Source: Callorhinchus milii
Taxonomy: Eukaryota
Reading direction: 5' to 3'
Length of the DNA: 64,000 nucleotides
Assembly: GCF_018977255.1 (NCBI RefSeq)
Contig: NW_024704742.1
Location: 109,432,001-109,496,000 of the forward strand
The notes beneath the pieces are model-generated. The model had not been told where the DNA came from. It searched no databases and saw only the letters and a list, made by a program, of their open reading frames with translations. The position numbers and the translations under genes were made by a program. This document shows, piece after piece, positions 1 through 64,000 of the stretch (the first letter of the stretch is position 1; every line of letters starts with the position of its first letter).

Positions 1-1691
1 AAGTGGTTTACAGGCTTTCGGTTGGGTGCAATGTTCTCTTGATAGCAATAAAAAAACTATATTGTAGTCACATTTGAAATGTATAGAATAACACAATGAA
101 TTTTACCAATGAAGCCTGCCCCATTGTTTAGGACTTTTATCAGGACCAGTGCTGCTTTTTTTCCTGGTTAGCTTATTCCCCCTCCCCCCACGGTCACTTG
201 CTATGCTCTTGTAGTCTTAGTAGCAAACTGTTTGAGTGTGTACGTGAGTGAGAAGGGGGTATGAGGGGCATGTGGGGGGAAGGGTGTTTGGCTCCTCGGT
301 GGATTCCAATGGTGATATGAATTGACCTGTTTGAAAGGATGAGGACGAAAGACTGACAGGAACCCTGCACCTTGTAACTTGCTTAGTTCTTTGATGAAGT
401 ATGTAAAATCTGATCATGTTCATTATTAAACAACCTGGGGTGCCAGTCTATGGTTAGACTCTCATCTGCAACCTCAGAACAGTGACTAAAACAAACATAA
501 GTTTGGCAAACGGGACATTTATTCAAGAGATCTGATTTAACTTTTTGTTCAGCAAACAGTTGATATTGAACTCCATCCTAAGGACTTTAAGAATGAGCAG
601 ACTGTACCTTTGGTAAAGATATCTGGTAAAGTGGGAAAGGAAAATGCAGACCTCAAAGCTTCAGAGGGCCCAATATTTCTTAGTAGCCTTAAGGCTATTG
701 TTTTAAAATGTAAAATTGTTTGCAGAAAGATGGATTTTTAAAAAAAAAATTGGTCTATTTTGGAAGTTTGATTTCTGCAGGACTCAAAGAGAATTGCAGA
801 AAAACTGTTTAAAACCATTTTTAAAAAATGAAGAATGAATTGAAGAATTTTCCAAATTTCGAAAACGTGATACCCTTTCGAATTTCTAAGTCGTTGGTAC
901 AAGGCTAAGGTCAGAACAAATGTCAGACTTCTGATGCCACAGGGCCCAGGGATTGATGGATGCAGAAGGACAATACATGGTGCTGATCTTTATTGATGGT
1001 GGTGATTCAGAATGATACTGCCAAGTCGGTATTGGGGTATTTTTGACTTGGCAGAGTGATGGAGGTAAATCCACTGTTAGGTCTCCAATTGTCGTGCTTT
1101 TTCTTGTAACAGAAAATTCAGTGTTACAGCCAGAGCTGGGAAAAGGAGAAACGCTTTGTGCACTGGTGAGACCAGACGCAGGGAAGGGACCTGGACTGGT
1201 GCTGGACTCGATGCCATATTTCATTTATATATCCTAGGGCCTTCCTCAGTTTAAGCAGCAGGAACCAAACCCTCAGATGGACACCAGCCATCAATGGGAG
1301 CTAAAGAAACATTAAAAATAGAAACAACCTTAATAATCGGCAGAGTTTCCACCCTCTGGCACCAATCAGTACAGTGGCCAGGAGGCACTAACCTCCTTAA
1401 ATCTGGCAGGCATGAGCGGCCCAGGGAAAAATGCAGGAACCATAGTATTCTGCCAGAACTAGGGAAATGGCTTCAGTCCTACAGAAACACATCATTAACC
1501 GACTGTTTAATACAGAATCCACCAGCTTGTCCCCACGTTCACAGGAGCTCGCTAGCTTTTTTTTTGCCTGTGATAAACCCCGGGCTAACGATTTAAAATA
1601 AATTGTGTTTTATGTAAGTTTGAATGGTGCCTGGTGATGATACGATTGAAGTCCACAATGATAATAGGATCAAAATTGTAATATTTACAAA

Positions 1692-1879
1692 CTGGATTCA
1701 CAAAGGATCGTAAATATGAAATCCTGCTGGTAACCATATGTGCGTCACAACAACCCAGGGGAACTCCTCTCCCCTGCATCCCCATATGGAGATTGCACCA
1801 GAGCGGAGTTCCTCTGGGTTGGCAGGATGCCCATCTGGTTCCCGGCAGGTTTCAATATTTACAATGCTTTGCGAATCCG
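1692..1879. mobile_element. Palindromic MITE-like/foldback element
   Basis: Imperfect inverted arms of about 90 bp centred on catatg (1783-1788), e.g. caacccaggggaactcctctc / gagcggagttcctctgggttg. Confidence 0.7.
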
Positions 1880-3644
1880 GGCAGTTTTTACCTCAAATAT
1901 TGTGAATTAACAGCAAATTGCTTTTTTCCAATAACCGGCCAACTAAATTGAACAAAAAGGGGATTGTCACATCATTAGCTTAGGGTAAGTGTTGGGATAA
2001 GTAAGTAGTACTCGTAGACTAAGCCAGCTACTTGATGGTACATCCTGCAGCTGAAGGCCTGCTCCTCCCCTCCTCTACTTCTTTAGACTGAGTGCTCCCT
2101 AATCCTTTAGAAAATCACTTGATTTGACTGTGATATCCATAACTGGCTGCTCTTGCTCCAAGCTGAGTTGACAACCTCTCTGGTCTGCATGCTTGGTTTA
2201 GGCTTTCATTGACTACAGACCTGCACAACTTCAGCCATGGGAGCCTGGTTATTTTGCTTTTGCATTGTGGAGCCGACCATGTGAGGTAAACCTAAACTGC
2301 TCAGTTTTGTGTAACCTACTGAACATAAATCGACTTAAACTTGGCTGAGATAGACTGGCTTCTTTCTTTAACCCCCCAAGGACTTGATCTGTTGAACCCT
2401 CGTGGGTTTGATACCTAATATGTAATATTATCAAGCCCAGCAAACAACATAATGTGAACTGGGAGTCATTGCAATCAGAGTGAGCGATTTTCAGAGAGAC
2501 TAAGAAAACACTCTCATTAAAAGCTGGCATTAGCCTGAGATCTTTCTAAAAAGGCTTTTCCAATTTTGTCTGACACTATCCACAGATACAAATATAACAC
2601 AGATTGAAGGAACCGACAACAGGATCATTACACATTAACTTGGAAAAATGCCACAGTTGTCTCTGAAAACAGTACAGATCACAGCATAGTAAGGTAGAGT
2701 GGAAAAAATGCTGAATACCAAACAGAGAGGCATGTGATGCTGCATTTATATTGTGGTGTATTGCAGAGATGCTTCAAATGGAAGTAACTCTGCAAGCCCT
2801 GAGGCTGCAGAGGAATTGACCCGTTCACACTGAGAGTTGGAATGCACAGCACCACCCAAAACATAGAAACAACTATGCAACAGCAAACTTGGTTATAGTC
2901 CCTTTATTACTATATGCAGTTCTTTTATATATCAGGGGAAATTTGTGGAGTTCGATATCGAATTCCTTGTGATAATCATAATATTCAATGATCATTTTGA
3001 AACACTGCAAATTTAGTCTCTTACCTTAATTTAGTCTCAAACCTTAACTATTGCTAACTCGCTTCCCCTGATGCCCACACTTTGGACAGCTCCTTTGTGC
3101 CAGTTTAAAAAAAAATGCTACCTTCTTTGATTCTATATATAATATCTATTCATAATATATAAACCACTATATCAAATAAAAGGATTATTATTATTATTCT
3201 CCCCAATCCAACCCAACTTTAATTTGAAGTCCCAGACACACCATTTGAGAGCTGCTTCACAGGATGCTGAATGAATTAAATTGTTACTGTATTGTGTTTT
3301 AATTGTACTTAAAAAAAGATCTCTGCTATGAGGTGGCTTTCAGTTATGCTGTGGGGGGGCTGATTCCTACCACCCTTGGGAATAATCCTTGGATCAGGAA
3401 TAATCAAAGATGGTACTGATTTCTTTTTGTATACATATATGCAGGAGTTGAGAGGGTGTGTTCAGGAACAATACAATAGCACAAGGCACCCACCTATTAC
3501 AGAGCACTCCACAAATTTCATCCCAACCCTCTGCCTCCCGGCTACCAACCATTTTTCTATCCAAGTCATTAAATTGCTAATCATCTATTTATGTATCAAA
3601 TGTCTTCTGAAAATCCATGTAAACTACGTCCATTGACCTTTAGC

Positions 3645-3750
3645 TTTTCGCCCCATAAATATACAGTCTATCCACTTTACAATATATTCTATGAAGTGCT
3701 TTGAGATGTCTCAGTAGGGCGCTATCTCAAATGCAAGAATTATTATTATC
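3645..3750 (+). mobile_element. SINE 3' fragment
   Basis: tttcgccccataaatatacagtc...aaatgcaagaattattatt matches the family tail. Confidence 0.8.
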
Positions 3751-4884
3751 TTATGTAGCCTTGTATCCCCAGCTGACTCTACAGTTTCTCCAGGAGCTAG
3801 GAAAGAAGTTTGTTTAAGGAGACACGATTTGATTGAATGTAGGTTTAAATCATGAGGGGATTAAATCACCAGATGATATTTTTGAAATTTATTTTGCACT
3901 AGTTATAACCCATTTCATCTTATGTCAATAGTGAGTTCCTAATGGTCCACTGTAATTCTTCCCAGTTTAGCTCAATAATGTGTAGAATTACTTGGAAACC
4001 TGATAGCTGGATCATAGGATGAGCAGGGATTATACCAATTCTTAGAAACATAATACTGGCCAGATTTGAGGAAATATCTTCCAATTTAAGTCAGGATGGA
4101 AACAAGAAATAGACCAATGCACAATTGATGTAAGGATAAGCAGGATGTTAACATGCACCTTCCCCTTTAAGGATCATGACCTTTGCTTTACACATTTTGA
4201 GTTGTGTCACTGATTTTGTTTTTAGGGTTAGCAATTCCCCAGCAGTCTGGTTTCTTTCATTTATTAATACAAGTTTGTATGTTTGCTATACTTAACTCCA
4301 TTTACTATTAGTATTACTATTATTTTGTAGGCTTTGAATCAGAAATGTTTTGATAGTTTTTACTTGCTGAAGGAGAAATAATGCTATATGTTTCTTTCTT
4401 TCTATTGCTATTTTAACTCCAACCCAATTTAATATACAAACCCACACCTGTATTTTTCTGCAGATAAATACTTCTATGAATGCAAAGGCTGTACAGGCTC
4501 TTCTGTAACATCTCTCTTGTACTCAGATAGAATACAGGAAAAGACTTGTAAACTGATAGGTCATCTTTTCTCTCTTATGGCCTCCAACACCTCCCTTTTT
4601 CGTGCTATTATCTTTGTTTATCAATGCAATCTACAGGGTGGAAACCAGAGGTGAAGTAATCCCTGTCAGATGGCAAACTTCCCAGATATAGGAGCAGTAT
4701 TCAATTTGTACTTCATAAAGAGTGAAGTGTCATTGAGGGAACATATTTTGCATGAAAGAGGAAACCAAGTTTTTTTTTGAGACTTCTTTAGTAATGGAGG
4801 AGAGCAGAGAGATCAGCAAGTTTTCACGAGAGATCCGGATGAAGAAGACCATTACAGCACATTTAATCTTATCTTTCCAGAATA

Positions 4885-5198
4885 CACAACCTACTGTATT
4901 TTCATTACAGTATCAAGCTGATTCTTAAATTATTTTATTGCATTGGCTACTGACACCCTTCCTGGTAACCTTACACTTATTAATTACCCTTTGTGTAAAA
5001 AAAACCTCCTGGAGCCTGTCTTGAATTTGCTCTTCAAACCCTGATCCTGTATTCTTTTATTGCCTTGGCATATTTGAAAGAATAGTACTGTGTTTACTTT
5101 CTCTATTACGTTTAACATCTCATGTACCTCTATAATGTCCTCTCTCAGATCTCGTTTCAAGACTGAAGAGACCTAGCTTATTTACTCATTCATCAGAG
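4885..5198 (-). mobile_element. Degraded CR1-type LINE, ORF2 C-terminal fragment
   Basis: Minus strand reads ...KLGLFSLE.R.(L)RG..IEV..., typical of the CR1 ORF2 end; interrupted frames. Confidence 0.7.
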
Positions 5199-8141
5199 CT
5201 TATTCACAACTAAATTTGTCAAATTTAAAATAAATAAATACATTAATTACTAAATTGAGCCAAATAAGTTCATGAAATATTGAATGTAGCCTGAGAAAAC
5301 CATATATAGTGTAATCAGAGGTGGGTTTAACATATTTGCCACATTGTGGCTTTAATTTGCTCAGTTATCATCCTTGATACCCTTTGGTGAGGAGAGACCC
5401 TTCACTTTCTTTTCCTTAGCAAGGCTGAATTCGAGTTTCCAAAACAGTGATTTGGACTAGCACTGTAGTCTGCTCCAGCAGACAGACTTCTTCATTCCAT
5501 AGTATCAGATGAAATATTTACACAGGTCTCCTTGTAAATGCCTTAATTGTGTTTATAATAATGATCTGTCTGACCCAGCACTTGTATTCAAATGACATTG
5601 ATCAATGGGAAAAACTGATTTCTCAATGTGCTTTAGTAGTATTGATTTGGGCTTTAGACAGGTGTTGTTGGCTTTCATTTGATGTTATAACATTATGAAT
5701 AAGTTAGGAAATTATGGTATACTCCTAGAATCATAGAACGTTTACAGCCCATCATATCTGTGTTGCTAGTTCCTGTTGTTCAATTTGTATTAATCTGCGT
5801 GGGTATGAGGAGTGTATGGTGTTGCACTGTAGAAGACATAGTCTTGATTGTGAAGATTTAGTGTGATTTCTTTCATTAATCACCAGAAATATCAGTCATA
5901 AGTTTTGGTTAAAACTGAATTTAACATTTTGCCAAATTCGGGATACAGTGAAATGCTAAGAAAATTGAGTAAATCTAGACCCTGGTGGAATTATTCTCCA
6001 GTTCCATCTTGTAATTAGTACATTAAACAGGCATTAACCTGGCAGTACATATTGGAACATTGACTTGGAGTTATATATTTGGAGTTCTCTTTACAATGGC
6101 ATTTAGCTTTTGTTCTCACTTTGCCAGCTCTAAGGTCTAACAAATCAAAAGTAGTTGTTTTGAAAATATCACAATTTATATTGACCCCAGTTCAGGGATC
6201 TTGTAGGTTTTTATCAGTCTTGTAAAGTGTTTTGTGTAGGTTTCAGGTTTTTCCAATGTGCTGCAAAAACCAACCACAGCATAAAAGGAATGAAGCATTG
6301 CAATTGAGGTGCTTTTTTGCTAAATAATAAATGAATACTGTGTGTTTCACAGCTCGTTATTATTCAGTTAGTTCACTGACAACTGCGTGCAATCCATTGC
6401 TCCCAAGTTAGAGTGCTCATATCATGAACGAGGATTGATCTGAACCAGCTATGGGGTAGGAGGAGAATCTCTCTTAAGTGGAGTAATTTTTAACCTTTTT
6501 ATTTTAAGTAGTTCAGTTTTCTTACTGGGCAATAGAGGCTGTTTTTGCTGTGCAACGCATTGCATCATTGCAGGAATTTAATTTTGATATTTTAGATTTA
6601 ATATTTTTAGATTTCTGAAAATTAATTATTTGTGATTTCTTTGCAAGGCTTAGTTTGTTTTCAACCATTTCTGTGAGGAGGTTTTGTTCTCCAGTTATTG
6701 TTCCATCATTAATATAAATACTGTCAAAAGGAGTTCAAGAAAACCACAGCATTCCAGTGGCATACTAATACTTGGGAGGCCATGGTTGTAAGATTGAAAT
6801 ATTACTTATAAGCTAGAATTTGCCAAAAAAAAGATCAAATTTTAAGATAGTGTTTAGGCTAAAATCATGTGGAATTGCTTAACTTTGATCTCTGTCCAGA
6901 TAACTATCAGAAAGTATGCGTGTTGTGTCCATATATTGAGTCAAGACGAGATCAAGCTTGACTGTGACTTCCTGTGGTTGACTAACCTGCCAATGCTCAC
7001 TGAAAGCCAGTACTTAAATAATGACCACTTGGGTGGACTGGCAGAAGATGGCAGGCACTACCCCAATAGAAGGAAAATCAGATAAATGCCTTCTGGAGAC
7101 ATAGTTGGAGAGAAACATTGGTGGGGGAAAAATCTGTCACACCAATAAAACATCTCAACCCCTTATTTTTGCCCACCTGTAAAGTCACAGTTCTTCCTGT
7201 AGAAGGTACATTTCCCCAGAGATGCTTCCCTGGTAATAACATTTACAGCTGGGAATTTATTTGTTTGCCTTTTTTTTCCTTTTACAGTATTTTTGTTGTT
7301 CTCATTTCTAATGAAAAGTGTTGAACTGGGACACTGCTTAAGTGATTTATACGCTGAAGAACTGGGACACTTCTGAAATTAACTGAACTCTGGTCCCATT
7401 TTATGAGATAGAGATAGCACAAGGTGCCAGGAGCTCCCAGCGAGCTTCTGGTGACAGCAGAGCTCAACATGAAATTGTATGAATGATCAGTTCATCTGGA
7501 AAATTGTTGGCCAATGGAAGAAACTCAATTTTCAATTTAAATAGTGTAAAGATATCATTGGGATTTTTATCTTCCACCCAAACAAGGTAGATAGTACTTC
7601 AGCTTAACATCTCATCTGAAAAGGTCTTACATTAGTGACGTGTGAATTCAGAGGCAGAAACCAGAGTGAGACAGGAGGCAGAATCTCAGGCTCAGGATTG
7701 AGAACTGCAACCAGTGTTTTAGAACCAAATTACAAGAAACATTAGACCATCTGCACTTAAAATGAGCAGGTGCATTGGCTGCTGTAACAAACCCCCTATC
7801 CCCTTCTCCACAGTAGTTTGGCCTGGGTCCTGGAGACAGGAGCTCACCAGGCAGAGAAACCTGGGAGTGAGCCCCTATGTATATTTTTATTTCTTTGTAG
7901 AGGAGAGTGGCTGGCATTGGTTGATATTGACACCAGTTCTTGACATTTCATTGTTTACGTACTAAAATCAGAAAAGAGCAGGAGTTAGATTTTAATGCTA
8001 GTGCCCATTGACAATTGCCACCTGGCAGGGTTTAGACAATGTGACCATGGTCTTTGTCATTTTTTCGGCTGCTATAAAGTCAATGGTGCTTGTGATAGCT
8101 TCTGTCATGTCTGAGCAGAGCTTCAGGGTCTTGTAGAGGGG

Positions 8142-8229
8142 TAATAATAATAATAATAATAATAATAATCCTTGCATTTGATATAGCGCTTTTCACGTCG
8201 GGAGGACGTCCCAAAGCGCTTCACAGAAC
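8142..8229 (-). mobile_element. SINE 3' fragment with (TAA)9 tail
   Basis: Reverse complement of the 21226/36079 tail. Confidence 0.88.
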
Positions 8230-8554
8230 TTAATGACAACTTAGCCCATTATTTCCTGAAATTGTGCCACCTGAAGTGTATGAGAAGTGATGGAGAAGTC
8301 TGCTGTGATTTCACCCACTCTTCACTCTGTAAAAGAACCACATTCAGCATGGGATGAGAGGTAACAAGACAGTAATTCAGTCCAGTGGTTTTGATGACTG
8401 AATTGTTACATTACGTTAATTACTACTCTGGTGTTTTCTGATGGCAAGACTATTTTTAAGTGGTACTTGCTCTCTAGGGTCTTCCTGCGCCGTTTCTCTA
8501 ACCCTAACCGTAATCTCTACTCACTCCTGCTTGCCAATATTGCTATTATTTTGA

Positions 8555-8691
8555 TATACACTGAGGTCGAAAATGCAGGAGCCACAACCTGGATTTGCAA
8601 AGGATTCACAAGTATCCAATCCTTTCCGAAATCACATGCCCGGAAGTCCGGTCTGATGCGATCTATGTTTGGGCATATTTTACAGTGTATA
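8555..8691. mobile_element. Short palindromic MITE-like element
   Basis: Termini tatacactg / cagtgtata; internal IR gatttgcaaaggatt / aatcctttccgaaatc. Confidence 0.5.
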
Positions 8692-10695
8692 CTTGATTTT
8701 CAATAGCACTTTAAAATGTTTTGACAGTGGTACATTTTTCATGTAACTCAGATGAAAGGGGAGTAGGGTCTAAAAAACTTTCTTTCTGTGTCATTGTTGT
8801 TTTTTCTTATCGGCAAAAGTGACTTCGATGTAAAAATGTTCTCCTCATGGAAACCCCAGCACAACAGTAAGACCTTTGAGACTTCACCTCCACCCAAGTT
8901 TCCATGGAGAAGGAGCACTGATGCAGTTGCAGCTATTTATAGACTCCAATGGTAATGTACCATCTTCAATCGTACTGAAGATGCGTGACATGGTATGACT
9001 ATAGCACACTGTACTAGGTTGTTTTTTGAAGAATGAGATACTTGGAAATACATGAATACAGTATGCACAACCACAGAGAATTAGGGATATAGGAAAGCCA
9101 ACATGTGCAGGCCAGTAGCAAAATGTGTTCAAGAGGCTGTGCCATGTTCAGCGGTGTGAGATGTTCTGTAATGATTGTTTTGCGTTACAACCTATAAGAG
9201 GACCTGAATTTAGATCGTAAACTACTTATTTCACTTAATTTTCCAACCCTGACAATCAAACCTAAAAAGGAAAAATCCTTTTACAGCTGTAAAGCTGCTA
9301 GTCCCTAAAGTGCTTGAGGCTGGACTTACTTAAATGTGTGATCACAACCTTCTCATTCAGGCTCCAGAAACTGTAAGTACTGTGAAGATGATAAGCATTA
9401 AGAGTTGTTCTGTTCATGCCAGTCATTGTGAATAGGTTTAACTGTAGCTTGGCTGTAAGTGGGAGATCCATTGTCTCTATTTTTCACTGTGGGTGGAAGT
9501 GTCCACAACTATATTCACAATTTGCCAGTGCTCATCCAAATTTCCCACAGTTAGCACAAATCCCCAGACTTGATCAGAGATTTATTTTTAGACTTTCATA
9601 GGCAATTCACCCACAAATCCTATGAAGCGCTTTGGGATATACTCCTGACTTGAAAGCAATTATACCAAATGCAAGGATTTTTTAAAATTGTCGACATCAT
9701 TAATATGGGGGAAAATAGTTTATTTTCTCTATGCCCAATTCCTCCATCCTTAGAAGACAAACACATTCAATGTAGTGTATTCCAAAAGCAAGCCAGGTTG
9801 TTTAACAGGCCTCTCGGTGCTGGCATGCAAGGATTATAATCTTACTGTGTAGAAATATTGGATGCTTGTTTCAAGTATATGGCCTCTCGATGCTAAGGAT
9901 TTCCTTGTATTTGTGTGCAGTGACTTTGATATGTACTTAGAATGGGATGTTTGGATTTTAAACAGACAACATCAACATCAAGATGAGCATTAGTAGAAAA
10001 AGGAATTTCACCCCATTGATTTTATAATGGGAAGTGATGTGTCACTTGTTCTTAGAAACAATTAGCCTGTATTTTAGTCGACTGTTTGTTTGTGGTATAA
10101 TTGCATTACAGTATTTGCAGTGCTATCACTATTGCAATCAGTTATGGTATACATACAGTATCTCTACATCTCTTCAGCGTTGTTTGCATCCTGCTCAAGA
10201 ATATTTTGGCTGAATGAGCAGAATCATGCATTGCAGTTATAGTGCAATGAGAAGCTTCAAACAATGCTATTCTGGAAACATAGCTGAGTAGTTAAGTTCA
10301 GGGTCTGTATATCATTTCTGAGTAAAGAAAATCCTGAAGAAAAGAGTTTCACCCTGAACATCACGAGTGGTAGATTTCAGGATTGAGTTCAGCTCGGTCA
10401 CAACACTGTGACAGCAGCCATAGCAGTCTCGAGAGGGAGAAGGTGAAAACTGGTACAGCCATTTCTGAGCCTACAGAACCACAGTACTATAAGCCTGTCA
10501 TGGGCTGTTTGAGAGCAGTCAGAATAGCCTGGGCACAATCCCCCTGTCTTTGCCTTGTGGTCTCAGCTGAAAGAGGAAGCATAGCAGCTGGTGCAAAGGT
10601 CCAAGCTTCACATGGGATAGATGAAATGCAGTTATTTAAGTACTAAGTGGTCTGATATACTTGAAAAAAGCATCCAATATTTCTACACAATAACA

Positions 10696-10806
10696 TTATA
10701 ATCCTTGTATTTGATGTAGAGCCTTATCACGTCTTCGAGGCGTCTCAAAGCACTTCACAGAATATACTGTAAAGTGAATTGACTGAATATTTTGTGGGCG
10801 AAACGT
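10696..10806 (-). mobile_element. SINE 3' fragment
   Basis: Reverse complement of the long-subfamily tail. Confidence 0.85.
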
Positions 10807-11573
10807 TGAGAAGATAAGCAAACGGTGGATCTTGAATGCCGAATATTGTAAAACCGTATCTAAGCTATGAGAAGGTATTTCAGTATTCACAGTATTCTCT
10901 GAAGAAAATAAGTGTTATATCTGTACATTTTAAATGCTGTTACAGTCACAGAGTTTTAAAAATAAATATGAGTTGATTGGCCTCAAAACCATTGGGAATG
11001 TACAGGATGTTAGACAGAGGACATAACCATTTCTTCCCCTCTCTCTCCAGTTGAAAAGCTTAATAAATAGGGTAACTATTTTTAACATAATGATTTTGAT
11101 TTGATCTTTGGGGCTTAAAACACAGTATTCATGGGAGTGTCATGTCGTTTCACACAGTCCTATTACCTCTGGGATCTGGACTTGAATTGAGTACACATTT
11201 GAAGGGATGAAAAACTCTGTGGTAGTATCATTCCAATGTGAAATTAGTTTGTGTAGTCTGAACTATTGGGCCTACAATAGAGTCTACCTTTTTATAGCAC
11301 CTTTCAGGTCGAGTGGATGCATCAAAGTGCTTGACACTGCTGGCTGGATATCTGAGCTGGGAGCCAAAGAGGGTAGGGAGGGGAAAGATGACCGAAAGGA
11401 AGATCAAAGAAGTATATCTTGAAAAGTCCTACAACACAGCGTTGGGATCTAATATAATCTGATAGGTAGCAAAGTGATTTGCAGTTGTATAGTGCAGTTG
11501 TACAGCACCTTTAATAACAATGTCCTATTATTAAGGTTTAACAGAAAAGATACAATAACAATCCTAGTATTTT

Positions 11574-11908
11574 CTGTAGTTTAGTGAATTCACCTTGCAA
11601 GAAAGAGGACCTGGGTTTGATTCCCAGGCAGGGCAAAATGTTGGGCAAGTATCTTATTCCACATGCCTCTGTTTACCTAGCAGTAAGTTGTTAGTCGATT
11701 GGCGCATTGCTTTTCTGGGGGTAATAATCTTTTCAAAAAAATAAAAGAAATAATAATAATTTGGTCACTCAATCCATGATTGTTTGTGGGACACTGCTGT
11801 GCGCAATTGGCTGCCGCGTTTCGCCCACAAAATATACAGTCAATTTACTTTACAGCATATTCTATGAAGCGCTTTGAGATGTCTTGAATGCAAGGTTTAT
11901 TTAGTATT
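11574..11908 (+). mobile_element. Near full-length tRNA-derived SINE, long subfamily
   Basis: caccttgcaagaaagaggacctgggtttgattccc ... tgtgggacactgctgtgcgcaattggctgccgcg ... gaagcgctttgagatgtc. Confidence 0.88.
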
Positions 11909-12264
11909 ACACCTTTCATGTTAGGAGGATGTCTCAAAGCGCTTCACAGGATTTACTGTATTGTAGTGACTGTGTATTTGCGGGTGAACGTGGCAGTCCA
12001 TTATTGCACAAAAATGTCCCATACACAACCATGAAATGAATGACCAATTTTATTTGGGCCAGGGCACCAGGAGAAACTCCCTTTTTTTTCAAATAGAGCC
12101 ATGGGATCTTTAACGTCCACCTCGGCTTAACTTCTGATCCACAGGATGGACCTGTAAACACAGCAGTACTGCATTGAAGTGTCAGCCTAGATGAGTCCAA
12201 TGTGAATTTAAAGTCGCAATATTTGCTATAAATCCACAACCTTCTGACTCAGAGCCAGGCTGAC
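11909..12264 (-). mobile_element. Older DeuSINE-like element (Deu domain retained)
   Basis: Minus strand reads aagatcccatggctctatttgaaaaaaaagggagtttctcctggtgccctggcccaa, resembling the Deu domain of AmnSINE1/SacSINE1 as I recall it, followed by the shared 3' tail. Confidence 0.7.
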
Positions 12265-13672
12265 AATTGAAAACTATTGATAATGATAAACATAAATTAG
12301 ATCATAGTGTCTGTAATTTAGTCCAAATTGGCACTATGTAACTTTACTCAGAACCACCATGGGAAAGGGAATGTGGTGCAGTACTCTCCTGAGGTTTATG
12401 TTGAGACATATTGCTGAGACAGAGTAACAGGAACTTCATTCTGAATTTGATATATCTCAGACCTGAGCTGAAATGGTTGATGTGGACACTGGGTGGGGAA
12501 AGAAGAAATGTTTTCTACTTAAGTCTTACCTTGATGAGCAGAACCCTCCAGGAAAAATGCAGCAGTGACATTAGCTTGCAACACATTGCTCGCAATTTCA
12601 TTGTGGATCAGTGGGCCAACACAACATAGTGTCAGTCAAAACAATTGATTGTGTATGACCTTAGATTCACCTAATAAGAGGGAATGTTGTAGTACTGCTG
12701 TATTTTATTGCATTTTACAGTACACTGATGTGAAGTACAGGTACATAATAACACCTCAGATTAAATGAGGCATTGAAAAAATAAGGCATTGAAGAATTGA
12801 AGTCCTTGAGTCTCAGACACAACACTGCAGTTAACATTGGAAGAATGAAGTGTTAGGTTGCCTAAAAAGTGGGACATTGGAAAATGATCTGCGTTCTGCA
12901 TTGTGTCATGTATTCAGCACACAAAGCCACACCTGTCTTGCTGTGAGCTAAATGCCGGGTGAAGGCTACAAATAGACACATCTTAGATTGTAGCTAGTAA
13001 TGGATTGGGAAATGCCTATAGAAACAAAAGGAGCGCTGCCTGGAGCACCTGGCTCTCTATCCCAGAGTTGAGTAATGCTGTTGATTCATTCTCCTGTGAG
13101 TGTCCTCTGTGAGTTCAGTGCTGTGTTGAGCGAGTGCTACAGCAACAATAGGTCTTAATCCTTTGTTGCTTATCACTTCAGACTTAAAGATGGTAGAGAT
13201 GAATCATTCCACATGTGGAGGAGGGCAAAAGCCATTTATTACTAAATTATCTTCTGGGAGAGAACATGATCATCTTTAATAAACTACTCAGTGTCCTTCC
13301 TTCAGTGTTTTCTTATAAATTCACATTGATATACATGCTCAATTGGATTAATTACTTTCCTTTATGTGTATCTATGATCAACATATTCATCATTTGTCTC
13401 TATTTGTCTTTCTTATTTATCGGTACCAATCTATTTATATACATCTATGAACTTCTTTTATTTTTTCATTCCTGAACTTCTTGTAATGTTGGTCTCTCAT
13501 GACACCACAGTTATTTAGACATGATATTACAGTCTTTAAATGAGTTTAAAAATAAAACAGAGGACATAAATGATCTTCCCCTTCTCCACAGTTTAAAAGT
13601 TTCAGCAAGTATTGTATGGTAATTATCTTTAACCTGAGGTCATGAAATTGCACATTGTTCTATGATTCCATG

Positions 13673-14003
13673 TTGCCTCTCAAGCGAGAGGACCCGGGTT
13701 TGATTCCCGGGCGGGGAGAATCCTTACTCTACGTGCCTGTTTACCTACTAGCAGGTAGGAGCCTGGTTGTTAGTTGATTGGTGGATGGCTTTCCGGAGGT
13801 GATAATCCATCAAAAAAAAATCCGTCACTCAATCTACAACTGTTTGTGGGACACTACTGTGTGTAATTCGCTACCTAGTTTTGTCTGTAAAATATACAGT
13901 CAATCCACTTTACAATATATTCTGTGAAATGCTTTGAGACATCTCAGGGATGTGATAAGGGGCTCTGTCGTGCAATGATTATTATTATTATTATTATTAT
14001 TAT
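13673..14003 (+). mobile_element. 5'-truncated tRNA-derived SINE, long subfamily, (ATT)n tail
   Basis: caagcgagaggacccgggtttgattcccgggcgggg ... (att)8. Confidence 0.88.
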
Positions 14004-14056
14004 CATCATCATCATCTCTTGAACTTGGGTTTGAATCCAGCCAGTTTGGTGAGATG

Positions 14057-14502
14057 AAAAGTATTCTCCTTATTGGTTATGAAGAATGCTTTGCGATGCA
14101 AAGGGCTATGTCTTATGTAAAATTAATTTGGGAAGTCTGTCTAATTTCTATCAGAAGCCAACTCCTTGAAATTATGGGACAGAATTGATAAATACTTGTG
14201 AGCAGTGCTTTATTGTAATGCATTTAATAACTTCACAACAAAACATCCTTTGGCCTTACAGATATCCTAATGTCACTTCCATAAAAACATCACTCATAGA
14301 CATTTAACTCTATCTGTCTGGCTATCAAATCCACAATGAAACATTTTCATATGAAACAGATTAGTATATTCGGGTTAAAGAACAAATTATTTTTTAAATC
14401 ATGTGCTCTTACCTCACAAATCTTATGTTTGCCAATCAAAAGTTTTCTTCTTATAGGTCATGAAGATTGCTTTGCTTTGCGATGCAAAGGGCTATGTCTT
14501 AT
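14057..14502 (+). repeat. About 60-bp direct repeat (14057-14116 / 14438-14502)
   Basis: Shared tgctttgcgatgcaaagggctatgtcttat (30 bp identical) plus a similar upstream part. Confidence 0.85.
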
Positions 14503-14649
14503 AATACTGAATATGCATTAATAAATAATGCATATTCAATATTATAAAATAGTATGTTATAAAACAATACTTACATAATCCAACTCTCCTTCTCAGTCCC
14601 CTCATTGGACTGCTTGCAATAGAGATGGCTAAATAACTACTGCACCATA

Positions 14650-15135
14650 GTCTATTTATAATAAATAATTCTTACATTTGATACAGAAAATTTCAATAGA
14701 AGCAAGTATCGAAATGCTTCACAGGATATACTATAATTTAAATAAAACAAGAGGTAATAAGAACAACTTGTGCTTATTTAGCCTTTATCATGTAAGGAAA
14801 TGTTTCACAGAGGCAGAGTGGGAAACCAAGCAGGTTGGGAGATAAATGGGTAGGCGAGAAGTGGCCAATAATGCAGCCAAAGAGACGGGTTTGTGAAAGC
14901 AGAGGGAAGGAGTGAGGTAGAGAGATTTAAGAAGAGAGTTCTACAGTGTAGGGACAAAGTGGTTGAAAGCTTGCCTACTGATGGTGCGGCGAAGGGTAGA
15001 GGCAAAGTGAAGCAAGCTGAGTTAGCAGAGTGGAAGAAATGGGTGGGAGCGGAAGACCACAGGAGATTATAGAGATAGGGTGGGACAAGGGCATGGAGAC
15101 ATTTGGAGATTAGAATAAGGAATTTAAAGTCAAGG
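14650..15135 (-). mobile_element. Degraded L2-type LINE 3' end
   Basis: Minus strand DFKFLILISKCLHALVPPYLYNLL resembles the L2 ORF2 motif FKILLL.YKALHGLAP.YL..LL; tail resembles the SINE tail. Confidence 0.75.
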
Positions 15136-17480
15136 GCAAGCTTCCTCTATCATGTTCCCAGATTTGGATTTGTGCCAGTGAAGCAACCTAATGCTATTAC
15201 GGTGTCTAATTTGCAAAATAGGGAAACTAGGTGATTCTGGAATCCTTTTCATTGGATGTTAATTATATATCAAGTGCACTTGCAATTCCCACAGTACACA
15301 TGGTTTACATATCTCGCAAATTAAACCTCTACGTATTAGGTTTCCCTAATAGAGCATGGTCAGTGTTTAAAAAACAGTGATGGACTTCACGCTGCTGTGC
15401 TGACATTGTAATTGTTCCCTGATGACTTTGATGTACCGTATCCTGCCTGACTTGAAATTTTTTTTGCACAGAGTCAAGCGAACTTTAGGGTCTTCAGAAA
15501 AAAAACACTAAAAAACACTAAAAAAACTGTTGATAGTCAATAATTTCAATGAAGTTTATTTGACTTATCTCTGTTACCATACTAATCCTGTTGCAGCTAT
15601 GCTCTTTGTGCCTTGGCCCTTCACCCAGCTTCTTAATAAAAAATACATCTTCTATAAATAAAGGTAGTTACTATGAAATAATTGATATATTCCTAGCCTG
15701 TGTGCACAGTAAAGGTTTGAAAAAGTGTAGTTTATAAAGTAATTTAGTGCTTTTGAATGGCTTTCAATTTAAGATAGTGAAAGGTCCACACAGGCAAACC
15801 TTGTTTTTGATCAGAAAGGGATCTGACATATGCAGGAATCCATCACCATACCTAAGAGTACCCAAACCAGACTGAAAGTTCTACATATATATTATGCCAT
15901 CTACACATGAAATTTTCCCCGTGTCTAGATTTTAATGCTTCGCTCTCCCTGAAGGGATGCACTCCGTTTACCAAATTTTGCAGGGTATTAGTTGGCAGCC
16001 ATGGCTTGGGAACCCCAGATTGTGCATTGTGGTATGCTGCCAAATCTATATAGCTTGCTTTTGAAACACTTTCTGGCAAACTTCCCTTTGTAAGGCGAGT
16101 TAGAAAGATAAAGAAAGTAAAGCCTTTGAAGGAAGTGAAGATATATGGGTTAATATGCTCTTTTGGTGATTGAGTACAGAACGTTAATAGTCATTTAGGT
16201 GCTTCATGAGAAGCTGTGATCTAGTTTTGAAGGTCTTTGCATTTTTTTAATTACTTGAAATGCTCTGTTAAATGCCCAGGCAAAGACCTGTGGAATTGTC
16301 AGAGGAAAACTGGCAGTGGTTGATGATAGTCATTGTGTCAGATTAACCCAATGATGTAGGTGCAATGCTCATTATTTTCCAGTTCTAAAGTCACCTTTTA
16401 AATTGGGGGTGATTCTGATGTCTGTGGAGGATATTTAAGCACATATCTGAAGGGTCTGCAGAATGCTGTTGCGGTAGGTTAAAGCCAGCAGAACTTTACC
16501 CTAGAGAAGGTGACATTTGTATCTGCAGCATACGGGACAGCTGAGCTGGAACAATCATATTAGGAGACAATTAGCAACCAGCAGTTTGTCTTTTGTCAGT
16601 GTGTGTATGTTCGACAGTCACGGGTGCCCTTGTGTGTACATTTACAGGAGCTATCATCAGTGCACGAGTAGATTTTCTCCATCGTACCAAAATAAACGAC
16701 ATAGTTTATCAATAAAGAAATTCAATCTGTCTTATAGGCATGAATTTCTTTGCCTTTAATGGTGTCTAGGATGATAATTTTACAAAATGTTAGATGATGG
16801 GAGCCATGACTGTGAAATGCAAAAGAGATTTTACAATTCTACCGTTTTGGTGAACTCCCACTGTTTTGCTTTGCAGGCTACATGAGATAACTGAAATTCA
16901 GATTTTAAAAGGAAGATATATTAAATAATCTCAATTCATGTTGGCTCCCTTTTTTGAAGATGTCATTCTATAACTACTCTATTGCTTTTTAACATTAATG
17001 TTTAAATGCCTCCGTTTTGGGATAAAATAATTTAGGCGGTTTTACTGAATAAATAAGTACTAAAATAAATGAGCGTAAGTTGACCACAATAAATCTAGTG
17101 GTCAACCGGGTCATTGGATGAATCAACAGAAGCTTTAATTTTTGTATCTGTTTGATGAAATAGTTAACTTGATAAATGCTATAAGTGTGTAAATAAAAAC
17201 ATTGAGGTCTCAAATCCAACTCCTGCCAGTAACGGGAAGTCACGTTGATACACGGAACCTCTCCAATGCTGTCTAGCTCTGGAGTGGAGATCTTATGGGT
17301 TGACCGTATTTGGCCATCCTTCCTGCCAGGGCATGACCATTAGGTTGTAAAAGGAACAAACAGATACATGACAAGAAAAGGTTACAAAAATAAAACCTTA
17401 ATTAAGAAATAAGCTGTGTGTCGATGGTTCTGTTGATATTACATTTTGACAACAATATTTTTTCCTGTTATCTTGTCTAG

Positions 17481-17600
17481 ATCTTTCTTGTTCTAGTTTG
17501 GAACTTTGAACTCTATATGATCCCACTTATCATACTCCTGCTCATGGTCTACAACTATGCTTTATTGGCAATGGGAAAGGACAACAGAACGATCTCTATG
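17481..17600 (+). CDS. MCTP1: MCTP-family (MCTP1-like) internal exon, 120 bp, phase 0/0: IFLVLVWNFELYMIPLIILLLMVYNYALLAMGKDNRTISM (transmembrane segment)
   Basis: Acceptor ttatcttgtctag|ATC and donor ATG|gtaaga. WNFELYMIPL and GKDNR match the MCTP1 region as I recall it (LFLFVVWNFELYMIPLVLLLLLTWNYFLIISGKDNRQRDT). Family certain, exact paralog not. Confidence 0.93.
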
Positions 17601-20145
17601 GTAAGAATTCTATTGCTTCTTTAATCCCTCCCATGCTGAAGCACTGCTTGACGACTGAGACTTTTAGAAGTTTAACCTGGAGGCAAATTCATAGCTTTTA
17701 CAAAGCTAATCTAATTCTCAACCACCTCCTCCCACAAAACACAGCTCTAACACATCAGTGTTTTATTGTATGTTGACACATTCCTCCCCAGCAAATGCCA
17801 TATTGAAAATTTTAAAAAATCATCTTATTATGAACATATGAACAAAATAACTGCTCTGTGACACTACCCGTGGGAAGGGGGCTGTATTGTTGTTTTTGAA
17901 CATTCAAGATGTAAACAATAACGAAGAACTGGAACAGAATGAAAAATAAAACAATGTAAACTGAATACAACCTTGTTGTTAAGAAGAATGGAGAACATAC
18001 ATTGTAAATTATTTACAGGCCAAACATCTTACAGGAGAGCACAGCTCACCTCAGATCATCTCTGGGGGAGGGAGCATCAGAATTTCTGCTACGCATTCAT
18101 TGTCAATAGTTTGAAATACAATTTGTGAAGCCTTGTTGGGATCTGTCACTCATTGTTAAAAGAGCAAAGCACATGGTTTCCTTTCTGATTCCAAGTACTG
18201 TATTGGTTGATGTGTTTTACTCTTCACTATAGCCATAACAATCAAATCCAGGAGGTAACATCGATTAGCCACAGGCTTGTAAATGTTACGATTGTTGTAG
18301 CGAGGCTTCTGCTCACCATGTTATTAATTTCAAGCTTACCTTATTACTGGAATAAAACTCCTGATTTGATCTCCACTCTGCTGAGCCTGCTTGTGAACAT
18401 ATGTAAGGATGGGATCAGTCACACTATCAGGACATTTCCTGGTGAAGTAGCCCACAACCACTCACTTTCCATATTCACACATGACGAAAGGCCACATAAG
18501 TGGATACATTTTTATCCAAGAAGGTATATGCGTTTGGGACTAATACCCTAATGTACAATTATCATTTTTTAATCGAAGGAAAAATACATGTTGTTTCCTC
18601 TATATTCACTGTATTTTTTTTCTCCTCAAATTTTCCTTCCAGTTTTCTTCCCTTTCCTCCCCAATCTTCAGGCAGGATCACAGATCCATTAGTGCAAGTG
18701 CCCTCTGAGCTCACCCAAGTGTCTTCTTCATGTGTGGATGCAGTATTTAAATAGTTGTGGGTGATTTCACCAAGGAAAGCATCACAGCTGTGATTCAGTC
18801 TATTCTCACGTGTCCCCATACACTGGAGATCAGAAGCAGGATATTTCCTCTCCTGAGTCCATAAAGGCTCCCTAAATGTTGCCTCTTTAAAGTTGAGTAT
18901 TGATTTGTTTTAGGTAGTTACAGTTTTAAAAATGGCTTTGTTAATCCTAGCTGATTTGGGAAAAAAAGCATTGATGGCTTTGGAGGAGGTCTGCTGTTTT
19001 GCCTCTCATTGGGGAATTGGTTGAGGTCCCGGCTGACCCAAGAAAGTCAAAGTGCAAATACCTTTTTAAAAAAATAAATCAATGACCTTCGATTGAAAAA
19101 ATAGAGACATTTCCCTGTTTCATTTTAATGTTTTCCCTACACTTCAGACTCCCAGTGTCACACACAGAATTCAGGGTGGGGTCCAGCTCGAAGGTTTGTA
19201 TCACTTGCCCCAGAAACAGTGAGTAGGAAATGCCCCGCAGCAGTGAAGAACCTATCATTATGGCGCAGCCTCATTAATTGTGCATTGGAAGGGGTAGGGC
19301 ATCATTTAATCAATAAATCAATCAAAATTGCCCCCCATTTCATTGAACCTGACTTAAAAACAACATACTCTGCCTTCTGAAGCACAGATACCAGCAGTCG
19401 CCATCTGGTTCCTTTTTCATTAGAGGAAACGTTCGGACTTGGCAGTTGGGCTAATTGAGTACTCAATCGGCCGTCCAGACTTTATAAATCTTCCAAATGT
19501 TGGGAATGTGGTGAGTCAACAAGGCTGCAAAAATGTTTCACCCGATTGCTTCAGAAGCATCATTTTAATATTTGATGACTTTATGAATTTAAAACTACTG
19601 TAATGACACATTGTTTGTTATCAATTACAATATGAGAAGACGAGCAAATATTCTACAGGTTAGCACTCCATCTAACTTGTTTTTTTGGGAGAAGCGGGTT
19701 TGCCGTATTTCTAGTTCCCCTTGTGATGAGGCTGATAGAGTTAATGGAGATGTGTTTACATCATATTTAAAAGCACTCTAGGCTACTTTGAAAGTTCTCC
19801 TAGATGAGCATTGACAGATGCTTGGGAAGAGACCACTATCAGTCAGACAGTTATACATGCTGGAAGGGAGAGGATGAGAGAAAGGCAAAAAGAAAGAACC
19901 ATGGGCAAAAAAATTTCCACTTGGACAGAAATTTGGATTTGATAATCTATTCAAATTAAGACCCAATTTACTTAATTTTAATATTTTGGACTGCAGATAC
20001 AGGGAAACCTTGTTATAGAGTGGTCAGCTGACCCTGCATTATAAGTGAGGCCAAGGTAAAATGGCCAATTTCCAAACTGCCAGGTTGCCGCTAAGATCAC
20101 GTTGTATGCATTGCATGCATGTGTGATCTGCTCAGGAAGCACCAC

Positions 20146-20371
20146 TGTTATCACTTTGTGAAGCAAGGCAATTCCTGCGCCCAGGAATCAGAGAAAGTGA
20201 TGTTTGTGGTACTTCCTGCTCATGTGTGTAATGCACTGGAAATGACTGCATTGACCTGACAAGCCAAAGTTGGCCAATTTTAGCACAAGAAACCCACTAG
20301 TCAGTGGCAGAAGCCAAGGGTACTTTGCTTCCGGTTATCATAAATCCGCAGTAGACCTGCTATAAGTAGAT
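20146..20371 (+). repeat. About 230-bp segment duplicated at 46032-46271, directly 5' of a SINE in both places
   Basis: tgttatcactttgtgaagcaaggca...gtagacctgctataag present in both; long identical runs such as agttggccaattttagcacaagaaacccactagtcagtg. Confidence 0.93.
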
Positions 20372-20730
20372 GGAGTCCTGTAGCTCAGTGGTTAGACCAC
20401 TCACCTCGGAAGAGAGAGATCTGGGTTCAATTACCATCGGGGTGAAATGTTGGGCCAGTTTCCTTACTCCGCACGCCTCTGTTTACCTAGCAGTAAGTAG
20501 GAACCCGGTTGTCAGACGATTGATTGATTGCTTTTCTAGGAGTAATAATCCTTAAAAAAAAATTAAAAATTGGGTCACTCAATACACGACTGTTTGTGGG
20601 ACACTGCTATGCACAATTGGCTGCTGTGTTTCACCCACAAAATATACAGTCAATTCACTTTATAATGTATTCTGTGAAACGATTTGAGAACGTCTCAAAT
20701 ACGTGATAAAGCGCTATATCAAATGCAAGC
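20372..20730 (+). mobile_element. Full-length tRNA-derived SINE, long subfamily, inside a host repeat
   Basis: Head ggagtcctgtagctcagtgg through tail tatcaaatgcaag; ctataag on both sides (probable TSD). Confidence 0.9.
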
Positions 20731-21225
20731 ACTATAAGCAAGCCAGTGCTTTATTGAAGAGCATTATTATGCAGTAATTCGAAGAGTTTTGGAGTATGTA
20801 GTTTATTGTTTTGGAAAATAAATTGTGAGATTACTTTAGGCAACTTTAATGTATTACCAAATATTTCAACTTTTTTTTCTTGTATTTTGTTTCTGAATAT
20901 TTTTGATCATACCACAAGGTGATATATAGTTTTTCAACTAGGCTGGCATCTCCATGGCCCAAAAGCTAATTCCTTAATCTATCCAGTTCGACAAGTTTAG
21001 TTTAAAAAATTTGGGGGATATTTCAGACATCAAGACACTCACATACGTTTTCCTTCATTAGGGACCACAGGTTAGAATGCTAGGTGAGCATACGTGAGGG
21101 CTCCTCCAAGAGTACCAAACCAGTTCAGCTCTAGCAGGGCTAACCCTCAAGTCTGATAAGTCTGATAAATGCATTAGATATGTGACTGCAGTTTGAATCT
21201 GCTCGCATCCAATAGTTGAACTTGT

Positions 21226-21547
21226 GGAGTCCTGTAGCTCAGTGGTTAGAGCACTCGCTTTGCAAGTGAGAGACCTGAGTTCAATTCCAGGCAGGGCGAA
21301 ACCTTGGGCAAGTTTCCTTACTCCACACGCCTAATAATAATCCCTCCAAAAAAACAAAACAATAATAAATTGGTCATTTTCAATCCATGACTGTTTGTGG
21401 GACATTGCTGTGCGCAATTGGCTGCCGCATTCGCCCACAAATATACAGTCAATTCACTTTACAGTGTGTCTGTGAAGCGCTTTGGGACGTCCTCCCGACG
21501 TGAAAAGCGCTATATCAAATGCAAGGATTATTATTATTATTATTATT
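21226..21547 (+). mobile_element. Full-length tRNA(Ala)-derived SINE, short subfamily
   Basis: Head ggagtcctgtagctcagtggttagagcactcgctttgcaagtgagag (A box, TGC anticodon arm), B-box-like gagttcaattcc, DeuSINE-type 3' part tgtttgtgggacattgctgtgcgcaattggctgcc, (ATT)n tail; many copies in the window. Confidence 0.92.
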
Positions 21548-24500
21548 GTGATCAAACAACAAGTAAACAATGGAGTTTTCAGTAAAGTTGTTTCAACATT
21601 AATCATTTTTGTACATAAAACGTATCAGTTAGTCCACTCTCGGATATCATATTTGATAATATAAATTAATTGAGAATGTCTGAAAACAATGTATATTTCG
21701 AGGCCCCCCCGCCTTAGTGACGAGGAAATTATTTTGGTGTCTGATAAGAGACACCCATTTCTACGTTGAAATTTATATCCAGTCGCCAGTGCAGACGTGA
21801 TCTTTGCCCTTACACATCATTTCTCACCATGGCCCCCATTGCAAACGAAGCAGACTTTACATGATCTCAACAGGCACGAAAGGCATACTCCATAGAACAG
21901 ACTGAGCTCTGACAAACTGAGCCACATAATGCAATTTCAGAAAAATGTTCAGTTGAACAAGACAATATGTGTGAACAGTACATACCCTAGTTATTGCTGT
22001 TTGCAGATAAGAGTTAATATTTTGTGATATCAGTGCTTGATATCAAACCTGTCAAAAATCATCAAAGAGTCTATGGAGCAGGAAATTTTTTTTGACAAGA
22101 GTAAACATATAAAACACTGAACCAATGCAAGATGTTTGACATTTCAGTCAGTATTTTAGTAGTGAACCTTTCTCACAGATACTTGAGTTCCCCTTCTCCT
22201 GAACTTTAATCTTCCTTCCTGTACATGTACTATGTGCTCGGGAAGAACAGAAACAAAACAGGAATCAAGCAGTTGAACTCTAACTGACAAAAGAGTTCAG
22301 TTGACAGAATTCCATATGCCACCTCTGAAATTTCACAAACAAGCTAAACAGGTCAATCTTGTCACACAGTCTGTGGCTGAGATTCTTAAAGAACCTTGAT
22401 TTGGCGAAGAAAGCTTGTGCATAAATTTTGTGTTTTGCTGTTAGACAAATTATGAAACGAATAATGATTGTGATGAATCTAACTCCCTGTGAAGCTGTGC
22501 TTGTTTATTGGGGTGAAAAATGCAATGTTTCCTAATAGATTCGATGTCACATTAAATCTGTTACGAAACATCCCATTTTTCACCCCGTCAACTTTTAAAG
22601 TTTGAGACAGGGACAAGCTGGTGCTAAAACATTTTCCTCATATTTCCTCAGCTGAATCATAATCAATGTGGTTGAATTTGTCAGTGTTCTCTCTCCCATG
22701 ATGGTGATCCACTGGTGGTAAATTAAAGCATTGGCTTTGTTATCCAAGGACAAGGATTTTCCTGCTTTGGGCAGCCCCCAGCAATGGTGCATCCTGTTGG
22801 CAAACGATAATCTGCATAGTGCCTGTCACTGATAGAGTCTGTAGTAACTTTGAATGTAATTCCAGCTGGACGGAAGCCAGTGTGAATTTTTGGATGTTTA
22901 ACATGATCAGATCTCACCAGGGACTGCAGGGCAATATCAGTCAAGGATTTTGAAAGACATTTCTTTATGTGAATAGTTTTTGGACCATGAGGAGAATGCC
23001 TTGGCCTGCTGCCTGCTTATTACAGTGTATTACATAGACTGACGGTCACTAAGCAGGTCTTTGAAACATCTCACTTTTCCACCAAACTTAAACTGATAAA
23101 ATAGAAAAAAGGAGCCAGCATTCATCTCTCAAAATATACAAAGCCGAGGCATTGCAGCACCAGTAGGTCTGAGCTCAACAATCCCCAAGATGACAACTAG
23201 CTGATCTCAACTGATGGCAACAGAAGAGCTGCCAAGCAGAGACTGGCTACTTCTGCACAGGAAGAAAAGGAAACTCACTGTGCTGGTTCAAGAACAGGAC
23301 AATGGTGGCCTTAAAGCAAGCTGGTCATTTGGCCAGACAAGAATGTGAATTGTACAATGAGACTGAATCAGAGGGAAGTAAACAAATTAAAAATAGAGGG
23401 CGAATATGAGTTTATAAATATCTTTTTCTTGAGCCACGCAAGATGAGGACCTCTGAGGCAAGAAGCTAAAACCTTCTGGACTGCAGGTAACTCAAGAAAA
23501 TAATTTTCCCAAAGCAGAATCATCGAGGAAGGAGAGGCAAGCATCTATGCTTCAACTCCATTGCTATTTGAAAGTTGCTCCAACAGCCCTCTTCTGCCAA
23601 CTATGGACTTCAGTCGGAGCTAACACTGCTGTCTCCCACCTGGTTCAAACTTTAATCCCAACTTCCATTGATCTCACCCTTCGTTTTGTCACTTCTTCAT
23701 CCAAACCAATCTAGGGATCTTGTGAGAAGTTCTTCCATTGCTGCCATGATGACTTGATAGAGGTATACAAGAGTATCCTGGCAATAAGTCTTCCTTGGGT
23801 TTCTCATCCTTCTGGAGAAGTACACACTGAATGCCTGAAGTTGAAACTCACTAGTTTAGAAGACCCCGAATGTAAATTTGTTGTGTCATGAATTGGTGCT
23901 TCAGCAAAGGGCTCCTCATATTTACTAACTTATCACCCGACTGCTGAGTTGATATGATTATAAAGAGTCTGATGTATCTATAATTTTAATCATATACACT
24001 GTAGAGTTAGGAGGTGGGTTGATTCCATTTTTAATACATTGTTTGCTAACTATACATGTGGGGGATGCTCATGGTTGGTGGAGCCCACACTAATAGATGT
24101 GTGATGATGCTCACATTGAAGAATTCACAATGGTGACAATTATTGTGAAATAATGAATAGTACCTTAACAGGAACTATTCTAGTCACTACATACTCTAAT
24201 AATATCACAGCTAAATTTGTGGAACAACGTTGTTAATAATTCTGAATGTTAACTTCAAGAACCAACTATAAAAACAATCCTGCAGAGGGAGACAGAGTAC
24301 ATGAAATGACTAATTTCTGCCCGACTAATGAACATCTGCCAAGTCTAACTGAGAAATTCCTTTATCTCAAGGATCTGAGTAATAGATTTCTCTATTGTAA
24401 AATACACAGTGAAATTTGCAACAGATGTGTTGTTTATAGTCACCAGTCATCTTGAACAGATCAGAAAAAAAAGAACAAATGAAAAATAAAACATGCAGAG

Positions 24501-27078
24501 AAGAAATCCTAGCTGCAAAATGTACCTGATTGATATGCTTGGCACAACATCAGTGTGAATTTTCTTTACCCACTGATAGAACAGCATATTGTCACCGAAG
24601 TGTGAAGGTCCTCCTGAGCTATCAGTGCCACTACTAAGTGATACTGTGGACAAGGGATTTCTCAGTTGTCACTTGATAAAAGATAATAAAAGGTGTATTT
24701 TTCTAAAATGACAGGTTGAAATCCTCTGCCGAATTTGGCACATAAATAGTACTGATGAATCTTGCATTAATAAGCAATGATTATCTCCAAAGTAGTGCAG
24801 AAAAGTCTTCTTTAAATGAAAACATTCACCCATAGTTACTTGAATGGGATTCTTGCATTCACAAAGGGTTCATTGTATTCCTGCTCCCATCTGCACATTC
24901 ACAAGCCTTAACTACTAACAGCTTCACTGGTACTAATGTGACACATTGAGCAATCAAATCAAACAGTATCAGACTGTGTTTCTTTAACTTTTTCTCTCCA
25001 AACCAGCACCACCTGCCTGCAGCTTCTCTTTGCACCATGCGGTACATATGGTAGTGGATTAAAATCCACACAACTACAATTCTTCATTTTGATTGACTGT
25101 GTCTTTTATACCCAGTGATGCACTCTTATAGTCTCACTACTATGTGATCATTTCCTTGATGTATGTAACTACATTAAAGGAGATTTCAGATACTGGGAGT
25201 AAATGAAGCCTTTCAGTGATATTAATCAAACCAGACTCGCTTTTGTTTAAATAATTTGAATTTATAGGGTTTTTTTGATTCAGATATAATTGTGTTTGCA
25301 CATGAGTTGCTTTTGTTGGCTTGTTCAGTATTACTATGCTTCATTGTCTGGTGTTGTGAGAAGAAATGAGGCTTGCTGAGGTAGAATTCTTAATTGAGTC
25401 AATACATGGCTAAATAATAAACCAAAGTCGTCATTCCTATAGCAGAATGATCACCAAGTGCTGCACATGGAGACAGGGAATGAGGACAAGATTTTAAATG
25501 GAGAGAAAAAAGACTAGAGCCGGTACTTTCAGTTTAAAGTATTCTCACTAGATATTGGGGTATGAAAGAAAATATTTTCTTGTTATGAGGCATTGCCACT
25601 TCTCATTACCTGTAACACCTCCATCCTAGTCCTAGGCTGCATTGATAGCGTCATTGATGGGGATGAGCCAAATATGTCCAGGCTTATATTAAGTTATGGA
25701 GTGGGGGACAATCTGAAGTTGCCTGATTCCATGAAAGCATAATACAACATTGTATGCATTAATGCCCAACCTGAGCTTCAATATCCTGGGATGGGGAGGG
25801 CGTTCTGGGTTCAATCCTAGGCCAGTCCACAGCACTCACCCCATTAAACTCAATTGAGTCACTCTGGTGCAAATGCAACTTTTGTAACATAACTGGAATG
25901 GCTTTGAATGGGGGACCTCCATAAAGTAGAACAGCTTGGATTTTTCGTACAACAAATTTATTCTTTTATATAAAAACAAACCAGGCAAAATACTTTGAAC
26001 AGAAATTATTCTTTCCGGAGTCTTCTTCCTGTTTAAGTGCAGCATATCATGCACGATTATCATTCATTTTTGATTCTCTGTTAAAAAATGACTTTAAACG
26101 AGAAAGTAATAAAAATAGCAAAATTCCTACAGAGTCAGCAGCCAAAAGGTTAATGAGAAGTGGTCATAGGTTAGTAAATCTCTATGGCTTTGGACAAACT
26201 GGCTGTGCATTGTAAACCGGACTGATCAAAATGACTAATAACTAGGTTATTGACTCTCTGTGAAGTCAGCTGAACCATAGGTGCTGTGGACTGACCCCAA
26301 TGTTTCTAGACAGACCTCAATCCATTCGATGTCAATAACCTATTATTACATTTACACACATAAAATGTAAATCAATTGCCGCACAAACATATGTTGTGGT
26401 CTATTTATGTACCACGGGTCTTAGAGAAATCAAGTCCAGACTCGCTAGATTAATCGATGTCTAACTCAAATGTTTCTTATCGTGAGTTTTAGAAATAGTC
26501 GCTTGACCTCTATCCATTTCAATTTTCAGTAACTTTAAACATTTTGGATTTATTCAGACAGTCCTTTTGAATATTGTTTGAAATGAAAGGGATATTTCCC
26601 CCTTCGATAGATTGAAAAGTTGCACAACATTTTCTTTCAGTTACACCGCTCTTATCATAGGGATCAAAGTGTTCTCAAAGCATTTACTCACATAAGATGT
26701 TTCACTGCACTGTTGCCCTTACCTTTATTAACAAGTCCACAAATGCCTTATTGCTTGGAAATGACATATTTGTGCAAAACACTTGACTTTTGTTGTGATA
26801 TCTGCAGTGCTGCAAATATTGTTGAATAGCATTGCATTTTGATTTCTACAGTGGACTTTTGATTTGATAGATTTGAAAAAGATCTGAATTAATTCTTTAC
26901 ATGTATTCATGAAAGATGCTGGTTATTTTCAAAGGCTTTCATAATCTTCCCCCAATCAATTATCATACACTATGTGAAATTAATTGGTGTTCCTTGATAT
27001 GATTGAGGGGCTACATCAATTATTTAAAGACTTGTGTATCAATTAAATGCCAATCATGTTATGCCTGTACATTTTCAC

Positions 27079-27230
27079 AGGACTGGGTGGCACAGTTGGT
27101 TTCATCCTGTTGCCTCTGGGGCTTGAATCTAGCTAGATGAGCTAAACTGCTCTCTCTCTCTCTCCCTCTCAAGTAGCTGTAAGTGTCCTCAATGAAGTTA
27201 GTTTGACCAATCCTTTATTCTATTTTCTGA
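27079..27230 (+). mobile_element. Possible LF-SINE-like 5' remnant
   Basis: gggactgggtggcacagttgg...gcctctggggcttgaatctagc resembles the recalled LF-SINE head; a similar remnant lies at about 14017-14150. Confidence 0.35.
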
Positions 27231-30200
27231 TCAATATCAGACTGTGTTCAAATTCACCCAGTCACTGTCATAAATCACATATTGCTATCACACAATTCAA
27301 TACAGTAAGGAAGGGATCCAATACAATCATTGCCTCAAGTTTAGTTAAGTACATTCGTTTTCTATGAAAAATATTATCTTACAGTTTGAAATCATTACCT
27401 TTTTAAAAAAACTTCATCCACTGTTCATCTGGAATCGCTGGTCATGATAACTTGATCAATCTCTCTCTCTCTCCCTGACCCGTGAGGTTGCAAATTGCCA
27501 GGATCATACACAGTTAGTCTCTGAACTCCAATGCACAGTGATCAGAAACAGTTGCAATCTCACTGAGAATCTAAACTTCCTTTTGTTGATGCCATTGAAT
27601 TTCATTACAGTTGGATTCTTCTTCTTAGACCTACCTGTGGCACTATCAGCTCTGTTGAATACCCAGATTACCTTGCTAAGCTACCTAAAACCTTCAATCT
27701 TTGTGTCTGTCCACATTCTTTCTCATTGGGCAAGGCATCAACACAAAACTGTGGACCATGTACTTCCAAGCATAGCTATAACAGAAAACTGGTGTTTACA
27801 TAAATTGGTCTTAACCTTTTTACAACATTGATCTCTAACCACACGTGACTCTCATTATTTGCACATTATGAAATGTTGGGCCTTGGATGTTTCTATTTAG
27901 TATCATGTTTGGTGTGCAGGTTGAGTTTAGTGAGTTGCAGTGGTTTTGTTTGACACGTTAGGGTCCAAGCTGAAGAGAGATGAAGTGTATGTGGTTTATG
28001 GAACAACAATCACGATTATGCCCAGAGGTATGACATCAAGACCAAACACAAAATGTTTTCAGTTAAGATGCTGTTCAAATAAGGTTGTAATTGTGATTGG
28101 AAGTCAAGAAAATCGTGAAACATAGAGGTGAGTTTGCACTATTTCTTAACATGATTTCTTAATTAAGAGATCTGAAAGTGCATGAAGCAAACTTAGGAAT
28201 GCTGCTCCATCTCAATTTCTTTTTGGAATGGGGGATTTACTTACTTACAGATTTTTGGTTAAGAAATGTTGCAAAATTGACCGCAATATCCTTCTCTCGA
28301 AAACGCTTCTTCTTTAAGACTTATAAGTTCACAAGGAGAGAGGTGAAAAAAATCTATGCTTTTACCTAAGTAGCAGATAATATTTGTTGATGAATTATGA
28401 TTAATTAATTGCACAAGTTGCAATTTAATTTTAGCTGTTTTAAAACAGTAGTGTGTCCAATAATTCAGTTATTCCCCAGCCTATAACCTGTCAGAACATC
28501 ATTACCTCATTATATTGACTAGTTTGAGGTGCAAATGGAACAGTATTTTCCTAGAGATTCCTGATGCAGGTTTTACTTGAGATATAAATACTCTATGTCC
28601 AAACTGCAAATATTGAACAGGATACTGGATAGCCACATTCTGCTCCACGAGGATCAGTGTTGCTGTTAGCTGTGAGATAATTGTTCAGTAATTGTGGTGT
28701 GAATCCAGATATGTGTATTTTATTTATTTTTTTACTAAAAGAGTTTTCACCATCTGCCACAAAAAAAATCATTTTGTGCCATTAAAATTGTGTTACTGAT
28801 CTATTCTTACTTGTTCAGGTCAATTGAATACCTGATAGTATTTCAATAGTGGTTTTAGTTACACAGATCTGTGTGTGCATGTTCTTTAACGATGTTGTTT
28901 TCTGCAATTTAAGTCCTGGTGTTGGCTGGAAACAATAAAGAAACTGATACTGAGTGCATCTGTCCACCTAGCCATTTCTGGAATCAATAGCCTGGAGGCC
29001 GTGCTTTTATAACTGAAGGACCTAACTTTGGCTGATCACTGAAGCGATCTTTTCATGTGTTTTCACATTGGGAAATCCGATTATTTTAGCGATCAACGTA
29101 AAATAGTCCTCAGCGTATCCAATATTCAGTCAACTTTATTTAAACCTATTAAATTCATTGTTTCCTTCTTAGTACTTACATTTACTAAGTTGAGGTGTGA
29201 ACAGTTGCAAGTGTAGACTATTCCTATTCCTGGTAAACTTGCTGAAAAAGGGGAAGTAGCCCCCATTGCCTCTAAATACTGACCAAGAGTTTGATTGTTC
29301 AATCAAAAATATTAGCCTTTTATAATTACAGTACTAAATCATTTTTGGATCATCCCTTTATTGCTATTCTAGTGGTAATGCTTTTATTTGTTTCATAAAA
29401 TGCCTTTCCCCATCTTGTCTTATTTTCTCCTGTTTTGTAAAGTCGACTCCCAGTGACCACTCTGGCTAAAGGAAGGGCAGGCACTTGGTTCCCAGGTCAA
29501 TGCCAGATGTCACTGTAGGTGTTTGGGACTGAATGCTCATGTGCATCAATCATTTAGGTTGTTCTCAACTTGTAATTTTCTTTCTGGAGTTCATCTATAC
29601 TCAGCATATCCATAGATTGAGGTGGCAACATGTGTGTCGGGGATAGGAAAAGGGAAAAGGATTTCCAGGCTGTGAGCGTTTCAATGGTGCAGTTCAATTA
29701 TGTATCAATATTCCATATTTGGTCCATATCGTACAGTATAAAAATCACCTAGCAGTTACAGTGATGACTTCTCAGACAGATCGTCCCAGATTCAGGTGCC
29801 AGGCCTGTTGGACACACATGGAATGAGTTTCCTCAATGTGCAGCTGGGCTGTAGAGCAGAACAATTCCACCTCAGGGAAAAATACTAAAATTGTCTGGTC
29901 ACATAGCTCAAAGCCCTTCTCATCAGCCATCAGTCATTTGAAGATTTCACTCATAGCTTGTTAAGAAACGGTAGGTTTTGTGCTGCATTAATATTGACTC
30001 AATTGCACCACAGCCTTGTCTGGTTCACCATCAAACGAGAGCAACAACTGAGGAAGTACTGCGGGATTCTCCAGTGACTGAGCATGCCAGGAAAATCTTT
30101 AAACAAGCAGTGACTCCCCTTTAATATTACTCATATTATCTTTAACTCAAATGAAACATCCTATAACACACAATGAACTGTAATTTGCAAGATTCGCAAA

Positions 30201-30264
30201 AGCAGATCCTGTTGTATCATAGTCAGCCCTCTGAATTGTATTGTATAAAGCACTTTATACAATA

Positions 30265-30520
30265 CAAAATTACATTTGTGTAGCGCCTTTCATGATAGGA
30301 GGACGTCCCAAGATTCTTTATAGAGCCAAAGTGGAAATCCAAGCAAGGTTGGAAGTAGTGGGGAAGGAGAAAGCTGACCAAAGTAGGGGCAAAATGGTAA
30401 AGAGAGATGGGAACTGTGAGGCAGAGTGAGCTTTGGAAAGGAATTCCAGAGAGCATGGCCTAGTGATATGAAAGCTCAGATGTCAATAGTAAGACTGAGT
30501 TCAAGAGGATCAGCTGAAAC
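30265..30520 (-). mobile_element. L2-type 3' end with shared tail
   Basis: tacatttgtgtagcgcctttcatgataggaggacgtcccaag (reversed tail) followed by ggaaaggaattccagagagcatggcc. Confidence 0.6.
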
Positions 30521-31056
30521 ACATCCAGGATTTGCTATGTACAGAACATTTTGCAAATCTTGCAAATTAGACCCTTGGAGGCCCAGGGACTTAAAAGACA
30601 TGTTGTTTTGGTCTCCACAGCACAGAGTTCTTGAATGTCACTAATAATCAGAATAAGGGAAAATTGCAACGACAGTTACTCACAGGCTTCTTTTATGCAT
30701 TTCCCAGTTTCAGAGTAGCATTGGCAGGAGGTCATTTTCCTGTATTTTTGGCAAGAAATGATGCATAGCATTGAGCAGGGGAATAATAACTAATGTTCTT
30801 TAAATATAATTTTTCAGAGTTCCTGTGGCTTTACAGCAGTTCAGGCAGGATGTTGTGCCCCAGTTTTCTTGCTTTCATCTTCCTTTCTCATTGTCAAGGT
30901 CCTTGAAAGAGAGGTTAAAATTATATATATAACCAGTGTTATTTAAAAGGCACGTTTTTGTAACCTAAATACTGTGGAATCCAAGTGACAGAGTAGTATA
31001 GTGGTTCCTGTTCTTTCTCGATGACTGTTTCACTTTCTTTTTTTCCCTCTCAACAG

Positions 31057-31116
31057 CAAGAATTAGAGGAGAACTTGATGGAGTATGAGGAAGATGATGG
31101 TGTCAAAGTTGACAAG
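31057..31116 (+). CDS. MCTP1: MCTP1-like internal exon, 60 bp, phase 0/0: QELEENLMEYEEDDGVKVDK (acidic linker)
   Basis: Strong polypyrimidine tract tttctttttttccctctcaacag| and donor AAG|gtaatt. Acidic peptide ending DK, like the MCTP1 EDEEEEDDKDDK linker; joins the neighbouring exons in frame. Confidence 0.88.
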
Positions 31117-31846
31117 GTAATTATCTTTGGTGCACTTTTCCTTTCCCTCAGGTATCAGTGGCTGTTGTTTTTAGACCTGACTGGGTCCTGCAGACCAGAA
31201 AGACTTAGTTGAAGAGTTTGAGTGGAGATAATTGGACAGAGCTGTTTATCATCCTAACAACTAGTGTACATTGGGAAAGGGGAATGCCAGCAATAAATCC
31301 TATTCTTTGGCCTGTGACTGGGTTAGACATTTTTTTTGCATGTGTATGTGTGCATACATCAAGCATTAAAAAGTAAATCGGCATGCCTTGCACATTGTGA
31401 ATTTGGTAAGATCACTGCAGTGAAAGGTTTCTGAAGGACAATTCAGATTTTTAGAATTGTTGCTGTACTTCCTGGAATGACAAGAATACAAGGTTCATCC
31501 GATGTCTTCATCAGAGTAATATCTTTCACTTCAGAGTGAAAAACAGCATTTATATTTTCAGTTCTGAATCGCTCTTGCCAGGCGATAAGCTCTGAGAATG
31601 AGCATCAAACGCTTGTGCAACTCTCTGTACACTGATGCCAAACACCAGTTACATTTTTAATGGTATTAAAGAGTCAAGAACGCTTTGGAATTTTGTAGGT
31701 GAAACCATATTCAGCAGAATTGCATCCATGCAATTCTGAAACTACCTCCTAGAGCTCCTGGTGGGAGCGAGGCTCAAGGTCAAATTGATGTACTTTCAGT
31801 GATGATTCACTGGGAATATTTTCTTGATTTAACACTGTATGTATTA

Positions 31847-32139
31847 CAGGCCAATCCAGTTCCAACATGGTAGTTTGTGTCTATAAGCCTAGATCCCGGG
31901 TATAATGAGGAGTGTAAAAATGGCCGCCTGGTTGTCAGGTGCTGCTGATGTCACTTCCTGCGTATAACAAGCAATACACAACACACAGGAAATGATGTCA
32001 ATGGCACTTGCTGAGGATAAAGGCGTGCATGTTGTGCACAGGAAGCCAGCGAGTCAACGTCAGAAGTGTATAGTCCACAATATATCTAAGCTATGAAAGG
32101 AGCAGTGCTGACAGTGAATGTTATAACAAGATTGGTGCG
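31847..32139. mobile_element. Old Tigger/pogo-like MITE
   Basis: TA-flanked imperfect TIRs caggccaatccagttccaacat / atgttataacaagattggtgcg; internal IR tgatgtcacttcctg / caggaaatgatgtca. Confidence 0.5.
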
Positions 32140-35100
32140 TATATAAATAGTTAGATTCATTGAAATTGAACATTACAAAGGAATCAGCTATTAAACTTCA
32201 GATAAAAGTCCACCTGCCTTTCAAGGTGCATGTAAAAGAGCTCTTGACATTATTTGAAAAGAGAAGCACCAGAACATACAGAACTTTCTTTTCTGTTTAC
32301 GTCTTTTTGCCACATTTATGATGATTTTCATAAAATCCATGTTACTGTAGTGTTTTTAAACTGCTTTTACTACTTGCAGAAAATCACAACTGGGGAATCT
32401 TACCTTTGATAGCATAAAGGGAAGAATGTGTGTGTAGTCAGTTTTTAGTCAGTAGATTAAACTTGGATCCAGTAATAAACAATTTTATTCTTATTTAAGT
32501 TAATAATAACCTACAGTAACAAAAGAAGAATGCAACAAAGAAATATATAAACTAGTGGAGAGGGCAGAGTCATCACAAAGTGATAAAGTTCACTCTTTTT
32601 TTTACTTATTTCAATAATTATATATGGATTATATATTACACACAGTTTGGGATTGAAAAAGTGCTCAGGAAAATGGTAGCGTGGCTGTAACTTGACTACT
32701 GGAAAAGCCTTGTAAACCGTATGTATAATACGTTCACTTGCAAAACCTCAGCTGCGACTTAAGATAACCTTGGAACCAGGATCTAGTGAGTTGGTATAAT
32801 GTATATTGGTTCCCTGCTGGAGATGCAGTTTACCTTGCGAGGCAGTTTTTCAAGTGGCAAAGCTGGACATTAGCAGCATTCCCACTTTCCCCGAGTTCCT
32901 TTCCAACCGCATAATTTTGCAGAAGCAGTAACTTATAATAGACTCTTTGCACTTCCAACATGCTTCAATTCCTTAAGTACTCTGTGACGCCACCTGTGTG
33001 AAGGGCACTATACAAATGCAAGTTGTTGTTTTGCTGTTAAGCACTCCTGTTCAGAAATGTGTTCATTCTATTTCTCTGATATATAAGGAATGGGTTGGAT
33101 GCCAACTACCATATTCTCCAGTTTCAGTGGAAAGATAATATATTGGAACATCTTAAGTCAGTTGTAATTGTGGTTGATACTGAGGCAAATATATAATTAG
33201 ACGGCAAGTAATAGTGTGTGTTCTGCAGCAGAAAGGTATTCTGATGGGTCAGCCAGAAGTCAAACCTTTTGTTTTGGTATTGGCTGTTTTTCTACTCCAT
33301 CAAGTGCAGACGGTAGCAGTCTGATACTGCCTCTTCAAGGTGATCTGGTTATTTGAATTGAGTTCATTAAAACTGCAGTTATACTGTAAAAGAGGTGCTG
33401 GTTCAACACAAAACATTGAATCAAACTGATCTCATCTCCTGAGATTAACGGGTCTAAGGTTGTAGCAAATGTTGTCACTCAATGCATATTCTCAAGTAAA
33501 TAACATTTCTATTACCAAGATATTTATTGTGCAGGGCTATCCCTGTCAAAATTGTATTAAGGGAATAATGGGCACCACAGCGTGATTATGAAGAGTTCCA
33601 AAGTCAACCATTTGTAACAGTGTATGAACCTGATTATATTATAACCTGCACATCCTCCAGGGTCTGTCACTTTATTTAGGATAAACACTTGAGCCTCACG
33701 GGATATATTTTTGGTCCTTTTTTTCCCCAATAAAAATGTTCAGTGTATCAAGCAAATGTGGACCAGGTGATCCATTTAATGGAATAATCTGTTTTAATCA
33801 CTAGAAATATGTCAAATAAATAATTTTGGCTGATTCCTGAACCAGAGAGTACATTGAATATATCAATATTTAAATAGCCACCAGTGGACATTCTACACTG
33901 TAGCAGCAGGTTGATTTCACAAGTCTGCCAAAATGACCAAACAAGGTACCGTGAGCAGTAGGTTGTAACTTTTTGTCCGTGATCGAATTAATCGTGTGAA
34001 ATACCAAGTAGTCCCAGTTGGAACAGAAGGAATTATTGAAACTTCTGTGGCACAGGTAATTTCTTCTGACCTTATTAGCATTCCCTGGCCAGCAGCAGCA
34101 AAATGAAATGGAAATTGTGCATTGCTGCTATTCTATTCTCTTCAAAACCAGCGACACACATTAAAGCTCCAAAACACTTGCACTAGAATGCAATCAAAAG
34201 TGCCCTTGGTTCTGAAATGCAGTAAAAGGAAAGCTCTGTTCTCCTGTACGTCTCTTCCTCTCATCACACTCTGGTCATTGCTCGTTCCTCACGTACCTCA
34301 TCCTGCCATCAGTCGTGAAGCCTTCAGCCATTCTCTGTAACTCACAAAATCACTTTGCCTTGCCGTTCTATCCCTTCTTTCAAAACCTTCAACGAATACT
34401 ACCTCTCTTTAACTGTGCCTTTGCTCAATACCCTGAAATTTTCTCTCCTTTTCTCCCAGATCAGTAATCCATATTTATTTGTGAAGTGCTTCAAGACTTT
34501 CATCCTACTACAGAAGAACAAGTTGTTTAAAGTAAATTGAGAATCTCCAGAAAAGTGAGATGTATTAAATTGAGGACTGAAGTATAAATTCAGAACATAA
34601 GATGGACGCGAATAGCACTCCTTCTTTTCCTTATTCTCAACCACTGCACAATCCCTTTTTTCATTCCTTCCAAGTAATGGAGAATTTATTGTTTCACTCA
34701 CTTAAGTGAATATCTTTTTTATATGTAGTAGTGCTTTGGGACATCCTCCCAACGTGAAAGGTGCTCTATAAGTGTAATTTTGTTGTTGTTGTAGTATTAT
34801 TATCAATGAAACTCTTAAAATGTCTGTGCAGGACTTGTAGGGTATGTGGGGCACATAGTATGGAAACCAAAAATGGATTTCTAAAGGCAGGGCTTATTCA
34901 TAATGATCTAATGCAATGGTCAGATTAAAGGATTTGATATTTTCTCTCCAGGGGGATTCTTTTCCTTTTTGCAGCCTTTATGTTTTCTTCTAGGTTCACA
35001 ATAAATTGAAGTTCACTGTGCAACAAATTTGCCTGTTCTCGTGCTAGCAGGTAGAAACTCTTTTTCATTACTGCTCTGTTTGTTCATGCTGAAAAATATT

Positions 35101-35804
35101 AAGGCCAGGTCAGAGGCATTTTAGAAGATGAAAGTAAAAGATTAATAAATGTGCCAAAGCCTCATTCTAATTGAAACCGAAGCATATGTTGCAAGTATGT
35201 GAAATATGTCCCAGATGTTTAACCTCAGCCTGTACCTCTGCTTTCCCTGTGCAGCACAAGGCACCCATTAGTCCTGTAACCTTTGTACTCAGGACTAAAT
35301 GGGGTATTACATGGCACAAAACTCACACACCTGTTTTCCATTCAATAAGGACCCCTCACGGGCATCACATAAGCTCCTGCATGTGTTTTCACTTAGCAGA
35401 TCATTGGGCGATTGTGAAAAGTGTCTTTCTTGGAGCCAATGTAGATATTAGTCACTTAGTCACAATGAAAGGGCAAGTCAGCGGTTAATTGTTCAGAGCT
35501 GTGAGTCTGTAAACTATAGCAGGTAACTGAAAAGAGTCCTTGTTTTTGAGAGAACTGCAAAGGCTTTGGATTGGCTTGAATTTATAGCTGCTGGAGTTAA
35601 AAAAAAAAGACCTGCTCGAGTTAGTAGTAACAGAAAATAATATAATTGTATTAATGGTTCTAATCGCTTAGAGAATAATTTTTTTTATTTTGGGGGGATG
35701 TAAAATAATTATCACCTTACATCCCACTGAAATTTTGTTATGGTTGCAATGTATTGGATTTGTTACATGTAAGAATGTAAGATAAGCTTCCAGTAGATTG
35801 GTTT

Positions 35805-36025
35805 TATACATCCTTACTGGAAAGTGATCTTGTGTAGACAGAGTTGAGAACAGGATCGGACTCAGCTGTTATGCCCTCAAAATTGAATTGTCTGCCGACA
35901 CTCACTGTCTAGGCTCAGATATGAGAAAAGATCCATTGGTGAGATGCCAGAGAGCGTCTGACATGCATAGAACCTAACCCCAGCCTGAGCTAGTGTCTTC
36001 AGTAGAGGAGGAGGAAGGGAGAATT
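35805..36025 (+). repeat. Old interspersed repeat (SINE-like; family not named)
   Basis: acaggatcggactcagctgttatgccctc recurs as acaggataagcctcagctgtaatgcctc (48015-48042); ccattggtgagatgccagag resembles ccacttggctgaggtaccagag (about 41383-41404). Confidence 0.5.
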
Positions 36026-36078
36026 GACCTTACATCCACTTGTTAAAGGTTGTGGTTTATACATACATCCTACATCGT

Positions 36079-36400
36079 GTAGTCCTGTAGCTCAGTGGTT
36101 AGAGCACTCGCTTTGCAAGCGAGAGACCTGAGTTCAATTCCAGGCAGGTCAGGGCGAAACCTTGGGCAAGTTTCCTTACTCCACACGCCTAATAATAATC
36201 CCTCCAAAAACCAAAAACAATAATAAATTGGTCATTTTCAATCTACGACTGTTTGTGGGACATTGCTGTGTGCAATTGGCTGCCGCGTTCGCCCACAAAT
36301 ATACAGTCAATTCACTTTACAGTTTGTTCTGTGAAGCGCTTTGGGACGTCCTCCCGACGTGAAAAGCGCGATATCAAATGCAAGGATTATTATTAGTATT
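36079..36400 (+). mobile_element. Full-length tRNA(Ala)-derived SINE, short subfamily
   Basis: Near-identical to 21226-21547; imperfect flanking repeat tacatacatcc/tacatacctcc. Confidence 0.92.
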
Positions 36401-37754
36401 ACATACCTCCAGTGTCACTCTTACCTACTTAGAGTCCTGAGGCATATTTAATGCTTCAACTTCTGCTTCAGCTGAGATTGACTAACTCCCAATGTGAAAG
36501 TTGCTACATAAATGTAAAATTGTTGGTGGTGTTGTAAATCAAACCTACAATCTTCTAGTCGATATGAGTAATTTTTTTTGCTGTACCAGAGGCTTACTGC
36601 TTTGGTAACTGGAAGTTCATAGTTCCAACCTGTGGAACTCCGTTTACCTGTAGTGGATCAAATTAGAGTCAAGTTCTGTGATTTGGCAAAATGTACTTCT
36701 AGTTACTGGTAGGAAGTAGCTATGAATCGTTGTATATTAGACACTTGTTTGGTGTCGTGCTCTACTGGGGAGAGTGTTTACCCACTAAACCATCAGAGAA
36801 GCAAGAGGAGTATTCTTCTAAAACTAATTTTTTAAAAAATCAAGAGAAATAATAATCAAGAACAATGCCCCCATTTGTAAAACCCTTATGCCTTGACTCA
36901 TAGTATGAATGGTACAATATCTATTGCCATGTCATCAGTCTACAACTGCTGAGTGGAAACAACTGTCATTCAAACTCCATTCAAAAATATTTAGCTTTGT
37001 ACTTGGAGGTTTAAATAATTTGAATAATATGTTTTACTTACTGATTAATGAATTGGAATGGGGTTCTAATGACAATAACACACTCGAAGGATATATTAGG
37101 CATTTTACTGGTTCTGTAGCACATTTCTATGGGATACATCAACATTATAAATTATAGCCTATATATAATTCACTGTGACTGTTAGGTGATGAAATAAATG
37201 GTATTCGTGTGTTATGAGAGAAATTCTGCTGCTAGAGAATTAACCTGACCACAGCCACTTGACTGATTTTTATACGCAAAGTCTCAGGAACACAGAATGA
37301 ATACTCTTCCTGTTGAATGGGTCTGACTACATAGGACAAAATTGAAAACATGCAATTTTTTTCTGATTATGTTCTTGAGGTATATAAATGATTTATTATC
37401 AAAGTGTTCAAACATTAGCACTGTCATGGGATCAAATATTATTTGTTGGTTTTAGACTAGTTCCTCATTTCCACTGAGTACCTGACAGAGTCCAGAAATG
37501 AGGTCCAATAAGCAACGTGGATAAGACGTTTAGAGGCCCCATGAGACATGAGGAAAGGAATAGGTACACATGATAGTGGGGCCATGTTTATTAAATAATA
37601 CATAATAATACAGTAATAATATTACACAGGACACTATTAATAGCTATTAAATTATAGACATCTCAAAGACGTGATAAGGTGCTACATCAAATGCAAGGAT
37701 TATTATACTACAGTGCACCTTACCAGGGGAGAGTGCTGGGTGAATTCAACAACA

Positions 37755-38065
37755 GTAATTTACATTTATATAGTGCCTTTCAAGTTAGAAGGATGTCTCA
37801 AAGGGGACTTTACACAGCTGACTGGGAGCCCATTTGGGGGTAGAAGGAGTGGAGGGAGCTGAAGAGGGTGGATGAGGTGGTAAAAGGTGATAGTCGAAAA
37901 CAAAAATGCAGCTGAAAAGATGGATCTTTGGGTGGGCTTTAAAGGTGGGAAGGGCGAAGCAGAGGGACTTTGGATGGCGTTCTAAAGAGTGGGAGAAGGA
38001 TAGCTGAAAGTTTGCCCATCAAAGGTGGGCAAATCGGGTGGGGAGACACGAAGCAAGCTGACTCC
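37755..38065 (-). mobile_element. L2-type 3' end with shared tail
   Basis: Purine-rich segment similar to 14880-15030 (aagcaagctga, gctgaaagtttgccc), preceded by the reversed tail. Confidence 0.6.
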
Positions 38066-38188
38066 AATTAAAATAAGATGTTTCAGACTCTCCATCAAGT
38101 AGGGTAGCAAAGTCCACAATTCTAGTACTTCTGCCCTTGCACAATTTGTAGTTAACAAAAGAAAACCGAAATGAGTAACATCTCATAT

Positions 38189-38498
38189 GGAGTCCTGTAG
38201 CTCAGTGGATAGAGCACTCGCCTTGCAAGTAAGAGACCTGGGTTCAATTCCCAGCAGGGTGAAACCTTGGGCAAGTTTCCTTACTCCACACGCCTGATAA
38301 TAATCCCTCAAGAAAAAGACAATAATAATTTGGTCACTCAATCCACGGCTGTTTGTGGGACACTGCTGTGCGCAATTGGCTCCTGCATTTCGCCCACAAA
38401 TATACAGTCAATTCACTTTACAGTATATTCTGTAAAGCGCTTTGAGACGTCTAGAAGATGTGAAAAGCGCAATATCAAATGCAATGATTATTAATATT
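38189..38498 (+). mobile_element. Full-length tRNA(Ala)-derived SINE with 9-bp TSD
   Basis: Same family; perfect TSD atctcatat at 38180-38188 and 38499-38507. Confidence 0.93.
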
Positions 38499-39568
38499 AT
38501 CTCATATACAAAACAACTATTATCTTTCCAGCCTTTTGAGAGCTTGATTTCAATGCAGTACAAGCCTATGAAAAATAAAAAAGTTCCACACAATATTCCA
38601 GTCACATACTTTCTAAACTGCCATGGTATAAATTTTTAAAGATGAGAGCTATACAAGGCCGGAAGAGTACACTGAACATTACAGGCATGGGTTAGGCATT
38701 GAGCATGTTTTCCACAGACTGAAACAAGTCAGAATAAACTGCTGCAATCTGCAGTGCTGTACCCCCACATCTCATGAACACAAAGATTCTGATAAAAGGA
38801 AAGAAGGAATATATCTGACTATCCCCCCGCCTTCCCCCTTGTTTAGCTATCTTTAAATCCCTCATCAAGACTTACACTTACTTCAGTACACCCATATGGG
38901 GGTCAGCTCTCAAGGACTAAGCCATTAGATCCAAGAGAGACCCTTTACACTAGTTCCTAAGAACACCCTTTAATCTATTTCATGTCATCCTCTAGAGCTT
39001 ATTCCTACTTGTGGGCTGACAATGCTTCTCACTGAAGTAATTTAAGAGGGATACGCCCATCTGAATCTAAGGGTATGGAAGGTGGCCAAATCTGAACAAA
39101 TAACCTACTTCATGAAACTAAATCTCAGAAAAGATGATTTCTAAATCCCAAGTTTATTGGGGCGTGGTCTCTTGGCAACTTCCAACAGCTAACAACAACG
39201 CTGACAGCAAAAAACAACTTACCCAAGTAGAAGGCCCCAACAGCATTTACTGCAGTCCATAAAGTGCGTTTTGTGAAGGAGAAATAACCAATAGATAAAG
39301 GAATGCTGCTGCAATCTACCCTCATACAGACCTAGCCCTAACGTGCTTTGTTAGGTAGAGTCCGGCAGTTATTTTAATAAAATAATAGTAGTAGAGTTGA
39401 AGATGCAAAGAGTATAGCATAACAGCTTCTCTTTAGAAACTACAGATCCAGGACCTGATTGAAGTGAAGTGATCATAATGTGTCCTGTAATAAAATGCAG
39501 TACAGTCTGTATCAAAACAGATGCCCTCAGACAGTAATAGGTCACTGTTGGTGTATAATCTTTGACAG

Positions 39569-40304
39569 AACCAACGCAGTGTTGCTTCAGGTGTAGCACA
39601 AAAGCCTTATGTAATGTCAGACTTACACAGATTCATGAAAGAAGTGAGTGCAGTTTGCCAAGTGCACTCAGAACAGCAAGACTCATAAATCAAAACTTTA
39701 AAACAGCACATTTATTGAGTGAGAAAATTGTGATATGCAATAAAAATACATTTTGAGGAACCTTACTGCATCTCTTATCTAAATTCGATGCTTTTGTAGG
39801 GTTGCTTTGATTTTAAAATATATCCACTCTGCACTTTAATTGACAAAACAGTGGGCTCACCAAGAGGGCCCCAGGCAAGATGACATTCAGGTGTGCAACA
39901 CAATTAAACTTGAGGAACTAATTGAAGCCAAATCTCAGTAAAATACCTTAAGATAACCCAGAAAATGTTACCGGGTGAAATAACATTTGACAGAACAACC
40001 CAAATGCCATAAAAGCAAAGATGCTCTTTAGAATTACGGGGTGATAATCATCACATCACTGAAATTTGTGTTCAGACCAGTCTATAGTTGCTGACTGGTG
40101 TGAATTCCCCTGTGACCTTGGTTAGACCCGAAAACTCTGTGAACCACCATTGGCACATGGAATGAAGCCGGTCTTTTTTTACTTCAAGGAATCTTGCTGT
40201 TCTGAGTGCACTTGGCAAACTGTACTCACTTCTTTCATGTATCTGTGTAAGTCTGACATTACATATGGCTTTTGTGCTACACTTGAAGCAACACTGCGTT
40301 GGTT
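39569..40304. repeat. 116-bp inverted repeat (39569-39684 / 40189-40304), 504-bp spacer
   Basis: Manual alignment: 5 mismatches, no gaps. Confidence 0.95.
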
Positions 40305-40493
40305 GGCTTAACGCAGTCAGACATCCCGTGATGCAGCACTCTGCTGGCGGCAATATCAATGGCAGTATCAATGGTGGCAGCCGGTGGTTTCAGACCCAAG
40401 CACTGTTCTGAGGGGAGGAGGGAATCCACACCCACATGTGGTCAGTTATTAACTGGTTTGACTGCCCTTTACATCTATGGAGTTTATCCTGTA

Positions 40494-40669
40494 GTCCTGG
40501 CCAACAATCCCCCAAATAAAATTGGTCACTCAGTCCATGCCTGTTTGTGGGACACTGCTATATGCAAATTGACTGCTGTGTTTACCCACAAAATACAATC
40601 AGTCATACCACTTTATAGTATATCCTGTGAAGCACTTTGATTAGGCACTATATCAAATAGAAGGATTAT
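40494..40669 (+). mobile_element. SINE/DeuSINE 3' half
   Basis: gtcctggccaacaatcccc...ttggtcactcagtcc...tgtttgtgggacactgct...tatcaaatagaaggattat. Confidence 0.78.
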
Positions 40670-41581
40670 CATGCAATCACATCACATATTATATTTTTGA
40701 CCCCATTTATGGAAGAGAATACATTAATTTGCAGCACAGATAACCCACAGCACAAAAAAAATCCATCTCTACTCTTTCTGTCACCTGATGGGAGTCTTGC
40801 TGTGAGTACATGTGAAATATTACAGTGGCAGCAGACATAAAAATCTGAAGGGAACAAGGCTCTTGTACTTACAATATTCAGAAAAAACAAGAACTGGTTT
40901 GGATAGCATGTTACAAAGATGTGATGGAATGCCTGGTTCAGATCATTTTGTAAACTGCTTGAGCTTTCCTTTGATAGATTCTCTCATCATCTGAACCCTC
41001 CTCTGGTGTGTCACAACTTTGAAATGAACTGTAAAAAAGCCACTGAAAAAAGCCAGATAAAATTATATTTGTCATTTGTTGTGTTCCACTTTAAAGTTAC
41101 CGATATTGTACTCTGTTGCATTTTCAGTGAGGTTTAAATCCAGGCAGTAAGGATCAAAGAGGGTTGAATTTCTCATGTCATAAGTTGCAGTATTAACTGG
41201 GAGGAAAAAGAGGGGACTTACTCAATGGGTAATGGGACCACAGATCATAAAGAACAGAAAGTGGCAGATTTGAATCCCGTTTTGTGATGAGTTAGTTGTT
41301 CTGAGGTAGTGCAGATATAGGGGTGCTACAATTCGCCTCAATAGCTTTGGGTTACGCACTGTAAATTAGCCAGGATTAATGGCCACTTGGCTGAGGTACC
41401 AGAGGCTGTCTGACAAACCATACCGCTGTAAAAGACAATAAGATTCAATCTCTATCAGGAGAGATGGAAAGTTTAGAAGAAAAGCAATATCCTTCCCAAA
41501 ACATTTTCAAGTGTTTTCGAGAGCTTAATTTTGAGTGACCACAACATAGTGCTGCAGCTGTTTAGTTCAATAGTAATAGCA

Positions 41582-41702
41582 ATTATAATAATAAACATGA
41601 TCCTTGCATTTGGTATAATGCCCTATCACATTGTTGAGACATCTCAAAGCACTTCACAGGATATTCTATAAAATGGTTTGACTGTTTATTTTGTGGGTGA
41701 AA
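41582..41702 (-). mobile_element. SINE 3' fragment
   Basis: atccttgcatttggtataatgcc...tctcaaagcacttcacag...ttttgtgggtgaaa. Confidence 0.78.
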
Positions 41703-44700
41703 AGTCTTGTTCAAAGCTGTGTGAATATCAGTTGCTTTGAAAGCACGGATGATCAACAAAGTGTGTCTGCACTGTGTGCTGTAAAACGATTCAGAAAGTT
41801 GTCTCAGCCCTGACGTTGTAACGGTGTTTACATTAAAGATGATCAGACATGAGCCAGTGAGGTCTTTTACTAGTGTTACGAGACATTACCGGATAATTCC
41901 ATTTCTAAAATTAGCAATTCTTCAGGAAGAAAGTTATCCCTTGAGTCGTTTTGAAAAAAGCCTGATAAAATTGGTTATACTACAGACAACAGATAGTATG
42001 ATATGAATATGCTCTCAGCAGAGAGAAAAAAAATGACTTCTCCTGTCATATTTAGTGTTTGAGGGCAGTAACACAAAACTGATGAACTAATAAGCAGCTG
42101 TTAAAGCCTGATAATGCAATGGGTCTATTGATCAGGTGCCGATGGGTACAGCTGGCATGCACTGCACTTACATCAAGCGTGCTCTGCCTCGAGGTGCCTA
42201 TGAGGTAGCCTTTCGCTTGGTTGACCTCTGTAGTCACAGTTTCTTAATCTACGGCTTCAGATTTCAAACCTGGCAATTATATTACTTTTTAATGGATTAC
42301 ATTAGAGAAATGTGTCAGCTTTTAGCAGAAACATATAACATTGAATCAGATCAATATACACGGACAATTATGAAAGAAAAAGTGAAATATGGAATTACAG
42401 CCTTGCTTATCTCCTGATAGCATATGGAAAGTAAATTCACAAAGCTGACATATTCCCCTGACTCCTCAGATATATTTTAATGTGATAGTTGTCAGTAAAT
42501 GGACTATAGAGTGTAACTGGATTCCTCTAATGCTTTTGGAAACAACAGCAAAGTTGATTTAAGGGAGGAAAATATCTGATTCTCTTTACCTGAGATAAGT
42601 ACATTTCAAATATGAGAGATTGAAAAAGCTATGCTCCATTCCTGGGGAAAACCCACAGAGGTTTACTATTGGTTGAATCACAGAATAAAGCAGTAAAGCT
42701 TCAGAAATTCAAAGCTTTTGAACAATTTGGGAATAATTATGAAATCCATTTGCAGTCTGCATGCTTCATTTGAATGTACTATTCTATTAAAATTATAGAA
42801 ACATTATTTTACTAGAAACATGTTTACAAGTCTTTCTGAACAATGTTTTTTGGTCCAGCAGGCACCAAATCTCACAGCAGGTGAAGCCAGCTAATAACTC
42901 GGAGACCCGACCAAGACCTGTAAATCTCAGGCCATTGCTTCATGCACTGAACCCTGGCCCTTCTTTCAGGCAATCTTTGAAAGTAGTTTTCTTACCTGAG
43001 GTTAATCAATCACAGCTTTCATTTTGCAGACTTTCGGGTCAGTACTTTCTGTACACTTTAAACAGAAATCCAAATCCAAAAGAACTTACAGATTTGTAAT
43101 GGTTTTTATAGCAGTTTTGTTATCATAGAGTAAAGTTATTTTGCCAACATCTGTTTATATTTTCTTTTAACATTTAAAACTGACTTGTGACTAATTCCAC
43201 AGGATGACCTGTGGAAGAGTATGTCATGTTTGCCCAAACATTTAACAGGCTGTACAAATATAGCCAACTAGAAGTTCCCATTAGTGACAATAAGTCCACT
43301 TAATTTGTCTTGTAAAAAGAATGACTAAGATGCAACATTCAGATCAAGTGCTGAGTCTAACCAATGTGTTAGGGCATTGTATTTCAAAGTCAAATGTGCT
43401 CTAATCCAGGAGAAATGTTTTCACACCGCTGGTCATTATACACTATAGTATTATCAAATTTAATTTAATGGGAGGCCTACTAGACAGTTTATTTGGTTAG
43501 GAAACAAGAGAGTTTGATTTCAGAATTTTTGCAATTTTTAAAAATACAGTAAAAATGGTAAATCCAAATTTTAAAAAAAATGTAATACATAAATGTTTGG
43601 AGACACCGGGCTGCCATACCACATTGAAGAAGCGAATATTTTAAAATAAATAATAATTCTCAGGCAAATAACAGAATTGTTGCCTTGGAAATGATCAAGT
43701 TGGAAAATTAGCCAGTGTAAACAGAGGACTGCTCAACAAATGTAAGGATGAAATGAATGGATCCCAGTTTTATTAAAGATGCAAATTAGATTCGGTGTGG
43801 GAAATAAATGCTGGAAATATGGCTATCATGGGATACTTTTGACAACATGATAATCTGAAAGAAACGCAATATTTTGATGGCTGGATAAAAGCCAACTGTG
43901 ACTACCAGCAATCCTGTTGATTTGAGGATTGGGGAGGGAGGAGGTGGAGATGTTCACGCCAATGAACTATAAAGCTACACTTTTACTTGTTACATTGTAA
44001 CAGCTGAGTTTTTGTCTTTTGCAAAGAAGCAATGAATGTCTCGCATTTCAATCTGAACTAGGATTGTGTTTTAACACTAAAACGCCATTTAGCCGGACCA
44101 GTGTGTGTGTGGGTGGGAGATCTGGCTAAGTGTATAAGCTATCTTCTGCTCACAGGATTCAAACAGAGTCAAAGACAATATCGCTGGCCACTGAAGGTCA
44201 GCAAGGGTGGTGAGGCGGGAGCGTGGACTGAGAGAGGTGGGCGGGCAGGAAACGATGGGCCTGCGGAAGCTTTCTTTTAAAATTCCGAATACCCAGAGTC
44301 TGTGATTCCTTTATACATAGGGGAACTGCTTATTATTGCGCTCTCTCACTTTGGTGTATCAGAGTATTGCTGTTATCATAACATGAGAAAAAAATAGGTG
44401 TACCATAGATACTTCAGGATTAAAATCAAACGGAATAGATCATACCTCTAATTATAAAGTGTGTCAGTGGCTGTCCTTGCTGGAGAGGAAGTATTTAGAA
44501 GTTCCTGCACTGCTCATGCTGTATGCAATAGCAGGAAATAGTAACAATGTGACATTGGTTGACGTTGATAGTCTTGTCCCTGTGGCTTTGAAACTAGTAA
44601 ATTGCTGAATTGATTTTCATTGGAATTAACATCTTTCCTCCTTATCTTCCTTCGGCCACCGCCCTCCCCCCGCCTCGGTTCAGTGCAGACATTCTAGTTG

Positions 44701-45187
44701 GTCTGACCTTTAAAAGCTACCAAAAAATTACCATCTGTTACTGGTGTAATCATTTTCATTTCCTTTAGTAGTTAAAGTTCGTCTCATGTAATTGAATTGT
44801 GGCACAATTTTTAGGAACCTGTTAAAAGTAAAATGAACTGGTTACAACTAGATATCTTGTCTGGAAAATATTTCTGTATTATATGGCATCTTATGTTTTT
44901 ATTTTGTTTATTTGATCTATTATTGTATCATGGCTACACACATCTCGCCCAGCGACTGTCAGAGTCTGTCAGAGCAGCCTGTCAGACTTGGCACTGAATG
45001 TCTCTGTCACCACAGTCGGTTGGCGTCATTCAAAAGAGGCCATTCTGGGTGAAATTGTGTTTTTCTCCCATTCAATTTCAAATTGTTTCCTTTACATGAT
45101 AATCTGGCAATTTTATCTTAAACAAACTAAGTAATAGAACTTCAACTCTGCAATATCTGGTTGTGACCTCACATTGTGAGCTCTCGT

Positions 45188-45537
45188 GGAGTCCCGTAGC
45201 ATAGTGGTTAGAGCCCTTGCCTCTGCAAGTGAGAGGACCTGGGTTTCATTCCGGGGCTGGGCGAAATGTTGGCCAAGTTTCCTTATTCCACACGCCTCTG
45301 TTCATCTAGCAGTAAGTTAGTCGATTGGTGGATCATTTTCCGGAGGTAATAATCCCTTAAAAAAAAATCCATGACTGTTTGTGAGTTACTGCTGTGTCCA
45401 ATTGGCTGCCATGTTTCGCCCACAAAATATACTGTTAATTCACTTTACAGTATATTCTGTGAAGCGCTTTGAGATGTCTTGAAGAAGTGATAAGGAGCAA
45501 TATCAAATGCAAAGATTATTATTATTATATTATTATT
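45188..45537 (+). mobile_element. Full-length tRNA-derived SINE, long subfamily
   Basis: Same head and tail plus the internal segment ctgttcatctagcagtaagttagtcgattggtggatc; (ATT)n tail. Confidence 0.92.
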
Positions 45538-46031
45538 TGAACCAACCAAGCTGACAAATAGCCAGAATTCTATTTTTCAACAAGAATCCTATTAAAAAAT
45601 GTCAGCATTTCCCACACTTCGCTCATTGTTAGTAGAAAGTATTTTTGGAGAAAAGCAGCCAGGAGCTCAACTGACTGAACATTGGACTCCCAACCGGAGG
45701 ATCGTGAACTTGAATTACAGGGCTGCAATTTTCTGGGGGAGGTTAGTCAGTTTTCAGTTAGGCAATTGGTTGGCAAGCTGTATGAAATCAAGGTGGCCCA
45801 GTCAAGGTGGTGACTCATATAGTCTGGGTCACGCCAGTTAAAGTGTGTTGTCTCATTGCTGATTCCTTTTGTTTAGCCAGTCTGGTGTCTGGCATGAGAA
45901 ACCCATCACCATTGCTGTTTGGATACTGTTAAAAGTGGTCACTTAAGATAGCAATGAGCTACTCCCCATTCAATTTATTGAATTTATTAATTTACTAATA
46001 GAGGCTATTTAATGATAAATAATAACAATAA

Positions 46032-46271
46032 TGTTATCACTTTGTGAAGCAAGGCATTCTCTGTGCACAGTGTGAGTGCACACAATGCTTAGAAAGTGAT
46101 GTTTGTGGTACTTTCTGCTCATAAGTGTAATGCACTGGAAGTGACTGCATTGACCTGACAACCCACAAGTTGGCCAATTTTAGCACAAGAAACCCACTAG
46201 TCAGTGCCAGAAGCCAAGGGTACTTTGCTTCCGGTTATCATGAATCCACAGTAGACCTGCTATAAGCAGGT
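46032..46271 (+). repeat. Second copy of the SINE-associated 5' segment
   Basis: See 20146-20371; one indel near the start. Confidence 0.93.
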
Positions 46272-46478
46272 GGAGTCCTGTAGCTCAGTGGTTAGAGCAC
46301 TCGCCTCGGAAGCGAGACCTGGCTTTGATTCCCATTAGGGCGACTAACAACTGGGTTCCTCCTTACTGCTTGGTAAACAGAGGTGTGTGGAGTAAGGAAA
46401 TTTGCCCAACGTTTCGCCCTGTCGGGAATCGAACCTAGGTCCTCTCGTTTGTGAAGTGCTCTAACCACTAAGCTACAG
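46272..46478. mobile_element. Rearranged SINE: forward head (46272-46343) fused to an inverted 5' half (46341-46478)
   Basis: ctgtagctcagtggttagagcact ... agtgctctaaccactaagctacag; the junction shares cga. Confidence 0.85.
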
Positions 46479-48039
46479 TGATCTCTGGGTTTCTTTGCGA
46501 TTTGACAGAAATAACTGCAAAATTGATTGATACCATTACAAAGAACTCACTGACTTATTCCAAGTGCAATGCAAGAATTATTATTACCACTTACCAATTT
46601 TCAGACATTTTTATCACAACGTACATCAATATTATGACACAAAGTCCATGAGCTTCTGTGTTCAGGGGGACGAGATGCACTGATGCTAGTTTAGTCTTAA
46701 ACAGGACCTCACTTCAGTACTTCATGTTGATGAGCTTTGCTTTGCACCAGCTGGGTAGTATAAAAAGGGTAAAAGACTGTTTCACTTACTTGTCATACAG
46801 CTTATCACATGCTAACTGCCTAGACATGTTAGCTATTGGCAGCCAAACTCTTGCTGTTATGTTCTTTGGTAACATTTGTACTGCTGTCTGGTGATTTTAT
46901 TTTATCCCCGTTCTCCTTCTCTTCTATTATCATTCAGGAAACCTGAGTTTTTATAGATTTAAGTCTACTGAGACTAGACTGTCAACTTTAGAACCCTTCA
47001 GTGACAGGTAAAATGAATCTATTGTCGCTGGGCTGAATATGAGCCTTATTCCCAAAGGGATAGCGCCTTCTCTACCTTGTATATCAGATGTTTATAATGT
47101 TGTGCAATAATGCCATGCAGCCAACCATTCCACATGTGCCCTGATCAATTATCCTTCTCAGCCCTTTTAAGGTCCACATATATATTTTGCAAATTTACTT
47201 GAACAGAATTGGTGTCCAGTGCTTTCATACAGTCCCTGTAGTGTATTAGACTATACTGTCATTAACTTATTGTTTGTGCATTGTGTTATTGCAACTGAAA
47301 CTTTTATATCATCCTTTGCTGTGGATATTCCTATCTGTTTATTTATCTGATCTTTTTGCTCACTTCCTATGCCTTGGTTCGGGAGGGTTGGATATTCAGC
47401 ATTCCGTTGTATTCCCTCTCTAGTTCCTGGTGACCTGACCTTTGCTATAATCACCCTTGCTGCTTCTCATGAGTCCTTACAGAGATGTATTACCTCACTG
47501 ACGAAATGGGCAGCTCTAATACAGAAAACAGATGTGCTTGCAACAAAAAGGATATTTATTGTTTTGTTTCGCTTATCCTTAATTTGTCACTTCTGCTGCG
47601 CAGCCATATTCAACAAGGAAAAATATTTAGCTAAGTTTATATTATTTTTTTGCTGAGATCAAGTCAGTGCTTAAGGCTCTGAGGCTCCACAGCTCCTTTT
47701 TCTGGGTTTTTGATTCATCAGTAAAATGTGCAACTCCAAAAGGAGAACACTTCAAATGCAGTTCATTTTCAGGATTCTGCAACTGCTTGTTTTGGTTATA
47801 CGAGGTGTACATCTTCACTCTGTAGCAGTGATCTACTTCTGTGATTGATAGCATTAGTAGCAGCGACTGGAGATCAGGAGCGATGGTAAACAAAACAGAC
47901 AGCTGTCGACTTTGATCTCCCAGACTCAAAGAAAAAGGCAAAACCTGAACCACCTCCTGAGCACAATCTAGTAGCCCTGCTGGAAGGTGCTCTTGCATGG
48001 ATTGTGGGTGATGACAGGATAAGCCTCAGCTGTAATGCC

Positions 48040-48290
48040 TCGTCCATACCAGTTGGTCTTCCAGTACTCGATGTCCATGCTTACGCATGAAGAATACTCA
48101 TTTGGATCAGTACGGAGGATTTCTGATACCTCTGTCATTATATCTCCACATAATTTTAATTCAAGATCCTTGTCATCACACTCAAATCCCTCCATGGCTT
48201 TATTCCATTTTACCTCAGTAACCTCCTGGAACCCTGCAGACCCAATCACTCCCTTCTCTTAGAAAATACTGGCCTGCTTTATGTGCCAAA
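48040..48290 (+). mobile_element. Degraded L2-type LINE ORF2 fragment
   Basis: FKILVITLKSLHGFIPFYLSNLL starting near 48161. Confidence 0.72.
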
Positions 48291-50196
48291 TGAATTAAAT
48301 CTATAGCAAGACATTTGTTTATGGTGACAAGTTAAAGGTTATTGAAGCTTCCCTAGTGAAGATGCTGTAACCCAATGCAATACTGTGACTGGCTCTAAGT
48401 GAAACAATGTGAGCATCCCTAAACCAGAAAGAGCCCAATCACAGTAAAACCTAAAGGTTCCACTAAAATACAACCACTGGAGTATTATTCAGCTGACTCC
48501 TCAAATCAATGTCCCCATTATAGTTTTTGTTTTTGCGAACAATTGCACACCATTACATAGAAATGCACAGCTGGGAAACATTTGTCACTCAAATTAAACT
48601 GTAACACTTAAATGACATTTGGATTTTTAAATCTCACTTGAAGAGAATGTACCATTCTGGTACCAATGCAAAAGCGAAATAACATAAATATTTCAATTCA
48701 GAGAATGTTCCAAATGAAAACCTGCCAAATAAAAACCCATGTCCTTTTCTGACCTTCCAAAACCACTTTCTGACTTTTCAATCACATAATACCTCAAATG
48801 TATCAATATTTGCCACGTTTGCTCAACGCGGGATCAATTTAGTTGGGCATTCAGTATTTATCAAATTGAATGTTCCCTGAATGTCCTGGAAGTGGGTCCA
48901 CACATTAAACTTCCAGCTCACAGACTGCAGCTTTCGACTGCTCTGTGTTCAGTAAAAATCCAGAATCCTGTTAACCTGTTAACCAGAATATAGAATAAGA
49001 GATTTTCTTAGTTGCTGGTATAGTATACAATCTTATAAAATGTATTTCTATAATATTATGTTTATGCTAAAATGCAAATAATAAATAAATAATTTTATAA
49101 TAAAATGCAAGTCTCAAAGATTTACAAGTGACAGTATGGAGACCTTTACACTTGCTCAGTGAATGTGTCATTGCTTTCTCCCCCCCATTATGCTTGTATT
49201 TGTGAAATCTGAAGCGTGTAGATTATTGTGATTTAAAATATAGAACAATTACCGAAGTGAGATACTTAATGTGGAGGCTGATTAAGGTGTGAATCCATCT
49301 TCATTTACTTTGGCTTGAATTTCCAGATTGTATGCTAACGTGCAAATAACATCGTTTTTTTCAGCAGGCATGGGATGGATTGGTAATACAAGCATGAACT
49401 CGCCCATCACTGGGAAATGAGCTAATTGGGTGTCTGTGCAGATTCTCTTCTTACAGTGATTAAACAAGTTGTGATTGCTTTCACCATTTTGCGAATTTAC
49501 TTTGTTAACCGATCTGTGATAAACTGCAAGTCTCTTGAAAGTGAGATGCAGTATGTGATCTCATGCATTGAAATAGTTTAAAGAATAGGGAGAGCAGGTT
49601 ACTAAAATATCTTGGATAACATTAACAATTTACTGTATATATTATTCCTTGGTGCTCACTTAACTAACTCTCCTCACCAGCATCAATAAAATTAGCATTA
49701 ATAGCCACGGTATTTTGTAATGAAATGTGCTACTGCACAGCTGTCTTGTCAAAGGACTTGGCACACAATGTATTTAATTGCTTGAAAGGTGCCACAGCAC
49801 CACCAGTACATGAGTGAAACGATTATTTGTTAAAAATGTATGTGAGCTAGTGTTATTTTTAAAATCAGTAGAACATCTGTCCTTTTGCACTTGTTGTTGA
49901 TGATACTGGTGCAGAATAAATGATCTATGTCAGATTGTCCAAAAACATCGACAGAAGCTTGAGCATGTTTTAAGCTAATGCATATTTTGGAGTATTTTTT
50001 AATGTTGTGACCTTTAAATACGCTGGTGCTTAGAGTATTAAAAACTAATCCTAGATTGCGGCTTTCCCTGAAATTACTTTCAATGTTCTGACACATTGGG
50101 GACAAAACCTAACAAATTTTAAAATGCACAGTCACTACACTTTACAGTGAAGCCTGACATGAAAGGTATATCAAACTCAAGCATTATTAAACATAA

Positions 50197-50292
50197 ACAC
50201 AGAAGTCGCTGGGAACAATCAACAGGTCAGGCAGCATCTATGGAGAAAGGAAAGTGATTCAACGTTTCAGGTCCACGACCCTTCATCAGAAC
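50197..50292 (-). mobile_element. Single arm of the same Penelope-derived repeat
   Basis: acagaagtcgctgggaacaatcaacaggtcaggcagcatctatggagaaagg...gtttcaggtccacgacccttcatcagaac aligns with 61133-61226; aacataa repeated at 50190-50196 and 50290-50296. Confidence 0.75.
50258..50292 (-). ncRNA. Minimal type-I hammerhead ribozyme motif with intact catalytic core
   Basis: Minus strand GTT-CTGATGA-A-GGGTC-GTG-GACCT-GAAA-CG-T-T-GAA; stem I is weak. Confidence 0.65.
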
Positions 50293-53200
50293 ATAAGGAT
50301 TATTATTGTTCACTGCAAGTCACAAAATGGGCACACCTACCAATAACCAGAATGTTGACATGTGGGAATTTCGGTCTGGAAATAGATTGGGTCAGTGAAG
50401 GATTTCCATTGATCAATGTGGTCTATCTGCACATTTACTCGAAGGAGTCCCCATTTGCAAATCAAGGTTGTGATTAGGAATCCATCACAAATTGCTGCAA
50501 TTTAGACTTGTTAGATCACTAGTTACATCAGCAGAGCTGATGGCAATGTGTATAGTTTTTAAAGGTTTTCCCTTTCTTAAAAAAAATATTTTTGAATAAG
50601 GAGTGCATAATGTTGCTTACGTTTTAATTAATGTTCAACAATAAATGCATGTGAAGTAATAGGTATCTGGCAAGGAGTTACAAGGCAGTAATTCAGTCAA
50701 GTAGTTGTGATGATGTTATAAACCACAAAAGCTAAGCAAGAACAGCTTAGGTACATCAGCAGAATCGTGAGGATGAATCACTGCCTGAAATGGTCTCATT
50801 AGTCATAAAGCACTGTCCCATGGAGGGATGGAAAAGCAAAGGCTGAATCATTTCCCAGGGCTCTTTCATCCCAACCCCTAGTGGTCAGTTAAAGAGCAGC
50901 GTAAATAAATATAAGTGTAAATTATGGTCGGAAATTAGAAGATTCAGCAAAGCTGTTTGTGGTTACCGACGAGGTAATCAGGTCTACAGTAAAACATAAA
51001 AATTGCAATGAGCATTCTTTTGATTCCATCCACTGTTATGCCTTTCATTCCTTTCTGTGGTGCAAGAGAAATTATTTCATTATTTGTCCAATGTAAAGGG
51101 TAAAAAAAAGTCTAAAAGGCTGAAATTGTGCTTGTGATGGATACTAGTGATAAATCATTAACTCTGTTACTCAGCATGCTAATAAACTGCTGAAAATAAT
51201 TTATCTTGATTTCAATTTCTGTTTTTGAATTTTTTTTAAAAAAAATCTTTAATTCTGAACAGTTGGAGTGACACCAATATTTTGTCGAAGTGATTTCTAA
51301 ATTCTGTGGGTAAAAGAAAACGCAATCAATGAAATGTCATTTAAACAGTTGTAGAGTATACCCTCCTTTCTATTAAGTGGATGATTATTAACAGAAACTT
51401 CCTATCGTAGTGAGAAAGTGTTGAAATTGATTCCATTTAGCAGACAACTTGGATTGGAAAGGAAATACCAGTAGTGCTTCAAACTGGATTAGTGAGAGCC
51501 GTGCTTGTTCAAAGGTGTCTTATCAATTCTATTTGCTAACACAGCAGCTTGTTGAAGAAAAACAAGCAGAACCCTTCACTGCCTAGATTATTTTCCTATA
51601 AGCCTTCAGCACAGGAAATAGAAAACAGCTAATGGTTTAGGAGCATGTGGAATTGGTTTAAGTAAAGCCGAACCCTGATCCCACTGACCGCCTCCTCTTT
51701 CCTGTGCTATTTTGTCTATGCCTTGTGAAGAAAATGTCAACAAATTTCCTTAGAGCTCTGCTGAATTTTTGAACAGTTTTACAAAGACCTAATTTGAAAC
51801 AGATGCACTTGTGAGAAAACTGCAGGTTGTAGTATATTTGTAAAGAGAAACAGCCTCGGGATCCTACCGTGTGATCCTTGTTTATCCTTGAAAATTGTCA
51901 CAGAGGACTCACTTTGGGGCATTTACTCAGAAAAAACTCACATATAAACATTACAGAAGGTGAACAATGGGAACAGAGCTTGTAAGCAGCTTGCAAATGT
52001 CTGCCTGTGAACATTTCATCAGATCAAATGCTGTGTTCTGCAAGGCAGCTATGGTTGATGTCATAAAAGAGAACACTATGATAGGAAATGTTTTCAAAGC
52101 ATTTACTAGCATTTTGCGAATTAAAAGAAGAGTTCTAATAACCGAGGTTTTACCCACGGCAACAACTGTTTCTGTAGGCGTTACAAATTAATTTCCTTCT
52201 TCACATTTAGCAAGCTTTCTATTACATTTCTGAAATAGTAATCGAAGGCAGCATTATTTATCTTCAATGTTAATTAATCCTGCTTTGCTGTGGTAATTGA
52301 AAAAAACTGTCCGTGTTCATATCTGTAATAAAGAGCATCTTTTGACTAACAATTAATGACCCTAACTCTTCCAGTTCCACTGTTTCTTAACCAGATGAAA
52401 CTTGATCATTTTAAAATCATTTTTCCCCACTACACTGAATTGTGATTCTGCCCATTAGAATTGCACAGGTGCGTGCTATACCAATTCGATCAAGATACTT
52501 AAAAAGTCAAACTCAATCCATTTAAAGAAATCCGATTCAAACCTAATACCTATTATATTACATTATTTAACACCACTGTAATTGCATTGTCAAACAACAG
52601 TCTGTTTTTCATGAAAAAAGATTAGTGAGGGCACCAGGTTAAGATCCTTGACATTTTATTAGCTTTTTACCAGGCTAAAAACCACAAAACAAATGTTCCA
52701 AGACCATAGCACCGTACCTTGTGGTAGTATGGAGGATAACAATTCAGATGAGTTAGTGATCTTCACTTAGAATATTCTCCATATTTTCACTTTTCAAAGG
52801 AGCTAAGGCAATCAAATAAAGCCAGAAGTGTGAGGCTTTCAGGCATTTTGCAATTATAATGCGTCACAGCCAAATTCACAACCGATGTAGCAAATTGTCA
52901 AGTTTTTTTGGGGGGACTTACATTCTGCCTCATTCATTTCTGTACATAAAACAAAAAGAATGACCTGATGCTACAGTAGTGTAATTAATGTACTATATGT
53001 TGATAAAATGCTATAAATCGCTGGGCCAAGAATCACGTGTTTGTCATGGAGGGTCTCAGCATGTTTGGTGTCATTTGGTGTTGAGTGTTTATTTAAGTGC
53101 TTTTAAGTGCCCCTTCCTCCCACCGCTGCTCCACTGCTACTGCCCGTTTTGAATGCCATTGTCGAGAACAGCCATTTGCCCCTAGTAGTTGAGTCAAATA

Positions 53201-54772
53201 CCATTACTTTGAGTGTTTGACAATTCTATCTGGGTAGTTGAAGTTAAGGCAATAGTTCCGAGATGGGATCAGCAACTGTGAAGCCTTTCCTGGGGGGAAA
53301 GTTGATCCCCGTAGGATCTGAATGTACATTGTACAAAGGATGCTAGGGTACATTCACAGTGGTTTGACAAATCCATCACATGGCAGGATAGTGAGCAACA
53401 TTGGAAAATATGACATAACCATTAGTCGGCAAGTAACTCCACACATTTTGAAGAATATTTTCCACCATGAGATAAAAACGCCCTTTCTAAAGTAACTAAC
53501 GGTAAGGTGACCCCATCCACAAACATGATTTGTGTAGTTTATTGTTCAGACATTTTGCACATTTGCATTGTATTGAAGCAGATGAGCTGGGCTAACCTAA
53601 AATGTTTAACAGAATCTGTTCAATTGATGAAAGAGTAACATCCCTAGATCAGTGGTGGCAAAATCAAGAAATATTCAATCAAGAAAAAACTAGAAACCAC
53701 ACATTGGTTTAAAACAGTCTGACCTAGACAAGTGCAATTGTTCGGAGGGCCACTTCTTGAATGCCCTGCAGGCAAATTCCGTCCCACAGGCGATGGGTTG
53801 GCCACCACTGCCCTTGATTGTCAAGGTTGAACAGATCTGAACTAGTGTCCTATACACCAATAAATTATAATTTCTTGAGTCCAATAGTTTTTTATTAATA
53901 GTAGACAGTCCTGTAAGTTCTACCTCCTCCAAATCTATTCCTTCTTAAGAAAGATTATGAAACTGTGAGATGTTACTCTAGGTGCAAAACGTTGTTTGTG
54001 CAGAGGAAGATCTGAAAAGACTGTTTAAATTAATGAACTTGTACCCCATTGTAAGGGAATCTACCATACAGTAACCTGATGCATGCTTATTCCAACACAT
54101 AACAGCCATAAATCAGAAAAGGTCTTAAAGCAATCTAACACAACAGAATTTGCACAGCAAATTAATGCTGGTCTGTACTTCACACGTTAATGAGGACCAC
54201 TTAAGTTTTTTTCCAATGATAATGTAATTTTTTTTACACCGACAGAAAAGGCCTACGGAATTTTGTTACCATTTTAGCACAGGTTGCGCTATTTTACTCT
54301 CCTAATTCCATCATTAACTCTTAAAAATTGTTAACCAGAATTTCTCCCATCAGGACAAAAGGCAAGGGACAGAGAGAAAAAGGGACTGATGGACTGTAGT
54401 GGCCCTGGAATGATATAATACTATGAAGACGAGCGAGCCCATGAAGGAGCAATTATAAATTATTGAATTTCTAAAATCTTTAACAATTATAAGAATTGAC
54501 TAATCATTGACCCTCCTTTTCCAAGAAAAAACAAACTATAATTTAAAAATCTATGGTTTTCATGATCTCTGTGATTTTATTTTATAGATTCAACTAAACA
54601 TTCATTTTATTTATTATCCCATCTGGGTTGCGGTGAAACCTTTATAATGTGGCAGTTTCCATAAAGATGAAAAGAAAAAGTTTAAACCTTTGTCAATTAG
54701 CATTGCAGTGTATAATTTGTTGCCTTTGACTACAGCAAACTCATGATTTATTATGGTTCTTTTTATCCTCAG

Positions 54773-54882
54773 GAGACGGAAAGAAAAGGGTTGATAGATA
54801 AATTATATGCCATCCAGGATATCTGTGTAACTGTCCAGAATGGCCTGGATGAAGCCGCTTCTCTTTATGAAAGAGTAAAAAA
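54773..54882 (+). CDS. MCTP1: MCTP1-like internal exon, 110 bp, phase 0/2: ETERKGLIDKLYAIQDICVTVQNGLDEAASLYERVK(N)
   Basis: Acceptor ttctttttatcctcag| and donor AA|gtgagt. Aligns with recalled MCTP1 [37 protein letters not shown]. Confidence 0.93.
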
Positions 54883-55968
54883 GTGAGTCCTGCCACAATG
54901 TTCTTGGCTGTTTCTGTGAGAGCTGCACATTGCTTTCTGAGCTAGACGTAGAAGGCTACATTTTTGGCAGTGAAGACCAATTCAGGATGATGTATTGCCA
55001 GGTCCTGTCATTAGTTACCTCTCCTCACTCCAGCCTTTTACAATGAGGACCTGAACTTCTTATTCCGTTGTAATTCATCTTCCTAAAAACTGACTTAAAA
55101 GCTTATGGCTTTCGAAGTATAAAGTGGATTTGTCCTTTAGTTTCAAGGCAGAGGGCATTTGTGCAATAAACATGTGGAAAGAGACAGGGATTGACACAGT
55201 GTTGATGATTGTTAACAGGAAGTGACCTAAATTATCAAAACAAAATGTGTCGGGGTTAGCAATACTACTTAAATAAAATAATATTTATGAATATGCAGGA
55301 CTTTCCCCCTGCTTTTTCTTTCTGTCTTTATTCAGTACATTTTTAAATATTTTATTGTAGACTGAACGAATCATTCATAGTATTGCTGCTACAAGAAACA
55401 ATAAATAAAAGCAGTGGATAGAATTGTGTTCCATGTTACACCTGGAACACAGTAAAGGACTGAACTGTTATGATCATCTGGAAACACATCATTCCATTTG
55501 AACTGAACAGATAATGTGAAAATGTACCTTCTATTTACTATTTCCCTTATGGTGATCATACAGTTCTCTCATATATGTAATCTTTGAGAAAATGTAGTAT
55601 GTGAAATAGATGGTTTGTTTTAAGGCTGTAATGGATTTATATGTGGATTTCTTAATAGATAATCTCAGGTTAATCTCAATCTCAATAATCTCAAACAATT
55701 AAGAACTCCTTCCAGTGAACAGAAATAAGAACTCTGTTCCATAGGGGAAGGTGACAGAAATTCAGCCTCCAATTAAAAAATATCACAAATAAGACCCAAA
55801 TGTAGCATTAACCCTTAAATGTGCTTATATGAACTGTATTTTTATGCTTATTGTTGGTCACTCTTAAATCTTCATGCACTATTTTAGCATGATTGCTTTG
55901 ATTCATCTTTGTATATAATCTGATTCAAATTCCTTTCATTCACTAACCAGTTTTTTTTTCTGTTAAAG

Positions 55969-56078
55969 TACCTTCAACTGGACTGTTCCATTCCTGAGTT
56001 GGTTGGCCGTATTTGTCCTTACAGTTGGCACCTTACTTATTTATTTCGTTCCACTGAGATATGTTATTCTTATCTGGG
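55969..56078 (+). CDS. MCTP1: MCTP1-like internal exon, 110 bp, phase 2/1: (N)[36 protein letters not shown](G) (transmembrane/PRT_C region)
   Basis: Branch point cactaac at 55941-55947, acceptor tttttttttctgttaaag| and donor G|gtaggt. [13 protein letters not shown]...PLRY..L.WG is the MCTP signature; SWLA is the MCTP1-type form. The AA+T split codon gives Asn in frame with the previous exon. Confidence 0.95.
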
Positions 56079-59000
56079 GTAGGTAATGGCTTTTCTTACA
56101 TTTTATATGCCACCTTTTATGTATTTTATCATAGGATTTATTATGCTGTCAACGGTTGTTGATACCACTGGTAAAGGAGCTGTTTGTTAATTAGTAGCTA
56201 TTACACTAATGCGAACAAGCTCTGAGACTGGAATATTAGAAACAGTAGGTAAATGGGTTTAAATAATGTGTTATTTGGTCTTACTCAAATAAGCAGAGAA
56301 TAATAAAGGAAAAATTTGATGTCTATACTGCTAATCTTTCCAAGTTGTGTCTAACATTGTTTGTAAAAACTTTGTGTATTGGAAATATATTTAAAAAACA
56401 CATTTTTTGTACTGGAATGTATGTTCAGTATATTTCCCATTAATATTATAGTGTCAGTTAGCTGATGCCATATATATCTTTATCATTATGGTCTTTGTTG
56501 TTCTTTCATCATGTAGCACTGTGCCCAAACATTATGCCCCAGTAAGGAAAGTTAAAAATTAAAAGATTGTTTAATAAAGGAAGCACTGCATTATATCCCA
56601 ATAGGTATCTGTAAATTAGAGGGAATAATTAAATATTTTTGGATTTTGCTAATTGTACAAGCTTCACACTTGCATCATCTTTATGATGCCATCAGAATCA
56701 GTCAGTTAATTACCACTTTGTAACTTGCTAACAGCCACCCCTACCACATTTGACTAGGCACAGTTTGAAGGCAAAGCAAATGAGTACTTAGAGCCTGATC
56801 TATGTTCGAAACATCCCAATGCAATTTTAACAGAGAATGCAAGGAAATTGACATACTCCTTGGAGGCAGTCAAGAGGTAATTTTAATCATTTGCGAGTAT
56901 TGTATATTGTGCAACACTCACAAAACCAATTTATTGTTTTGAGGGGAAAAAACTTGCGTTGCATAAGTACAGTAATGGGAAAATTTGAATTTGAAAAATA
57001 ATTGATGTAGCCAAGTTGTACCTGATACATTTAGATCAAAGTTAATTTCAGAAAATGAAACAGTTGCTGTAATAACTAAGCGACAATCTCTTAACAGGTA
57101 TGAACATTATTTTGAATCTGTATGGAAATGTATCTTATTGTTCTGAATATAAGGCGATTTTTTTCCCCCAACATAAACTTCAAATTTGCTATACTTATTC
57201 GCAGGCTAATCAAAACCAATAGAACACTGTTAGAAATCCCCCCCAAAAATTAACATTTGTAAAACTTACGTGCACAAGGTTAAGAGGGATGCGATTTCCT
57301 CAACACTGCGGATCAATAATATGCCAAGTAGCATTTCCCATTTCTTGTGCGTGTAACATACTGTTTTTTTGTCAGTAGTCTGAAAGTAAGCTTTTATTAA
57401 CAGTAAGGTGTTAAACGGGGGGAGGGACTCAGAGTGAGAGAGAGAGAATCTGAGGAACAATGGGAGGCAATCAAACAGAGAGAAAATGACTGGCATTATA
57501 TGATTTCATGTCAGCTATGGAACATATTTTAAAATTGTCAGCTACCAAAATTAGGCAGACATCACTGAATTTAGGGAAATGTTAATGTACCATAACATTG
57601 CTAAAAAAAAGTTCAAAGGTTTTTGACTACTGTATGATTATCAAATTACTCTTTTAACTGAACATTGGACCTTATAAATAAGGTTGTCTTAACAATGCAG
57701 TACTTTTACTTTGCACCTTGGAACGTCCTCCCGACGTGAAAGGTGCTATATAAATGCAAATTGTTGTTTGTTGCTGTTGACTCAGATGCTTCAAATTCTT
57801 TTGCTTACATGCATTTTTACTAAGCACAATCTGCCTCCGTCAACCCTATTATCAAAGGAAGCTGTATAAGGGAGTACTTTCCATTTAAAGTTGAACTAGC
57901 TAGCTATAGAGAGGGAAATGTCTTGAAGTGAAGAAGCTTCACTTTTCTTTAATACCAGGATTCACTGTGACCATTCCTGGACTGCTCTAGTAACATCACT
58001 GATGGGAAGGAACCGTGTGCATTCATCTCGGAGAGGCTCCAACTGAGTTTAACCTTTATAAGGCATTCAGGACACATGCAGCCCTGTGAAAACAAGGTAC
58101 TGGCTGAATGTTGTTGCATTCATCAGTATCAGGCTGATCCAAAGAACCTGATCCGATCTACTCAGTGAAGGTATTCTAAAATACACCCATCTGGCTTTGC
58201 TGTCATCAGCAGTGCCCCAGAACACCATGGACCGCTCAAGAACTGGACTTCCCAGACTGCCACAGAGGCCTGGCTCAACTCTAGCATTCTGTTGCCAAGC
58301 ATGTCACCTTGGAGCCATTTCAGCTCCAAGGAAATCCGCTTACCTCCCCGCTCCCCCCAAGGAGGATAAAACTCCACCTTGTTAGTGATGTCAAGAGTGG
58401 ACTCGGAGGCAGGTTCGCGGTAATAAAATGGAAGAGTTCACTAAAAAGTGAACTATACTTTTATAATTATGTGGTTATCTGTATCTAGAGGACATATGTT
58501 GAACTGAAAATGTTCTTTCTGGACCTTTTATGCATAAAACTTTAACCTTGAGTGACATTTTTATAGAATAAAATAATAGTGCTCCTGGCCTGCACTTAAA
58601 CAGTTGTGGTTAAACTATCTGCCACCAGAGCCCATATTCTACCGATGGATTCTATTTTTTGTGACAGAGGCTTTCTGTTTGGTCAGTGACTGAAAAGGGT
58701 GGTATTTAAACAGGGTTTGACTGTTCGAATCACATGTCTGAAGAAGTTGATGAAATGAACATTATGTAAAATATTATATAGATGTTACTTCTATATCGTT
58801 TATTCATTGAGCCAGCAAATTACTTCAGTTCTCTACAGTATTTTTTTACCTTACTAGCTCAAAACAGGGAGGAGATACTCTATCTCTGGGAAGGAAGAAA
58901 AACAAGCATTCATCTAGCCTTCCTACCGCCTGTGGATTATCATAGAGAGGTATTAGGTGAGAGGGCAAGAGCAGTAACGGCTCTGTCTTTTCTTAGAAGG

Positions 59001-61191
59001 GAATCAGTTTCGAGAAAGAGTTCTCATTCACTATAATTATATATACACTATGTGTAATTCTACCTCTATGCAATTATAAGTAATTGAATGTGCCTTTGTT
59101 TTATGATATTAAGGGCACCAAAACGCAACCTCACGTGAAGGGTGCCATATAAATACAAGTTGTTGTTAATTTGCTTTGCAGTAATACTCTGTCCATGTCT
59201 TCATGTAAGATGAAAAATTGGTACCCTGATTTAAATTGTAGGGCAAAATAAATGGGTTGCTATGTGGGGGTGTAAAGTGCCACATTTTAATGTGATTAGT
59301 ATCACCGGTTTACACAGGTTTACCCTGCGGCAGTATTGACAGTGTCTGGTAAAGGCCTTAAAGGCTGGCAAACGTGGAAAGGAATAAGCCAGGGCTAAGT
59401 TAATTTATAAAATGTAAGTGTTTTTGCCCCAGTTCTTGTACTATATGCTTTGATTATATTTATTTATTTTTACAAGATTCCATTTGGAAAGGTTATTCTA
59501 GACAAAATGATGGCTGTGGCATATTGATACTGTGCAATTGCTTTAGTTGTACCAGGTCAAAGATAACTATATAGTTCGGTAATTGTATGTGAATTTGCTT
59601 TATGATTTGCATTGTTATAATAATATTCTTTGTACTAATAGAAAGTTTTGAACTTGGGTTCAAAGATATTTCCTTCAATCTGATTCTTTACTTAAGCATT
59701 CATTGCAGTTTTGTTGGTGCAAGGGATGAATTGGCGGGGCATGATTTTTCCTTCACTACGAGTTCATCACTTTTTATCACTGTTGCTATAGGGCTTAATC
59801 GTTTGTTACATGGATACTGCCTGTAGCTATATTTAGCATCTTCTGCACAACCAAGCAGGCTGGGCCCTGCAGTTATGTGAACATTTAAATTGCCTTATGT
59901 TTTAATAGCAGATTAATTTGAAGTGTGGCTTGTCTTATCACGTGTTCACCTGATTTACAATTACTCTGGGAGATTAAAGTCACATATAAGCAGAAGATGA
60001 AACAGCCTACAAATGAAAGCAACAGGACCAAACAGGCTTCGATCAGTAAATGAATTAAATTATGCAGATGATTCACATTAAAAGAACTGTTAAAAGCTAT
60101 CACAAGGAATGAACAGTAATTGGGCTCATTTTCTTTAACAATATTTGCATGAAGTTATTTTGTTAAATAACCTGCCTCAGTTTGAAGGAATATAGCTACA
60201 GTGGACAGAAGCCAAAGTGTGCCTGACTGATGTACTTGTTGTAGTGTTAGTTTCAGCAACTGAATTATGATGGCTGATTGACACACAACAGCACATTTTC
60301 TGTCAGCAAGTTCTGTTACAAGTGAAGTTACAAATGGAGACAAATATTTCTTGAATCAGAGTTATTTTCAGTACGCTCATCTTAAATCCAATGACAGATT
60401 TAAAAGACTACAGGAGATATATGCCATATCCCACCTCCTGCTCTGTGATTAAAGTAGCACTAACTTCATAAAAAATATGTTCAATGACCCTTTCCAATTT
60501 GCTTTGGGAGAGACATGAGTCAGAATGGTCATGTTTGTCTCTCATCCCAATATCATGTTCCTCAGTGGGGCTTTTTTGCTGTAATGTAGTGTGTTTGCAA
60601 ATGAAAAAGAAAAAAGCTTTGCCAAACACTTTTTCATGAAGCCTTTAATCATTTATTTTTGTTACGAGCTCAACCAGAGTAAGCTAAATGAGCGACATCC
60701 TCCCTGCTGGACATTAGGGGTCGCTAAGGGTCAACTGTCGTACTGCATGACCTGGTAGTAATCAACCTCCACACACAAAAACACTGAACAAATATTTATA
60801 TTTATCAGTGAATATAGCAATAAACACATTTATTCATTATTAATTAAAAAAAACAGAATTCAGCAGAAGGCTTAATTTTTGACAGATTAAATTCAGTTAT
60901 TGGACACAATAACCACCGCCCTTGGAATAATATCTAGAGCTACGCTTCTGAGCGCTCAATCACATTTCTTTCTTTCCTTTCCTTTTTTTAAAAAAAGTTT
61001 TATTGCATTTGACTTACTTTCGTCTTACTTACTCTTTCATCTTTATTTCCGTCTGGATTTATTATCACTAAAACCTAGCAATCTTTTCACTGTGACTTAG
61101 TGCAGTCAGCATTAGATACATCAATAATAAAAACAGAAGTTGCTGGGATTACACAGCAGGTCAGGCAGCATCTATGGAGAGAGGTAAATGA

Positions 61192-61226
61192 GTCAAAGTT
61201 TCAGGTCGATGACCTTTCGTCAGAAC
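61192..61226 (-). ncRNA. Minimal type-I hammerhead ribozyme motif (core intact, helix III mutated)
   Basis: Minus strand GTT-CTGACGA-A-AGGTC-ATC-GACCT-GAAA-CT-T-T-GAC. Confidence 0.65.
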
Positions 61227-61227
61227 C

Positions 61228-61262
61228 GTTCTGACAAAAGGTCATCGACCTGAAACGTTAAC
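61228..61262 (+). ncRNA. Minimal type-I hammerhead ribozyme motif, G8->A variant (probably inactive)
   Basis: GTT-CTGACAA-A-AGGTC-ATC-GACCT-GAAA-CG-T-T-AAC: stem I GTT/AAC, 5-bp stem II, ACGT palindromic helix III; core reads CUGACAA instead of CUGANGA. Confidence 0.65.
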
Positions 61263-61524
61263 TAACCTGACCCTACTGCATGTTCCCAGCAATTTCTGTT
61301 TTATTTCAGATTTCCAGCATCTGCAGTATTTTGCTTTTTGTTTATTAGATAGATCAGTCTCTTTTAATCTATTTCTCTTGCCTTCTTATTCTCTACTTTC
61401 ATTATCCATCATGTTTTTTTTCACTCTTTCTTTCCTATGGTTGGTATTTATAATTGTTTCTGTTTAATAAATTATTTTTTCCCCACTTCTGCTTCAATTG
61501 ATTGTTATTAGTTATTTGTTAAGA

Positions 61525-61693
61525 TGTCAGCCTGGCTCTTTCCTCTGAGTTAGAAGGTTGTGGGTTTAAGCCCCATATCGAGACTTTGAAATCATAAAAT
61601 ACAGTCACTACACTTTACAGTGAATCCTGCGAAGTGCTTTGAGGCATCCTCCCAATGTGAAACCCCCTTTATGAAATGCAAGTATTATTATTA
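61525..61693 (+). mobile_element. Old DeuSINE-like remnant (head plus tail, interior deleted)
   Basis: tgtcagcctggctct...ctctgagttagaaggttgtggg matches the 12264 end of the minus-strand DeuSINE; followed by the family tail. Confidence 0.6.
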
Positions 61694-62379
61694 CTTTCTA
61701 GCTGTATTTTATTACCATTAATGCTGGTGTTCTCACTGTGTTTGTATTTGTTTATATTGCTTGACTGCTATTTTGCTGCCTTTGTCCTTCTCCACTTCTT
61801 GGATGTGTCCCTATAAATTCCCAGACTTATCCTTTATTTTTCAGACTAATAACAAGGGGAAGGGATTTTTAAATATCAGCTGAACAAGATGCTTTCATTG
61901 ACTTGATATTACGATTGAATGCCTCTATCCTTCTCCATCTCCAACTTTTAATTTCTTGAGGATTTTCATCCTAAATGAAATACACTATATAAGTGTAAAT
62001 TTGTTGTCGGTTTTTCTCTCATCTCCTGGAGATATTCTTGTAACCTCAAAGCTATTCCTCTGTTTAACATCCTGTCCCTATCATTATGATCTCTTGGTTC
62101 TTCCTTCTGTGAATATGGCTCTACTCGACGTCAATTTTAACCTTTACTTGTAATGGTGCTATATTAGATATAAATGTGAATTGAATAATTTGGCAGGAAA
62201 AATCTGATTTTTCGTTAATTACTGTGAGGCAAGCTCATTAAAACATTCGTGAAATTTTTTTTTCGCAAATCTTTTCCTTCGGTAGTTATCAAACATACAA
62301 CATAGTGATATAAATCGCATTGAAACCCCTTATATCACTTGCATGGGATGTCCTCAGGATAGAATACCTCTTTGTGAAG

Positions 62380-62605
62380 GATTCAAACAAGTAATTAGGA
62401 GTAAGGGTAGTAAGTTGGAACTTTTTACATGTAGGTTAATATACTTGTGTAATAAATCAACAGGAAGGTCCATTGAAGCAGAGAAGATAAATGGATTCAA
62501 GAGGGAATATAATGTGTATCTGAACCGTTTAATAGATGGTGAGAAGCCAGGCAACTGCAGTTGTGTACATCAAAAAGGTCCTTGTGGCCCATCCATGCAT
62601 CAGAA
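62380..62605 (+). mobile_element. Degraded CR1-type 3' end
   Basis: gaagcagagaagataaatggattcaagagggaa (EAEKINGFKRE) followed by a CR1-like 3' UTR. Confidence 0.55.
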
Positions 62606-63957
62606 ATTCCTGTTCTTTTTGTTCATCGTTTTCTCACCTCCTCTCCTGGGAGTTCACTGACTCTGACGCAGGCTATGATTCCAGAGGCTCAAAATATTAT
62701 CCATTTGACCATTCTTCATGCCCAGCCTGATTATGTTCCCTGTTCTTACACACTCTCTATGCACATGCACCATTTACAAGTGCAAACGAGAACTTTCATT
62801 TTTATCGAAACTTTTCACATGTAAATGTCTTAAGAGTGCGTTCATTGTGTAAAATGACTATTTTTGTAGGCAACATGGCAGCGATTCTGTACACAACAGC
62901 TTTTGCACAAAGCTATGGTAGGCAGGAAACAATAATTTTAGCATAGGATTTAACTATGATATACTGGGTGGCCTTTCTTTAGCTCAGCCCTATCTTGTTT
63001 CATCAACAACTGACACACCTAAGCAGCTCTTTTTCTATGAAAATGGTTATCTTTAATTTGACATCTCAGTAGTGTTTGACATGATAAGACTGTTATCTAG
63101 GTTTGATGCTGCTGTAAATGTAACTTGAACAGAAAAGGCACATTAGCAGAAAATCTTCAGCACAGTAGTCATGATTGTACCATTAGTACTGTACACATCA
63201 GCTGTCTGCTTCAAAGGAGCATAAATATGATGTGTAGTATTAAAGTTTTGTCTCAATCATAGTATTTTACCTCATTCTGCAGCAAGTAGGACTAAGGCAA
63301 CAGCTCAGAAACCCTTCCGAGCTAATGAGTGTCATTTTACAGCTTGACTGGTGGGAGGTTTGTTACCATGGAGCAAGTCAAATAATGGACTGCTCTTTTT
63401 TACAATTATTTTCTTTGTTGTGAAGGTACCCAATATCCAGCTGTTTAACTCATCACAATAGTAATCTGTGGGTAATCAGGTCTGAGACCAAATTGACCAT
63501 CATTCATAGGACATCGTGGCTGGTCATTCATTCTCAATCAGCTTCAATGGGCCTCTCACAGAGCTGAAAAGATCATGGTCTTTTTTTGCCAAACTGAAGT
63601 ATCAGGTGATCCCAACAATACTGCAATTGTTCTTAATCGTTTTAGAAGATTGCGGCAGCATTTATGCATCACAATTAGAAATATATATATTTTTTAAAAG
63701 ATTAGGGTAAAATATCCAACACACAAATGTATTTCTATCCAAATTTATCCCCAAATTCAAATTCATTGGCTGCTAATCTTTCTTACAGGACCTGTTGGCA
63801 CAGATTAGCTGCTGATTTGCCTGTTTCACTTCCTAATCAATTATACTTCATAAAGCACTTTGCAATGATTATTTATGCAAAAGATACTAAATAGTTATTA
63901 TTAATACATGAGGCTCCACCTCACCCTTTCTGGTTATCCCAGTGATAATAATACTAA

Positions 63958-64000
63958 ATAATAATAATTCTTGCATTTGATATAGCGCCTTATCACATCG
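63958..64000 (-). mobile_element. SINE tail running off the window end
   Basis: ataataataattcttgcatttgatatagcgccttatcacatcg. Confidence 0.8.

Follow-up and report, generated by a model that had tools for sequence, protein, structure and literature searches.

A target-site-flanked hairpin in the Callorhinchus milii genome that very probably consists of two inverted Penelope-like element ends with minimal hammerhead motifs

Architecture of the insert and its hammerhead motifs

The window analysed here is a 64,000-nucleotide stretch of the Callorhinchus milii genome (contig NW_024704742.1, positions 109,432,001 to 109,496,000), and positions 61124-61343 within it form a 220-nt, hairpin-shaped near-palindrome that contains no ORF. 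The original prediction had described a palindrome centred on 61227 with a hammerhead motif in each arm, the whole being bounded by a 13-bp direct repeat with one mismatch. Both descriptions hold: the arms are 92% complementary and the motifs can be read directly from them, and the repeats lie at 61111-61123 and 61344-61356. The features of the locus are as follows.

61111 to 61123: left target-site duplication (TSD), ATTAGATACATCA, a 13-bp direct repeat
61124 to 61226, minus strand: inverted copy of the terminal unit of a Penelope-like element (PLE), without tail (alignment and family comparison)
61191 to 61226, minus strand: minimal hammerhead motif (read from the sequence and compared with the family alignment)
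61227: central junction base C, at which the two copies meet head-to-head (palindrome analysis)
61228 to 61305, plus strand: direct copy (arm) of the PLE terminal unit, with a 23-nt internal deletion after 61265
61228 to 61263, plus strand: minimal type-I hammerhead motif (read from the sequence and compared with the family)
61306 to 61343, plus strand: one-sided 'tail' of about 38 nt, unpaired in the hairpin (family alignment)
61344 to 61356: right TSD, ATTAGATAGATCA, a direct repeat with one mismatch relative to the left

The inner arms (61191-61226 and 61228-61263) are 36 nt long, 92% complementary and separated by a 1-nt spacer, and are followed by outer arms of 31 nt (61130-61160 and 61272-61302) with 81% complementarity. 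Aligned as two copies of one unit, the arms share 92% identity over 76 ungapped columns, the right arm carrying the 23-nt deletion. The left (minus-strand) arm runs 5' to 3' from the hammerhead start at 61226 to a proximal end near 61126; it shares 91% identity with the unit of a real genomic copy, L053, and corresponds by BLAST to reference positions 160-258. A 19-mer from the arm occurs three times in the window (0.02 expected). When the insert is folded as RNA, the whole arms of about 100 nt are predicted to pair (MFE -96.4 kcal/mol, z -11.3), rather than the hairpin of roughly 35 bp in which the opposite arm had been proposed to lock the ribozyme. Logan contigs over 61050-61480 are short and multi-copy, and none of those listed spans the whole stretch; loose contig ends whose flanks differ occur at 61228 and 61334-61345, which is consistent with the ends of other family members.

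The plus-strand motif comprises GTT, the core CTGACAA (61231-61237), a bulged A, stem II with its loop (AGGTC/ATC/GACCT, 61239-61251, in which 61239-61243 pairs with 61247-61251), GAAA (61252-61255) and CGTT followed by AAC, with the cut predicted between 61259 and 61260; the palindrome ACGU occupies 61255-61258. The minus strand has an intact CUGACGA core (the reverse complement of 61217-61223), which is followed by stem II (AGGUC/GACCU), GAAA and CTTT-GAC, with the cut predicted between 61195 and 61194. The CUGANGA/GAAA core is complete in this arm and has lost G8 in the other, where it reads CUGACAA (G8 to A relative to the family majority). The minus arm has in turn lost the ACGU palindrome, which reads ACUU (G to U, again relative to the family majority). 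The earlier claim of one damaging change per copy is thereby borne out, and both ribozyme motifs at the locus appear to be damaged, each by a single disabling change.

At the level of the family the motif is better preserved. The CUGANGA and GAAA boxes occur in type-I order in the family majority and in 1467 genomic copies, one unpaired A separates CUGACGA from AGGUC in the family as in both window arms, and the 4-nt palindrome ACGU is shared by the family and the plus arm of the window. The G10.1-C11.1 closing pair of stem II is absent from the subfamily of the window, which has A-U in its place, and is G-C in a sister subfamily; a hand tally over the first 100 rows from the relaxed-core search gave 52 G-C, 24 A-U, 18 G.U and 6 non-pairs. 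The closing pair is compensated between subfamilies, and its identity varies. Rfam cmscan (E<=10) returned no hammerhead match in the window copy, in four intact copies or in one intact tandem PLE; this silence is not counted against the ribozyme because the Rfam models are limited for motifs that lack helix III. Judged on sequence features, the hammerhead assignment fits the published minimal hammerhead ribozymes (min-HHRs) at the family level.

A dispersed family linked to a Penelope-like element

The arm is one member of a very numerous family that has thousands of copies in this genome of about 1 Gb. A first-look genome search gave 3633 candidates and 83 scored matches (68-100% identity) that are biased towards complete hairpins. 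An exact 32-mer core matched the genome 47 times (0 in the control), and a relaxed ribozyme core the 1467 times mentioned above (0 in a reversed control). Twenty-two complete hairpin copies were aligned, and all show the hairpin with its one-sided tail set in unique flanking sequence. Abutting repeats of at least 8 bp flank 16 of these 22, as against 13 of 462 mismatched control pairs, and the TSDs measure 8-16 bp. Copies were classified by alignment to L053, of which reference positions 1-46 are flank. The classification covers 39 of the 47 exact-core copies (two others lie in locus L033 and the remaining six fall outside the sample) and comprises 15 solo copies without tail, 5 solo copies with tail, 6 copies extended upstream, which are longer pieces truncated at the 5' end, and 13 fold-backs; as the sample requires an exact core in one arm, the share of fold-backs is that of the sample and not of the genome. 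What looked like a second discrete 5' end, at reference 47-52, was discarded as an artefact of the L053 flank. Head-to-tail tandem arrays were seen neither in the 22 hairpin loci nor in the 1.2-kb stretches around the 39 classified loci, and the single same-strand pair of cores, 4.7 kb apart in L033, has identical match coordinates. L033 was also considered as a full-length element and rejected: it contains no ORF of at least 120 aa, and its duplicated match coordinates indicate a duplicated block.

The link to a PLE comes from 18 loci that were picked solely for a PLE-like ORF. The terminal unit is present in 14 of them, and in 12 of the 18 it lies downstream on the strand of the ORF. An intact 825-aa PLE ORF matches RVT_1 (9.2e-12), and its RT region (aa 198-618) is matched in 14 of the 18 loci; five decayed ORF pieces gave sub-threshold Pfam matches only. 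In 10 of the 18 loci the unit is preceded on its own strand, at a distance of 70-750 nt, by a motif of the type CGLLYIGETK..LGDRFAEH, the GIY-YIG-type matches being individually weak (E 0.003-0.45). In L031 a related ORF, itself without a Pfam match, lies ahead of a Pfam GIY-YIG match that exceeds the cut-off (35.4 bits). On this evidence the arm is the 3' terminal unit of a decayed PLE with RT-like and GIY-YIG-type regions. The original prediction had raised the possibility of an autonomous PLE sharing this end: such loci do exist in decayed form, with RT and GIY-YIG-type regions, and an intact autonomous copy with the exact terminal unit was not found, all 18 ORF loci being decayed. Other candidates for the parent were set aside. 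L031 and L032, reached through the Pfam GIY-YIG match, have a PLE-like ORF, but the unit does not occur within 1.5 kb of it. The tandem arrays L083-L085, the only intact PLE seen, contain a different hammerhead and have no DNA similarity to the unit.

A short ORF-less insert with long inverted arms and direct-repeat flanks would also suit a MITE whose terminal inverted repeats resemble a hammerhead by chance. This reading is already contradicted, and we assign it a negligible probability: the TSDs vary in length across the 8-16 bp range, the ends are asymmetric with a tail on one side, single arms make up half of the classified copies, and the arm forms the 3' terminus of elements that encode RT.

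Fold-back geometry and the origin of the insert

The 13 fold-backs in the classified sample, which was not chosen by shape, share a common geometry. Exactly one arm carries the tail in all 13, as in the 22 aligned complete hairpins. Tail-less outer ends fall at reference 251-265 in 11 of 12 cases, with the twelfth (the selected arm of L068) at 229, and tailed outer ends fall mostly at 292-298. The second arm is cut off at a differing inner position in 12 of the 13, with inner ends at reference 166, 180, 184, 190, 190, 197, 220, 223, 225, 232, 238, 256 and 259; in L036 and L051 it consists of the tail alone. Fold-backs therefore have both outer ends fixed, one proximal and the other about 38 nt farther, and an inner junction that is specific to each locus.

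This geometry bears on whether the hairpin is itself a mobile unit. The original prediction had left two readings standing, either a Penelope insertion of which only the ends with their ribozymes are left or a retrozyme-like family that has one ribozyme per strand. Under the latter, an independent non-autonomous fold-back family (a 'mini-PLE') would have its entire hairpin transcribed and retroposed as a unit. In favour of this, common outer ends are shared by at least 22 complete hairpins, whose centres lie within a few bases of one another, and the side of the tail relative to the arms is identical in all of them. Against this, the second-arm inner ends of the fold-backs spread over reference 166-259, among the 39 classified copies 20 are solo stubs beginning where the hairpins have their centre, and the bases at the centre of complete hairpins vary (C, T or A, with longer and shorter forms as well). 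In majority sequence each arm is the exact reverse complement of the other and no change is peculiar to one arm; head-to-tail tandems are, as noted above, absent from the copies examined. A sense transcript of the insert would moreover hold one sense ribozyme copy, sequestered in a predicted stem of about 100 bp; the minimal type of hammerhead is thought to require a dimer. We consider an independent family quite improbable, although some complete hairpins may stem from secondary copying. The Penelope-ends reading is supported: decayed PLE ORFs have the unit at their 3' end, and the combination of an inverted arm, a tail on one side and a TSD agrees with the published architecture of PLE insertions, discussed below.

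We conclude that 61124-61343 is, with high probability, a TSD-flanked fold-back of two inverted PLE-end copies of about 100 nt with minimal hammerheads, likely produced in a single insertion primed on two strands. That the fold-back was made at insertion, rather than copied as a retrozyme-like family, is most likely because an inverted pLTR with a one-sided tail and a TSD is the published PLE signature. The events that we infer (two-strand priming, transcription start and cleavage) may be pictured as follows. The PLE endonuclease would make a staggered cut, of 13 bp at this locus. The PLE RNA would offer two internal start sites, and from one or other of these RT would begin a cDNA on each strand. 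Both cDNAs would here reach the RNA 5' end, which would coincide with the first letters of the hammerhead, and would then be joined head-to-head. The hammerhead would serve self-processing of the RNA of the parent element and not this locus, where the insert is most likely inert debris. In the sole PLE tested in vitro, hammerhead self-processing is protein-assisted.

A palindromic junction could also arise by snap-back self-priming of one cDNA in place of priming on both target strands, and the part of the discussion in PMC3846280 that deals with such palindromes reads them as self-priming. Synthesis would then run from the centre outward, which predicts that shortened arms lose their outer ends, whereas the 13 fold-backs keep their outer ends in place and differ at their inner ends. 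Nor does snap-back sit well with a second arm made of the tail alone, or with the extension of both strands by a PLE protein in vitro (PMC11167929), and we regard it as very unlikely.

Returning to two-strand priming, the hairpin centre would recur because the RNA 5' end is fixed, and this is where the 20 solo stubs start. Upstream-extended copies have an Inr-like CCAGTTC that is preceded, at a distance of about 25 nt, by a TATA-like ATAA. A 3' splice site was considered as an alternative, given the pyrimidine tract and CAG before the hammerhead; a transcription start is preferred because the solo stubs share no upstream exon sequence. A more specific proposal is that the stubs are run-off cDNAs that record integration, with the RNA 5' end falling exactly on the first base of hammerhead helix I and two-strand priming from strictly distinct starts, one strand using the proximal site and the other the distal (tail) site in all 13 fold-backs. 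We put this forward tentatively, as possible rather than probable. If true, it would favour two-strand priming over self-priming, and the ribozyme fold would mark the 5' end of the transposition template.

Significance and comparison with known systems

The insert itself is of little importance: it is a dead, mutated retrotransposon end-piece of a structure type already published, a decayed and ordinary example of a described PLE pattern. Its use is partly as an annotation safeguard, since it warns against labelling such hairpins as novel ribozyme systems, MITEs or precursors of microRNAs. Taken together, the many copies, in which outer ends are fixed, junctions vary and the tail is one-sided, make the family a sizeable natural data set that bears on two-strand RT priming by PLEs, a step examined in vitro to date for a single lizard element.

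Non-LTR retrozymes (bioRxiv 10.64898/2026.07.22.740005) resemble the window family in being short and ORF-less and in having type-I hammerheads and kinship with PLE pLTRs. Retrozymes are head-to-tail tandems with ribozymes on the same strand, from which circular RNA release is possible, whereas the window family consists of units that are dispersed, single or inverted, and have one sense ribozyme on each strand.

Min-HHRs sit in PLE terminal repeats (Cervera and De la Pena 2014, PMC4209133) and are characterised by an unpaired nucleotide 9/10.1, a highly conserved G10.1-C11.1 pair and a palindromic 15.2-16.2 / loop 3 (PMC4209133). The window motifs share with them the type-I order of CUGANGA, stem II and GAAA, the unpaired base A9/10.1, a short helix I of 3-4 bp, and the lack of a real helix III, with a 4-nt ACGU suited to pairing in a dimer. 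In both cases there are thousands of heterogeneous copies, mostly single, with some pairs on opposite strands. The window subfamily differs in its A-U closing pair in place of G-C, in a stem II of 5 bp compared with the 7-8 bp reported in Schistosoma, and in the disabling change within each window motif. The min-HHR alignments for fishes (PMC4209133 supplement) may already include this motif family.

The closest biochemical counterpart is PAc, a Poseidon PLE from Anolis carolinensis, in which two RT start sites bracket a tail and both DNA strands are extended in vitro (PMC11167929). The PAc tail lies about 90-130 nt downstream of the hammerhead, and the target that is cut is AT-rich (Frangieh et al. 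2024, PMC11167929). The window family matches PAc in the presumed pair of start sites bracketing a tail downstream of the hammerhead, in the AT-rich target and in the presumed extension of both strands; PAc represents biochemistry on the element of another species, whereas the window family is known from genomic products alone.

In the relevant passages of PMC3846280 and PMC8557442, an EN+ PLE insertion comprises a pLTR, an adjoining inverted and 5'-truncated copy, a one-sided tail of 30-40 bp and a TSD. As far as those passages go, the window insert follows the same plan: an inverted copy abuts a direct copy, the tail of about 38 nt is one-sided, the TSD is short and variable, and the hammerhead lies inside the repeated terminal unit. 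It departs from the pattern described there in having neither an ORF nor a second direct pLTR, and in that both copies are about 100 nt long and end at the first letters of the hammerhead. The window insert is, in these terms, the smallest form of the EN+ PLE insertion pattern.

Structure and abundance of the fold-back element

The element is a near-palindrome of 220 bp spanning window 61124-61343, in which two inverted terminal units (arms) of a Penelope-like element (PLE) are followed by a one-sided tail:

61191-61226 / 61228-61263: inner arms, 36 nt each and 92% complementary, with the single base 61227 between them
61130-61160 / 61272-61302: outer arms, in which pairing is carried on at 81%
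61306-61343: unpartnered right end, ~38 nt
61111-61123 / 61344-61356: 13-bp direct repeat with one mismatch, abutting both ends of the element

An alignment of the two arms gives 92% identity across 76 ungapped columns, with a 23-nt deletion in the right arm. The RNA is predicted to form a single long hairpin (-96.4 kcal/mol, z -11.3), and none of 200 shuffles folds as well.

A search of the ~991-Mb C. milii genome with the 220-bp sequence, which favoured complete hairpins, returned 3633 first-look candidates; the 83 matches that were scored range from 68 to 100% identity. There are 47 genomic occurrences of the intact 32-nt core and 1467 of a relaxed core, and none of either in the reversed control. 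The 220-bp element thus belongs to a very abundant family. Alignment of 22 complete hairpins shows that the arms and the one-sided tail are conserved and that the flanks are unrelated. Sixteen of these 22 copies are bounded by direct repeats 8-16 bp long, compared with 13 of 462 mismatched control pairs, and the 13-bp repeat noted in the original prediction is therefore a genuine target-site duplication (TSD) of variable-length type. Such variability indicates insertion by way of a staggered cut with reverse transcription, not by a cut-and-paste transposon.

The window also contains a second family member and several tRNA-like sequences, the latter all within 25 kb and representing either a gene cluster or SINE heads:

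50193-50290 (- strand): solo tail-less stub (a short terminal PLE copy with a single arm) starting GTT-CTGATGA; stem II is closed by G.U (sister-subfamily type), and identity to the reference copy is 87%
21229-21298, 36082-36151, 38191-38262 and 46274-46343 (+ strand): three tRNA-Ala(TGC) matches and a fourth, weaker tRNA-like match

Elsewhere in the genome, tRNA-like sequence (Rfam tRNA) lies beside stub copies at two loci, L039 (734-805, 60.1 bits, at the tail end of the stub) and L053 (963-1025, 35.5 bits). Stubs apparently sit in or beside tRNA-derived SINEs.

Association with decayed Penelope-like elements

Eighteen chromosomal loci were selected solely by their match to a PLE-like ORF. 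The family unit is present in 14 of these 9.9-kb stretches, downstream of the ORF and on the same strand in 12. At a density of no more than a few thousand copies per gigabase, chance would account for a few per cent. This supports the proposal that the element derives from a Penelope insertion. The same genome has tandem arrays with an intact 825-aa ORF that matches Pfam RVT_1 at 9.2e-12, and 14 of the 18 loci match the reverse transcriptase (RT) region of this ORF (aa 198-618). Ten of the loci have a GIY-YIG-type motif on the strand of the unit, 70-750 nt upstream of it, with individually weak E-values (0.003-0.45). In L031, a related ORF is followed by a GIY-YIG match that exceeds Pfam's curated cut-off. 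All 18 ORF copies are decayed, and no intact parent carrying the unit was found among them.

The intact tandem PLE is rejected as the parent, since its hammerhead is a different one and its DNA does not resemble that of the unit. It forms head-to-tail arrays on small unplaced contigs (L083, G000:C1063:2000-9500; L084, C888:13000-22000; L085, C235:9000-16000), with a period of ~3.0 kb in L083 and a spacing of ~3.0-5.2 kb in the other two. The copies are apparently intact, with stop-free ORFs of up to 819-825 aa and a hammerhead-like motif (CUGAGGA ... GAAACGUC) where the open frame of each unit starts; this element is possibly still active. Another short repeat interrupts decayed PLE ORFs (L090, 5259-5512 and 4968-5339; L102, 5802-6152, 6414-6644 and 7176-7430). 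The repeat gives recurring translations (such as ...SALTTELQDS... and a second, 31-letter string), which suggests SINE-like insertions nested within old PLEs.

Junction variation and the origin of the fold-back

Of the 47 exact-core copies, 39 were retrieved singly and positioned against an actual genomic copy, L053, which served as the ruler; of the other eight, two are in L033 and six were left out.

Classes among the 39 copies, a set conditioned on one exact core
Tail-less solo stubs: 15/39
Tailed solo stubs: 5/39
Copies reaching further upstream: 6/39
Fold-backs (two head-to-head arms): 13/39

The outward ends of tail-less fold-back arms fall at ruler 251-265 in 11 of 12 cases (the twelfth, the selected arm of L068, ends at 229), and those of tailed arms mostly at 292-298. 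The inner ends of the non-selected arms are, by contrast, spread over 166, 180, 184, 190, 190, 197, 220, 223, 225, 232, 238, 256 and 259, and in two of the 13 fold-backs the second arm is tail alone. The central bases also differ among the 22 complete hairpins. The junction therefore differs between loci, which, on the criterion set in the original prediction, speaks against the suggested independently amplifying, non-autonomous fold-back family and favours inversion during insertion. The window copy is the case with both arms complete. Some complete fold-backs may have been copied secondarily. At L033 (G000:C4:54253500-54262500) a ~4.7-kb block with a head-to-head stub pair occurs twice in tandem, with identical match coordinates at a 4675-bp offset, and is apparently a local segmental duplication, not a full-length element.

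All 13 fold-backs carry the tail on exactly one arm; independent use of the tail, at the frequency seen among solo stubs (5/20), would produce this in ~38%. The 20 solo stubs begin at (A)GUU before CUGACGA, and the centre of the window element coincides with this 5' end; contigs from independent runs (short and multi-copy) also stop at 61228, with unlike flanks. From the solo-stub ends we infer that the PLE RNA begins at the first base of the hammerhead. Copies extending upstream suggest the same start, as they have an Inr-like CCAGTTC preceded at a distance of ~25 nt by a TATA-like ATAA, a stretch which may instead be a 3' splice site.

According to published work, a PLE insertion has a direct terminal repeat next to which lies an inverted, 5'-truncated copy; the 30-40-bp tail is confined to one end, and the TSD is short (PMC3846280; PMC8557442). 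With a lizard PLE in vitro, the tail is bracketed by two internal RT start sites, the cut target is AT-rich, extension occurs on both DNA strands, and the ribozyme cleaves only with protein present (PMC11167929). On this basis we propose a two-strand origin, in which the PLE endonuclease would have made a cut staggered by 13 bp at an AT-rich site and each cut strand would have primed cDNA on PLE RNA, one from the proximal site and the other from the distal. Both cDNAs would then have run off the RNA 5' end and been joined head to head. Snap-back synthesis from the centre could also yield a fold-back but fits less well, as fixed outer and variable inner ends are better matched by two cDNAs begun from outside.

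The hammerhead motif and known systems

The predicted outward motif order is present in both arms:

61231-61237 (+ strand): CUGACAA, preceded by GUU and followed by an extra A, AGGUC-AUC-GACCU, GAAA, ACGU (overlapping the final A of GAAA), U and AAC
Between 61259 and 61260 (+ strand): cleavage site predicted from the motif reading
Copy on the - strand: CUGACGA intact, ACGU changed to ACUU

Set against the family majority in the 22-copy alignment, the two lesions originally proposed (G8A on the + arm, ACUU on the - arm) are real, and both motifs of this element are damaged. The majority keeps CUGANGA and GAAA, with one unpaired base following A9, a 5-bp stem II, the palindrome ACGU replacing helix III and a helix I of 3-4 bp. 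Rfam hammerhead models match neither the window copy nor intact copies, which carries little weight for a motif without helix III. The ribozyme would serve the life cycle of the parent PLE RNA; a transcript of this locus would hold one sense copy only, while motifs of this type probably require a dimer, and the opposite arm would sequester it.

Stem II length excepted, these features appear among the traits of PLE minimal hammerheads (PMC4209133), where the listed stem II closing pair is G-C, whereas the window subfamily has A-U. A sister subfamily with G-C is present in the same genome; a hand tally of the first 100 relaxed-core rows, all from the first 52 Mb of contig 1, gave 52 G-C, 24 A-U, 18 G.U and 6 non-pairs. 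The closing pair reads as a single compensated change separating the lineages, which argues modestly for a role of pairing in the source elements. This particular stub family was not found named in the Penelope and hammerhead literature, and the supplements of PMC4209133 may show it; its fold-back insertion structure is of a kind already known for PLEs.
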